A stretch of 63,099 bases of DNA, counting the filler, from Globobulimina sp. (taxonomy: Eukaryota), in the NCBI GenBank assembly GCA_003354225.1. It is 37 parts of 37 records of this genome, joined end to end, with 100 filler letters (N's around TTAATTAATTAA, not from the genome) between each part and the next. Parts side by side here need not be neighbours in the genome. Positions count along the whole stretch, not along the records: positions 32,463 to 34,070 come from PIVH01014169.1; 36 more parts are not named here. One strand, 5' to 3'. The notes under the pieces were generated by a model. It was not told where the DNA came from. It did no database searches and worked only from the letters and a program-made list of their open reading frames with translations. This document shows, one piece after another, positions 1 through 63,099 of this stretch; positions within the stretch are counted from its first letter, which is position 1; each line of letters starts with the position of its first letter. The position numbers and the translations under genes were made by a program.

Positions 1-445
1 TGGCAAACATTCACATAAATCATCTATATACCATAACTATTATAATTGTTGCAATAATTATTATAACTTAACTTTCAGTTTAGCTTTGAATCCAGCCTTC
101 AATCCAAACCGTAGATGCGGTATTGGAAGTCTGCAAAATATAACTACCACAATAATGACTAAATATAATGCCAAGTCCCAATATTAATAATAATAATAAC
201 TTATCTTGTACTTTTCCATTAACAATTTTGCGTTGTCCACATGATACAGCCAGCAAAGCGTTATCGTTGGCATTGCCATAGAAATAGACTTCTTTACAAT
301 TAATAAAACGAAATAGTTTATTGCAATAGTCGAGACGTTGTACCAACAGTTACAAACAATAAGATACTAGAGGAAAACTTCTTCAAGTAAAATAAGCAAT
401 ACAATAGAAATTTAATAGATGGAACCACTTCTTATACGAAAGCAC

Positions 446-625
446 AATAAATAGATAACCATTGTTCTACTTTATTACGTGCTTCCAACGTCCTGTTTGC
501 TATAGAAACTGTTGCTTTGGACTTTTATGATGCTTATTCATAATAAATAGATAACCATTGTTCTGCTTTTATTATGTACTTCCAAAGTTTGCAATAAACG
601 TGGTAGCTTTGGATATTTTATGATG
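446..625 (+). repeat. Imperfect tandem duplication, period about 96 bp
   Basis: AATAAATAGATAACCATTGTTCT at 446 and 542, each followed by a similar GCTTTGGA..TTTTATGATG segment. Confidence 0.75.
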
Positions 626-1609
626 GATAGAAAACATACATATTAATTTAAAACTTTCTACAAGATTTTAATTTACACTTTCTAACAAATTTTAGGTACT
701 GTTAAGTATTATGTCACTGCTATCTCATCAGTTTATTAATTTGCTGCTATGATCTTTCGAGTAAAGTCGTATATTGTATACAATTTATTTAGTACACAAC
801 AGATAATAATGAACTCTTGTTATGATGTTATTGCTGATAGAAGTGAATAAAAATTTTGAATTAAATAATAAAGCATACAGATTTCAGTTGTTACAAGTTT
901 TGGTTAGCGTTATCTTATTAATTTGTGATAAGTTGTTGCTCTGTCAGCTCGATTCGCGTCGCTGCGCGAGGCATTAAGTTCTGAGCCCTCATCTTCGCTT
1001 CCACCGCTCCGTTTAGTTCATGCAGTCAAGTTACAGTTTATTGCAGGGCATTCGTCAGTTTTATAGTTTCAGTTCAGTTTCGTATCAGGCCTTTGTTGAG
1101 TTTTGGTTAAGTTAGACATATGGTCGAAATCGCTTTGTCTGTTTTCTTCTCGCTGTCGGTGGCGAGTTTTGCTTAGATCAGCAACAACTAGTAATACCAA
1201 ACTGACTTTGGTAAATTTTTCAACTCGGCTAGATCAAAATTTGTAAAACTCGGATACCATTTTAGCTTAGGTCAGCAAAAACTGTCTTTCAAACTTTTGT
1301 CAAGATCAAAATTTGTAAAACTTTTCTCATGCAAAATGTCAAAAGAAAATTTAATAATTTTTTGCTGAGTTGCCCTTATCAATATAAACACTGAGAGCTG
1401 GCCAACATTCACTTTACAATAACAAACAATATCGTGCATCAATACTTTTTGGCTGAGTCTTCCGTAAAATTTTGGAGATATTTTCTGCTGAGTTGGTCGA
1501 CTCTGTGGGGGCGCCGTTTTCGCTGATGCGACTATTGGCTTTTTACTGTCTTTTTAGCGCCAAAATGCAGCTTATTGTAGTCCAAATGTTATACTACTAA
1601 CATGAACAT

Positions 1610-1709
1610 NNNNNNNNNNNNNNNNNNNNNNNNNNNNNNNNNNNNNNNNNNNNTTAATTAATTAANNNNNNNNNNNNNNNNNNNNNNNNNNNNNNNNNNN
1701 NNNNNNNNN
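1610..1709. other. Artificial contig linker (N44-TTAATTAATTAA-N44); first of 36, recurring about every 1.7 kb
   Basis: Identical 100-bp spacer with stops in all six frames between contigs of 1609/1608/1607 bp. Confidence 0.99.
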
Positions 1710-1920
1710 CCCCTGGTCGATAAGTTGTATACATTTAATTCAATTATCTGAGAAACGCTTTGCAAATCCAGAAACGGTTTGCTATAGGTTTGTCTTGTGT
1801 TTGTTCTGTGTTTGTTATAACTTTGTCTTGGGTTTGCAAATCCAGAACAAAGTCAGAACAAATTTATAATTGAATTTTCGGTATACAAAGGGGGGGTGGT
1901 TATCTTTTGGAATATATCGT
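1710..1920. mobile_element. MITE family A, partial copy with right TIR
   Basis: Ends GGGGGTGGTTATCTTTTGGAATATATCGT; internal sequence matches the copy at 27350-27776 in reverse complement. Confidence 0.85.
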
Positions 1921-1941
1921 GAAGGCTTTTCACAGAATATA

Positions 1942-2800
1942 ATGTCTTTCACACAGCAAATTTACTGTGGAAAAAAAGAAACTATTATTACAAAACCACT
2001 GGTTGTATCAATAGGAATATCTAAATATGGCAAATCAATCCCAGATATCGATGACATAAAACAAGAAATTGGTGAATATACCAAAACATTCAGCGACTCT
2101 TATAATTACACTGTAGTATGTAATAAATTTGATCAATTTTGTTCAAGACAAACCATCGAGAATTATTTGAATGAAACATGTAACAAATATCTCATCAACG
2201 ATGATCGAAACATCTATTTTAATTGTTTAATAATAACTATATCCGGTCATTGCAGTGCAGATTCATTGTTATGTTCTGATGGTCGATCCATAAAATTCCA
2301 TGATATTTTATCCATATTTACTGCTTCCGGTAACAATAAATATCTTTCTTCCAAGCTTCCAAAACTTCTCATTGTTGATGGAAATCGCGGATTTACCGTT
2401 TCTGCGATAACAACAAAACCAACACCATCCATTTATAATTATGCATGTATTATATCTTCGACATCAACCATGCATTCATCAGTTTATGGTGGTCAAATCG
2501 CATGGAATGTGTGCCAAATATTTGAACAATACAAAAGGAATAGTACTGGTTTATTACTCCATGCTATTTTTACAAATTTAAAGCAAAGATTATCTCAATC
2601 CTTATATCAAAATGATGCTTCCGCAGTTTCTTTTATCGCAGACCCGGAGATGAATGTGATTACATTTCGATTTCGAGCAAATAAACAAAGCAAATGTAAA
2701 CATAGTCAGAATGGCACAGTGGCAGTTCCTATCGATCAAGCTCCAAAACCTCCGCATAAGATACCATTAAAAGCACCATCAAAGCAAGCACCAACAATAC
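1942..2800 (+). CDS. Caspase-like (C14-fold) protein lacking the catalytic Cys; 3' end lost at a chimeric junction
   Basis: PLVVSIGISKY, LIITISGHC (His motif), PKLLIVDGNRG where caspases have (Q/D)ACRG; the ORF-track start at 1870 lies in the MITE, ATG 1942 is more plausible. Confidence 0.7.
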
Positions 2801-2801
2801 C

Positions 2802-3318
2802 ATTCGCCGCTCAAAGGACAAATCCACTGCTCGAGCCAACCTGATGAAGCGAGACTTCACAGAGCGTCAAGCAAACGCTATCTTGGACATGCGTCTGAGC
2901 CAACTGACCAAGTTGGATGACAAAGAACTCCGTGCAGAAGCCAAAGAAGTTCAAGCACGAATCAAGGAACTGATCAAGCTCAACTCCAAAACAGACCTGC
3001 GTATTGAGTACATCCTGGAAGAAGTCGATGCTCTTGCTGTTCGTCACGGAAACGCTCGCCGTTCTAAACTCATCGGTGCCCCGGACGAACCCGATACTCA
3101 GGTCGTCAAGCAAGGACGAAGCAAAGTCTCCGTCTCCCGCCCACGATTCGTCAAGGTCGATGAGAAACTGGGTGTCCTCACTCAACTCAAGAAGATCGCC
3201 CGTGGTGTTATGGTTGTCGAATCCACCGACAAAATGCTGTTCATGTGTGACAACGGTAAAACCTACCGTGTCTCCGCGAACGCCAAAGGACCCCTTGCTG
3301 AATCACCGACACAGGTGC
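2802..3318 (+). CDS. Fragment of a type IIA topoisomerase subunit A (GyrA/ParC-like), prokaryotic or phage origin
   Basis: IRRSKDKSTARANLMKRDFTERQANAILDMRLSQLTKL...RHGNARRSKL; abrupt rise in GC at about 2800. Confidence 0.85.
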
Positions 3319-3482
3319 NNNNNNNNNNNNNNNNNNNNNNNNNNNNNNNNNNNNNNNNNNNNTTAATTAATTAANNNNNNNNNNNNNNNNNNNNNNNNNN
3401 NNNNNNNNNNNNNNNNNNATTACGTTCCCGCCACTGTTCCAGTGCTTTGATTGGGCCCTTCATATGTACTATGCCACCTTAA

Positions 3483-4892
3483 GGGAAGGCACCCGATATC
3501 CCCCAACGGTTCAATATCTATATTTTTTGTATATGATGTAGATTGAAGCCTTTTTACATGAATTGTAAAAAAAATATCAAAAATATCAAAATTAAATAGG
3601 ATTTGTGGCCCTATTAAAATGCCTGTTTTTGCCGATTTTTTAAGAAATTTTGGGTAAAAGTGTGATTTTTCAATGAGTTGGAAAAATTACTCAGCATCAC
3701 AATATTATATATTTATGTCACACACTGAGAGAAAACAACCATAATAACAGTATAATATTGATAAAAGAGAAAATTTAGTAATTTAATTCCAAATCAGTCT
3801 AGTAAAATGCAAAAATTAAAAAAATCTATTTTCAGATTTTATGCCTAAAAAATTAATTATTTCACAATCTTAGAGTTTTTTGTGCACATTGTATGGGCTT
3901 AAAATATGCCAAATTGTATTAAGAATGCAACTGAAAAACAAAAAAGGGGGGTCACCGATCTCGTTTTCGCATAAAAAGGCCATAAATGCAGAAAAGTAGG
4001 CCCCCCTTTGGAAGGAGACTTAATGATTTCCTTAATTTTTTATACAATGGTTTGCAAATGAATATTGCCATAGTTGGTGTCTATGTATTCTACATAAAAT
4101 AAGGAAGGCACACATATTTTTTTGAAGAAAATTGGCCAAGCGGTTTTCATGCTACACTTGTTTGAACTAACGTTTTATGGGGTATTAGCAAAAATAAAAT
4201 AGTGACTTCCAGCATGCAAAAATTACCACTTAGGTCTTTCACAATGATTATTTCACAACCGTGCATGCAATCATCATGTATAATACATTTTTGAATTGCT
4301 ACAGCAAAAATCTACAATATTTTTCAATTTTTGATTTTTTTAAATCGGCTAATTTGCATATTTTGGACAGATGAAAAAAAGAAAGTCTTTTAATTGCAAA
4401 TATAGCCTAAAATAAATAATACCATTGGAAAGTGCTCAAAATTCTGATGCAAATTGATGTATTACATGTTCAGATATCTTAATTAGAACTGACGATATGG
4501 ATGAAAGTGTTAAAGAAATCGGTAAAAATCGGCACACTAATTTGCATAATTTATGCAAATTAGCCGATTTTTCAAAACTTTGACGGGCTGCCATTTCATT
4601 ACAAATAAAGATATCTGAACATGTAATAGGTCTATATTGATCAGGATTTTGAGCACTTTCCACTGGAAATATTCATGTTTGGCTAAATATGAAAATTAAA
4701 AAGTTAATTTTTTTCACCGATTTGAAATATGCAAATTAACTGATTTTCAAAAATTGAAAATTTTGTGACATTATAGACTTTTTTATGAGCTTTTCAAAAC
4801 TGTATTACATGTGATGATTGCTCTATTAGTTGCAAAATGATGTAAAATAATTGATAAAAAGGCTGTTTCTGGGAGATATCGGATGTTTACCT
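3483..4892. mobile_element. Non-autonomous TIR DNA transposon, Kolobok-like, 1410 bp
   Basis: TTAA on both flanks (3479-3482, 4893-4896); 23-bp TIRs matching 17/23; purine-purine termini; internal inverted repeats; no long ORF. Confidence 0.7.
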
Positions 4893-5131
4893 TTAATGAT
4901 ATCTATACTTTCCTCAATATCATTGAGGTAATACAACATTGTACTGGGTACATTAAAAGCACAATGTAACTCATATATATATTATGAAGAATGCAAATGT
5001 TGAGATAGTATTGTTACTTGTTATTATNNNNNNNNNNNNNNNNNNNNNNNNNNNNNNNNNNNNNNNNNNNNTTAATTAATTAANNNNNNNNNNNNNNNNN
5101 NNNNNNNNNNNNNNNNNNNNNNNNNNNCAAT

Positions 5132-5980
5132 ATGTTGTATGCGATGCAGTATAATCAGTTTTTTATCAATCCAGCACAATCCGGTGACAAACGCTCCGTC
5201 ATCGACTTGATTTACATTTTATTCTTCAATCGCACCTATAACAGATCTGATATCAAAGAGTTTTGGTGGCGTTGGATTGTCCCAAAAATTTGGACACGTA
5301 TCTCTCATTTATGTCGTGATAAGGTGTTGGATACAAAAGGTAACCAAATAAAAAAATGGCATCGTCCATATTTTGAGAAACGTGTTATTTGTGATCAAGT
5401 TAAGTGTTTTCATAAACGTAAATCAGATCAAATGGTGCGTTTTGCGGGGCGTCACGAAGAAAATGACCATGGTAAGAAACGAAAGAAAGCGTTCCATCGT
5501 CGCGTATTATCTGATTCCCCGCCTTCGCCAATCCATAGTGATAACTCCGAGTTGTCGAACAATCCGTATTTGAAATATGACCCTATTCGATCCAGCGACA
5601 ATACCGATAATTTGCTTCATGCACAACAGCTTGTTTTCGATGACAATATCAATAAAATGACCACAGATATTAATGCCAGAATGGATCGCATGTCGCATAA
5701 TTTACGTCGCTCTGATAATCGGTATTTATTTTCGAAACATGATAGTCCCAAAAAGAAACTTATTACCTTACAATCGCACGCAATCTCCGCATTAACCGTT
5801 GATCGCACGGTCGACAAAGAAGCAGCAATATTTTTGGCCCAAACAGTGGCGCGAGAAGAAACACGCACGCATCAACAAATTGTTATGGAAGTGATGCAGA
5901 GAAAGATGAATGGTAACCGCCGAGCCGATACTGCCTCGAATAAAGAATTGGTGAACAAAGTTGAAGGTCTATACATATAA
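5132..5980 (+). CDS. Hypothetical protein, probably 5' partial
   Basis: 282-aa ORF starting at the contig edge, with a basic NLS-like stretch (HGKKRKK); no family recognised. Confidence 0.5.
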   Translation: MLYAMQYNQFFINPAQSGDKRSVIDLIYILFFNRTYNRSDIKEFWWRWIVPKIWTRISHLCRDKVLDTKGNQIKKWHRPYFEKRVICDQVKCFHKRKSDQMVRFAGRHEENDHGKKRKKAFHRRVLSDSPPSPIHSDNSELSNNPYLKYDPIRSSDNTDNLLHAQQLVFDDNINKMTTDINARMDRMSHNLRRSDNRYLFSKHDSPKKKLITLQSHAISALTVDRTVDKEAAIFLAQTVAREETRTHQQIVMEVMQRKMNGNRRADTASNKELVNKVEGLYI

Positions 5981-6907
5981 TATGTGTTATTTTAATTGTC
6001 GTGTTTGCATAATTAAAATATACCAACTATTCTGGAACACTCTTTTGATAACACGTCTCTCCAAAACTTTTTACTAAAACTTTTCTCGAAGGTGGGTCAG
6101 GTTGGCTTTTCAGGAAATGCACGGTACTGCAGCTGGGTCTCTGTACAGCATAGAATGATACCGCCTTTCTCATTCTAGGGTTTCTTTTTTGTCCTAAAAA
6201 GTACGGTGTTTTCCTATACCTTCATTCATTCTCTGTGTACTGTACCTTATTCTACCTGGTTTTTAAGCGCTAAGTGGAGAGTGCCGTCCACTGCCTTATA
6301 AATAATATACTCGGAGTTGGTTAACATTCTGGCTAACAATAAAGCGAATGTTCCTATACAACAATTTGTATAGCAGACAAACTGAATATACTGCGATGTT
6401 TGTGTATGATTCAGTAGTCTTATATGCCAATCACACAAACAAATATATTAAATAATTAGTTAATTCTGCCCTGAAAAAGAAGATTAAAACACGTAACGCA
6501 GTCATTCAGTTTTTTACAGGGTTTGCAACGGACGAAATTCAAATACCCAAATTGTTGCATTCCACACTTAAATACTTATCCTCAACCTATAATTTATCCG
6601 ATATTAGCTCCACGTCCAAAGAGATATACTCGGCATTTAAATCCAAATTGTCTTTGTTTTTTATCCTCAATGCTTGGAATGAGGCAATGGACTTTGTGTT
6701 GGCAGCATTGAATACAGCTCAATATTCTCGGTTATTNNNNNNNNNNNNNNNNNNNNNNNNNNNNNNNNNNNNNNNNNNNNTTAATTAATTAANNNNNNNN
6801 NNNNNNNNNNNNNNNNNNNNNNNNNNNNNNNNNNNNAACAGTTTAGCCAAAATACATTTTTATTTTGAAGAATAGCTTAGCCAAAATAACAAACCAAGCA
6901 ATCACAG

Positions 6908-8445
6908 ATGGATAAATTAGTAACATTCCACGTGTTTGCTGCGTTGTTGACCGTCCTACAATACACAACTGCCCAAACCATAATCAATCCATGTAAACCG
7001 GGTCAAATTGGTTCACCATGCCACGATATACTATGTCCGGTAGAAGATACAAATTCTTTCGATTGGGACGAATTAACCTCGCATGGCACAGATATGCCAA
7101 TGGTGAAAGTGAATATGTTTGTGGACCAATCCGATCTAACATTAAACATTAACGTCACCGTAGAATATATTGTACGCGCAAGTGCTGAGGAAGAAAAAGA
7201 TAGAAACTTTGGAACAACATATGTTTTAGGTACGTAATATATATTCATACGCAAATTCGCATAAAATTACCACCCCTCAATAAATATATACACACATACA
7301 CATATACGCAAATTCGCAGATTTTGAGGATTTCGACGCACACAAATCCGCCATCAACGCACCAAATTCGTGCGCCAACCGCCGCGCTAAAGATTTTGCCA
7401 AATTAGTGACATCGTCAGATTTCTGGAGAGCGAGTGACATTTTGTCAGACATTGGCAACAGTGACACATTAGAAAATATGTGCTATCCTCCCACGGCAGG
7501 GACCGGTTGGAGTATTAATTTGGATGAATCTGATTGTTATCACATTAATTATTTTGGCAAATTTAGCTGGGCGGAGTTACGCGACTGCACAAACAGTGCA
7601 GATCAATCTGAACAAACTGCGTTGGAAATAACAGATTCGTACTTGGCGTTGACGGGCACTTTCTATATCAATATGATATCGCCGTTTTGGTATGAAAATA
7701 ATGAACAATATGGCGGCTTTTATCGCGTTTATCAATTATATTCGCAGCCGTTTGTGATTCAGGTGCAGCGAAATGTTTTTGTGGTGGACTCGCTCGGCGT
7801 GAATGTAATGACGATGAGTATCATTGCGGTGTACAAATCTGGCCAAGATGCGGATTATTCGTTGATTTTATTGACGGAGACTGCAGAATATATGCAATTG
7901 TCTGCTCCGAAGGCTATGAAAGTACCGCAATCGACGCAGTTTGAGTTGGAGGTATGGAGTGAGGCTGAAACGGGCGGCAATTGTTTGAATAACAAAGCGT
8001 TTCTATGCTCGCAATTATGGAAAGTAACTGCGACGAATACGGTTTGTGATGCAAATATTAATAACGGGCGCCTTGATTTCGGTGGCGATTATCAATTAAA
8101 ATTCACGCCTTTGTGCCGAAAGGGTACTGTTGATTCGCCGTATAATTTCCACCAACATTGCACCGATTGGTTGGCGGATCACTCACAATTTAAGGTAAGA
8201 TATGATATCATTTATGCTTTTTTTATACAGCGTATCATAGCAACAAATGTTTTTATTTGTTTTTATTTTCAGAATGGTGTGCAATTAGAGTCGCATTTAA
8301 CTTTTGTGGATGAGATGTGCGAATCGCGTGTATTCACTGTGGAGTTGGACGCGAAACTAAGTTTTTATGAAAGTGACGCATTTATTACTGAAATCGCCGC
8401 AGATTCTGAATTTTTATTCCGTGCCGGCGTGGACACTGTGTATGG
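6908..8445 (+). CDS. Secreted Cys-containing extracellular protein, 3 exons, 3' partial
   Basis: Signal peptide MDKLVTFHVFAALLTVLQYTTA; GT-AG introns 7230-7319 and 8195-8272 join the ORFs in frame. Confidence 0.8.
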
Positions 8446-8545
8446 NNNNNNNNNNNNNNNNNNNNNNNNNNNNNNNNNNNNNNNNNNNNTTAATTAATTA
8501 ANNNNNNNNNNNNNNNNNNNNNNNNNNNNNNNNNNNNNNNNNNNN

Positions 8546-8984
8546 AAATCAGGACAGTAAATAGTTGCAAGTGACTTGCTGTATGCTACAATGCTACTTT
8601 TTGAACCAATTACAACTAAATCTCCACCTCCGCCGTGTATTTTACTTTGGGAACATGCATTACGTCCATCTGTTTTGTTTTTGTTTTTGTTTTGTTTTCG
8701 TTGTTCAGCAACACAGAGAAAACAATAAAAGAAAATGAGAGCAGCATACCGCAGGACACAGTACAATCATATCCATCATCTGTTGGACAGATAATTTGGG
8801 CATTGCCGCATGCCCAATATCCTACACATTGCACAAAACAATCAGCATCGGGCAAGCAAACCAAATCCCAATCAAGGCAGCTTTGCCAACCATTGTCACA
8901 AATTATTATATCTGAATTTATTGTCACTGCATTGTACCGCCTTAACAATAATACAACAGCTACCAGTATTGATTGCATTTTCAC
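8546..8984 (-). CDS. Secreted Cys-rich repeat protein, intron-containing, 3' partial
   Basis: Signal peptide followed by CxxxxC spacing (IICDNGWQSC...IICPTDDGYDC), then a T/A-rich intron-like segment. Confidence 0.7.
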
Positions 8985-9242
8985 TTCAAAATGTACGGAT
9001 TCTTGTTTTTTCGTAGATTAATATACAACTTCAACTGTCTGCCATGTTTATATAAAAAATAGATTTTTCTGTTTATATGCATGATTTTTTATTTCATATC
9101 GGTTTCGTAACTCTGTTTCAGACTCGAATATGAGCAACATTATGGATACAAACAGTCTCAAGGCTCTCTAATCCCGAATTTTATCCATTACATTCGTTTT
9201 TTATTTCACAGACATGGATTGGAACAAAAATATTACATTACA

Positions 9243-10154
9243 TTAAGTTCTAATTATATTCATAAAACATGACAACAAATATGAAAACAATGGACTTGCA
9301 GATGTTATCAACAATGCAAACGTTAAATTCCATGTAACTTCCACACCTAAAATCTTAAATGAACATCGATGAATATCCACAAATTGAATAAATTTCATCA
9401 ATAATATCTCCATTTTACTATCATCATTGCCATCAATCACTGCGACAATTTCTTTCAATTCATCCGATGTACCATTAAGTTTTGACAGTTGACTTAAATA
9501 CTGTTCTACAACAACCATTTGCCAAAACCAAACAGTAAACGCAGACAACCAAAAATCCCATTGTTTCGCATCAAAGAAAAATATAAATCCTTGTATTATC
9601 TGAGCAATAGCACTTACAATACCAACAATAAATGGAATATTCCAATATTTTGCATTTTTACTGAATAATCTCATCATTTTAATGTATTCATCTTTCATAT
9701 CATAAACTGTCATAATATTATCATTTACCTTCACTAACTGCACATGTTTATTACTACCGCCCTTATCATTAAATACATGTTGTAACTCATGCATTTGAAT
9801 AATACTATTTGATGTTTGATGAATAGAAAACGCATAGCATATTTTTGATGTATATACATAATAATACAATGTTAATACTTTAATTATAATTAAAAATATA
9901 ACTACAACTACAAACCATACCCAATATACATGCCAACAAAAGATTACTGGTTTTAAAAATGAAAACATATTATTTGTATGCATAGATATTATATCAATGG
10001 CAGTCCATATCACTACTAATGAGCCTTGAAGAACATAACAGCAAATACATACTAGTTTTGTATAGTTATGAATAACATTATAATACATTTGAAAACATAT
10101 GTTTTCATTTTGTTGCGCATGCTGTGCAGTTACTAGAGTGTTATCAATGTATTT
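9243..10154 (-). CDS. Multi-pass membrane protein, possibly gustatory-receptor-like (7TM ion channel superfamily), 5' partial
   Basis: Several hydrophobic helices; C-terminal FKILGVEVTWNL...SPLFSYLL; frame open to the contig edge. Confidence 0.55.
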   Translation of the reverse strand, partial: KYIDNTLVTAQHAQQNENICFQMYYNVIHNYTKLVCICCYVLQGSLVVIWTAIDIISMHTNNMFSFLKPVIFCWHVYWVWFVVVVIFLIIIKVLTLYYYVYTSKICYAFSIHQTSNSIIQMHELQHVFNDKGGSNKHVQLVKVNDNIMTVYDMKDEYIKMMRLFSKNAKYWNIPFIVGIVSAIAQIIQGFIFFFDAKQWDFWLSAFTVWFWQMVVVEQYLSQLSKLNGTSDELKEIVAVIDGNDDSKMEILLMKFIQFVDIHRCSFKILGVEVTWNLTFALLITSASPLFSYLLSCFMNIIRT

Positions 10155-10254
10155 NNNNNNNNNNNNNNNNNNNNNNNNNNNNNNNNNNNNNNNNNNNNTT
10201 AATTAATTAANNNNNNNNNNNNNNNNNNNNNNNNNNNNNNNNNNNNNNNNNNNN

Positions 10255-11862
10255 AATAGCAAATCATTGGAATAATTTGATCGAACATACGACTGATTCA
10301 ATGCCACTGTAATATGCGGACACTGTGCACATAATTGACTTACACCCTCATCCATAATATCAACAATAAAACATTGTAGAGATTCATGTGCTGCACATCC
10401 AACGAGTTTTAATTTTACTCTCTTCCCAAACGGCAACATATCAACATCCTCATAAAACGGTTGATATTTCAATGTCAAATGGCAATCAGTATCGTCACAC
10501 AACATTGCTTTACCAGATACCGACACAAAATACCTACGAATCTGTTCCTGAGTCGCCATATCCATAAATATACCCGAATAAATAACATCTTTTGAGATTC
10601 GTTTCCTGTCCTTAAACCTTCTAAATCCGCCAGCTCTCAGTACAGAAGATATGGACGGGGCTCCTCTGCCTAACCAATGATTCATTCTTTTCAACATTTC
10701 CAGACATTTTCTAGCGGGAACGCCATGAACACCGCGTCTTATTAATACATTAACATTCGTTTCTGGCATGACTGCAAACACAATTTTATGCGGTAACTCA
10801 CCAAAAACAACCTGTACCAGCAATGAATATATGATCTCAAAACAAAATAGAAATGCTGTATACCTTTGAAACATAGGCAAACATTTCAGACAATGTGGTG
10901 TTAGTATTATTTGCCACCGCAGTACAGCCCGCTCGCAAAGCATCGTCGACATTGAACTGTGCCCATTCGTGAGCCTGGCCAAGTAGCCTCACATTGAAAT
11001 CGCCATTGTTGAATTTATCAAAATAATCATCCGCTGCAATCACAGCGTTTATGTTATGTTTATTTCTTATCTTCGCCCAAGTTGTCTTGCCACTGCCTGG
11101 CAAACCAATGGTTAATATCAACGATGGCTGGTTCCGTATTGGTAGCACATTCTCGACATATACGTCTGGATAATCATGCAAAATGTCGTCAGACACTTCC
11201 CAGCCATTCTATATTGGCAATGTGGAGTAGGGAAATATATGAAAAGTTGAGGAAATGTAACATGAACACGTAACTTTTAAATAGTTTGTGATGTCAAATC
11301 GTAGCGGTACATTTGGTAAATATGAGAATAATGTTTTAATGATTTTATTGGGCATATATTCAGTTAGAACATTTATGGTGACAACGAATGGTATTATTGG
11401 ATCAGATGCATATTGATAATAGAAAGTATTTCGTGGCTGAATTGCTGATTGCAAACGGGCATAAACAGTGTTGTTAGCTAGCGATGTTTTGTTAATTGCG
11501 TTTGGTTGAAAGGTTTCATGGTTGGATTGTTTGACTCTATCCATTATTTGCGAGATTTTGTGATCATCGGTAGCTGATATTGATTGTTGAATGGATGTGA
11601 TATGAGAGAGATATTCATGTTTTGCATCAGTGAAATCTTGGTTAATTTTATCGATTTGAGAATGAGAGAAAGAGTTTGGATCATTTTGCATGTATTGAGA
11701 TAAATATTGTTTTTGCTCATTTATGATTGATGTGATTGAGGATAATATTGCTTGTTCAGAATGAATGGTGTCATTGGAAATTGCATTTAATTCCATTATA
11801 AATTGATTTTGTTTTGCTTTGACTTTATTGATTATGTCATTAAAATAAGTGTCTATTTGTGA
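10255..11862 (-). CDS. Coiled coil + P-loop polynucleotide kinase (AAA_33/N4BP2-like) + 2H phosphodiesterase, CNPase-like; partial at both ends
   Basis: GLPGSGKTT, IAADDYF, NNTN, VHGVP, then HLTL and HITV (two HxT motifs); introns 11209-11274 and 10812-10863 join three ORFs in frame. Confidence 0.85.
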
Positions 11863-12138
11863 TNNNNNNNNNNNNNNNNNNNNNNNNNNNNNNNNNNNNN
11901 NNNNNNNTTAATTAATTAANNNNNNNNNNNNNNNNNNNNNNNNNNNNNNNNNNNNNNNNNNNNTATATCTTTAACTCGATCAAATTCAAAAAAAAAAATA
12001 TGCATTAATTACATAAAAAAAACAGAGACTTGCATTGCATTATGCAAACATTCTGTATATAGGAAAATAATAATAATAAATAAATAATATAAAATATAAA
12101 TCAGTTGAGTCACATTTGACATGTACATATTCGACATA

Positions 12139-13572
12139 TTATTTTCTTAATTGACATATATCCGGTACATAGACAGTACCATCCACAGAATAATATTTAT
12201 TTTCACCTTCAACTTTCCACGTTGACGGTAACATATCATATGCATTTAATTCATTTCTTTCAAAACATAGCACAAATTCTCTCGATTCATCAAAATTTAA
12301 TTCATTCCCTGAGTTATACGACAATCCAAATGCTAATCCATGCGAATTCACATCATAAACCACATCAAAATGGTCCGGTTCACTCCAATAAAACGCATGA
12401 TTTATTTCCGGGATCGATACATCACCGCATTTGTATGGCATATTGATGCCAAATGATAACATTTTTGCTGCAGAACCAAAACATTTTGAATGTACTGAAC
12501 TACATTCAATCTCATATACAAAACATGATGACAATAAATCCGGTTCTTCATAGTCATATCCATCCACTGCTTCATTAATATCCTCTGCATCTTCATAGAA
12601 TTCCTCCTCTTTTGCACTGAATTTGTGTGTATAGCCCATTCTCCTTCGTTTACTTTTTGTGTTTCTAGTCTTGTACCACCAGCCTTTTTTTTTTCGATGC
12701 GAATCTGGCGACTGTTTCCTACGCGAAATATACGAATGTTTATATTTCAAATTCCAATTTGTTTCATCCATTTTACATTCAAATGATTTGTCTGATGATT
12801 TGCTCCAAACATCGCCTACATTCTTACTGTTTTTATTCTTATCATTGCCTGTTTTGCTCCATCCATAACCATCACTGCTGCCACTGTCCTCGTCATGAAT
12901 TAGTTTACAAATGTCAGCAATATGCGTGTTACCATCAGTTGAATAGTAATTGTTGTCACCTTCAATAAAATATGTTGTGTCAACCATGCCAAACGCGGTT
13001 ACTATACTTCTCTCAAAACATAAAGTAAACTCATGCACGGAAGGTACTGTTGGTGGACCATCACCAGAATCTGCATCATATTTTTTACCAAAGCCTATTT
13101 TTTGAGTGATATCATCGTAGACAATGTCGAAATTATTTGGTGAATTATAGTAAAATATATCTTCGATTTGTTGCAGTGGAATATCGCCATCACATTCTGG
13201 TGGCAGGTTTATCATAAAAAATGTAATTGAGCTGGCATCGCCGTAACAATTATTATTGTCAGCTGTTATGATTAAGTCATATACTAAACAGGTTGCTAAC
13301 TTATTAGTATTGTCATGATTATTATTGCTATCTGTACTTGCTTTGCGTTCTGATTCGTTGCTATTTTTGTTATTTGAATCATTATTTTTATCCTTTGAGC
13401 CATTACTTTTATTATTTGAATCATTTTGTTTACCGTTTGAATTATTATTCGAATCATTATTTTTATCATTTGAATTATTTTCAGCATTACTTTTATTATT
13501 TGAATCATCTGAATTATCATTACTTTGATTGTTTGAATCATTATTTTTTTCATTTGAGTCATCGTCATCAGA
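12139..13572 (-). CDS. Protein with an Asn/Asp/Ser low-complexity tract and two copies of a Cys-containing domain of about 130 aa, 5' partial
   Basis: Frame open from 13572; repeated CxVY...CxG...C...FDxVYD...EFxLCFER...YYSxDG...DIC. Confidence 0.75.
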   Translation of the reverse strand, partial: SDDDDSNEKNNDSNNQSNDNSDDSNNKSNAENNSNDKNNDSNNNSNGKQNDSNNKSNGSKDKNNDSNNKNSNESERKASTDSNNNHDNTNKLATCLVYDLIITADNNNCYGDASSITFFMINLPPECDGDIPLQQIEDIFYYNSPNNFDIVYDDITQKIGFGKKYDADSGDGPPTVPSVHEFTLCFERSIVTAFGMVDTTYFIEGDNNYYSTDGNTHIADICKLIHDEDSGSSDGYGWSKTGNDKNKNSKNVGDVWSKSSDKSFECKMDETNWNLKYKHSYISRRKQSPDSHRKKKGWWYKTRNTKSKRRRMGYTHKFSAKEEEFYEDAEDINEAVDGYDYEEPDLLSSCFVYEIECSSVHSKCFGSAAKMLSFGINMPYKCGDVSIPEINHAFYWSEPDHFDVVYDVNSHGLAFGLSYNSGNELNFDESREFVLCFERNELNAYDMLPSTWKVEGENKYYSVDGTVYVPDICQLRK

Positions 13573-13710
13573 NNNNNNNNNNNNNNNNNNNNNNNNNNNN
13601 NNNNNNNNNNNNNNNNTTAATTAATTAANNNNNNNNNNNNNNNNNNNNNNNNNNNNNNNNNNNNNNNNNNNNTATAAATCAATGTTATTCTCATTTATTG
13701 AGCATACACA

Positions 13711-14982
13711 GTGAAAATCAATACAATGGAATACTACAATACTTACAAAACAATGGTGTATCACAAAGTGTATATATTGGGCTCAATGATTGTGAATATA
13801 TATCACAAAGTGTATATATTGGAGCTACCACATAAATACACATACTGTATCTCTACAATTACAATTGGCTCATCTTGTGAACTACCAAATGATATCAAGT
13901 TCAATGTCTTGGATCATTTAGGTGAGGGCACAAGTGGCACTGTCTGGAAAGTTGCAGTATTCGCAACTAATGATCCCATTCCCGGGCCCATTGGCAAAGA
14001 TTATTATGCTATGAAGTTTAGTAACAAATGGCGTCGATGTGGAGCTAATCAAATAGAATGGCGAACATTATTTTTACTATACGAAAATGATATAAATATG
14101 CCATATGTTCACCCCACAATTCCATTTTATTGGTTTAACACTTCCTGTTTAACATTCATTCGTTTAATAGACAATTCGTGGATGCTGTGGGATCTCTACA
14201 GTATATATATTGCACCCAGCAAATTCTTCGATAAATATCCAAATATCACAAAAGATACTTTGATTGACTCATTTATTAAAGTTGACGGCGGCTTGCTAGA
14301 TTTCTTCATGAAATGCCATCGGGAGATACTGAAAGTTATTGAAAAGTTATATGATGCATTGGGTTTGATATATAATGACTTACATCATGGCAATATATTG
14401 ATTGACAAAGTAACTCACCATTGTTATTTGATTGATTTTGGTTCATTATTTGTAAGGCAAATGACAATGGGACAGTCACGAGGTCAGAATGTATTTCATC
14501 ATGCACAGAAATATAAATGTGAGAGGTCTTCATGTTCACCATTTGTTTATTATCATTTGAAATCACATAAAACCAGAAATTCATTCCGATTGAAGCATGG
14601 CAATATGACTGATATTGAAGCTGCTGATGTCTTGATGGAGCATGCAATGAATGGTCTACGATACAATTTATTTAGTAAACTGTTGCATGTATTTGTTAAT
14701 TTTTATGCTCAAAAAAGGTACCCTAAATTGTATAAAATGAATAGTGAATTATCGGTACATTGTACAGATCCAAGTAAACTGAATTTGGAAGCAGCGTTGT
14801 GTAGAAGGTTTCAAATCATTGAGCTCTTGAAAACGCAAACTGACGATATGCATAACTCTACAAATGATCTGACGTTGAAATTGGAATTTTGGAAATTTTT
14901 AAATATGTATGAAAATGATAAATTATTCGTTGAATGTAAACATGCGAATCAGAATTCTGGAATGAAACTTCAATGTGGCTAA
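13711..14982 (+). CDS. Divergent protein kinase-like protein; start uncertain
   Basis: LGEGTSGTVWKV, YAMKF, YNDLHHGNILI, LIDFGS. Confidence 0.85.
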   Translation: MKINTMEYYNTYKTMVYHKVYILGSMIVNIYHKVYILELPHKYTYCISTITIGSSCELPNDIKFNVLDHLGEGTSGTVWKVAVFATNDPIPGPIGKDYYAMKFSNKWRRCGANQIEWRTLFLLYENDINMPYVHPTIPFYWFNTSCLTFIRLIDNSWMLWDLYSIYIAPSKFFDKYPNITKDTLIDSFIKVDGGLLDFFMKCHREILKVIEKLYDALGLIYNDLHHGNILIDKVTHHCYLIDFGSLFVRQMTMGQSRGQNVFHHAQKYKCERSSCSPFVYYHLKSHKTRNSFRLKHGNMTDIEAADVLMEHAMNGLRYNLFSKLLHVFVNFYAQKRYPKLYKMNSELSVHCTDPSKLNLEAALCRRFQIIELLKTQTDDMHNSTNDLTLKLEFWKFLNMYENDKLFVECKHANQNSGMKLQCG

Positions 14983-15607
14983 AACAGAGCAATTCTATAT
15001 TAGATAGGTTGTATATCGGACTTTGAATACATAAGCAATAGTCTGACACCTGCATGAATCGCATAAATTCAGTTGCTTTAGATCATGAATCACATAAAGC
15101 ATTTCCCGGACTTATTATTAATTAAAAGTGTTTTCGGACTTATTATTATAATTTTTGTTTACGTTTTACCTTCTCAAACAAATCAAGGTCTCCTGTCTGT
15201 TGTAGCAATCCCATTAAACTTTTTCTCACAAGTTCATAATCCGGATTCAACAGATATGCAATTTTTAAGAATCGCTGTACANNNNNNNNNNNNNNNNNNN
15301 NNNNNNNNNNNNNNNNNNNNNNNNNTTAATTAATTAANNNNNNNNNNNNNNNNNNNNNNNNNNNNNNNNNNNNNNNNNNNNTGGTTTAACGAAATAAATA
15401 ACAAGTCGATTGTGGATCGCTTAAATGACGTGAAATGTATCCTAATTAATTTATGTTACGTTTCAAGGGTCTAAATTTTTGAATATGCCATCATTGCTAT
15501 TTTTGCAAAGCGATAACATGTTCAATTACATGATAAAGGTGCAACGTGATGTCAAAATTATCATCAATTCAAAGGTTCCGCTCACTTAAGAAAAACTTTT
15601 TGGTTAA

Positions 15608-16015
15608 CTAATTAGAATGATACAATGTTAATTCAAGATAGTTGTGCAAGGAAGAAGGATCAGAGTCTATTTCAATCTCCAAAACAGAAATCCATTTGTA
15701 AAAAGAAGCAAAATCAAAACGGAAGAGTGCATCAGATATTAAATTTGTGTGCGATGGGATCCATTTAAACCATATTTGTATTCGATATTTAATCAAAAAT
15801 TAATGAACTAATTTCATAAATATATGGCATAATACAGTGATACGTACAAGATCAATCTGTTTATTGGTCAGAAAATCACGGAAATTATAAATTAGCATTA
15901 TTACTGAATGTGCTTCTTTTAAATTAATATGTATGGTTAATCACGTTCGCAGTTTATCATCAAATTTATATGCTGCCCAGTATTTATCAATGAAAAACCC
16001 AGCACCTCCAATAGC
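15608..16015 (-). pseudogene. Degenerate RNase H of a DIRS-type (tyrosine recombinase) retrotransposon
   Basis: GGAGFFIDKYW...*..HINLKEAHSV and WIPSHTNLISDALFR; in-frame stop and a frame break. Confidence 0.65.
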
Positions 16016-16065
16016 TATAATGTTATGGTTGGTATATAAAAGTTTTATTATTAAATCACAATGAG

Positions 16066-16252
16066 ATCGAGTTTTCGACGTATGAGAGATACAAATCGCA
16101 CATCGTCGACTATTGCGAGTCCCATAATCGCAGTTTCGGATTTGTAGAGCGGCTTTTTAGTGGCGCGTGCGCAGGGGCGACTGCGGCCACACTGACCTAT
16201 CCTTTGGACGTAATGCGAGTGAGACAGGCCGTGTACGACGACATCAAAGGCC
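16066..16252 (+). CDS. Isolated exon of a mitochondrial carrier (SLC25) gene
   Basis: IEFSTYERYK...ERLFSGACAGATAATLTYPLDVMRVR with the Px[DE]xx[RK] signature, followed by a GTGAGT donor; not in the ORF track. Confidence 0.8.
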
Positions 16253-16597
16253 GTGAGTAGACAATATCAAATATAAAAGACAAAAGGCAAAAAAACACAC
16301 AAATAAATATACAAAAAAATAGATTATAACACATTATTGATCAGTTCGTGGCATCGGACCACGAAATCAAAGAAGTCCTGCCCGCCATGGTCCATTACTA
16401 AGTAATACTGGTGCGAATCTTCGAAAAAGTCTCTCTTGTTATAGTAACAACGTATACAATAGGGCATATAGGAGTTATGACAAATTTTAGAATTCAGCGA
16501 GCAAAATTTCGATTTTTCAATATTTGAGTTTTAGAAGAAAGAGCAAGTGCTATTTTCGAGGTTACTCATTTTAAAATTTGAAAAATATATATAAATT

Positions 16598-16894
16598 TTA
16601 GATTTCAAGTTTTGCTGACTCATCAAAATCCACTTTTTTTTTCAAGTTTTGCTGACTGATTTCAAGTTTTGCAAGATGCGACAATCCACTATTTTGGACC
16701 AATAATTTGTAAGGGTCGCTGTGAGACGGGAAGTAATGGCCATTGGAACCTCGATTCAGTGTTTGAATGTCGAGATGGCGCATATATAATGCACAGATAT
16801 CAATGCCTTCCGTATTGGACAACCATTTACGAATTGGATTAGGATTAGCAGCATAGAAATCCCTGACCAAATCGTATTGCGGGTGCTGGATCAT
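16598..16894 (-). CDS. Hypothetical protein
   Basis: 98-aa ATG ORF; no motif recognised. Confidence 0.25.
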   Translation of the reverse strand: MIQHPQYDLVRDFYAANPNPIRKWLSNTEGIDICALYMRHLDIQTLNRGSNGHYFPSHSDPYKLLVQNSGLSHLAKLEISQQNLKKKVDFDESAKLEI

Positions 16895-17198
16895 GACAGT
16901 GTCAATCTATTGGTTATAATTGTTGTGTGTGTGAAACAATGAATAGTTAAGTTTTTTTATGCAGCTGTCAATAAAATTGTGGTTTAACGANNNNNNNNNN
17001 NNNNNNNNNNNNNNNNNNNNNNNNNNNNNNNNNNTTAATTAATTAANNNNNNNNNNNNNNNNNNNNNNNNNNNNNNNNNNNNNNNNNNNNGGCAAAAAAG
17101 AAATCCACTTTTGTACCATAGTACCACTATTGTAACATAAATTTGATTTCAATATACATTGTGTTACATGTCGCAATATTGTTCATATCATATATGTC

Positions 17199-18300
17199 CT
17201 AATTCTGTCCCACAGTCCCAGCTCCTTTGGATGTTATTCCATTCGAAGTATGATACAAATCATACAATTCATCATCACTGGAATTCGAATCCTCCTCACC
17301 TGTAATATATTTATTTTTATTCACGCCGGAAAAATCCGAAATTGATGGTATAGATTGCGTCCTATTACTCCTATACATTACACCGGGTTGCAATCCATTT
17401 TCATGTTTGTTATTCGCAATATTAACTTGTATCTGTCCATCAGTAAATGTATGTTTATTGGTCATGACTGTATTCATTTCAATGTTGGAAGTCACCACCG
17501 GGGTAATTCGCGGTGTCATCGATCGAGGTTGAGTTTCCTTATCTTTCTCGATCGCGTTCGTTTTATATTTTATGATTACCACTAACAACATAATTACAAC
17601 CGCAGTGATCAGTAATATTACAAATACACCAACAACACTGAATATTATCAATGCTTTTGCTTTGTCATTACCGTTTTTATTATTTTCTCCATCTTTGAGT
17701 GTTTATAAATTAACAGTAGATACAGAAGGGTGTGCATAGGAAAACATATACCGTCATTAAAATCTGTTGGCAGCAACGTTTCATTGATGGTACTTACTTC
17801 AGGTACTTGATGCGAGTTTGATGCTGTACATGTAATCAAAATATTGCATATAATTTACTTTACTGTATATCAATGCAATTGACATTTAACTTGGATTATT
17901 AGATGGATTATTAGTTGGATTGTTTGTTGGATTAACGGTTGGATTTATGGTTGGATTATATGTACAATTCTCAAGCGAACTAAATTGAAATGAAAGCGCA
18001 TCAATGACCCATCCAGCATGAGCATGCAAACCGGATAAATAATAGCCATCAAACTTTATGATACCAGAATCAGTGTAACTTCCATAGTTTGACGTGTTCG
18101 AAACACAATCATAAACGTTATCGTTTGCAGTGTAAAAAAATAAACCATACACAAGTGCGCCATATATCACTCTATATCCATTAATATAATCTGCTGCAGC
18201 TAATTGAACTGCATTGCATGACCTAGTGGATGGTGCGCCGCCTGGTTTCCCTGATCCAATCAAACTGGATGTATAACCCTCATCGCTGCCAAATTGAAAG
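17199..18300 (-). CDS. Type I membrane protein: jacalin-like lectin domain + P/T/N stalk + TM + tail; multi-exon, 5' partial
   Basis: DYINGYRVIYGALVYGLFF...GLHAHAGWVIDALSFQF; NPTINPTVNPT repeats; TM IIFSVVGVFVILLITAVVIMLLVVII. Confidence 0.7.
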
Positions 18301-18308
18301 CTGCTGGG

Positions 18309-18404
18309 CGGGGTGTCACAGATGAACAAAAGCTCAAAGTTCGCATCAACCCGGAGAAGGATTATGTCCTCAAAGCCGGTGAACAAATGATTCTGCTGAA
18401 ATAA
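18309..18404 (+). CDS. Short C-terminal fragment resembling a bacterial TrkA-C/RCK-C domain (chimeric insert)
   Basis: RGVTDEQKLKVRINPEKDYVLKAGEQMILLK*; higher GC than its flanks. Confidence 0.4.
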   Translation, partial: RGVTDEQKLKVRINPEKDYVLKAGEQMILLK

Positions 18405-18443
18405 GAGTCATTCTGAGCACATGCGAAGAATCTCCATATAATG

Positions 18444-18698
18444 CTAACCAAACACTGAATGAATGGCAGTCTTATTCAGGACTGGGTAGCCCATGACGTA
18501 GCCGCTGTACCGGTCATAGAACATGACCGCGTAACAGTGCCCCGACTCGGACATGTCTTTGTCAGCGTGCGAATCCAAGTGGTCGCACGTGACAGACTGA
18601 CCGAAGCGTTTGAGTCCGGCCCAGGGCGGTCGACGTCTCCGCCGCCGATGCACGCGCCTACAACGAAGCACATTGCACACCGTGCAGTATGGATTCGA
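18444..18698 (-). mobile_element. LTR-retrotransposon integrase fragment (Zn finger + start of the rve core)
   Basis: NPYCTVC...FGQSVTCDH...GHCYAVMFYDRYSGYVMGYPVLNKT; GC-rich. Confidence 0.65.
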
Positions 18699-18798
18699 NN
18701 NNNNNNNNNNNNNNNNNNNNNNNNNNNNNNNNNNNNNNNNNNTTAATTAATTAANNNNNNNNNNNNNNNNNNNNNNNNNNNNNNNNNNNNNNNNNNNN

Positions 18799-20406
18799 TG
18801 TTGGTGACAATATGACTGAGTGGTCAGTGCTATTGACACTGCTGCAGGACATGGGAGGCATGTTATTGTCAGAAAGGTCATCTAAAAGGAGTTGTGTGGC
18901 CGTAGTGTCGCATGTGGAGGAGTCGGGAGAGCGGGCGTTGCAAGGATGTGATGGATGTACTTCTGGATAATATGCTGGATTGCTTTCATTCAACAGGTGG
19001 CATTTGAAGCAGATGTTGTGTTGGCATTCTAGGCAAAGATAAATCAGTGGGTTGTTGGGTACATTGTTGCCTTGATTGTTGGGTAAGTGGTACGGAATGG
19101 ATCGACGGCAGTTTGCACATTGATAGCCATTGCGATAACTATATAGGATATGATCTAAGTTGTGGTTGAGATTATTGCTCACGAACTCTTGCAATAAATC
19201 TGAGTAAAGAAATTGAACTAATTTGTGCCCGTCGGGGCAATATTTGAGCGGATCTTTGTTGAACTTCTCTCGAATATACTTTGGAAAATATAGGCTTTCG
19301 TGGGATAGTTTGCAGGCTTCGCTAATGATTGGATTGACAGTTGACAAGATGGATGGGCGATATTTGAGATCCAGAGCTGTTTCCATGTTATTGTTACCTA
19401 ATTCTTTGTTCATTCTCTTAATGCAATCTTTGGTGAATGTACCAAAGTTGTTCCAATCCGTTGTACCATTCATGCCAAAATAAATAGTGTTACATGACGA
19501 TTGGTAGAATGACTCCCGATGTTTCAGAGCGGCTTCAATGTGGGGACCGGAGGGTCCTTTGACAAGTTCAATGCCAAACAGCTCCATCAATGAGAAAGGG
19601 TTTCTATGGACCATATGTTGATAACAGTTTGTGCCGTCTAAGCCGACAAAATGCATAATGTCCCCGGTCCATGTGTTGAAATTGAATCTGATCACTTTTT
19701 GAATTAAATAATCAATTTTCTGATACTTTGTCATTGTGTTGAATAAATTTCGAGTGGCGAGCGGTGCCTCAGAGTCCTCCAAGAAATCGACACGGGATTC
19801 ATTGGTGGTGAGGTCTTGATTTTCATCATGCTTTTCTTCATTGTTAAGCTGTTTGATGCCTGTTTTGATGCGGAGCATAATATCCGCTCTCTCTGCCCAG
19901 CCCAGGATAATGCGGTTATTACTGAGATCATAGAAACCCATCGTAATGAGTAAGTTGTACAGGTTCCTAATACCACAGAGGTGCTCATTTAAGCGATTTC
20001 GGAGGACGCGGTTGTTGTTGATGCCCTCACCACATTTACCTATATATGTACGTGGACAGTTAAGGCAGCTGATGTTATAGATAGTGTTTTTGGTGAAACA
20101 CGTGATGCGTTGATTGATGGCGAATTTGATGTTGGTGAGTCTGCAGGTGAACGCTCGTTTGCTTTTATATGCAGAAATGTGATTACATTTGCACTTTCTG
20201 CCTCTGTTTGGAAGCAGGATATCTAAATCAATTAATTGTCGACAAACCATAAATCCTTTCCATAAATGAATGTTCTGCAGCTTAAATTGCCTACGTTGAT
20301 AGATGAGGAGTGACGGATTCTTGCGGGAGATATATGAATCTGGTAACGATCTGATGACGTTTTGCAGTTTGATATCATCGTCACCTGGTTGACCATCATG
20401 CACATC
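18799..20406 (-). mobile_element. Penelope-like retroelement C-terminal region: Cys linker, GIY-YIG endonuclease and an extra Zn finger
   Basis: ITCFTKNTIYNISCLNCPRTYIGK...LRNRLNEH...LKHRESFYQ...NTIYFGMN; linker WKGFMVC...GRKCKC resembles the end of ORF 60202-61392. Confidence 0.85.
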
Positions 20407-20526
20407 NNNNNNNNNNNNNNNNNNNNNNNNNNNNNNNNNNNNNNNNNNNNTTAATTAATTAANNNNNNNNNNNNNNNNNNNNNNNNNNNNNNNNNNNNNN
20501 NNNNNNGTTATATATATTATGTCAAT

Positions 20527-21300
20527 TCAAGCATTATATAAATTATCCTCTGAGTGCAACAAATTGAGACTTAATTCAAACATTTTATTGTTTTCAAGCC
20601 ATAATTTGCACAAAGCGTGGATACCATGACATATTTTATTGTACCATTTCTCAGAATTTGGTAAATATAACAGAATACAAACACAATTAATAAAAACTTC
20701 AATTGGCCACACATAATTTTCACAGATTGTTGCTATTTCCAAGAAATGTTCATCTGCGTGGACACTGGTATAAATATCCTTGATGGCCCAATAAAAAACA
20801 TACCAAACAAATGCTTAATATCAAATCAATGATTTCCAATATGACATTAGAGATTGCCAAAGCTGTAATAAATGTTTCTTCATCAAATAAATCATCATTT
20901 GCAAATATAATTATTGCATATTTAGCAAAACAGATCAAAATAAATAATAATAATCCAATATAAAATTGGTATTTTGTATTCTTAAATGCAGTTTCATGCG
21001 GAAAATAAATAACAAATAAAGACATGTTTGAGCCAATGTCCATAGCAATCCAGCAATAATTGAGAGTACATCATATGTAAAATCAATCTGAATCCATTCA
21101 AAATATATTCTTGTTCCATTTAAAATTGCTGCACAAAAGAATGAAAGAATCGCAACTAATGTCAAAATATGAAATTTATTTTGCCATTTCTTTGGTTTTG
21201 TTGAACTCGATATAAAATATATTGCCATTATAACTGTTACAAAGGAAAATATTGTTATTATTGCGTTCCATATAAGCAATGACAACAACAAAGCATCCAT
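20527..21300 (-). pseudogene. Frameshifted multi-TM (7TM/GPCR-like) gene
   Basis: Three hydrophobic ORFs in different frames (two overlapping, one adjacent) that read as one multi-TM protein ending INCVCILLYL...WYNKICHGIHALC. Confidence 0.55.
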
Positions 21301-21353
21301 TTTTGTATGTCTCAGAGTGGTAAGAAGTTTTTATATTCTGTGCTGTAAAAAAA

Positions 21354-22069
21354 TCAATATAGCCATAATGCACAAACAACAAACAAAAGAGCATAATGAT
21401 GAGGACGTGTAGATTTTGCATATAAACGAGCAAAAGGTTGCAATATATTGAAAGGATGATTTGTTTTTGATGTGTTTTTAAGCATAAATAAATATAGAAC
21501 TAATTCTGATAGTAATGATATTATAAAATAATATGTAGAAATTACAAACTGTTTTGAATCAAATTCCGTTCCTAAAAATGCAGAATTTCCAGTTTTATAA
21601 TAAATAGCAACGGTACAATATGATGTTAATGCACTAAATACCATAACAATACCTCTTATAATACAATCAATACAGATTCTATTTCTCCAATCATAATATG
21701 TGTCAAATGTAATATTTGAAGTATGATCAAACAGCGATCTTTTTTTTTGTAACGATTCCATTTCAACATTATTTTCTCGATTATAAAAACCAAATATATC
21801 ATCCAAAGCAGTTATATGCAGTATATCTGGATCAATATAATAATCACTTACTTGTTTATTTAAATAAACATCATTCCCTTATCACTTGCAATTGATTTAT
21901 AATCACTTGATTTATAATTTGTTAACGTATTTACAATATTTGTAGTGTATTTATAATATTTTGGCATAATTCTGATACAATATAGCATAAAAATGCTGAA
22001 TAAATGTATTATTTTAAATATTAGATATTGTGTCCATGCGGGATGGGCAAATATGAATGAATACGGCAA
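21354..22069 (-). CDS. Multi-pass membrane protein, interrupted, 5' partial
   Basis: Hydrophobic ORFs 21860-22069 and 21354-21806. Confidence 0.45.
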
Positions 22070-22468
22070 GGCGCATCCACAAACACAGACGCATTAAAAA
22101 AACGAAGCAGCCCGNNNNNNNNNNNNNNNNNNNNNNNNNNNNNNNNNNNNNNNNNNNNTTAATTAATTAANNNNNNNNNNNNNNNNNNNNNNNNNNNNNN
22201 NNNNNNNNNNNNNNCTGAACTTTGCGATCCTGTAACGTTTTTGTCCAATAATTCATCTGTGTTCTGAAGCAATAGTTCGAAAAGTCCTGGATGCGAAAAG
22301 TAAGTGTCGAGTACTGTCGACATGTAGTGAGACAGCTGGATTGTACATATGGCGCAGATGAAATCAACAAAGTTATAAATCCTAAAGTCAAGTTAGTCAA
22401 CAAAAACATAATAAAACATGAGGAATCGATGCATTCTTGTGAACATTCAGATATTTAAGCTGGATTTA

Positions 22469-23666
22469 TTATTGGTCCGTACAAGGCGCAAAATGATCAA
22501 TATCTCCTCTCCGCATATACCGAATGCACGTTTCATACACTGGCTGATTTGTATTATCATCATAACGACCACCATTAATAATATCAGGCACTTGTTCCTT
22601 TGGTACAGTTTTAAACATTTCCTCAGTCGACATAATAAACATCCTTTCCTGCATTTTTTTGCTTAAAAACGGTTTGCAAATTTTCAACAACACATTTAAT
22701 AAAAACGGTGGATCCAACATATACATTGCACCAACACGTAATGGGTATGCATCTTGCATCAATTTTGTAAATATTTTCTCCATATCGAGGTTGAAATTAA
22801 TCCATCCCATATCCGCACAGTCTGCGATAAATATCATGCCATCCCGTGAATATTGCAAATTTTCCGTAAAATAATTCAAAATTAATAGAAAACACTTCAT
22901 TATAACCGCTGTACTCTCATAGTTTGCTGGTAGCCACAAACTGTATTTCATGGCAAATATAGCTTTGCCATTTTGGTCAACTCCGCCAAACCGCATACAC
23001 CGAGACACTAAATATCAGCAAGCAAAGCATGCATAATTTACAAACAGATTATGGTAGAATTTATACATAACTCTCTCTGAAACATTTTATCATTTGCTGC
23101 TCAGTGATTGATTGCAATTTATGTGTCTTATAAATAGCCATTGTATCCAACCATTTTTTTGATGCTTTTGGAACGCGGCATTTTGAGCCAATATAAAATC
23201 GGGCCATTTCAAAGGGCGGTAAATCTGTAAATTTATGTTTCGATTTTAATGCTGTTTCTAAGCTCATTGCACCATTCTTTTCTTCCTCACTTTCAAATTT
23301 TATTTCATCCCATGATAATTTGCTTGTGTTCACACCGCTGTCTTCTGCAAATAATATTTTATCCATTGCCTCAAAATCTATATTGTCAAAATTCTCTTTT
23401 TTTTCCTCTTGTTTTATCTCTTCATTCTCACGCTGTGCTTGTGCTTGTTGGTTATCATTTGATTTAACTTCTGTTTGTTCACTTTCGTCTGTTATGTCTG
23501 AGGGGTCCGATTTGGATTCTGTTTTTGATGGAAACTGTGTGTTTGCATCGGGTTCAGGTTTGGGTTCTTCTGGGTTTGGCTCTGCCTCATTTGTTACAGT
23601 AACTTCATTTACTGGTTCAGTTACCGGCTCAGCAACTGGTTTATTCTCTGTTTCCGCGGTTGCCAT
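22469..23666 (-). CDS. CRAL-TRIO (Sec14-like) lipid-binding protein with an acidic N-terminus
   Basis: GMIFIADCADMGW, QDAYPLRV, KPFLSKKMQER, PDIINGG; intron 23008-23071; ATG at 23666. Confidence 0.9.
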
Positions 23667-23922
23667 GCTTAAACACAAATGTATGACAAAATTAAAACGT
23701 TGTAGCAACTCTAAAAACACACTACTACAGAATGGGTTCCTCCTGTACTGCATTGAAGGTGCATGGCAGTCGTTACAAGCGTGCTCGACCCCGATCCGGG
23801 AATCTTCCCACGGGTGAATATGNNNNNNNNNNNNNNNNNNNNNNNNNNNNNNNNNNNNNNNNNNNNTTAATTAATTAANNNNNNNNNNNNNNNNNNNNNN
23901 NNNNNNNNNNNNNNNNNNNNNN

Positions 23923-24336
23923 ATGGTCTCTTACATCATTTTGAGGTTTGTTATAGAGACAAAGAGTCAGTTTGGGCAAAAACCTCAGAGGTCTGAATGT
24001 CTACGAAAACTGTTTTTTGAATCTGATAGTGGTTGCAGAAGATTGCACAATATTAGGAGAGAATGTCTGATGATAAGTGTTATTGTACATGTCAACAATG
24101 AAGATGCAATTCGCTGTGAAATGGAAGAAGTTCCAGTTGTGAGTAGTATATTTATGATTCTACATAATCCACGTCTACGCGATGGTAACGATGTGCATTA
24201 TTTGGATGAAGATGTTTTATATCCGGCACAAGATTGGCTTCGAAGTGCGAGACAAAGGTTATTGGGATTGTCTCTTCTTAAAATGCTAAAATCAGAATTA
24301 TTGAGTCAAAGTATAAAAATGGTTGATAATGAATAA
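23923..24336 (+). CDS. Hypothetical protein, possibly 5' partial
   Basis: 137-aa ORF at the contig edge. Confidence 0.3.
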   Translation: MVSYIILRFVIETKSQFGQKPQRSECLRKLFFESDSGCRRLHNIRRECLMISVIVHVNNEDAIRCEMEEVPVVSSIFMILHNPRLRDGNDVHYLDEDVLYPAQDWLRSARQRLLGLSLLKMLKSELLSQSIKMVDNE

Positions 24337-25002
24337 AATATGAATCTCTTGCCTGACAAAACTGTAACTCGTCATCTGCTCATTACTCATAAATTAATAT
24401 ATGCGATTTGGTTTAATTTGTTTACAAAGTAACTTTAATTTTTTTTTACAAAGTAACAATTAAACGTTTTCGTACAAAAAAGTGGATGATGTGCTAGAAG
24501 TTACAAATTTCATGTCGGCGTGTTGTAGAATTATATCAATGAGACACAATATTAAGTCATTTAAAGCTAACATGTTTAGTGTACATTTATTTTCTCTTCT
24601 TCATGCTTCATTATATTTACATAATTTCAATTAGTAATTTCATACATTTTGTAGATGTTTTTATTTATTGGATTTTATTTGAATTGTATTTAATCGACAG
24701 AATAAAATGTAACGAACAACCATGCAACATTATGATCAGTTGATCTGCTGAAAACATATTTGGATAACGTCAGTAATATTTAAAATATCAAGAAATCTTT
24801 CACGAATTTAGTAATGGTAATATTGACATTTCAGTCAAAGCAAATAAATCAAAAATACAATGATCCATTTTCCGACTAATTAATGTAGATTTAATGGATC
24901 AGATGGTAATCATGGAGTGTTTCCGTTAAGTTCACTAAAAAACATTTACCTTGAAATAAAGTTTTTGAGTGAGTCAAAGAAGCAGAAGGATCCTAGCTAA
25001 AC

Positions 25003-25437
25003 ATGCCTGTAGTGTCGCACCGAACAGATTTTTGTTTGGTTCATCGATTAAAATGGAAGATTATTCCACCCCCAGCGGTAATCCCACCAAAGCCAGAGCG
25101 AATCATTCGCTTTGGAACGTATCGTCAAAGATTACAGAGATTTCCTAGGCCGGGAATTGTATTCCCAATGGCTGTCGTTGGTGCAGTGATAGTTAGTAAC
25201 ATATTCTATCAATATTATTCCAAACCGCGTCGAGAGAGATATCGATTATTGTACTTCTCAAATATGGCCGTTGATGAACCGGATAGTTATTTTGCCAGAG
25301 CGTGGAGTGAACAGCTCCCTGCTTTCCCCACCACCAAAGACGCCTATGACGATATGACATTTAGGAGAGATTTCGAGATCTTTAAGGATCCGCCATTGAT
25401 GCCATACGATGTGAAAGGGTGGGATCATACGGTATGA
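25003..25437 (+). CDS. Small single-TM protein, possibly a mitochondrial inner-membrane subunit
   Basis: 144 aa; basic N-terminus, one TM (GIVFPMAVVGAVIVSNIFYQYY), RRERYR after it. Confidence 0.55.
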   Translation: MPVVSHRTDFCLVHRLKWKIIPPPAVIPPKPERIIRFGTYRQRLQRFPRPGIVFPMAVVGAVIVSNIFYQYYSKPRRERYRLLYFSNMAVDEPDSYFARAWSEQLPAFPTTKDAYDDMTFRRDFEIFKDPPLMPYDVKGWDHTV

Positions 25438-25830
25438 CTAGGCCTATATAGCCACACTGTACTTGCGATTTTGCGTAACCTACAAAGCCAACACACACAA
25501 AAACCATATGCAGAAATTAAAAGGTATGGANNNNNNNNNNNNNNNNNNNNNNNNNNNNNNNNNNNNNNNNNNNNTTAATTAATTAANNNNNNNNNNNNNN
25601 NNNNNNNNNNNNNNNNNNNNNNNNNNNNNNTATGGCATTTAGCTAATTTAGTGCAGCGTGTTATATTTAAACATTTTTCCTTTGTATCTTACCCGTTGCA
25701 GTCCGTGGTATTTTTTGTTTGTGTCCGCTGTTGGTTTATAATACAGTAAACAATCGATTATGAAACTTTTTTATACTTCAATACTCTATTAATACATTTT
25801 TGTACTTCATTCCACATTTTTGTAAAAAAG

Positions 25831-26958
25831 ATGTTTTTCAACAGAAAACAACGTGTCACTTCAATAGATCTAATGGCTCAGGCAGCACTAGCAAGTGAAC
25901 AAAACAACCCAACACCTCAGCAAATACTCAATGAAACAACAAACACATCACATGATTGCAACCACACCAACGATACAAACAATACAAACGACACAAACGA
26001 GAATGAAAAAAAATCGCCCTCCTTAACACTAAATCAACATCACATTCAAATCGAAGGTTGGTTATTAAAAAAATCGCGTGTCTTAAAAAAATGGCGTAAA
26101 CGCTGGATGGTTTTAGCAGGCAATAAATTGTATTCTTACAAAAACGAGCAAGGATATTCGCAGAAAGCCAATGCCACAGAAATAATACATATAAATAACA
26201 TTGTGTCCATCACCAAACCTTCACAGGATAAGAAACATAGTTTTTCCATTGAATTAGATAAAAAATTAAGATTCATCTTAGCCGCAGACACCAACACATA
26301 TTGTGACTTATGGTTGCATGAACTGAATAAAATAATAAATTTAAACAGCTCCATGATGATAATGAAGGAAAGTGGTTTAAATGGGAAAATACTCTCTTTT
26401 GGCTGCAAACATTTGCGTCGAAATTGTTCTGTTTTATGCGGCTGTTGTAACAAATATTATTTTTGTTCCTATTGCCACGATTCTGCAGAAAGTGGATTTA
26501 TATCTGGCGGACATGAATTAGAGCGGAAAAATATCATTGCAATGAAATGCTGTGCGTGCGGTACAGAGCAGAAAGCAAACCAACATTGTATGAATGCAAA
26601 ATGTAAACAGAAAATGGCACACTATTTCTGCGGGAAATGCAAGTTTTGGGATAATGACCCTACGCATTTGTTGTATCATTGCGATAAATGTGGAGTTTGT
26701 CGGTCGGGCAATGTGGTGGATTATACACATTGTGATAAGTGCGGCGTATGTCTCTCGAAATTATTCTTTAAAAGTCATAAATGTTTGGAGGAATCGACGA
26801 AATGCGATTGTCCCATTTGTGGCGATTATTTGCATATTACGGATAAGCCGGTTACGTTTTGGAGTGGCTGCGGCCATGCCATTCATGTGAAGTGTATGGA
26901 GGAATTCTTGGTTTATGATACATTGTGTCCCATTTGTAGAGAACCATGGATGCCATAA
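25831..26958 (+). CDS. PH domain + CHY/CTCHY zinc finger + RING (Pirh2/RCHY1-like E3 ligase)
   Basis: EGWLLKKSRVLKKWRKRW...W; GCKHLRRNC...CSYCHD; CPICGDYL...CGHAIHVKC...CPIC. Confidence 0.92.
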   Translation: MFFNRKQRVTSIDLMAQAALASEQNNPTPQQILNETTNTSHDCNHTNDTNNTNDTNENEKKSPSLTLNQHHIQIEGWLLKKSRVLKKWRKRWMVLAGNKLYSYKNEQGYSQKANATEIIHINNIVSITKPSQDKKHSFSIELDKKLRFILAADTNTYCDLWLHELNKIINLNSSMMIMKESGLNGKILSFGCKHLRRNCSVLCGCCNKYYFCSYCHDSAESGFISGGHELERKNIIAMKCCACGTEQKANQHCMNAKCKQKMAHYFCGKCKFWDNDPTHLLYHCDKCGVCRSGNVVDYTHCDKCGVCLSKLFFKSHKCLEESTKCDCPICGDYLHITDKPVTFWSGCGHAIHVKCMEEFLVYDTLCPICREPWMP

Positions 26959-27183
26959 CTGAATAGAACAGATTACCTTATTCAGATTTGTATGATGTTT
27001 TTGTCGTAAAAATGTTTGCATTTCGTATTTATATTTGTCTTTGCCTTCGGATTTTGAGGGGTGTTTTTGTTTGATTGTAAAATTTAAAAAAGTTTTATTT
27101 GATCTCCAAATCAATTAATTCTATTATTTTAAACTTTTCTATGAGGATCATACTAAAAAACTTTCATGAAAAAAGTAAACTAA

Positions 27184-27238
27184 ACGATATATTCCAAAAG
27201 ATAACCCCCCCCTGGTCGATAAGTTGTATACATTTAAT
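27184..27238. mobile_element. MITE family A, left end truncated by the contig end
   Basis: ACGATATATTCCAAAAGATAACCCCCCCCTGGTCGATAAGTTGTATAC, preceded by TAA. Confidence 0.85.
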
Positions 27239-27349
27239 NNNNNNNNNNNNNNNNNNNNNNNNNNNNNNNNNNNNNNNNNNNNTTAATTAATTAANNNNNN
27301 NNNNNNNNNNNNNNNNNNNNNNNNNNNNNNNNNNNNNNCCGTAGTTTTA

Positions 27350-27776
27350 ACGATATCCCAAAAGATAACTCACCCCCACCCCTTTGTATACATTTGGTTC
27401 AATTATAATTTGTTGTAACTTTGGATGACTAGCTTACTTCGTGAAAATCTTAAAATCAATAGACATTTTTGCTTTATCGTAAAAATCTGTTTTTAAACAG
27501 AAAAAATCAGTTTTTTCCCTTAGAAAATAGATTTTCACGATAAAGCAAAAATGCCTAATGTTATCACCTCACAAAGAGATTAAGATTTTGCAAACCCAAG
27601 ACAAAGTTATAACAAACACAGAACAAACCCGAGACAAACATATAGAAAACAAAAACGTTTCTCAGATAATTGAATCAAACCTATATTTTCTGGATTTGCA
27701 AAGAGTTTCTCAGATAATTGAATCAAATGTATACAACTTATCGACCAGGGGGAGGGGTTATCTTTTGGAATCTCGT
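27350..27776. mobile_element. MITE family A, complete 427-bp copy with TTA target-site duplication
   Basis: TIRs ACGATATCCCAAAAGATAAC and GTTATCTTTTGGAATCTCGT; TTA at 27347-27349 and 27777-27779. Confidence 0.85.
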
Positions 27777-28227
27777 TTAGGGCTGCGGAACACACAATTA
27801 AATTCTGAATGTGTGTATCCAGTTTTATTTGTATACTGTACCTTATAGCAAAAGCGTTATCCCAACTTGTAAAGGAAAGAACACCGTCAGAGGAAAGAAA
27901 TGCTAACGCGTTCTACAAGTCATGCACAAGGCACCATTCTTCTTGTACATGAAATGTTGTAGAATTCTACAAGCTGCACCAATCTGAACTGTCTGGAAAT
28001 AAATCCCTCCGAACCAATCCCACTTTCATTTAGCGTCTCTGTGAATGTTTACTCACAGCTTTTTTGTAACCACTTCTTTAGTAGAAATTATGTAGCTTGT
28101 CATGATCAGTACAAACAAAAAATAGAAATCGAATAGAATAAAAATTGAAACATAATAACATTAAAACAGAATAACATAATAAAATAATAATATTTAACAC
28201 AGATACACGAGAAACATGAAATATAAT

Positions 28228-28929
28228 TTATTCTCCAACACGTTGTCCAATAACTTGTGTTGCAACACCTTTACATCTGGCAACTGCTTGATTAGCACAC
28301 GGACGATCCCATCGCATTTGACAACAAAACGGATCAACCGAACACACAGCTTGCTCACATTGCATATCATTGCTACATCCACCACTCCACATATTCTCAT
28401 TGGTACAACCACAACATATCGGCGCTGCTTCATCTTTACATTCTGCATTTGCTTGAATCACACATAATTCGTCCCATTCGCGATAACAACAAAATGAATC
28501 AACCGCACACACCGCTTGCTCACAGGCCCTATCATAACAACCCCAATGATGATGATGGATATTTAAACAGCCACAACAGGTCTTATAATTACTACATTCA
28601 CGTATGGCTGCATCAACACATGGACCACCTATATATATATTGTATATTGTATACATTATCGGTACAAATGTATATTTGTGTACAAATTAACCCCAATATT
28701 CCCTGCAACATCTTGCCATTCCATAACTTCTACTACATATTAACTCTTGACAGTTTGGATCATGTGGACATCCCGCTTCTCCATTTATTTGTAAACATTC
28801 ACAGCATGTATCATTTTCAGGAGCTGCTGGTTGTGTGGTTGTATAATTGGTATAATTGCCAGGTGGTATAAGACCTGATCTAACCAAAGCACAAATGTAA
28901 GCAATTGTTATATAAAATACTGTTGCCAT
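28228..28929 (-). CDS. Secreted protein with three Cys-rich GC..C...VC..D.FCC...WD..C repeats
   Basis: Signal peptide; intron 28629-28691 joins the two ORFs in frame. Confidence 0.85.
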
Positions 28930-29046
28930 TAGACTTGATCTAACTANNNNNNNNNNNNNNNNNNNNNNNNNNNNNNNNNNNNNNNNNNNNTTAATTAATT
29001 AANNNNNNNNNNNNNNNNNNNNNNNNNNNNNNNNNNNNNNNNNNNN

Positions 29047-30654
29047 AGTTATTTATGTTTATGTCAGATCGATAATAAAATTATAATTGAAAACAACATG
29101 CAGTGTACAATGACTCCAGTGCTTATACCTTTGGTGGAGAAGATTACGCATCGAGCCAATATATCATTAATATTCATGCATATGCGCACCAGACTACAGC
29201 TCATGCAATGAAATACCAAATACTTTCGTAAATTTATTCATTTTTATATGTAATTTTGTTGCAATCTGTATTCCGCAATCGAGAAAATACAAAATTACAT
29301 CGTAAAAATGTACGTCTATGGACTTTTGTTTGTTATATAAACAGTTTCAATGGCAACACCTTCAAGCAGTTGTCGTAGACGAGTTGATATTTATTGCGTG
29401 TGGCAGCATTCAAGATGAATTTCCATATTCATATGCTGATATCTATGTATTTGATCCCACAACAAATCAACTTCTGGGCCAGATCCCGGACAGTCTAAGT
29501 CGGGTTGATTCGCATATTCATTATCTGCCAGACTCAAAACAATTGGTATTCATCGGTGGCGAAAGTTGTGGAAGTAGCACATACTGCAGTTCAGGCAGTA
29601 CAATACTTATTTACACATTTTATGAACGTATGCATGTCTTGCATTTGTATCTTGTATTCCGATCATAAATATGCAATCAAATATTAAACATAGTAACTGA
29701 TTCACCTACATTGGCACAACCAACTACATCGCCAACTATGTTTCCAACAGCTGGGCCAACGGAAATTACAACATCACCAACAATGCCGCCGTCATTCCCG
29801 CCAACTACCACCGATCCGAGTTAAATATTATTTTGGCTTCTAAATGTTTTATTGTTTGGGTATTATGCAGCAAGTTCTCCAACAACCAATGTTCCCACTA
29901 CCTACACACCAACCACAAATGTACCAACTACGGATGTACCAACCACAAATATGCCCACTACAAATATGCCCACTACAGATGTACCAACCACTGCTACGGA
30001 GACATTAACTACAAATATACCAACAACGTTTGCGCCGACTACCAATGCACCAACAATATCAGAAGGAGTTGTAGTGGATACCACCGGAATTGATGAACAA
30101 GTGCAAGGTGAAAATAATGCTCCGTCGAATAGTACTTCTTCCGCTGGGAATTTGGTAATTTATGGTGTTGTTGGAGGTGTTTTAGTGATTGGAATTGTTG
30201 TTGCATTGATAATTTGCATATTAAAGAGAAAAAGGAAGCAAACGGAAGTTATTTCAGTCAGTAAACCTCGCGAATTGAGGGTAGTGCAAAGCTCAAGCGA
30301 TGGAAATAAGAAATTGCAAGAAGATGAGGATTTTCATTTTGGACAAATGTTGAATGATAAATCAGTGGCACATAAAGTATTGATGGATGATGTAATTGTG
30401 GAGGAGATCAATAATATAACACCGCTATATCCTCAAGAAAATGAAAATAATTCACAAGCAGAACCTGGTTTTTATCGAACTGAAACATTTGAAGTCAACG
30501 ATGATGAAGGAAACGATGCTAATATAACAGCAGGAAATGCTCCAAATGCAGGTGATGCGGATGATGGTATCGTAGAAATGGTGGATAATATGACAATAGG
30601 AAGTGATAAAAAAGAGAATTGGATCTCTCCGGAACACGACAAGGAAGTTGTGGT
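29047..30654 (+). CDS. Type I membrane protein: Kelch-like ectodomain + PTT mucin-like stalk + TM; multi-exon, partial
   Basis: YTFGGEDY and LVFIGGE Kelch-like motifs; PTTNVPTT repeats; TM VIYGVVGGVLVIGIVVALIICIL followed by KRKRK. Confidence 0.75.
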
Positions 30655-30754
30655 NNNNNNNNNNNNNNNNNNNNNNNNNNNNNNNNNNNNNNNNNNNNTT
30701 AATTAATTAANNNNNNNNNNNNNNNNNNNNNNNNNNNNNNNNNNNNNNNNNNNN

Positions 30755-30856
30755 CTTTTTTAACACATTTACCCGAATTGTGCAATGCCGTCCATTCCCA
30801 ATCTGTCCAAATCGAATTTCTTTTGTTTCGTCTTGTTTATCGTCATCGGACATTTG
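30755..30856 (-). CDS. N-terminus of a hypothetical protein, 3' partial
   Basis: MSDDDKQDETKEIRFGQIGNGRHCTIRVNVLKK running into the gap. Confidence 0.35.
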
Positions 30857-31347
30857 AATTGTCTTTCTGCCCTTGCCTTGTCGGCGACGCATGCGTTCTG
30901 TGACGAAATGCATTGACATGGTGTCATGCAAGAGGAATGTTTTGAGCTTGGGAATTTATGAAGAAGAATTTTCGAACTTTAAGAATTTCCGAAGTAGGAA
31001 TTTCCGAAATTTCAACGCAATTAATTTACTCTTGTCTATTATACACGCGGTTATTGCAATTACTACTGCAATCCACCAGAAATCACCATCAGTCACTTGA
31101 GCTGAAGTTGTCATTTTAAGAATCGATCACTTTTTGTTGCATGAAATTAAAACAACTGCGTAAGTTTTAATGATGACAGATCACTTGAATGAATTAAAAA
31201 AATACATTTAAAATCATGATCACAAACCAACGTAACAAATAAATGTAAATGTAATGACGAAGACATATTGAAAACAATATAATAAATTCGGAGAGAGAAA
31301 AACGTAAAAATATATATAATAATGAAAAACCATAATAGCAATATCTA

Positions 31348-32362
31348 TCAATGAAATATGCCATTATTATCAACATATTCTTGAACCCAATCACACAGAT
31401 TTTGTTTATAATTATTCTTTGTAAAATACAATTTATACAAATGATCTTTTCCTTGAATTTCATTTCCTAAATCATCCATAACGTGAACACTCTCAATTTT
31501 ATGTTGTTTTCTCCCAAAACGTCGGACACACCAAACTGCCACATGTTCGATAGACGCCTTGATTTTATCTGCCTCAATTTCTGGCTGATCATAAGTACCA
31601 CTCACTGGCAAATACAAAAACATTTAAAAAAAAAAATCATTTTTTATCACGTTTCATATTACAGACTTGGCATAAAAAATGATTTTGTTTTAAAATATAA
31701 AAGAATGAGAACCTAATTGATATAATTTTATTTTATATATAATCACAGTTAATGTTAATAAAGAGACAAATTGTGAGGAAGATAAGGATTGAGATTTAGG
31801 GAATTTATTAAATAATTCCTCCACAGCTAAATCATCTATGTACAGATTAAAAAAATGATAAATATGTCGGATTTAACCATAAATATTTGAGAAACCTAAG
31901 TGTTGCCTTAAAAACGATAAGAAGCCAAAATATAAAATTTCATCTTTTTCTTCAATTTCCACCGTTTTAATGCATAATAATAATGATTGCGCTCTGGCGC
32001 CTTCTGAGTTTAATATAGCAATTTGTGTTGAAACCGAATTGTATTTCCTTTTTTTGCTACGTGGACGTGGTGATGTATATTTTTTAGTATTTGGCGTAGA
32101 TTCTAACTGTAATGCAACACTTCGGTGCTTGCGGTGATTGCTATGGTGATTGTTATGGTGATTGTTATTAATTTCTGTGATGTCTTCGAGAAACGTTTGC
32201 ATCAATGTATCATATTCGCGTTGATAGTTTTTATTTAAATCAAGTGCGTGCTGTTGGTATATTGTCAATGCAGTGATTACTTTATCTGTTGGAATTGGGG
32301 TATATTCACCTTCCGATTTAATCGTAGCTATAGTACCAGGTTGCGGCGACTTTCTTTGTTGA
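31348..32362 (-). CDS. Hypothetical multi-exon protein, partial
   Basis: ORFs 31873-32268 and 31348-31623 separated by T-rich intron-like DNA; NLS-like RPRSKKRK. Confidence 0.4.
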
Positions 32363-32550
32363 NNNNNNNNNNNNNNNNNNNNNNNNNNNNNNNNNNNNNN
32401 NNNNNNTTAATTAATTAANNNNNNNNNNNNNNNNNNNNNNNNNNNNNNNNNNNNNNNNNNNNGATGGTCGTGATAGCTTCTGTCGTCATGCTTCAAAAGT
32501 TTTAGTTCAGAAAACTAACCAAGTGCAGTGTGTTTTGACTGTTTTCCACA

Positions 32551-33468
32551 ATGCTGCAGAGTAAAGCAAGGACTCGTCCTGCAATTGACGTTTATTTAGA
32601 TAAATTAAATGAAAATGAAGACATATTAAGTGAATTATTGGATGAAATCTACGATGACGATACATCAAACGAAGACTCATCGAATGAAAGTGTTAAATTG
32701 CCTGAAAATGAAGCTATTATTGATGAGATTTTGGATGAAATTGAAGAGAAAAATGACACATTTGAATTATGGGTGAAGAAGCAATGGAAAATGGGATCCA
32801 AAGTTGAGGTTTTGTCGTCGTCGTCGAGTGATAGCTGGTTTGAGGCAAAAGTAGTTGGAATATTTAATGATTCCTCGGGAGAATGGTTAGAAGTGCAATA
32901 TGTGGCGGATGAAAAGTTGAGATTAAAACGTATTCGTCGAAGTGATACGGCTGCAATCCGACCATTATCAAAAGCAATGGGAATATATCAGTATATATAT
33001 AACTCCATTCTTAATAATACAAATATAAAAACAGAAGAAACGGAAGCGTTGCCAATACAAATTATCCCGCAAATAATGCATAATTATCGAGAAAAGGAGA
33101 AGAATATGGCTGTAAAATCCTATTTAATTATTGATTGCCGAAAAGACGAAGAAATCGCAAATGAGGCAGTATTATCAGATACTTACAATGATTGGATCCA
33201 TATTCCAATGCAAGATATTTTGGATAATGCAAAATCCAAATCGTATATGACCTGTTTGACAGACTGTAATAACACTAAAATTGAGCATTTATTTGTTTTA
33301 TGACGAACAGGAAAAAGAAGCGATACCGTTGGCAAACATTTGTTGAAAATCGAGATTGGAATTAGTAATATCTACAATGTGGTTGGTGGCATCATTAGAT
33401 ATTATAAAGATGTTTTCAATCAAGATGTTAGCTATGAAAATAAGAAAGACGGTCAATGTAATTTATGA
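32551..33468 (+). CDS. Agenet/Tudor-like + rhodanese domain protein with an in-frame TGA at the catalytic Cys (candidate selenoprotein)
   Basis: WKMGSKVEV...WFEAKVV...WLEVQY; YLIIDCR...HIPMQDI...LFVL-TGA(33301)-RTGKRS...NIYNVVGGIIRY; frame continues 54 sense codons past the TGA. Confidence 0.8.
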
Positions 33469-34170
33469 TAAATCAATGTCTAATCATTTAATTTCTAAAT
33501 TGATTAGACAGTCGCTCACTGTTTAACGTATAATTGTTGTTTGTAAAATATTGAGATAAATTGGTTCAAATATATTTGTACATATTGGAGATAGTGACGA
33601 ATGTGACGGACGGATATATCTTATTTGTCTGACATTGTTCTGAATTGTATACACGTAATATGTTAAAATATTGTCAATTTGGACTTGTAAAATATCTGTG
33701 TTTTTGTAATGAATTAATTAATTTATCTTATCTCTTTTCTTTCTCATTCTCGTAAAAAAAAATACTTTCACTGTAGATTGGTTTGGAAGGATCTGGTTTC
33801 AGATTATCCTCGCACACAAGGAATATGTCGTAAACTAGTCTTCATCTTTGCAAGGCGTTCATAATTCTAAATATCCAATATTATATTATGGATTTGTTTT
33901 AGACAACTTTCGCGAGATTTGACAAGGTGGAACCTTATTTAAATTGCTATCTCCATTTGTATACCTCTGACTATATTTTGCATGCGTACAAACGGAAACG
34001 GATCAATATATAATAGATGTAAATAAGTGAATAACTTGTTTTTTTTTTTTTAATGGCACAAACAGTTTTTNNNNNNNNNNNNNNNNNNNNNNNNNNNNNN
34101 NNNNNNNNNNNNNNTTAATTAATTAANNNNNNNNNNNNNNNNNNNNNNNNNNNNNNNNNNNNNNNNNNNN

Positions 34171-35640
34171 CAGGCAAATTGTGCAGCAATTAAGTCAGAC
34201 CCAAAATGAATTAGAATGCGAACAAGAAGCCTTTAAATTATTTAAAGCCACCACACAAAGGAAACTATCAAAAATGAGCGATTTAGGTATAATTACCACT
34301 ATTTTCTATATATATTTGAGATATTTTTGAAACTGAAAATATGCAGAAAAGCAGCACAGGAAATTATCGTCGGCGTCCATTGCGAAACAACGGTTGGATT
34401 TGTTATTGGGCGAAGTGAGGCTATTAAACCTAGCACAACACAGCAACAATAACAACAAATCGGAAGACGAAGAGGAACCGACTCCAGACACTACCAACAA
34501 CGACGAAGACTCTGCAGACAGCCACGATAACGACGAGTTAGTCTATGACAATGACTTCGATTTCAATGAGAAAACCATGGTGATTGGAAACGAGCATTTC
34601 GCGCAACAGCACAGTCGTTGCTCGTCCATGGTGATCAACGATGACATCGACCAAGACTCCAAAATCCATAAAATAAACCTATCCAAAGACATTTTGCCCA
34701 CACTAAAGACCGCCAGCTCCGACGCGATGAGCGAGAAATATGGCTACAACGTCGGTGAGTTGTCGCCCATTGTCGGCGCACAGAATGAGGCCACACCAAA
34801 CCTCACCATCTCTGACAACACAGCGACCCAAAAATATTGGACGGATACCTCCGGCTCGAACCTCTCAAACATATCCACCAACGCGTACGATGCAGACATG
34901 CCAGACATTGACAACTATCCCATCCAAAACAACACCAAATCGCGACGCGAACAGAAAATAAACAAACATTTACCACACGACTCGTTTCTGACGCTATCGC
35001 CGGCTGTCAAGCAACAGATAATCGATAAGAAAAAGCCTAAAAATGATATGAACACAATCCTGGAACACGGCAATGCGAATAAGCCGCTGCCGCCACGTAG
35101 AAACACCATCGATCGCTTAATCGAGCAACAAGAGCTACAGTTGGAAGAGGAGGAAATTAAAATGATTTCCGAGCAGGAAACGCAATTATTGGCACCGGGC
35201 AATTCTCCGCTATCCATTCACATGGAAAAGAAGAAGAAACTGGACCAGACTTATCAGGATATACTGGCACAAAACGCCACAAATTACAACGAGTCGATGG
35301 ATTTCAACCAGCAGTCGTATGACATGGATGAGGAGGACGAATATAAAAATATCTACGCGGATTTCGGCGACAATGACAGCGAAAAGGGGCAACATTGGCC
35401 GTCGCCGTCACATATAAAGTCCCAAAGTTGCATGAACCGCTACAATGAGATGGTGATCGGCCACGAAGCGAATAAGTCGTCGCTGAGCAGTGTAGCGAGC
35501 GATGGGTATTTAGAGTTAAGTGATACTATGAAAATATCGCGAGAACAGTTTCAAGAGTTACGAGAGAAACACAATAAGCAATTTATGCAAAATCCGTTGC
35601 TGTCCAATATGTTGAACGAGATTGAAGAGACTCCCCGTCG
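34171..35640 (+). CDS. Low-complexity, acidic, probably disordered/coiled-coil protein; partial
   Basis: Long ORF from 34394 plus an upstream exon and a probable GT-AG intron near 34287-34346; GC-richer tail after about 35640. Confidence 0.6.
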
Positions 35641-35878
35641 CGGCTCCCAGCTCGTCGAAGCTCGACGTCGACTCACTCCAGCGCACGAAATCACCGGACG
35701 CAAGGAGGGGATTCACTCCCATATGGCCCTGGGATACAAGATCGAATACGTGGCTGTTGACGATGCCCTGCAGGTCATNNNNNNNNNNNNNNNNNNNNNN
35801 NNNNNNNNNNNNNNNNNNNNNNTTAATTAATTAANNNNNNNNNNNNNNNNNNNNNNNNNNNNNNNNNNNNNNNNNNNN

Positions 35879-37358
35879 TTGTTTTAACTGGAAATGATTG
35901 CATTTCTTTTTTATATCTGTTTTTTTGCGCAGGATGCCGATGTAAAGCACGCAATAATAATTCCTGTTTTTCTTGATTATCCCTACAAAATAACCATTTT
36001 TGTGTTAGATTTGGAGAATATCGATGTTGCAAAGGACTTTGAATCCAGATACTTTTCTTAAATAATTTCATCAAAGTGTCAGGTAAAAGTGTTTTTTTTT
36101 GAGCTTTGGATCTTTTGCCATGATTTCCTAAAAAAACTTGCACTCTCTTATTCGCCAAGGTTGCTCCGGCAAAAATATACAAACACGGCTTAAATCTATG
36201 TAAATTTGAGTTATATCCGGATAAAAGCTTATCTTTTGTATATTTTTGCAATGTTTTTAATATTTGTTGAATATGTCTCCAATGCCCAACACCCGATTTA
36301 TGTGTCAATAAAATATCCGCTTCATCAAAGATTAAATAATTTAATCGCAAAACAAATGACACATCAAATATATGCTTAAATACTGAGGGTGTCACAATTA
36401 ATATTTCTGGCGACGATATACATTCAATCTCTCTCTCCCGCTCAGTTAGATGTAAATGCGAATATAAGTAAGAGTACACACAATGCATTGGCGGTGGTGA
36501 AGTGTGTTCAGTCCATGACTCGACCCGCAATCCAAAGGGACGACAAATGGACTGTATGACGCCACGAATCTGAGTGCATAACTCCGCGGATGGTTCGATG
36601 ATTACACATTTCGGATATTTCAAGTATGGAAAGTTGTCTTTCTCTTTGCTAATATCCATGGCAATGTACTCTTCAATTAATTCGTCAATAACTGGTATAC
36701 AGAAAGCTAATGTTTTGCCACTGCCGGTTTCTGCGCCCATAATTAGACAATTTCGCCTATTTTCTAAGGCATGAAACTGTTTAATAAATAAGGACTGAAT
36801 GATGGAGGGACATTTGAAGCCCATTAGTTTTAGCTGTGCTGATAAGACATCACTGACTCCGATATCGCCAAATGTACTCTTTCCGTTTTTAATGTAAAAA
36901 AGTGCTCTGTCGCAGTTTAGTAATTCCCTCCGTTTTATGTCAATGTGTTCTTGTAAGTTCTCTGGTTTTTGTGTTTCGTTTTTCATTAAATCTAATTTCA
37001 ATTTGTTAACGTCATTGTTATGTTGTTGCAGCGCTAAATCCATTGCTTCTTTTTCCATTCTTTCATCTTCATCTTTTTCGCTGTTGTGGTTATTGTTATC
37101 TTTTTGAAATTGTAATTCGGAGGAGATACGTTGCAAATTTATGCCATCGGAGTTTATGTTTAAATTTGGTTTGTTATCAAATATTTCATCCAATTCAATT
37201 TTGGGAATTGGTATTGATGGTTTTTCGTAAATTGAATTTTCTGTAAATTTCGATAAAACGTCCTCTAGATTTGGTGGCAATGACTGTGTTTTGGGCGCTA
37301 TGGACGTCTCAAATTTGGTTGGTGGAGAATGGAGGATACGACCTTGAGATATTGGCAT
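35879..37358 (-). CDS. DEAD-box RNA helicase, possibly organellar (DDX28-like), partial
   Basis: Q motif GFKCPSIIQ, GAETGSGKTLAF, EPSAEL, IVTP, FDEAD, AGAT in place of SAT. Confidence 0.9.
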
Positions 37359-37586
37359 TGAATCTGATTGAATGTCGTTTAATATTTTGGAAAGTTTTTG
37401 TTTTTTTTGAATGTGCTTTTGTTGCTGTTTTGTTTGGTTGTAACTGAAGTCATATTTATCAATGTATTTGTTTTTCGTTTGATTTGNNNNNNNNNNNNNN
37501 NNNNNNNNNNNNNNNNNNNNNNNNNNNNNNTTAATTAATTAANNNNNNNNNNNNNNNNNNNNNNNNNNNNNNNNNNNNNNNNNNNN

Positions 37587-37813
37587 AGTTGGTGGATCAT
37601 CCTGTTCCTCTTCGATCTGTTGATGGTGGTTTTCATTTTTATGATCCAACGTTAATTATTTTGGGTGTTTTGGTTTTTTTCGTGTTTATCTGTTGTGCGG
37701 TTTCCATGAATATCGGAGTCTGCGTCGGGTCATATATTTTTGGGCGTTATCAAAATAATCAGCAAAGAAGAAAAATAAATGCTGATGAAAGCCATGAAGA
37801 TAATAATGTTTGA
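37587..37813 (+). CDS. C-terminus of a single-pass membrane protein
   Basis: TM LIILGVLVFFVFICCAV followed by a basic/acidic tail. Confidence 0.55.
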
Positions 37814-38031
37814 CGGAGTTAATTAATATGTTATTAATTCTTCCACAATTTTATGCTTTTTCCCTCAACAAATTGTTTTTTGCGGTTTGTTCGTTTTTTA
37901 TATTCTTTAAATAATAGTTACTTAATACTCATTTTCGATTTATTTTGTTGTATAACTTTGTGCTGGATTTGCAAACCAAAACAAACTGAACCAAATTGTA
38001 TACAACTTTTCCACCAGTGACTTTTCGTTGA

Positions 38032-38099
38032 ACGATACATTCCAAAAGATAACCCCCCTTTGTATACCGAAAATTCAATTATCTTTTGGAATATATCGT
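38032..38099. mobile_element. MITE family A, minimal 68-bp copy with TGA target-site duplication
   Basis: ACGATACATTCCAAAAGATAA...TTATCTTTTGGAATATATCGT flanked by TGA (38029-38031, 38100-38102); a degraded internal fragment of the family lies at about 37950-38018. Confidence 0.8.
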
Positions 38100-38356
38100 T
38101 GAGACGGTTGACTCGGGTTGAGTGTGATGGGCAATATTTTTCGAATTAAGAGTTTTCCCTTTAGTTTACTTTGGTAACAGAATGCACAAAACGATACCAG
38201 TACACCAAGTTTTGCCTATCTGGCCCTATCAAAAAAGCAATTCCAACAGCACTGTGTTTACATAAAAAAGTACTGACCAAACAGTAAATAAACTGTTTAT
38301 CAAACAGTATATTTACTGTTTGGCCACTGCTTGAACTATAAGTATTAAGCACGCAT

Positions 38357-39194
38357 TCAATAAGTATTTACATTTCCATCATCAGTAACAACTGTCGCTC
38401 CACTTGTTGTGCTGTCACCGCCTGCAGTTCTTGCTTTGACTCGATTAATAATATGAAATTCATCCGGTTCATAAGCACCTTCATTATCGACCTCAACAAA
38501 CATATCATCGAAATTAACACCTTCCTCTTGCTCCTCTTCTTCCTTTCTTTCTTCTCTCTTTTTTTCTTCAATGGCAATGATTTCCATTAACTGAGCAGAT
38601 TGTATCATTACAGCCGATAAAAATTCATTTACATTTACCGGTTTTCCTTTGTCTGTCTTCGTTGCATATCCATCAAATGTATTAACATTACCTTGTTTTG
38701 TTCCATGCTGCGCCACACTGTGACTATGACTGCTGTCTTCTTCATCGACATGTGCTTTGTTCATTTGTTCAATTTGCATTGCTATCTCATGTTTTTTTAC
38801 ATATCTTTTATTTTTATAGCAACGGAATAAAACCGTCATAACACTCGCAACAAACACAATGATCACAGCAAGTGTAACAATAATCAGTATTGAATTCCTT
38901 CCATTATTGGTTGCATTGTTTATATGCATAGCTATAGCGTTTACAATACATAAAAAATAAAATTAAAACGCAAATTAAATACTAAACATGTTTCCATCTC
39001 ATTCTCTGTCGATATTGCACTAATTGTAGTCGGTTCTGATGTGGTTTCGTACTTTGTAGTGCTTAGACTAGTTCTGGTCACTGTGGGCATATACGTTGTT
39101 GGTGGAGACGTGGTTGGTACATATGTTGTGGGTATATCTGTTGGTGCATACGTTGTTGGCATAGAAGTGGTCGGCATAGAAGTGGTTGGCGTAG
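38357..39194 (-). CDS. Type I membrane protein with a PTT mucin-like stalk, TM and acidic tail; 5' partial
   Basis: MPTTSMPTTYAPT repeats; TM ILIIVTLAVIIVFVASVMTVLF; intron-like gap between the two ORFs. Confidence 0.75.
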
Positions 39195-39487
39195 NNNNNN
39201 NNNNNNNNNNNNNNNNNNNNNNNNNNNNNNNNNNNNNNTTAATTAATTAANNNNNNNNNNNNNNNNNNNNNNNNNNNNNNNNNNNNNNNNNNNNGAATTT
39301 TTATAGCTCGTTGAATATATTGTTACGTGTATAAGGAGTGAAAATGTGACAATTTCTAACTTTGCCAAAGTATTTCCTTTTAGAACCTATCTGATTGATA
39401 CAATACAACAACATGTACACATAGATAGAGAAGTTTGTTTTGCAAAAAACTTTTTGAAAAAACTTAAAATAGTCTGATTTTAGAGAC

Positions 39488-40510
39488 ATGGACATGGACA
39501 TAAACATGATACTACCAGGCGATGAAATGGCTTGGGAGCGATTGCCAGATGTGCCAGTTGATAGTATATTCACTGGATTTTCTAACGCTGTCATGATCAA
39601 TGAAACAGAATTCATTGTCGCTCCTGAATACTTTGAACATGATCATTTGTTTTTATATAATATAGTGTCGACTAAATGGGAAACATTCATCGAATATGCA
39701 AATGGAATGGGTTTATCAGCACATCAGATCTGTCTAGATCTACAAACTCAAGATTTATACCTATTTGGTCAAGGACCTGATTTGCATAAAATGAACCTAA
39801 CAACAAAGCAAATCACAACAGTAAAAAATGTATTCAATGCAGGAGGCAATGCATGTACAACATTTGCCAATTCACAGTATCACGTAATCGGTGGCTGGAA
39901 TAATAACCATCACTTAATATGGAATGAAAACCAATCAAAATTCGAACTGTTTCACAAATTTAATGAGTGGGTCAACGGAGTCCAATCCGCTGCATTAATT
40001 TATGTGGCGAGGATGCACTCATTTTTTTTATTGGGTGGTTTTGATAAAGGTGGAGAAGAATATTTCGATACAATTTGGATCTATTCATTGCAAACACAAC
40101 AATGGCAAACAACTGACACAAAGCTGCCACGTAAAATGTATGATTTTGGTCATATATTGACAAATGATGAGAAATATATTCTATTGTTTGGTGGATCAGG
40201 CTCAGAAGAACAAGATCTATATGAAATATACATTTTTGATATAGATTCGATGAAACTTACTGTCGCAAAAACAAATGGTCCACTCAGTATTTTTGGTTGC
40301 AGAGCCATTGCGACACCAAATGATTATATTCATTTATTGTTTTCAAATGAATCACGACAACATTGGAGAATTAGGGTCAAAGATATTGTCCCTTGGTACC
40401 GTAGCGAATTAGTATTTGGATATGTTAGATTTGTATGGAATGGTTTGGGCCTAAGGAACGATATTTTTTTGCCAAATGATTTAATTTATATAATTCATAA
40501 ATATTATTGA
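39488..40510 (+). CDS. Kelch-repeat protein with a C-terminal GYVR...LP..LI motif
   Basis: LYLFG, YHVIGG, FFLLGG, ILLFGG Kelch blades with W-containing spacers. Confidence 0.9.
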   Translation: MDMDINMILPGDEMAWERLPDVPVDSIFTGFSNAVMINETEFIVAPEYFEHDHLFLYNIVSTKWETFIEYANGMGLSAHQICLDLQTQDLYLFGQGPDLHKMNLTTKQITTVKNVFNAGGNACTTFANSQYHVIGGWNNNHHLIWNENQSKFELFHKFNEWVNGVQSAALIYVARMHSFFLLGGFDKGGEEYFDTIWIYSLQTQQWQTTDTKLPRKMYDFGHILTNDEKYILLFGGSGSEEQDLYEIYIFDIDSMKLTVAKTNGPLSIFGCRAIATPNDYIHLLFSNESRQHWRIRVKDIVPWYRSELVFGYVRFVWNGLGLRNDIFLPNDLIYIIHKYY

Positions 40511-41334
40511 GTTACTTATGGATTGTAGCAATAGACAACGACTTGTAATATGCAAATTAGCAATGAGCTTAAGGTTTTGTCAGAAAACGTTTTTATCCAT
40601 TCGCAATGAGTTAAGTGAATTTCAACGTAGTTGCTTGCGATCCAACGTAAGGATGGATTTGATAGATGACACTAAAATCTCCGAGATAATACTCCGCATT
40701 GCATCATCACGCATGATATTAATATCATTCATAATATAAAAAACAATTACACAATAAACAGGTATTTCGTTGTTATTGCTATTTCTGTGTATGGTACCCA
40801 ACCATGCTTGGCCAGGTTTGTCCACACATAATTATTCTTTTTCGAATACAAAAGATGCATATTTTTAATTTGTCAGATAAAAATGCATATTATCTCCGAT
40901 CGNNNNNNNNNNNNNNNNNNNNNNNNNNNNNNNNNNNNNNNNNNNNTTAATTAATTAANNNNNNNNNNNNNNNNNNNNNNNNNNNNNNNNNNNNNNNNNN
41001 NNAACCAATCAATATGTAAAGAAGTGTTGTATGAGATTAAGTAAAGTTTATGATATTATACAAACATTAAATTTAAAAAATATTCGAATTTAAACAATTT
41101 ATATTATCGATCTAAAAAACATTATTTATCTTTGTGTTTGTCTTTGTGATTGGATGAACTGTGTGTTTTTCCAAACTATATTTTTATTACATATCTATGT
41201 GCAGATACAATTTTGTTATAATTTTTTCCTTTTTTTTTCCTTTTCTTTTGATTACTTTGCATTGTACTGTGTCATATTTATTGCTAAACTTTTGTGTTCT
41301 CACAATAGTTTATGTTAAATTCATCTAATCTAAT

Positions 41335-42610
41335 CTAATCTAATAAGCCATACGTTGAGGAATACATAACATCCACACCGAGACTGGAGTCAATACCAAA
41401 TGATAAGTTTGCGGGTTTGCGTGCTGAGCAAGAATAATTTGTCAAATTGTTTGGATATGTTTGTAACTCTGTCAATGCATAATTCATTGCCTCTAAAAAA
41501 TCAATATAATTGTCGCTAATTAAGTCGTTGTTATAACCATAAAATTTATTTAACGCAGCAAACGAAGTGGAATAAAATATGGTCGATCCACTCATATGTT
41601 TACGGATAAAATCAGCGCCAAAATATATAACGGCATCGGATAAATAATTTAAAACACTTTGACCGCTCATTTTTAATCGCTCATTGCATGTGTTCCAAAA
41701 TATATTCTCGTCATTGATAAAATTATTTAAAAATAAACCCATATCATAAATATCAGCGTCTTGCTCAGCTGCCACGGTGGCACTTTCTCCCCGTAACACT
41801 GCCATAATCATCCCGTAATCGTATGCTTCAACGGCCAGTGTTATCATTCGAATAAAACTGTTAAATTCGTTTAAATATTTGTCCACTTCGTCCATATCAA
41901 ATAAAGCTAAGGTATATCCTCCGGGTGCATTGGACGATTGTGTCTGTACATCACCTTGTTCTACATACGAATCAATAATTGCTTTCGAATAATCAATTGC
42001 ATTTTGCGATGACGCATTTATGCCTTTTTTTGCAAACAAAATGTGGTTTATGTGGTGTATATTAAAATATGTGGCGAGTTTTTTTTAGTGTTGTGTAACT
42101 TGTGTTTGTTTACAGTATCGGATTGTCATACAATAGAAATTAATACCTTGATAATCCCAACCAACCCCAGGTTCCGCAACTTCGCTTGCAATATAATATT
42201 TTGTGATATCATACTCGGAAATATAATGTAACACACTATAATCAGCCATGATACACGCATCAAAGCCTAATATATCCAATCTACCCAAATAAGTCTCTTG
42301 TAATCCATTTTGGACTGCACTGAATAATTGGTCTAAATTACTGACTGTCTCGTTCTGATTCGCCATTGCTGTGTGATCATCAGTACCAAAACCAGACCAC
42401 GCACCCCCATGATCCCAGAAGGTTAATGCAAAAAATGTTGAAGTTAGTTGATATTGACCCATCAGAGCAGTAAAATTAGCAATGGCTTGTGGTTGCATTG
42501 AATCTAATTCATGTCCAAAATCATATATTTGACACCAAATTTCTCCGTTTTTCTGTAATAATTTGCTACCATTGAATCGTCCGGAAATTGCCTCGTTTGT
42601 GCTGCAATCA
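41335..42610 (-). CDS. Clostripain-family (C11) cysteine peptidase, 5' partial
   Basis: FWDHGGAW, LDILGFDACIMA, ASEVAEPGVGWDY; intron 42024-42146. Confidence 0.9.
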
Positions 42611-42710
42611 NNNNNNNNNNNNNNNNNNNNNNNNNNNNNNNNNNNNNNNNNNNNTTAATTAATTAANNNNNNNNNNNNNNNNNNNNNNNNNNNNNNNNNN
42701 NNNNNNNNNN

Positions 42711-44190
42711 CCATAGTTATCAGTGACAAGAAATGGCGAACCGCGTCGACAACGGAGAAACCTATGATGAGAATATTGTTTCCAACGCGCAGAATGCAGT
42801 GACGGTGATCGGTCCGCCGGGCATATTATTTCCCACCGTCCAGCCATATGTGTCCATCACTAAAATTGTCAAACCATTGGATACAATCTATCGCGTTGCG
42901 TCCAGAAACACTCAAATCGTGGATTTTGGAGTCAATAACGGTGCAGTGGTTCGCATAAACGTTGGCGGATTAGGATTGAAAAAAGGCGATCGAATTAGTA
43001 TGAAATTTGCTGAGGTGAAGCAACATCCACCTTATGGTATGTTGGATAACTTGCATAAACAAATCCATTCGAACATGTCTCTAATTCTGTAATGTTACAG
43101 GTACAGCGAATGGTGAGTTATATTATGGTAATTTACGCACTGCGCAGCAATATGATACGTTTGTGTCCGGCGGCAATTCCTCAGGACGTTATACGGCCTT
43201 CTTTACCATGCATGGTTTTCGATACATGGAAGTATGGGGTTATCCACGTACGCTCACTGTGAATGACATTGAGAAATTAGAGGTTTCTGCCAATGTCGGA
43301 ATGCGCGCAAATTGGACCTCGTCGGATCAAACCTTGAATACAGTGAATGACCGATGTATAAATGGTCAATTATCCAATTTGAAATCGGTAGCCACTGATT
43401 GCAATCAAAGAGATGAACGACTTGGTTGGATGGGAGATGCTGCACTGAGCGCCGACACATTTTGTATTAACTTCAATATGCAATCCTTCATTGCGAATTA
43501 CTTGGTATTGGTGACCGACGCACAAGACTCAAATGGCGCGGTTCCTGATGTTGTGCCGTGGTATCGTTACGGTTCGAGGCCGTCAGATCCAAATTGGGGG
43601 CTCGCCTATCCTTTGGACGTCAATGTCTTGTATCAATATTACGGCAGCTCCTTCCTCGACGTGGTGCGGCAATATATGAACGGGCCCACGTACAACTTAC
43701 CAAATTATATCAAAGATTTGCAGTCTCGCATGCCCAAAACCAACGGACGAGACGACATTTCAAAGTATCCCGCGAGTTACGGCGATTGGGTGCCGCCGCC
43801 GCCGGCGAAGAAGATTTCTAATAATTTTGCGGGCGCTTTTGGGTACATTGAAACCGTGCGGATCGTAAAAGGCTTGGCGAGGATCGTTGGGAATACATCG
43901 TATGAGACGTATTTGAATTCATTGCAAAGCAGTTTAACCACTGAGTTTATTGCCGCCTTTTATAACAACGGCAATGGTCACTATTTGACGGGCTTACAAA
44001 CCTCGTACGCCATGGCGCTTCATGCGGAGCTATATTCTGACAACGCGATGAAGAGCACGTTGCAGACGAATTTAGTGAAACAGATTGCGGCGGATAAAAA
44101 TTTATTAACCACCGGCATTATTGGAGCCAAGTTTATTTTGCCAGTGTTGCACGACATGAATCAAACTGCGTTGACGTTGGGCTTGATCAA
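42711..44190 (+). CDS. Alpha-L-rhamnosidase-like glycoside hydrolase (GH78), partial
   Basis: DFGVN, FTMHGFRYMEV, TDCNQRDERLGWMGDA, YGDWVPP, TTGIIG; intron 43037-43100. Confidence 0.92.
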
Positions 44191-44191
44191 A

Positions 44192-44318
44192 GGAGCCGGT
44201 TTGGCCCCGGAACGCGCGGACTCTCACGTAATAGGTGTTTCCGGCCTCCAGGTTTTCCGTAACCCGGGAGAAGAAATTCTCCGAATCGGCATCGATATCG
44301 TCGTTGGTGGCGATGAGC
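44192..44318 (-). CDS. Bacterial-type PPC (pre-peptidase C-terminal)-like fragment, chimeric tail
   Basis: LIATNDDIDADSENFFSRVTENLEAGNTYYVRVRAFRGQTGS; GC-rich. Confidence 0.6.
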
Positions 44319-44418
44319 NNNNNNNNNNNNNNNNNNNNNNNNNNNNNNNNNNNNNNNNNNNNTTAATTAATTAANNNNNNNNNNNNNNNNNNNNNNNNNN
44401 NNNNNNNNNNNNNNNNNN

Positions 44419-44993
44419 TATTTTGGTTTTTTAGGGTGATATTTGTTTGTATTTATATTTTGTATTTGTTGCTGTAACTCTTTGGATAATATTTTTTTGG
44501 GTGCGTCTAATAAAGATAATGGGTCATTGTTTTTGTCGAGCTGTAATTGCTGCAATTCATTGAGTTGCATTACATAGCTTTGTAAGGTGTGTGTTAATGA
44601 ACTGATCTCTTTTTTTAGTTTGTCAATGGTTTTGTTTTTAGAACTTAAGGTAGAATGTTTATGTGCCAACGCACGGTTCAATACAACAATTTTATGTAAT
44701 AACTCTTCGGGCGATACTAAACGTACAATGTCTGAGACTGATACGAATATTCCATATTTCGGTCTACATTTAAAATATCTTTCACCAGCACGGATACCAT
44801 CACTTGTACCCAAAGGATCTGTTAATTCAATGCCTATTATAAATGATAGCTCGTCTATATGACGAACTACACCGATTCCTTCCGATGGGTCCGATATTAA
44901 TACTACATCGCCGATAGTTAAGCGAGCTGAATTATAGGATCTACTATGTTGTTGTTGTGGTAGTTGTGGTTGTTGTTGTTGGTTGTTCATCAT
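44419..44993 (-). CDS. CAP-Gly domain + coiled-coil protein, 3' partial
   Basis: IGIELTDPLGTSDGIRAGERYFKCRPKYGIFV. Confidence 0.9.
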
Positions 44994-45914
44994 TATTAAT
45001 CTCGCGTTTTTCAAGCTGTTTTTTCGTGGCTAAAACACATTTTTTTTATTCAGATTGCAAACTAAATAAAATGCGGATTTAAAACAGCGTCGCGGGGTTC
45101 TAAGCTTTTACAGAAACATCTGTATCTATTCTGCAAATTGTTTATTATATTAATTGTGGACTTTGCTTTCAATTCAGTTATACATATTTTCATAATCATT
45201 GTCATACATGTTTTAGGATCCTGTAGTTTCCCCACCTGTTAATAGTCAGAGATTCGCCAGGGTTCCTTCCGGCGTCCCCAGACCGCCAACCATTACACAA
45301 ATATATGGCAAACCAAATAAAACATACATAAAAAATACACCGCACATACCAGCAAATCATTTATTTGTACAAAGTATGCCTAGCACTGCTTTGTATATTG
45401 ATATCCTTAAACATACCCCAATTAATCCGAAAAATGATTATGAAAAGAAACTGAGCGACAATGATTTTGACAATTAGTATAAATGCACATTATGATTTTT
45501 TATAGCAATTTCAACTATTAATTTTTCAAATATTATATATCCATGCATATCATTTTTTGAATATTTGCCTCACATAATGTGACTTTAGAATAGGACGTGT
45601 TTAGAATATTGCCTTTTGGAAATTTTTGATTTAAAGAATAATTTATATGAGATTTTAATCTCTGGACTTTTTACCGTACGGCTGATTGGTTGACATATAC
45701 CTTGGCTGCTACGCATCCTAAGCCATATATCCCAACAACCAACGGAAAAAGACACTCCCGCCAACAAGTTGGCCTCCATTTCCCGAGATTAAAATCTCAT
45801 ATAAATTATTGTGACTTTTTGATATTTTTACTTCAAAAAAAAACCGCAAAACCAACTCTTCAACCTTCTAACATTCTCCTTTAACCTTCTCACCTTCGAC
45901 AAACCACGCAATAT

Positions 45915-46026
45915 CGCATCCGCATTATCGCATCCGCCGCATTCGCCACATTCGCATTCGCCCCATTCGCATCCGCCGCATCCCTCCGCATCCCTCCGCA
46001 TCCCTCCGCATCCCTCCGCATCCCTC
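45915..46026 (+). repeat. Minisatellite: degenerate CGCAT units grading into (CCGCATCCCT)n at the contig end
   Basis: Directly visible tandem 10-mers. Confidence 0.9.
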
Positions 46027-46126
46027 NNNNNNNNNNNNNNNNNNNNNNNNNNNNNNNNNNNNNNNNNNNNTTAATTAATTAANNNNNNNNNNNNNNNNNN
46101 NNNNNNNNNNNNNNNNNNNNNNNNNN

Positions 46127-47481
46127 AATTATTTGTAAAAATATGGACAGATTATATAAAGGTATTGTATGATATGATAAGTGAACCAATTGTTGACGCA
46201 GCAGTTTGGATATATCAGTGTGTTATTAATACATTGGAAGCTTTTGGTGAGTATCTTATTAAAGTTTCAAGTCTTATCTCTGATTATATGTTAGAATCAG
46301 CAAAGATGATATGTCAAAGTATCAGTAATGCAATATTTGAGCACATATTAGAACCATTAGCGAAATTCTTAAAAATAATATGGGCAAATTATATAAAGGT
46401 ATTCTTTGTACAATTGTATGGTGTGATAAGTGGACCAATTGTTGACGCAGCAGTTTGGATATATCATTGTGTTATTAATACATTGGAAGCTTTTGGCGAA
46501 TATCTTATAAAAGTTGCAAGTCTTATGTTAGAATCAGCAAATATGATATGTCAAAGTATCGGTAATGCAATATTTGAGCACATATTAGAACCATTAGCGA
46601 AATTCTTAAAAATAATATGGACAAATTATATAAAGGTATCCTTTGTGCAATTGTATGATATGATAAGTGGACCAATTGTTGACGCAGCAGTTTGGATCTA
46701 TCATTGTGTTATTAATACATTGGAACCTTTTGGTGAATATCTTATTAAAGTTACAAGTCTTATCTCTGATTATATGTTAGAATCAGCAAAGATGATATGT
46801 CAAAGTATCGGGGATAAAATATTTGAGTACATATTAGAACCATTAGGGAAATATTTATATTTGATATTGCTTCAAATATTTAAAATTATTTGGCACATAT
46901 TGTGGTTTGCTGGAAGGTTAATTGCAGCGATATGGGATGGTGCACATCGATACTTGTTAGAAATGAATGTTACTAAATTGAAACTGCCAGCAAACAAAGC
47001 ATATTTGGATAATTATGAAATCGGAGTTTATTATGCAACATCTGGTCCACATAGAAAACTGGAAACGCTGTATTTGAATGATAAGCAAGTTATTGATGGT
47101 TATGTTTATTTATGGTTAAGAAATAATGATAAATTGAAAAGAGCAAATGCGAAAATAACTGTTTACAAAAACCACACAAAGATTGATGAGAAAATGGTGC
47201 GATTGAATAAAAAGCAGAGTCATGCGATACCAATAAAAAAGAATGTATTCGAAAATGCAGAGAAGGAAGAATGTAGAACGGTACATATTGAATTTATGTT
47301 GGAAAATGTGTCACAAACTATCACAGATCAGTCAAATCGAAGAAAAATAGCAAATCAGAACAGAGGTAACAACAGAAATGATGAGATAAGAAATGTAGGC
47401 ATTGCAGGAGATGGTGCAACATATATTGCTGTTGATAAAAAAACAAAATGTCAACATCAATTTTTATTATGTTATCAATGA
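46127..47481 (+). CDS. Protein with about three near-identical 79-83-aa amphipathic helical repeats and a globular C-terminus; 5' partial
   Basis: Repeat units start at 46165, 46414 and 46651 (LYxxISxPIVDAAVWIY.CVINTLE.FGEYLIKV). Confidence 0.75.
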
Positions 47482-47545
47482 CAGCATTATTAAATTGCTA
47501 AAATATTAGACACTAAATTGCTAAATCACTGCAGTCTGACACAAC

Positions 47546-47662
47546 TATTGAGCTAATTTTAATTTTGGTGATCGGCTTTAAACTTTTGGAGTTAATCGCG
47601 CTCAATATGCGTATTGACTTCAAAAGTTGAAGTCTTATCACGCAATGAAAATTAGCTCAATA
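47546..47662. repeat. 117-bp imperfect palindrome (MITE-like hairpin)
   Basis: TATTGAGCTAATTTT...AAAATTAGCTCAATA perfect 15-bp arms, with further pairing inside. Confidence 0.75.
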
Positions 47663-47834
47663 CTAGACTTGTGACCGTAGTGCAGGGCATATATAGTTTT
47701 AGAATGAATATGACTACAATTATCACACAGTAATNNNNNNNNNNNNNNNNNNNNNNNNNNNNNNNNNNNNNNNNNNNNTTAATTAATTAANNNNNNNNNN
47801 NNNNNNNNNNNNNNNNNNNNNNNNNNNNNNNNNN

Positions 47835-48049
47835 CTCTGTGCAGTGGCACCTTGTTTGAGTACACCAGCTTCGATTCCTTTCTTCAATGCTCTGCGTAAT
47901 GCGGCGTTGAATAATCCACCGGCGGTCTTTCCGAAATTCTCAATAATATAATTGGCGATGGCTGCTCTTGAGGCGCCTTTGTTGCCTGATTTGGTGCCAC
48001 CGATTGCTTTACAAATCATAAAAATAAATTTTGGGGCTGGGGCTGACAT
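47835..48049 (-). CDS. H1: Linker histone H1 globular (H15) domain, 3' partial
   Basis: MICKAI...KGASRAAIANYI...LRRALKKGIEAGVLKQ. Confidence 0.85.
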
Positions 48050-48928
48050 AATTAATTATATAATTAAAAGAGAATAATTGAGATTGAGAATAATTGATTT
48101 GATTTTTTGATTGCTTGTTTTTTGTGTTGTGATGCTTGAATATGATGGATTTTTTTTGATTTTTTATAATTTCGGACTTTTTAACACAAATCTATTGGCA
48201 GCACCAGGTTTTATTACAAAAAATGTCATTCTCTCTGTTCCTGAGTGCAAACAATAAAAAATAATGCTTCAATATGAACAATACAAAAATTAGCTTGCCA
48301 GAAATGCCCAGAATCATATACATCAATTTCAAATTGCACACATAAATCATCATAAAATCACCATTTCCATGCTTTATAATATTATCTATCCTTTATCTCA
48401 TCTATTATCCTTTATAACTGCTCATTGATTGAATAATAAGAAGTCGCAGCTTTTGCTTTATGTATAAAGCATATATTTTGTAATGGAAGATGTGCATAGT
48501 TGCAATTGGATAATTCGACGTACAGTATGTTGTTGACACAATAATCTCAATGAGTCGCTTTAATTTTTCTTTGCAAATTAATTAATGAATATAATATTTT
48601 CCATCGTTAATGATGACAATATAAGATTTCCAACCTTCTCAAACATTTGACATCAAAAAACGACATTTGATGCTTAATTCTAGCCACAAATAATAAAAAT
48701 GTGCATAATATAACAGCGATTTCTGTAATCATCTTGTTAGGAAATGTTGACATCATTTGAGTCAAACATGAATGTTTTCAGAGCAGTGTAATATTAAATA
48801 TAAATCCAATGCAAACTAACTGCAAACTCAAAACATTTATTTATTGTTAAGCAGCAATGCAAACCGCACACGAAACAAAAAAAAGAAAAGTATATTTAAT
48901 TTAAATGAGAATTAATATAATAAATATA

Positions 48929-49001
48929 TGGAGTACCCGGGTTTCGATCCCGGTGCCTTAACGTTGCGAACGTTACGCGCTTCCGATTGCGCCAGTACCC
49001 C
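48929..49001 (-). tRNA. tRNA-Ala(CGC): tRNA-Ala (anticodon CGC)
   Basis: Cloverleaf GGGGTAC/GTACTCC-A with G3:U70; D stem GCGC; anticodon stem TAACG/CGTTA with loop TTCGCAA; T loop ATCGAAA as in eukaryotic tRNA-Ala. Confidence 0.95.
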
Positions 49002-49544
49002 TTTTTGACATCGACGGTTTGGTTTTGTTTTGTTATATGAATCTACCATTTTAATTAATGCGATATATAAACATCTGGTTTATTCCCGTCAGAAATTATG
49101 GGAATAAACAAATGAATTTTGTTAATTGAGTGAACATTTTTCGCCACACTGCAGTTTTCTGACGTCGACTTTTTTGGAAATGTCATGCAAACAAAGAGTA
49201 AAAAGAAAATAATGTTTGATATCATATAGTTTTTCTGCAAATATCAAACCTGAATGCATATTAAATTATTTACAATCTAAACGCAGTATTTATATGTACG
49301 TTTATTTAATTATAAAATGAATTAAAAGCAATGTACTTAATTATTAACGTTTGGTGGTGTTGAAAAACACCTGGTAAAAAATAAAAAAGTATTAAATATA
49401 TAAATTTAGTTTTAGTTTTAGTTTTAGTTGAAGCCATAGATGNNNNNNNNNNNNNNNNNNNNNNNNNNNNNNNNNNNNNNNNNNNNTTAATTAATTAANN
49501 NNNNNNNNNNNNNNNNNNNNNNNNNNNNNNNNNNNNNNNNNNTT

Positions 49545-51150
49545 ATTCGTTGTACAGGCTATGCACCGATATCATTATCAGCTGGTGCTTGTATTCAGAT
49601 TGATGGAAATAGACATTATTCAACAAAATATAAATGTGAAATTGTTAAAATTAATTGTATTCAGATTGATGAAAAAGATGAAAAAGACAAGGAATTGATT
49701 AAAATTGCTCATTATGCAAAAGGTATATCATTTAAATTATTGTTTTTATTGAGAGAAAAGTTTAAGAATAAACTATGTCATACTATACAACATTCGCCTC
49801 AACTCTTGCATGATATTCCCGGTATTGGACCGAAAACAATCAGTAAATTACAAACTGCCACACAAAAAATTCAAACTGCAAAAACAAACAAGAGTAAAAT
49901 CATCAAATCCGACAATCAATGGATAAACAATTGGTGTGATAATGATAACCGTGCAGTAAATGTATGGTTTACGCAAGAACAGGGTATAAAACATCGATTG
50001 CCAATGTATTGTTGGAATGAAAAATTACAATACGCGCCCGACAGGAAATTAATAGGGAAAATAGAAAATTATTTAATGCAAAATGAACAAGAAAATGAGG
50101 AAATAGATATTTTATTAAAACAATCAGAGTTATTCCAGCAAACGTTAACATCCTTGAGCAGCGAAGATGAATTTATTGCAAACAATAATATCAAATATTT
50201 AAATTCTGCGCATGATTGGCTCAATTCGAATGACTCAAAGAATGTATGGATTGATAGGTTATATTCTCAATGTTTAAAAAACAAACGTTTTTCAAATATG
50301 ATGAATGTACTAATAAATAATATGGATAAAATAGCATATATTGATACTGAATTTTTTGTAGGAAAATATGAATATAATCATCAAAAATCTGGTTATGTAA
50401 TGCCTAATGACATAGCAATTGGCAAATTATATAATGTTGGCATTGCCAGAAATGGAAAGAATGGCAAACAGAAACTAATTTCAGTACTGATAAAACATCC
50501 AACTTTAACATTGGAAGATAGACTGCGTTTATTTTCTAGTGATAGAGGAAGGGAAACAATGTTAACATTTTTAAGAGGTGCATTACAATTTCATATTGAA
50601 CAAGAATGGACTCAATGGAGTGAACATGTCGATGTTTATGATATGGATTGCAATGAATTGGAGAAATATTTTAATAAATATGCTGTATTGCCACAGACTG
50701 CATGGCATATCATATCAAATGCTATCGAATCGCATTCATATTTGATGTATCATTTTTCGCACTGGGATAGGAAATTATTACTGTTATTGGCGCAACACTG
50801 TGGATCTGCGGCCAAACAAGAAATTGAATCATTTGAATGGTTTAATACGAGTCTGTTATGTAACACATTATTCCCGAGAAGAAAAGTTGTGTCACATTCA
50901 TTGGGATATTTATCAAAAGTATTTTGTAAAGATATCGATGCAGATTTTGCAGAACATTCTGCCTCGGACGCTATGGCTTTGATGAAGTTAATGCAAGCAT
51001 TTCAAAAAAAGTTTATTACTGTGGGAATACAAATGGATGAAAGAGGTATGAAAGTAACTGATAATATACACGTACAAATGGGAAGAGGTATTGATACAGA
51101 ATGTGAATTAAAAGAGTTGATTGTAAATATAATTAAACTGCCTCAATATT
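49545..51150 (+). CDS. RecD2-N-terminal-like OB/HhH region fused to a DEDDh 3'-5' exonuclease; partial at both ends
   Basis: Frame open from 49545: CTGYAP..LSAGACIQIDG.RHYSTKYK; AKGIS...KF...SPQLLHDIPGIGPKT; YIDTEF, SHWDRKLL, EHSASDA. Confidence 0.7.
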
Positions 51151-51250
51151 NNNNNNNNNNNNNNNNNNNNNNNNNNNNNNNNNNNNNNNNNNNNTTAATT
51201 AATTAANNNNNNNNNNNNNNNNNNNNNNNNNNNNNNNNNNNNNNNNNNNN

Positions 51251-52857
51251 CGTAGCTGAGATGCAGGAACAAGATCATCATAAATATTTTTAAAAACTGT
51301 AACTTTTTGGATGTGGTCTGAAATAAAAGGTGCTTGGTTTAGCAAAAAAGGAACCCTCGTATTATGCATTTGGAGAACAGCATTGTCCTCAATCAGTATC
51401 TGGGCATATTTACGTAAACCACATGAAAAAGAGATCAAAAAAGAGATTATTATCGATCTGCCACAGTCAACATTCAACCTCAAACATTTACAACCTGTCA
51501 CTAAACAACACACAGACAACAAACACTATGATCCTCAGGCTTCACTACAATTCATTGACCCAACAAAAGTATCCAAATGACAACAAGAACTGCGATGGAG
51601 GTACTTAGCTTAGAATTTTCTTGAAATTTTTATTACTAAAATATATAAAAAAAAAACAGTTTATATCTAATCAAACACCGAATATATCCGTCAATATATT
51701 CCTCCTCAACATTGTACACGTTCTCATTGCCAATCATAATGAGTATATGGTATATTTTCCGCGGCAAAGTGTCTAAACAAAACTCAATTTTAGCCTCCTA
51801 TTTAACGTCCAAAAAGTGGGAGAAATTATTTTCAGGAACTGTCGATTTGGCATTGTATTGCATTCCCGCCTCGATTTTAGGCAAATTAATGTCGCACACA
51901 ACCTTAAAATTAGCGCTTTCCATCCGATCATTACTAGTCTCATATTATCAAAATAAATATCTCTCCTCCTCTCCATATTTAGTCTCATATCTAATGGGCA
52001 ATCACCAGTTCATTGACCAGCATATCACGTATGACATTGACAAATTTTCCACCTCATTCGCAGAATTATATAATACCATTTTATGGTCCTTTGGCGGTGT
52101 CGGCATATTATCCATTTCATTAATGCACAAAATGGGGCTGAAAGAATTCTTATTTGCTATTTTATACTCGTACATTTCGCGCAAATTAATCACTTTGTTA
52201 TCGCCGTCTTTCTCTGACTTGACGCAATTGATACAATTTGAAGAGACCAAATGGAGGGGGACTCATAGCAAAATAGCAGAATATTCGGAGGAGATCACCA
52301 TTTTGAACAGCAATGTCGATCAAAAAATGAATATAGAAAACGAATTGTTATCTTCCTACTATTTCAATGTCGAGTGTTCCTTAAACGATTTTTATTTAAA
52401 TACAATGATCACGGAAATGTTCGGCAGTTATTTTACTGCGGAAATTGGGAAATTGGCGGGTTACTTTGCTATGATTCCTGCCATTTATTATTCGAATGAT
52501 AATAATGAAAACACAGTGAGTTATTTGACGTCGGTGGTGCAGGAATTAACTTTTTTGACTAAGTTATTGGAGAAAATATTTCGAATTCAGAAGAAAATCG
52601 ATGAAGTCAATGGCTTAGCTTTCAGGATCTACGAAATGGAGAAATCGTTGCAAAATGTGCAGAAAATGCTAACTTCGAAGCAAAAAACGAACATTGTCAG
52701 CAGTAATGATGGAAAATTATGTGTTATAAAATTGAAGAATGTGACTATAGAAACGCCGAATGACGAGCTGTTGATCGAAGACTTGAACATAGAAATCAAG
52801 CAAGGAGAGAATACATTTATTATTGGCGCAAATGGTGTGGGCAAAACCTCCATTTTT
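51251..52857 (+). CDS. Peroxisomal ABC half-transporter (ABCD family), partial, intron-containing
   Basis: IDQHITYDIDKF, HSKIAEYSEEI (EAA-like motif), NVTIETP...LIEDLNIEI..GE..FIIGANGVGKTS (Walker A). Confidence 0.88.
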
Positions 52858-52957
52858 NNNNNNNNNNNNNNNNNNNNNNNNNNNNNNNNNNNNNNNNNNN
52901 NTTAATTAATTAANNNNNNNNNNNNNNNNNNNNNNNNNNNNNNNNNNNNNNNNNNNN

Positions 52958-53409
52958 ATATAACCACAAATATGGGAAATGCATTCATTTGGTATTAAAT
53001 CAAATGCATTTAATTTTGTATTATCGATATCTTCAATCTTATTTTTGTTTTTCTCTTCAATTTTATTTTTATTTTTATGCTTCGTCATTTGTTTGGAAAT
53101 AGATTCATGAATTAACTCTAATTTATCATTTTCATATTTTACACCTTTGGCAATAAAAAGAAAAATTTCTTCAATACTCCAACATGATTCTATTAAATTC
53201 GTTAATGCATCTTTTAATATATCATTTGTTGTACGATTTTGCGATATTAATCGATTTACGCTTAACCATGCTGTCAATTGTTTGTTCGAAAGGCGTACTC
53301 TTTTTGCTCTCCAGGCGACAGCGGTAGGTTTGTTATACGCTAACCTGGCTCCCTTGGTTGATAGTTGCTTCCTGGCAGATTTTGTTGTTGTTTGTTTTGT
53401 TCTCGCCAT
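52958..53409 (-). CDS. Protein with a histone-H3-like N-terminal tail and an F-box-like motif; 3' partial
   Basis: MARTKQTTTKSARKQLSTKGAR; no histone fold; FDLIPNECISHICGY at the contig edge. Confidence 0.7.
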
Positions 53410-53463
53410 GGAAATAAAACTAAGAATGTCTCCACTGTAACTCTATTTAAATAGTTTTGAAGC

Positions 53464-54564
53464 ATGTCAACGCTGTCAAGTGTTGGTAAAGTCCCTAACA
53501 TTAACGATGTAAGTTCTGGTTTCAGCTTGAATAGATCAGCTGTTCCAGTGCAATTGCAGCAATTCTGTACAAAATCGGAATATGATACTACAAAACCAAA
53601 AGCAATATCTTGTTGCCATCGCAATCGTAAATGGTGTATAATAAATACTGCATATATTATCCGTTATATATTTTGTATCATAATGACTCCTTTAGGCGGC
53701 ATATTATATTATTATTTATTTAATAATGAGTGGGATTGGGCTAAAAATGAAATAGCTCACCAAATATTATTTATTTATACTACCTTAATCGCAGTGGTAT
53801 GGTCCACATTGACCGTAGATATCATACAGAAATTAAAGATGTTAACAAATGAAACGTATTCCAACATCATCGGATCAATAATATACATTGTATTTATTTA
53901 TTGTATCGCCAACATGCTTCTTTATTATATGTTGCGACACAAATTCATTTCAAAATATTTATCCCTGCGAATGGGTTTCATCGTTGCCATATTTGGCCAT
54001 ATCTTAGGTTTTGGTTTGAAAAATCTATCCATATTTGTATTGCAAGCCACTTTTTTCAAAGAGAATCATTGGTATCGTTGGTTATTTTTATTCTCACAAA
54101 TATGTTGTTTTATTTTATATTTATTTTTGATGAGTATTATTCGGCCAAAATTATGTTTTGCAGTCAACAAATTCTCTCAAAGCGCATCGCTTTTAGCCAA
54201 ACATATAAAATGTATAAGTCACAGCAGCCTCAGCTTCAGCAAAGAAACTTCGGTTATTTATGAAACGGATTTATTTGCTCAATTAATGGACTGTGCAGAC
54301 GACGAAAAGAAAGTAAACTCACTTTCTATTTCCATGGACGAATACAGAAATGAAGAGACAATGCATCAATTTTATGATTATACCAAGGAAATCGATGGCG
54401 ACGCCTGGTTGATATCTATTGGTTTCATGACTGTTGATATCATTTTTTTACTGTATCAACACAAATATTTATCCTTAACCCATCAGCAAATCAATGAAAA
54501 CGAAGCTGTGATTGACAGCTTTTCCTGGATAAATGCCTTATTTTATGCTGCTGTTTTCGTGTCA
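53464..54564 (+). CDS. Multi-pass membrane protein, 3' partial
   Basis: Six or more hydrophobic helices; head-to-head with the previous gene, 54 bp apart. Confidence 0.7.
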
Positions 54565-54664
54565 NNNNNNNNNNNNNNNNNNNNNNNNNNNNNNNNNNNN
54601 NNNNNNNNTTAATTAATTAANNNNNNNNNNNNNNNNNNNNNNNNNNNNNNNNNNNNNNNNNNNN

Positions 54665-55102
54665 GGAAGTGATGGACAAATATTAAAATGGGACTTGGAT
54701 GATTCTACAAAATCATATAAAGTTATTTATGATCCAAAAGATAAAATTTTTAGAGAAATAGCCGTAAGTAATAATTTACGTTGGCTTGCATGTGCTTCAG
54801 AAAGTAAAGAGATTGTTCTTATAGATATGTTTTCTAATGATAAGATAAACTTGAAGAATCATACCAATATGGTAACTTCTGTTTGTTTCACAAATAATAA
54901 TAAATACCTTTTATCAGCTGGCTATGATAGTACTATAGTTTTTTGGAATTTAGAAACAGATGAAAAAAATGTAATTGGAAAATGTGGTTCTCCAGTAAAG
55001 TCAATAGCGGTTTCACCAGATGATAAGTATGTTGTTAGTGCTACAGAAGGAGGTGAAGTAGTTTTATGGGAATTGGAAGGTTCAAAATCTACCATTATCT
55101 GA
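54665..55102 (+). CDS. WD40-repeat protein fragment
   Basis: LKNHTNMVTSVCF...LLSAGYDSTIVFWN; VKSIAVSPDDKYVVS...VLWE. Confidence 0.85.
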   Translation, partial: GSDGQILKWDLDDSTKSYKVIYDPKDKIFREIAVSNNLRWLACASESKEIVLIDMFSNDKINLKNHTNMVTSVCFTNNNKYLLSAGYDSTIVFWNLETDEKNVIGKCGSPVKSIAVSPDDKYVVSATEGGEVVLWELEGSKSTII

Positions 55103-55133
55103 ATGTTTTTACTTGATTTACTAAGGACTAATC

Positions 55134-55958
55134 ATGTCAGCAAGAAGCATTCTGAATCTTTACAGACAATTTAAACCCAAATTAATCATATGTGATTTTG
55201 ACGGTACCATTACTTTAAAGGAAACAATAACTCCGTTAATGGCATTGGCAAAAAAGAATTGGACTGATACGGAATTTGATAATTTTGCTCAACATTTATC
55301 GTGGTACCGCCCCAATCACCATGTTTATGAAAAAGAATTGTTACATAATTTAAATGAGTATCGAAATAAACTATGCAATGGAAGGAAGCAATGGAATATA
55401 AATGAGATAACAACATATTTAACAAAATGCGATGAAGTGGACAAAGAATCACTACACAAACTGGATATAAACGGGAAATATTTGGCAAACATGCAACTGA
55501 ATGAAGTAAGTAATGTATTTAAAGAATATCTGCATAGAGATGTTACTCACGTATTAAATGAATGTGTCAATGATAATTGTACTGTGAAAATATTATCACA
55601 TAATTGGAGTTCCTATGCAATATATCATGCATTAAACCGAGTAATATGTCAAGACAATATAATTTGCAATGAATTACAATGTAATAAACAAAATATAACA
55701 ACTGGTAAATTATTAAGAAAATGCATAACAAGTGTACATAAAATGGAATATGTTGAACAATGGAAACAACATTACATTTATAATCACCGTCAAGAGGCAG
55801 TAAAGGACAGCTATACAATGTATATTGGTGACCAATCTGGTGATTTGTTAGCAAATTGTTGTGCCGATATAAGTATTTGGATGCAAACAAATCAGAATCA
55901 CAAGTTTCTTAATATTGTCAATGACAAATATTTGATGAATAAGAAAGACACTGACTGA
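55134..55958 (+). CDS. HAD-superfamily phosphatase (similar to thiamine-phosphate phosphatase HAD domains)
   Basis: ICDFDGTIT, ILSHNWS, K, YIGDQSGDLLA. Confidence 0.85.
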   Translation: MSARSILNLYRQFKPKLIICDFDGTITLKETITPLMALAKKNWTDTEFDNFAQHLSWYRPNHHVYEKELLHNLNEYRNKLCNGRKQWNINEITTYLTKCDEVDKESLHKLDINGKYLANMQLNEVSNVFKEYLHRDVTHVLNECVNDNCTVKILSHNWSSYAIYHALNRVICQDNIICNELQCNKQNITTGKLLRKCITSVHKMEYVEQWKQHYIYNHRQEAVKDSYTMYIGDQSGDLLANCCADISIWMQTNQNHKFLNIVNDKYLMNKKDTD

Positions 55959-56045
55959 TTATTCTTGACTCATTCATGGACATAATCATTTCAGATTTGC
56001 TTTACACTTTTTTGAGAAAACCATCGAAAACATCATTGTTGTATC

Positions 56046-56271
56046 ATGGACCCTCAAACAAAAGCAGAATTTGAAAAACTACAGGTACGCTTTGATACAT
56101 ATTACTATCAAATCCCAAAGCTCCCCACCACCACACCATATACGCACTGACACACAGTCCAAATCAGCCAATAAAACATGTATCGATTGCAATACATTTA
56201 ACCCACAATGGGCGTCCGTCAATAACGGCTGTTTTATGTGTATAAAATGTGCCGGAAATCATCGAAGTATG
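56046..56271 (+). CDS. ArfGAP domain protein, 3' partial
   Basis: NKTCIDC..FNPQWASVNNGCFMCIKCAGNHRSM; intron 56085-56157. Confidence 0.92.
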
Positions 56272-56371
56272 NNNNNNNNNNNNNNNNNNNNNNNNNNNNN
56301 NNNNNNNNNNNNNNNTTAATTAATTAANNNNNNNNNNNNNNNNNNNNNNNNNNNNNNNNNNNNNNNNNNNN

Positions 56372-56478
56372 TCAACAAAATAATCAATGAACTTATGCAA
56401 TCGTTGTTGTTTTAACCAATCTGTGACATTCATATTTTCTTCTCCTTCCACACCAGTGTCAGCAGCTTGAACTGCCAT
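56372..56478 (-). CDS. N-terminus of a SAM-domain-like protein, 3' partial
   Basis: VTDWLKQQRLHKFIDYF. Confidence 0.55.
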
Positions 56479-56821
56479 GTTATATAAAGTAAATAGTAAA
56501 AGATTATTGAAATTAAAAAGTTTCGAAAACATTCCTATTACTTTCCCGCGCTTGTGTTTAGAGAGTTTTTAGATTATCCTCGCACACCAGGGAGATGGTG
56601 ATAAAAATACATAGGATCTAAAACGTTTAAAAACTAATCCCTCCGCAAGTATATTGTGGTTTACAACATCTTTGCAATGAAATGAATGAATGCAATGCAT
56701 AAAAAAAACCAATATGTTTTTGTTTTAAGCACATTAATGCCATCATGATACACTCTAAAAATATAATACGTACACATAACACAGTGATTGAATGTATCAT
56801 TTGCTTTTAACTTGTTCCCAA

Positions 56822-57978
56822 TCAACGTACCACAGCTTGAAAAAAAGAACCTTGGCTACAAATATGAGCTTCATATGATATACTTCTTCCAGTATCCAAT
56901 GGTGTTACACATTCATCATCACACGAATATATATATGTATTCATAAAATAACGTGGTTTCTCTCCATCATATTTTATCCTTATTCTCTCTGTTCTGCTGC
57001 CTTGTTCATTTCCCAACAAATCAATAACAGTCGCTTCATATTTGTTATATATTAATATTTTCTGACCCATCTCAAATTGTTGACTTATCCTCTCTGCGAC
57101 ATTACCTCTCATATTATCCGTAGGTCCATTATCACTCATATTTGCATACACCGTAAGGCCAATGCATCCGCAATAAATCAATCCAGCCAGACACACTGCT
57201 GCAATCACAATAAGTGATCCCTTCTTTACATCAGATATCATGATATTACTTGGTGAACATTTGAATACTTGCTTCGATAATTGTTTTTTAAATTTTCTTT
57301 TAAATTCTCTGTCCATTCCATACTTATCATAATCTAAATTCATTTTAATTTTAACTCGCGGGTTCATGGCATCGTTGCATTGCAATGGTATGACTTGTTT
57401 GACATATTTCAAATAACATATAGCATCTGGAATATTATCTGACCATTCATCTGTTTCTTGTATCTTTTCTACATAGTCGTCGATCAATTTTTTAATGATC
57501 ATACTTGACGTTGCAAATATTTAATTCGCGTAATTTGCAAATATTTATTCCTAACATTTCTGCACTTTGTAATATTTTTTGCGAAGAGATATAACGCGGC
57601 AATCGATACTTTATTGACTGGCCTGCTTTTAATGCTTGTCGTGCTTCTTTAATCTGTTTATAATTAAATTCTTTCACAATTTTTTGGCATTTTATTGGTT
57701 TCCCAATAAAAATATTTGCCAATTTAGCATTTTCACATTTATTCATATTCATTTGAGGCTCATTTGATTCTTTTTGTAAATACTGTGACTTTGATTCATT
57801 TGATTTGAACACTTTTGTGCGTTCTGTAACTTGTGTGATTACAGTTTGTGTTTGTTGCTTTTCTTCATTTTGTAGTTCTAAATTTTCCTCAAGCATTGTA
57901 TCGAAATAATCATCAGATACAAGGTCATCCAATCTTGAATAAACTATGCTGAGCATCGAAAGATCATCATCAATACAC
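56822..57978 (-). CDS. Hypothetical membrane-anchored protein split by a frameshift near 57495
   Basis: Two ORFs overlapping at an A-run; I.ISDVKKGSLIV segment followed by a TM. Confidence 0.5.
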
Positions 57979-58314
57979 NNNNNNNNNNNNNNNNNNNNNN
58001 NNNNNNNNNNNNNNNNNNNNNNTTAATTAATTAANNNNNNNNNNNNNNNNNNNNNNNNNNNNNNNNNNNNNNNNNNNNAAACAAAAGGGATCGAAGACAT
58101 GATTTTGCAATAAACAGTCTTTTTTAAAAAAAGTCACACTGTGCGAATGGACGCAAAACATGGTGTCCCTGTTTTAGTTTTGATATGATTTAATATTTTA
58201 CTTGAAACGAGAAACACTGCGCGCAGATGAGATGAAGTATTCTTGCTGTAAAGATGGTTAGCACTAGTGGCTATGTCGTTTTTTAAAAAAAACCTTTTCT
58301 GCAATACAGTCGTG

Positions 58315-59106
58315 TCAGTCTTGTGTTTTGTGTAGAAAAATGTTGTTTATTCCATCATCCGAACACCCATACAATGAAGGATCAATCTTACAAATTGATG
58401 CTGACGTATCTTTGTAATAAAATAAAAACTGTGGAACCCATCCTTCATTATTGGTTATTTTGTTTGGTATATTACAAACGTATTCACTTCCGATAGATTC
58501 ATCATTTGCAGATGTTTTATCATCCAATGATAATATTTTAAATGATAATGTATTCTCAGTACAATCCAATTTTAAATCCAATAATATATAACGAAACTGT
58601 CCTTGAAATCTAAATGGAGGTTTAACAGTTGTTTGCTTTCGGGCAGCATATAAATGTCCCGTAGAATACCATCCATATACAAGTGTTGAGGTATATGAGG
58701 TATTTTCAATAATAGCATCGAATGGTGATACACTCCACATTATATCCCGTCTGTCTTTATTGTCAATATTAAATCTGAATACATGAACACCGGTTTTTAT
58801 ACCACTTTGTAGGTCAGATACCATCCAACAAAAAGGACCATTTTTGTTTTTTGTTGCTTTACAATTATTATGAGTCAATTTAAATTGTGCTTTGCTATAT
58901 TTTTCACACACCATAGATGTGCTAAATTTTAATAATTCAGCATATCTATAATAAAAATCAAATATTAAGTTGTTTAAAGATTGAGGAAATATGTAATAAT
59001 CATTCTGTTTGTGCTCCTTCCTGATGTAACCATCAATCAATATTACAGCTTGAAGTTTACGACTCAGTGAACACTGTCGCCGCGGAGCTCGAGTTGTCAT
59101 TTGACC
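58315..59106 (-). CDS. SPRY/B30.2-like protein with an N-terminal GYIR...P..L motif
   Basis: LIDGYIRK...IFPQSLNNLIFDFY; IKTGVHVFRFNI; LKLDCTENTLSF; WVPQF. Confidence 0.7.
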   Translation of the reverse strand, partial: GQMTTRAPRRQCSLSRKLQAVILIDGYIRKEHKQNDYYIFPQSLNNLIFDFYYRYAELLKFSTSMVCEKYSKAQFKLTHNNCKATKNKNGPFCWMVSDLQSGIKTGVHVFRFNIDNKDRRDIMWSVSPFDAIIENTSYTSTLVYGWYSTGHLYAARKQTTVKPPFRFQGQFRYILLDLKLDCTENTLSFKILSLDDKTSANDESIGSEYVCNIPNKITNNEGWVPQFLFYYKDTSASICKIDPSLYGCSDDGINNIFLHKTQD

Positions 59107-59213
59107 CATGCGAGTGACACGACACAAGGTTGAAAAACTTCATTTACTTCAGTCCAGCACGAAAAATATTATACAGATTATTACACGAAAATTAGCAGTA
59201 GACGAACAATTTA

Positions 59214-59685
59214 TTATTTTATGGTGTATTGAACCGCTGGATCGGAGACAGCACACATCATAAAATAATAGGTTTTTGCTTTACCAATTTGTTGCTTTTT
59301 AATTAACTTTTTTTTCGATTTGTCATTCACCGTAAAATAAGAAACCATTAAATTATTAATATCCAATTTCACAATGACGCTTTCATTTGGATACCAATAT
59401 GGTTCTTCACTAAATCCGCAAAAATACGAATAAACACCAACTTGAGGCCAACATCCTTTATTTATTCCTTTCATTATCCACTGTTTCCGTTTTGTATCGG
59501 TTATGCCAATGCTGCACCGCACATTCCCCGCAGCTGCGTCTCCGTTTAATTTTACACATTTCACACTAAAGAAATGTACCCCTCCTTCATATTGGCTGCC
59601 TAAATATATTGCATACGGCCTAAATGGCTCATAGTTTGATCCCTTATTCCGTATTGTTGTGTTATTGTCGGTTAACTCCCAAATG
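59214..59685 (-). CDS. SPRY/B30.2-like protein, 5' partial, tandem paralogue
   Basis: GVHFFSVKC, SIGIT, VIVKLDINNLMVSYF. Confidence 0.65.
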
Positions 59686-59785
59686 NNNNNNNNNNNNNNN
59701 NNNNNNNNNNNNNNNNNNNNNNNNNNNNNTTAATTAATTAANNNNNNNNNNNNNNNNNNNNNNNNNNNNNNNNNNNNNNNNNNNN

Positions 59786-61392
59786 CGCCCAACTTCTGCC
59801 CATTCCGCATCCTCGGCGTTTAATAAAATGTGTCTTATTCCAAACTACCACCCCTTTCCTCAATGCTTCGTTTAATAAATCCAGTATACATTCTGCCGAC
59901 GGATGCATTGCTAATAAATCCTTACAATCCAACATTTTCTGCCTCATTTGCTCCAAACCATATTTATGTAAAATCGACGGATAAAGCTTTACCACGTCGA
60001 ACGACCAAACAATGAAATCCTTTCTATCTTTGATTTTCCACTGAATTCTTGGATTTTCATTGAATTCAATGACTCTCGTAACTAAATCTTTGGTGTCTTT
60101 GAGTAAAAATCCTTTTTTCAATTCTTTATTCCATATCGGCGTAATCAAATAATCTAAAAATTTGTCCGTTGGCTCCCAGAATGTACCAACAAAGGATGAT
60201 ATTAATCTAATTGACGGCTTTCGTTTATGTGTCTTCCATAATGCATACAAATACAATCCTTTCTACCCTCTGTAACGTTTAAAATATTCAATTTTTGGCA
60301 GCTCATAAACCCCTTCCAACTGTCCAAATAATCGTAACTTATTTTATTGTTATCGATCATAACAAATTTGCCGACGTTGCAAAATACAGTCAAATTTTCT
60401 GACTCTTTTTCATCTGAATCTAATCTGAAAGTGTTGGGTGATATTATTTCATCCAATTTATTGTAACACTTATAACTTATTTTAAATTTTTCCAATGGGA
60501 AAATCGCTGCTAACTTCGGGTCGGATTTGATCCAGCGATCATATGCTAATCTCAATAATTCGTAAATATTTGGGATATTATTATGAAATTTGATAACAAA
60601 CCAAAATAATTTGTCTTTTACCCGTTTTTTAATATTTTCTAACTCGTCTTCAATTTCTACCTTTTCATCGTCTTTTTTCTCATCAATATTTGCGAAATAT
60701 TTCTTTTTTCTTCTCTCTCGAATGAAATATGGTGATTTCCATATTTTTAACGCCTGTTTCTTTGTTAATTTGCTGTATTTATTAAAAATGTTATTTACTT
60801 GCCATACGTCGTGATTTCTTGCTATTAGATAGCTTTTATAGTTTCTCATTTGATTATCAATAAACTGGTCGTCACAGATACTTCTTATTCGTAACGCCGA
60901 TGACGAGATTGTGCCACGTTTTTGATGTCTAACGTGACACGAATCGTTTTCCAATGTGCAGTGCGTATCGGTGTCCTTCGAATGTACATCCACAGCGATG
61001 TCCCAACCCTCAAATTCTATATCTCCGAATTTTTTAATTTTTCTCTGTACCAAAAACTTCGTGTCCAATATTTCTAAATATTTACCGTTTTTGTCCGCGT
61101 CTCTGTCCACGAAATCGTAATCCAATGTAAATTGAATTGACTCATTTACTGCGTTCATCGCATATAATACGCATTTTAAATCAAAAATATCTCCGCAACC
61201 CGCTCCGAAAAAATCATCTCTAAATCTGCCATCCATCAAAACTTCCAACGCCGATTTCCTTTCAATCCACGCCCAATCTCGAAATAAATCGTCGTAAACT
61301 GCAATACATAAATCCGCGTAGCGACACGCCCAACTTCTGCCCATTCCGCATCCTCGGCGTTTAATAAAATGTGTCTTATTCCAAACTACCAC
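59786..61392 (-). mobile_element. Penelope-like reverse transcriptase, circularly permuted contig
   Basis: LYALWKTHK, RLISS, SFDVVKLYPSI, GCGMG, RFRDDFF, LEILD, K.TDTH..L...SCH; 66-bp identical contig ends. Confidence 0.9.
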
Positions 61393-61492
61393 NNNNNNNN
61401 NNNNNNNNNNNNNNNNNNNNNNNNNNNNNNNNNNNNTTAATTAATTAANNNNNNNNNNNNNNNNNNNNNNNNNNNNNNNNNNNNNNNNNNNN

Positions 61493-61893
61493 TGAATAGA
61501 AACATAGAAAGAGACAAAGAAAACATACCCTCCGCCTCCGCCGTCGCCATGATAGCCACCGCGAGCTCCGCCGCCGCCGCCGCCTCTGGCGGACTGTTCA
61601 TGTCTGCGGCCATATTTTGCCATTTGTACACCAATCCGGCGGCCATCCACCATTCTGCCATCCATAGATTTAGCATCGTCGGCATCTCTTTTATCATAAA
61701 ATCGTACAAAGCCAAAGCCACGAGATTCGCCATGGCGGTCTCGTGGAATATAAACGTCGGCGATATCGCCAAAGCGATCGAAGGTACGATATAATTCTTC
61801 TTTACGTGTTCTGTAGGATATGTTGAATACCATAATGCTGTGTAAATGGGAAATGTCAGGTGGCGTTCGGCCACGACGACCTCTATTACTCAT
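61493..61893 (-). CDS. SRSF2: SR splicing factor, SC35/SRSF2-like (RRM), 3' partial
   Basis: GRTPPDI...FDRFGDIADVYIPRDRHGESRGFGFVRFYDKRDADDA..MDGRMVDGR.I.VQMAKYGR. Confidence 0.9.
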
Positions 61894-62796
61894 TTTTGTT
61901 GTTGTAGGACTTCAATTGGTTTGACGCAAGGATGATCCTCGATGTTATTGTTACTGTCTAAAAAAAGGTTTTTTGCGTTTAAAAAATGTTAATGTTATGC
62001 AGTCATAAGTTATAAAATATAGGTCATAATTGATTATGATACAAACAGTCACAACAAAAAGGTGCATGTTTATCATTGCAAAGTGTCGACCAACAACTGG
62101 AATATTAAAGAAGAAAATATAATCAGAAACACGTTACTGCCAGCCGCGAAATAACACACTAAAATAATAATATTTAACAAACAAAACAAAAGCATCAACA
62201 AAAGAATTTCTGTTCGTTTATTGGACAACAACAAAAGAATTATCACTTTCGTGTAAAATGTCAACCAGTGTTTATGCAGTTTGCCGAGAAAGTGGTGTAC
62301 GTGGTCCCAGTGTATGGGGCACACTCAATAATATAAGATCTAAAATCAGATCTTTAGTCGGGTTAAAAGAAATTTGTTCACATTTCAGGTTAAAAAGAAA
62401 AACTACACATTTTGGTGCCCTGAGTCACTTCGGTTCGCAAAGGCAGAGTGATCCCCCGAAGTACCACATTATTTCACAAAATCATCTTTCGTTTCAATCT
62501 CCAAATTAGTTTTGTGAGATAATCCTTCATTTTGTATATTATTGATGTCATTTTTTAAAGTATATATGAGCAGAGCAGGAATGTCCTAATGCTTTACCCA
62601 AATACTTGAAAAAATGAAAAGACATAAAAAAGTCCCAATCTCATCCAATGCATTTTGTATATATATTTACAATATTTTGATACAATGTTTGAGATATAAT
62701 AAGTCACTGCTTTGACGAACATACAGTGCAAATGGCACATTCCTTCATATCAATTGCTGACTGTATGTCAGGACATTCCCGACTTATGCAATGTGA

Positions 62797-63072
62797 CTAT
62801 GTATTTAAAAATATTTCAACAGAAAAATTTCCAGAAAGTTCTGACCAAAAAAGACAACATACGGTTTTGAAATTGATGGTATGACTGCCAATAAATTCAT
62901 CTAATTTCACCACCATATCTTGTGCCAATTCTTCCCTTTCTTCTTTTAAAATACGTGCACAATCTTTTGTTACTTGATATCCAACTCCATATATTGACAA
63001 TCCGATAACAGATCCAATAACAGATCCACCAGCAATAAATGGACCACAATGAGTTAAAAACCGCCTGGACAT
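62797..63072 (-). CDS. Small hypothetical single-TM protein
   Basis: 91 aa with a Gly-rich TM (GGSVIGSVIGLSIYGVG). Confidence 0.45.
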   Translation of the reverse strand: MSRRFLTHCGPFIAGGSVIGSVIGLSIYGVGYQVTKDCARILKEEREELAQDMVVKLDEFIGSHTINFKTVCCLFWSELSGNFSVEIFLNT

Positions 63073-63099
63073 ATTAAAAGCGCTTTACCCAACATTAAC

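What the first reader, a model, noticed from the sequence alone, without database searches (positions are those of the whole stretch)
32551..33471. Candidate selenoprotein: Tudor/Agenet-rhodanese with TGA exactly at the catalytic Cys
Seen: the ORF track stops at TGA 33301-33303, but the frame continues as LFVL-U-RTGKRSDTVGKHLLKIEIGISNIYNVVGGIIRYYKDVF, completing the rhodanese fold without other lesions. Known: the rhodanese active-site loop is CxxGxRS, followed by a [VI]YNLxGGhxxW/Y motif; Sec is encoded by UGA at catalytic Cys positions; Sec-rhodaneses are known mainly from bacteria and a few algae. TGA ends other genes here (for example at 25437 and 47481), which argues against genome-wide UGA reassignment. 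Inference: a Sec-dependent sulfur/selenium transferase fused to a Tudor-like module, an architecture I do not recognise.
Basis: partly seen in the sequence, partly recalled or inferred. Interest (0 to 1): 0.8.

Follow-up and report, generated by a model that had tools for sequence, protein, structure and literature searches.

The report
Likely selenocysteine rhodanese in a foraminiferan
A foraminiferan gene for a sulfur-transfer enzyme carries a stop-like TGA codon exactly where its catalytic cysteine should be, and related sequences suggest the codon is read through, most likely as selenocysteine.

Summary
ORF 32551-33303 ends at TGA 33301-33303, and the frame runs on for 54 codons to TGA-TAA at 33466-33471, completing a rhodanese domain. 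The window is 37 unrelated ~1.6 kb contigs joined by spacers, so neighbouring "genes" are not context. The nearest protein (98%) is from Globobulimina turgida, a foraminiferan.

Evidence for read-through:
- The TGA is kept in two run assemblies that differ at 6 of 266 bases.
- 15 of 17 homologues have Cys in that column.
- The Bolivina argentea homologue ends one residue before it.
- A 61-aa ENA fragment matches the downstream part at 62%. Its only two Trp sit on the window's two TGAs.
- Eleven of 12 visible changes in the domain, on both sides of the TGA, are synonymous. The twelfth turns Cys239 into another TGA.
- 21 other long ORFs (8,042 codons, 200 Cys codons) have no internal TGA, so recoding is gene-specific.

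Open points:
- No canonical SECIS was found. There is only a GUGA_GA kink-turn hairpin (33591-33648) without apical AA.
- The Sec machinery could not be searched.

Verdict: probable (0.65) Sec-rhodanese with an Agenet-like N-terminal module, a new variant of a known kind.

The parts
32551..33300 (+). First part of the coding sequence, M1-L250: acidic N-terminus, Agenet-like module, linker, and the first two thirds of the rhodanese domain
   Evidence: ORF. P0001 (G. turgida, EukProt) is 98% identical over residues 1-235.
32794..32964 (+). Agenet/Tudor-like module (residues 82-138)
   Evidence: Pfam PF05641, E 9.4e-5, 23.3 bits, below the cut-off of 27. Most of the 200 HMMER hits match this part. 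Among 10 homologues scanned, 5 match Agenet at E<=0.01 and 2 reach the cut-off.
33097..33393 (+). Rhodanese homology domain (residues 183-281), spanning the TGA
   Evidence: Pfam PF00581, 24.8 bits against a cut-off of 22.2. The family profile A1 hits 22 solved rhodanese-type chains at E<=0.01, the best being 6mxv_A at 4.6e-19.
33265..33267 (+). Codon 239, TGT (Cys) here; it reads TGA in the ~94%-identical versions in runs X6 and X8
   Evidence: 33267 T>A in X6 and X8, translated.
33301..33303 (+). In-frame TGA, codon 251, at the catalytic Cys column; proposed Sec
   Evidence: Kept in X1 and X4. 15 of 17 homologues have Cys here, P0023 ends one residue before it, and P0026 has W here.
33304..33465 (+). 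Coding continuation R252-L305: active-site loop RTGKRS, the NIYNVVGG strand, and a C-terminal tail with Cys303
   Evidence: 62% identical to P0026 over its whole length. Visible changes at codons 273, 278, 283, 288 and 293 are all synonymous.
33466..33471 (+). TGA (codon 306) followed directly by TAA. Either a tandem stop or a C-terminal C-x-x-U ending
   Evidence: P0026 ends C-T-K-W, with its last W aligned to this TGA and its Cys aligned to Cys303.
33591..33648 (+). SECIS-like kink-turn hairpin in the 3' UTR. Lower stem AUAGU/AUUGU; 3x3 internal loop GAC/UGA (GUGA 33594-33597 opposite GA 33642-33643); long upper stem with an A.A mismatch (33606/33632) and a bulged U33635; 5-nt apical loop; no unpaired AA
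   Evidence: MFE structure (-16.6 kcal/mol, z -1.6). None of 1674 [AG]UGA..GA pairs in 115,782 nt of the other contigs is as good. The X6 changes at 33616, 33620 and the deletion of 33635 fall in the loop, its closing pair and the bulge. No Rfam SECIS match.
33478..33509 (+). 14-bp hairpin just behind the stop codons; role unknown

Best explanation
This is a nuclear gene of a foraminiferan (Globobulimina or a close relative). It encodes a ~305-306-residue protein made of an acidic N-terminus, an Agenet/Tudor-like module and a single rhodanese domain. UGA codon 251 is not a stop in this mRNA. It is recoded, most likely as selenocysteine, giving the active-site loop U-R-T-G-K-R-S in place of the C-[RK]-x-G-x-R-S of the Cys paralogues. 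The enzyme would then carry sulfane sulfur or selenium on a Sec selenolate and pass it to an acceptor. Recoding would be directed from the 3' UTR, and the only candidate element is the GUGA_GA kink-turn hairpin at 33591-33648. Because a 3' UTR element acts on every in-frame UGA, a Cys-to-UGA change elsewhere in the gene is tolerated (codon 239 in the X6/X8 versions). The final UGA (codon 306), backed by UAA, may give a C-terminal C-x-x-U. Shown: the TGA, its column, its persistence in two run assemblies, and coding constraint downstream. Inferred: that the residue is Sec, that the hairpin is the SECIS, the chemistry, and a targeting role for the Agenet-like module.
For: 1. The TGA lies in the catalytic Cys column. 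15 of 17 homologues in alignment A1 have Cys there, and the profile aligns that column with the catalytic Cys of solved rhodaneses.
2. The TGA is present in X1 and X4 contigs, which differ at 6 of 266 bases.
3. P0023 from the Bolivina argentea transcriptome (49-51% identical) ends '...NIEHLYLI', one residue before the column.
4. P0026 (ENA contig, 61 aa) is 62% identical end to end to the part from two codons before the TGA to the last TGA. Its only two Trp align with the window's two TGAs when the window is read by table 4. This fits a gene caller that read TGA as W.
5. Among the visible differences in codons 183-289, 11 of 12 are synonymous, 7 before and 4 after the TGA. The twelfth is TGT>TGA at codon 239 in X6 and X8. 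In X6, a +1 indel at 33452 and a -1 indel at 33455 keep the frame.
6. Recoding is gene-specific. 21 other long TAA/TAG-delimited ORFs hold 8,042 codons and 200 Cys codons in TGA-free blocks, with TGAs only near ORF ends. A foraminiferal codon-usage paper treats TAA, TAG and TGA as stops (PMC11980380, passages).
7. A rhodanese-like selenoprotein family is reported in algae, and 23 selenoprotein genes are reported in the rhizarian Bigelowiella natans (PMC7539508, passages). Cys-to-Sec events inside selenoprotein genes are described there too.
8. The 3' UTR hairpin has a GUGA_GA core at the base of a long upper stem. No equal was found in 115,782 nt of background, and about 0.02 are expected per 767 nt at looser thresholds. 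GUGA_GA cores are reported for green-algal SECIS elements (PMC11227280, passages).
Against: 1. No Rfam SECIS family matched at E<=10 in scans of 1608, 511 and 91 bases. The 91-base scan would have listed a hit of about 11 bits.
2. My own scans that require unpaired AA or CC found 0 candidates in 33290-34070, against a background of 1.29 per kb.
3. The hairpin lacks the apical adenines, its lower stem abuts the core without an internal loop, and its folding energy is not unusual (z -1.6; 12 of 200 shuffles fold as well). The thresholds of the background test were set after seeing the candidate.
4. The Sec machinery could not be looked for because no genome is held. The window has only a tRNA-Ala.
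5. The codons behind P0023's end and P0026's two W were not seen as DNA.
6. Whether X6 and X8 keep TGA at codon 251 is not shown. No row is listed there, but 38 rows are hidden.
7. Codon 239 is not a conserved column, which is unusual for a Sec position.
8. No paper on foraminiferal selenoproteins was found.
Confidence: 0.65

Rival explanations
1. UGA 251 is read through without selenium. A near-cognate or dedicated suppressor tRNA inserts Cys (or Trp or Arg), so this is gene-specific programmed read-through giving an ordinary Cys-rhodanese.
For: Both variable TGAs stand for Cys: codon 251 against Cys in 15 of 17 homologues, and codon 239 is TGT here but TGA in X6 and X8, among otherwise synonymous changes. 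That is how a synonymous Cys codon would behave. UGA is followed by C (UGA CGA), a leaky context by recall. No canonical SECIS was found.
Against: There is no internal TGA in 8,042 codons with 200 Cys codons on the other contigs, so any such decoding must be confined to this mRNA, which is what a SECIS does. Near-cognate read-through is normally inefficient, which fits badly with a catalytic residue conserved as TGA across genera. A kink-turn hairpin of the SECIS type is present.
Confidence: 0.12
2. The TGA is a true stop. The product is a 250-residue protein with an incomplete, inactive rhodanese domain, or the gene is a pseudogene.
For: TGA is a stop elsewhere in these contigs. All gene predictions in the databases end there or earlier: P0001 has 235 aa and P0023 ends at the column. 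There is no canonical SECIS.
Against: The downstream frame stays open for 54 codons and completes the fold. The visible changes at codons 273, 278, 283, 288 and 293 are all synonymous, and paired indels keep the frame. P0026 conserves the downstream part at 62%, higher than the 49-51% of the upstream part in P0023. A pseudogene would not keep the same stop and an intact tail in two genera.
Confidence: 0.12
3. The organism reads UGA as Cys (or another residue) genome-wide, as euplotid ciliates do.
For: Several long ORFs that end at TGA are followed within 3-17 codons by TAA or TAG, so those TGAs are not proven stops.
Against: No internal TGA occurs in the TGA-free main blocks of 21 long ORFs (8,042 codons, 200 TGT/TGC), and TGAs lie only near ORF ends. 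If even 5% of Cys codons were TGA, about 10 would be expected. The foraminiferal codon-usage study counts TGA among the stops.
Confidence: 0.03
4. Sequencing or assembly error, or a private nonsense mutation of the sequenced individual.
For: X1 depth is low (9.68), and X1 may be the data the window was assembled from.
Against: X4 comes from another study and organism label. It differs at 6 of 266 bases and keeps TGA at depth 267.5. The Bolivina homologue ends at the same column.
Confidence: 0.02

Closest known systems
Rhodanese-like selenoprotein of algae (listed among 42 algal selenoprotein families, PMC7539508; passages seen)
   Same: A eukaryotic rhodanese-domain protein in which Sec replaces the catalytic Cys. 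It has Cys homologues and belongs to marine protists with Sec usage, including the rhizarian Bigelowiella.
   Different: I saw no algal sequences, so homology beyond the domain is untested. The protein here has an Agenet-like N-terminal module and a possible C-terminal C-x-x-U. It comes from Foraminifera, and its candidate SECIS lacks the apical AA.
Bacterial rhodanese-related (seleno)proteins (e.g. NCBIfam NF041203 rhodanese_LYCAU; papers listed)
   Same: A single rhodanese domain with U or C at the active site.
   Different: The window protein does not match NF041203 at E<=0.1; only the Cys homologue P0036 does, weakly, at E 0.03. Bacterial Sec insertion uses a hairpin directly behind the UGA and SelB, not a 3' UTR element (recalled).
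Cys-containing single-domain rhodaneses of Foraminifera (P0028 Elphidium margaritaceum; P0038 and P0125 Bolivina argentea; P0071 and P0135 Nonionella stella)
   Same: The same subfamily, 26-32% identical, with the same loop [CU]-[RK]-x-G-x-R-S and the N-I-x-G-G motif.
   Different: They have Cys at the column, no Agenet-like module, and mostly N-terminal extensions of other kinds.
Canonical eukaryotic SECIS (description in PMC11227280)
   Same: A GA_GA non-Watson-Crick quartet at the base of a long upper stem, preceded by GU (a rarer variant of AU that is reported for Ostreococcus). It lies in the 3' UTR about 120 nt behind the stop.
   Different: There are no unpaired AA or CC in the apical loop or an upper bulge. 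There is no internal loop between the lower stem and the core. The upper stem is about 17 positions long. No Rfam SECIS model matches.
Euplotes dual use of UGA for Cys and Sec
   Same: UGA stands at Cys-equivalent positions.
   Different: In Euplotes UGA is a general Cys codon. Here it is absent from 8,042 other coding codons.

Membership tests
Rhodanese homology domain (Pfam PF00581) | Score at or above Pfam's gathering cut-off | tested here: met
   24.8 bits against 22.2, residues 183-281, with TGA read as Cys. Without the part behind the TGA the domain is incomplete.
Rhodanese homology domain (Pfam PF00581) | Family profile matches solved rhodanese structures, with the catalytic Cys column aligned | tested here: met
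   Profile A1 gave 22 chains at E<=0.01, the best being 6mxv_A at 4.6e-19. The motif 'flCrsGvrS' aligns with 'YFYCGGGFRS'. The single sequence alone found nothing at E<=1.
Rhodanese homology domain (Pfam PF00581) | Six-residue active-site loop C-x-x-G-x-R-[ST] of sulfurtransferases (definition recalled) | tested here: met
   The loop here is U-R-T-G-K-R-S. Homologues show CRSGQRS, CKAGVRS, CRAGKRS and similar.
Rhodanese homology domain (Pfam PF00581) | Alpha/beta rhodanese fold | not tested
Eukaryotic selenoprotein | In-frame UGA aligned with Cys of homologues | tested here: met
   15 of 17 homologues have Cys in the column.
Eukaryotic selenoprotein | The UGA is conserved in orthologues | tested here: inconclusive
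   TGA was seen as DNA in X1 and X4. Bolivina P0023 ends one residue before the column, and ENA P0026 has W at both TGA columns, but their codons were not seen. The state of codon 251 in X6 and X8 is not shown.
Eukaryotic selenoprotein | Coding conservation downstream of the UGA | tested here: met
   The visible changes at codons 273, 278, 283, 288 and 293 are all synonymous, and the frame is kept. P0026 is 62% identical.
Eukaryotic selenoprotein | SECIS element in the 3' UTR (AUGA/GUGA_GA core plus unpaired AA) | tested here: inconclusive
   A GUGA_GA hairpin lies at 33591-33648 and is rare in the background. It has no AA or CC, there is no Rfam hit, and my AA-requiring scans found 0 candidates.
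Eukaryotic selenoprotein | Sec machinery in the genome (tRNA-Sec, SPS2, PSTK, SepSecS, eEFSec, SBP2) | not testable with these tools
   No genome is held. The window has only a tRNA-Ala.
Eukaryotic selenoprotein | Selenium in the protein | not testable with these tools
   This needs 75Se labelling or mass spectrometry.
Agenet / Tudor 'royal family' domain (Pfam PF05641) | Score at or above the gathering cut-off | tested here: not met
   23.3 bits against 27, E 9.4e-5. Among 10 homologues of the module, 2 reach the cut-off (P0016 at 32.2, P0024 at 27.6), 3 more match below it, and some match chromo-like or Tudor models weakly. I describe it as Agenet-like, not as a member.
Genome-wide UGA=Cys code (euplotid type) | In-frame TGA common inside ordinary genes | tested here: not met
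   No internal TGA in 8,042 codons with 200 Cys codons in 21 long ORFs on other contigs.
Bacterial rhodanese-related (seleno)protein NF041203 | Match to the NCBIfam model | tested here: not met
   No match for the window protein at E<=0.1.

The most novel reading that the evidence does not exclude
Foraminifera use selenocysteine with a divergent SECIS: a GUGA_GA kink-turn with no apical adenines and with the lower stem abutting the core. This gene would be their first documented selenoprotein, a multi-Sec rhodanese with a catalytic U251, a C-terminal C-x-x-U relay, and a freshly gained U239 in a sister variant. It is fused to a foraminifer-specific Agenet-like module that also carries carbonic anhydrase and ubiquitin-like domains in other proteins.
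Probability: 0.25. Interest if true: 0.7.

Novelty: new variant of a known kind. Interest (0 to 1): 0.55.

Why it matters
Selenoproteins and Sec machinery have not been described for Foraminifera in the literature I could search. These protists are major players in anoxic, sulfidic sediments. A Sec-rhodanese would add a sulfur- or selenium-handling enzyme to their known anaerobic tool kit. If the 3' UTR hairpin is the working SECIS, it would widen the definition that prediction tools use, since those tools depend on the apical AA. The TGT/TGA difference at codon 239 between near-identical versions would be a caught-in-the-act Cys-to-Sec event. Practically, every database model of this gene is truncated at or before the TGA. 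Annotation pipelines are therefore cutting off the catalytic loop.

Tried and rejected
- Whole-genome search for tRNA-Sec: no genome is held.
- RNA holders: no RNA holder is listed. X6 and X8 are only guessed to be RNA.
- Transcript ends: X4 and X6 cover runs from about 32499/32531 to about 33707, while X1 goes on. This is only a weak hint of transcript ends.
- JGI metagenome scan with alignment A3: 366 pattern matches, none confirmed.
- Word-index search with the 61-residue C-terminal piece: no candidate.
- Word-index search with profile A1: 5 proteins among 1243 candidates, none adding a new Sec form.
- PDB search with the single sequence: nothing at E<=1.
- Rfam scan of the whole window at gathering scores: only tRNA-Ala.
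- Ungapped and constraint-fold SECIS scans requiring AA or CC: 4 hits, all inside the coding region upstream of the TGA, then 0 and 0 downstream.
- AUGA at 33465-33468 (overlapping the last TGA) paired with GA 33502-33503 as a SECIS core: rejected. The inner stem does not form (+7.3 kcal/mol), and those bases sit in the 33478-33509 hairpin.
- An intron hiding the TGA: rejected. Residues on both sides of the TGA align without a gap to homologues, and the X8 contig is collinear from 32613 to 33374.
- Supplementary files of the selenoproteome papers, which may list rhodanese sequences and SECIS drawings, could not be seen.
Full report
**What the window is.** The word TTAATTAATTAA occurs 36 times at a period of 1707-1709 bases, against 0.11 expected. 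Splitting at the N runs gives 37 pieces of 1607-1609 nt, sorted by length, each separated by N44 + that word + N44. The window is therefore a chain of unrelated short contigs, and nothing next to the finding is genomic context. The finding lies on the piece 32463-34070. The nearest protein in the 5.8-billion-protein collection is EP00483_Globobulimina_turgida_P004119 (P0001, 98% identical over 235 residues). The next is from Bolivina argentea. These were 2 proteins among 1723 candidates. The organism is a foraminiferan. Other contigs carry ordinary eukaryotic genes (DEAD helicase, PH-CHY-RING, ABCD transporter, Kelch, caspase domain). At least one is bacterial-looking: an alpha-L-rhamnosidase on a contig with 46% GC.

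**The observation.** ATG 32551 opens a 250-codon ORF that stops at TGA 33301-33303. The same frame continues for 54 codons to TGA 33466-33468, which is followed at once by TAA. With the TGA read as a residue, Pfam finds Rhodanese at residues 183-281 (24.8 bits, cut-off 22.2) and Agenet at 82-138 (23.3 bits, below the cut-off of 27). The rhodanese match spans the TGA, so without the downstream part the domain lacks its active-site loop and last strands.

**Is the TGA real?** Logan contigs of four runs were laid on the contig.
- X1 covers 32591-33820 in one contig with a single other letter, at 33587. It also has 5 gap letters whose place is not shown.
- X4 comes from another study and organism label. 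It covers 33186-33451 with six other letters, all listed (33231, 33243, 33261, 33264, 33414, 33418). Its codon 251 is therefore TGA.
- X6 and X8 hold versions about 94-95% identical. No difference is listed at 33301-33303, but 38 rows of that table are hidden, so their codon 251 is not established.

**Homologues.** A full HMMER scan of 1.84 billion representatives gave 200 proteins at E<=0.001. Of the 150 listed, most match the Agenet-like module. Seventeen that match the rhodanese part were aligned.
- Fifteen have Cys in the TGA column, in loops such as CRSGQRS, CKAGVRS and CRAGKRS. They include proteins of Elphidium margaritaceum, Bolivina argentea and Nonionella stella.
- P0023, a Bolivina argentea transcriptome protein, ends '...NIEHLYLI'. 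This aligns with the window's '...KIEHLFVL', one residue before the column.
- P0026, a 61-residue product of a 554-nt ENA contig, begins 'MIW RTGRRSD...'.
- When the window is read by table 4, its last 58 codons align end to end with P0026 at 62% identity. P0026's only two Trp fall exactly on the window's two TGAs, and its Cys58 falls on Cys303.

The simplest reading is that a gene caller used a TGA=Trp model on an AT-rich contig. P0023 and P0026 would then be the two halves of a Bolivina-like orthologue with the same two TGAs. I could not see either nucleotide sequence, so this is an inference. The family profile matches 22 solved rhodanese-type chains at E<=0.01, the best being 6mxv_A at 4.6e-19, with the column on their catalytic Cys.

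**Constraint downstream.** I translated the visible differences.
- In codons 183-289 (the rhodanese domain), 11 of 12 visible changes are synonymous, seven before and four after the TGA.
- The twelfth is 33267 T>A in X6 and X8. It turns codon 239 from TGT (Cys) into a second in-frame TGA.
- Further down, codon 293 changes synonymously. The non-synonymous changes (codons 290, 296, 297, 299) lie in the C-terminal tail.
- In X6, a +1 indel at 33452 and a -1 indel at 33455 restore the frame within one codon.
- The 3' UTR contig of X6 (33532-33707) has 12 mismatches and 9 gap letters in 176 bases, so the UTR diverges faster and with indels.

The stretch behind the TGA therefore evolves as coding sequence.

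**Not a genome-wide code.** Twenty-one other ORFs of 240 or more codons, delimited only by TAA or TAG, contain 8,042 codons and 200 TGT/TGC codons in their TGA-free main blocks. Their few TGAs lie near the ORF ends: upstream of the start, in a probable intron, or as the stop. A study of foraminiferal codon usage counts TAA, TAG and TGA as the stops (PMC11980380, passages). The recoding is thus specific to this mRNA, as expected for Sec. It also explains how a Cys codon elsewhere in the same gene can drift to TGA. Such Cys-to-Sec events inside selenoprotein genes are described for algae (PMC7539508, section on substitution of Sec).

**SECIS.** This is the weak point.
- Rfam scans of the contig (1608 bases), of 33290-33800, and of 33575-33665 report no SECIS family at E<=10. 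In the last scan an 11-bit match was listed, so a SECIS score of about that size would have shown.
- My scans that require an [AG]UGA...GA core plus unpaired AA or CC found nothing downstream of the TGA.
- The 3' UTR does hold a hairpin at 33591-33648 whose minimum-energy fold has four parts. The lower stem is AUAGU/AUUGU. Next comes a symmetric 3x3 loop, GAC opposite UGA, which is a GUGA_GA core. The upper stem has about 17 positions, with one A.A mismatch and a bulged U. The apical loop has 5 nt.
- Its energy is unremarkable (z -1.6).
- The architecture is rare, however. Of 1674 [AG]UGA..GA pairs in 115,782 nt of the other contigs, none has an inner stem of -12.5 kcal/mol or better together with 5 adjacent lower pairs. 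At -10 kcal/mol and 4 pairs there are three, or 0.02 expected in 767 nt. These thresholds were chosen after the fact.
- The three X6 changes inside it fall in the apical loop, its closing pair, and the bulge: 33616, 33620, and the deletion of U33635. Four of that contig's 12 mismatches are hidden.
- GU in place of AU before the first GA is a known rarer variant, reported for Ostreococcus. The apical loop 'mostly' holds unpaired adenines (PMC11227280, passages). Here they are missing.

I rate the element as a candidate, not as a SECIS.

**The N-terminal module and architecture.** Residues ~70-155 form a module with the consensus W-x-V-G-S-x-V-E-V-Y...G-E-W-L-E-V-x-Y...I-R-P-L-S-K-A. It matches Agenet, chromo-like and Tudor models weakly. 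It is widespread in foraminiferal data. In Nonionella and Bolivina it is fused to a carbonic anhydrase domain (P0004 cluster), and in a Logan contig it is fused to a ubiquitin domain (P0012). The fusion to rhodanese is real in Globobulimina, since P0001 spans both parts. The Bolivina Sec-type homologue has a hydrophobic N-terminus instead. The module probably targets or tethers different enzymes. This is an inference.

**Verdict.** Read-through of UGA 251 is well supported; I put it near 0.8. Selenocysteine is the best explanation, at 0.65. The position is the catalytic Cys, the family includes known selenoproteins in bacteria and algae, Rhizaria use Sec, and the recoding is gene-specific. The claim stays unproven because the SECIS is non-canonical and the machinery was not examined. 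The rivals are selenium-free read-through (0.12), true termination or a pseudogene (0.12), a genome-wide code change (0.03) and an error (0.02). I file it as a new variant of a known kind. It is a eukaryotic Sec-rhodanese in a phylum without described selenoproteins (searches; nothing in the papers read). It also has an unusual domain partner, a possible C-terminal C-x-x-U, and an atypical SECIS candidate.

Noticed in passing
window 1-63099: The window is a pseudo-molecule: 37 contigs of 1607-1609 nt, sorted by length and joined by N44 + TTAATTAATTAA + N44. Any reasoning from neighbouring genes in this window is invalid.
   Followed up: yes
window 1710-1739 and 27209-27238: The first 30 bases of the contig starting at 1710 are identical to the last 30 bases of the contig ending at 27238. 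The two contigs probably abut in the assembly graph.
   Followed up: no
window 15382-16990: This contig begins and ends with the same 11 bases (TGGTTTAACGA), which suggests a circular or tandemly repeated unit.
   Followed up: no
window 42711-44318: The contig has 46% GC and an open frame matching bacterial alpha-L-rhamnosidase domains (PF17389, 1.5e-50). It is likely bacterial DNA among the foraminiferal contigs.
   Followed up: partly
window 1870-3317: A caspase-domain ORF (1870-2841) is followed in another frame by a fragment matching the end of DNA gyrase/topoisomerase IV subunit A (2760-3317). This may be a chimeric contig or a transferred fragment.
   Followed up: no
P0004 cluster (Nonionella stella, Bolivina argentea), P0012 (Logan contig): The same Agenet-like module is fused to a eukaryotic-type carbonic anhydrase domain and, in another protein, to a ubiquitin domain. 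It is a promiscuous foraminiferal module of unknown binding partner.
   Followed up: partly
window 33478-33509: A 14-bp hairpin lies immediately behind the TGA-TAA stops. It overlaps a weak C/D-box snoRNA-like Rfam match (SNORD72, 26.1 bits against a gathering score of 43). Its role is unknown.
   Followed up: partly
window 33759-33812 and 33975-34070: Summed contig depth jumps to 850-1118 in X1, and many contigs end or diverge here. The tail of this contig is repeated DNA.
   Followed up: no
window 44419-46026: The contig ends in tandem copies of CGCATCCCTC.
   Followed up: no
window 48929-49001 (-): tRNA-Ala (CGC) is the only tRNA and the only Rfam match at gathering score in the window.
   Followed up: yes
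window 22472-23822 (-) and 34172-34400 (+): Coding frames are interrupted by short stretches with stops, between a CRAL-TRIO-like N-terminal part and its domain and in the contig starting at 34171. These look like short introns. This rests on reading the translations only.
   Followed up: no
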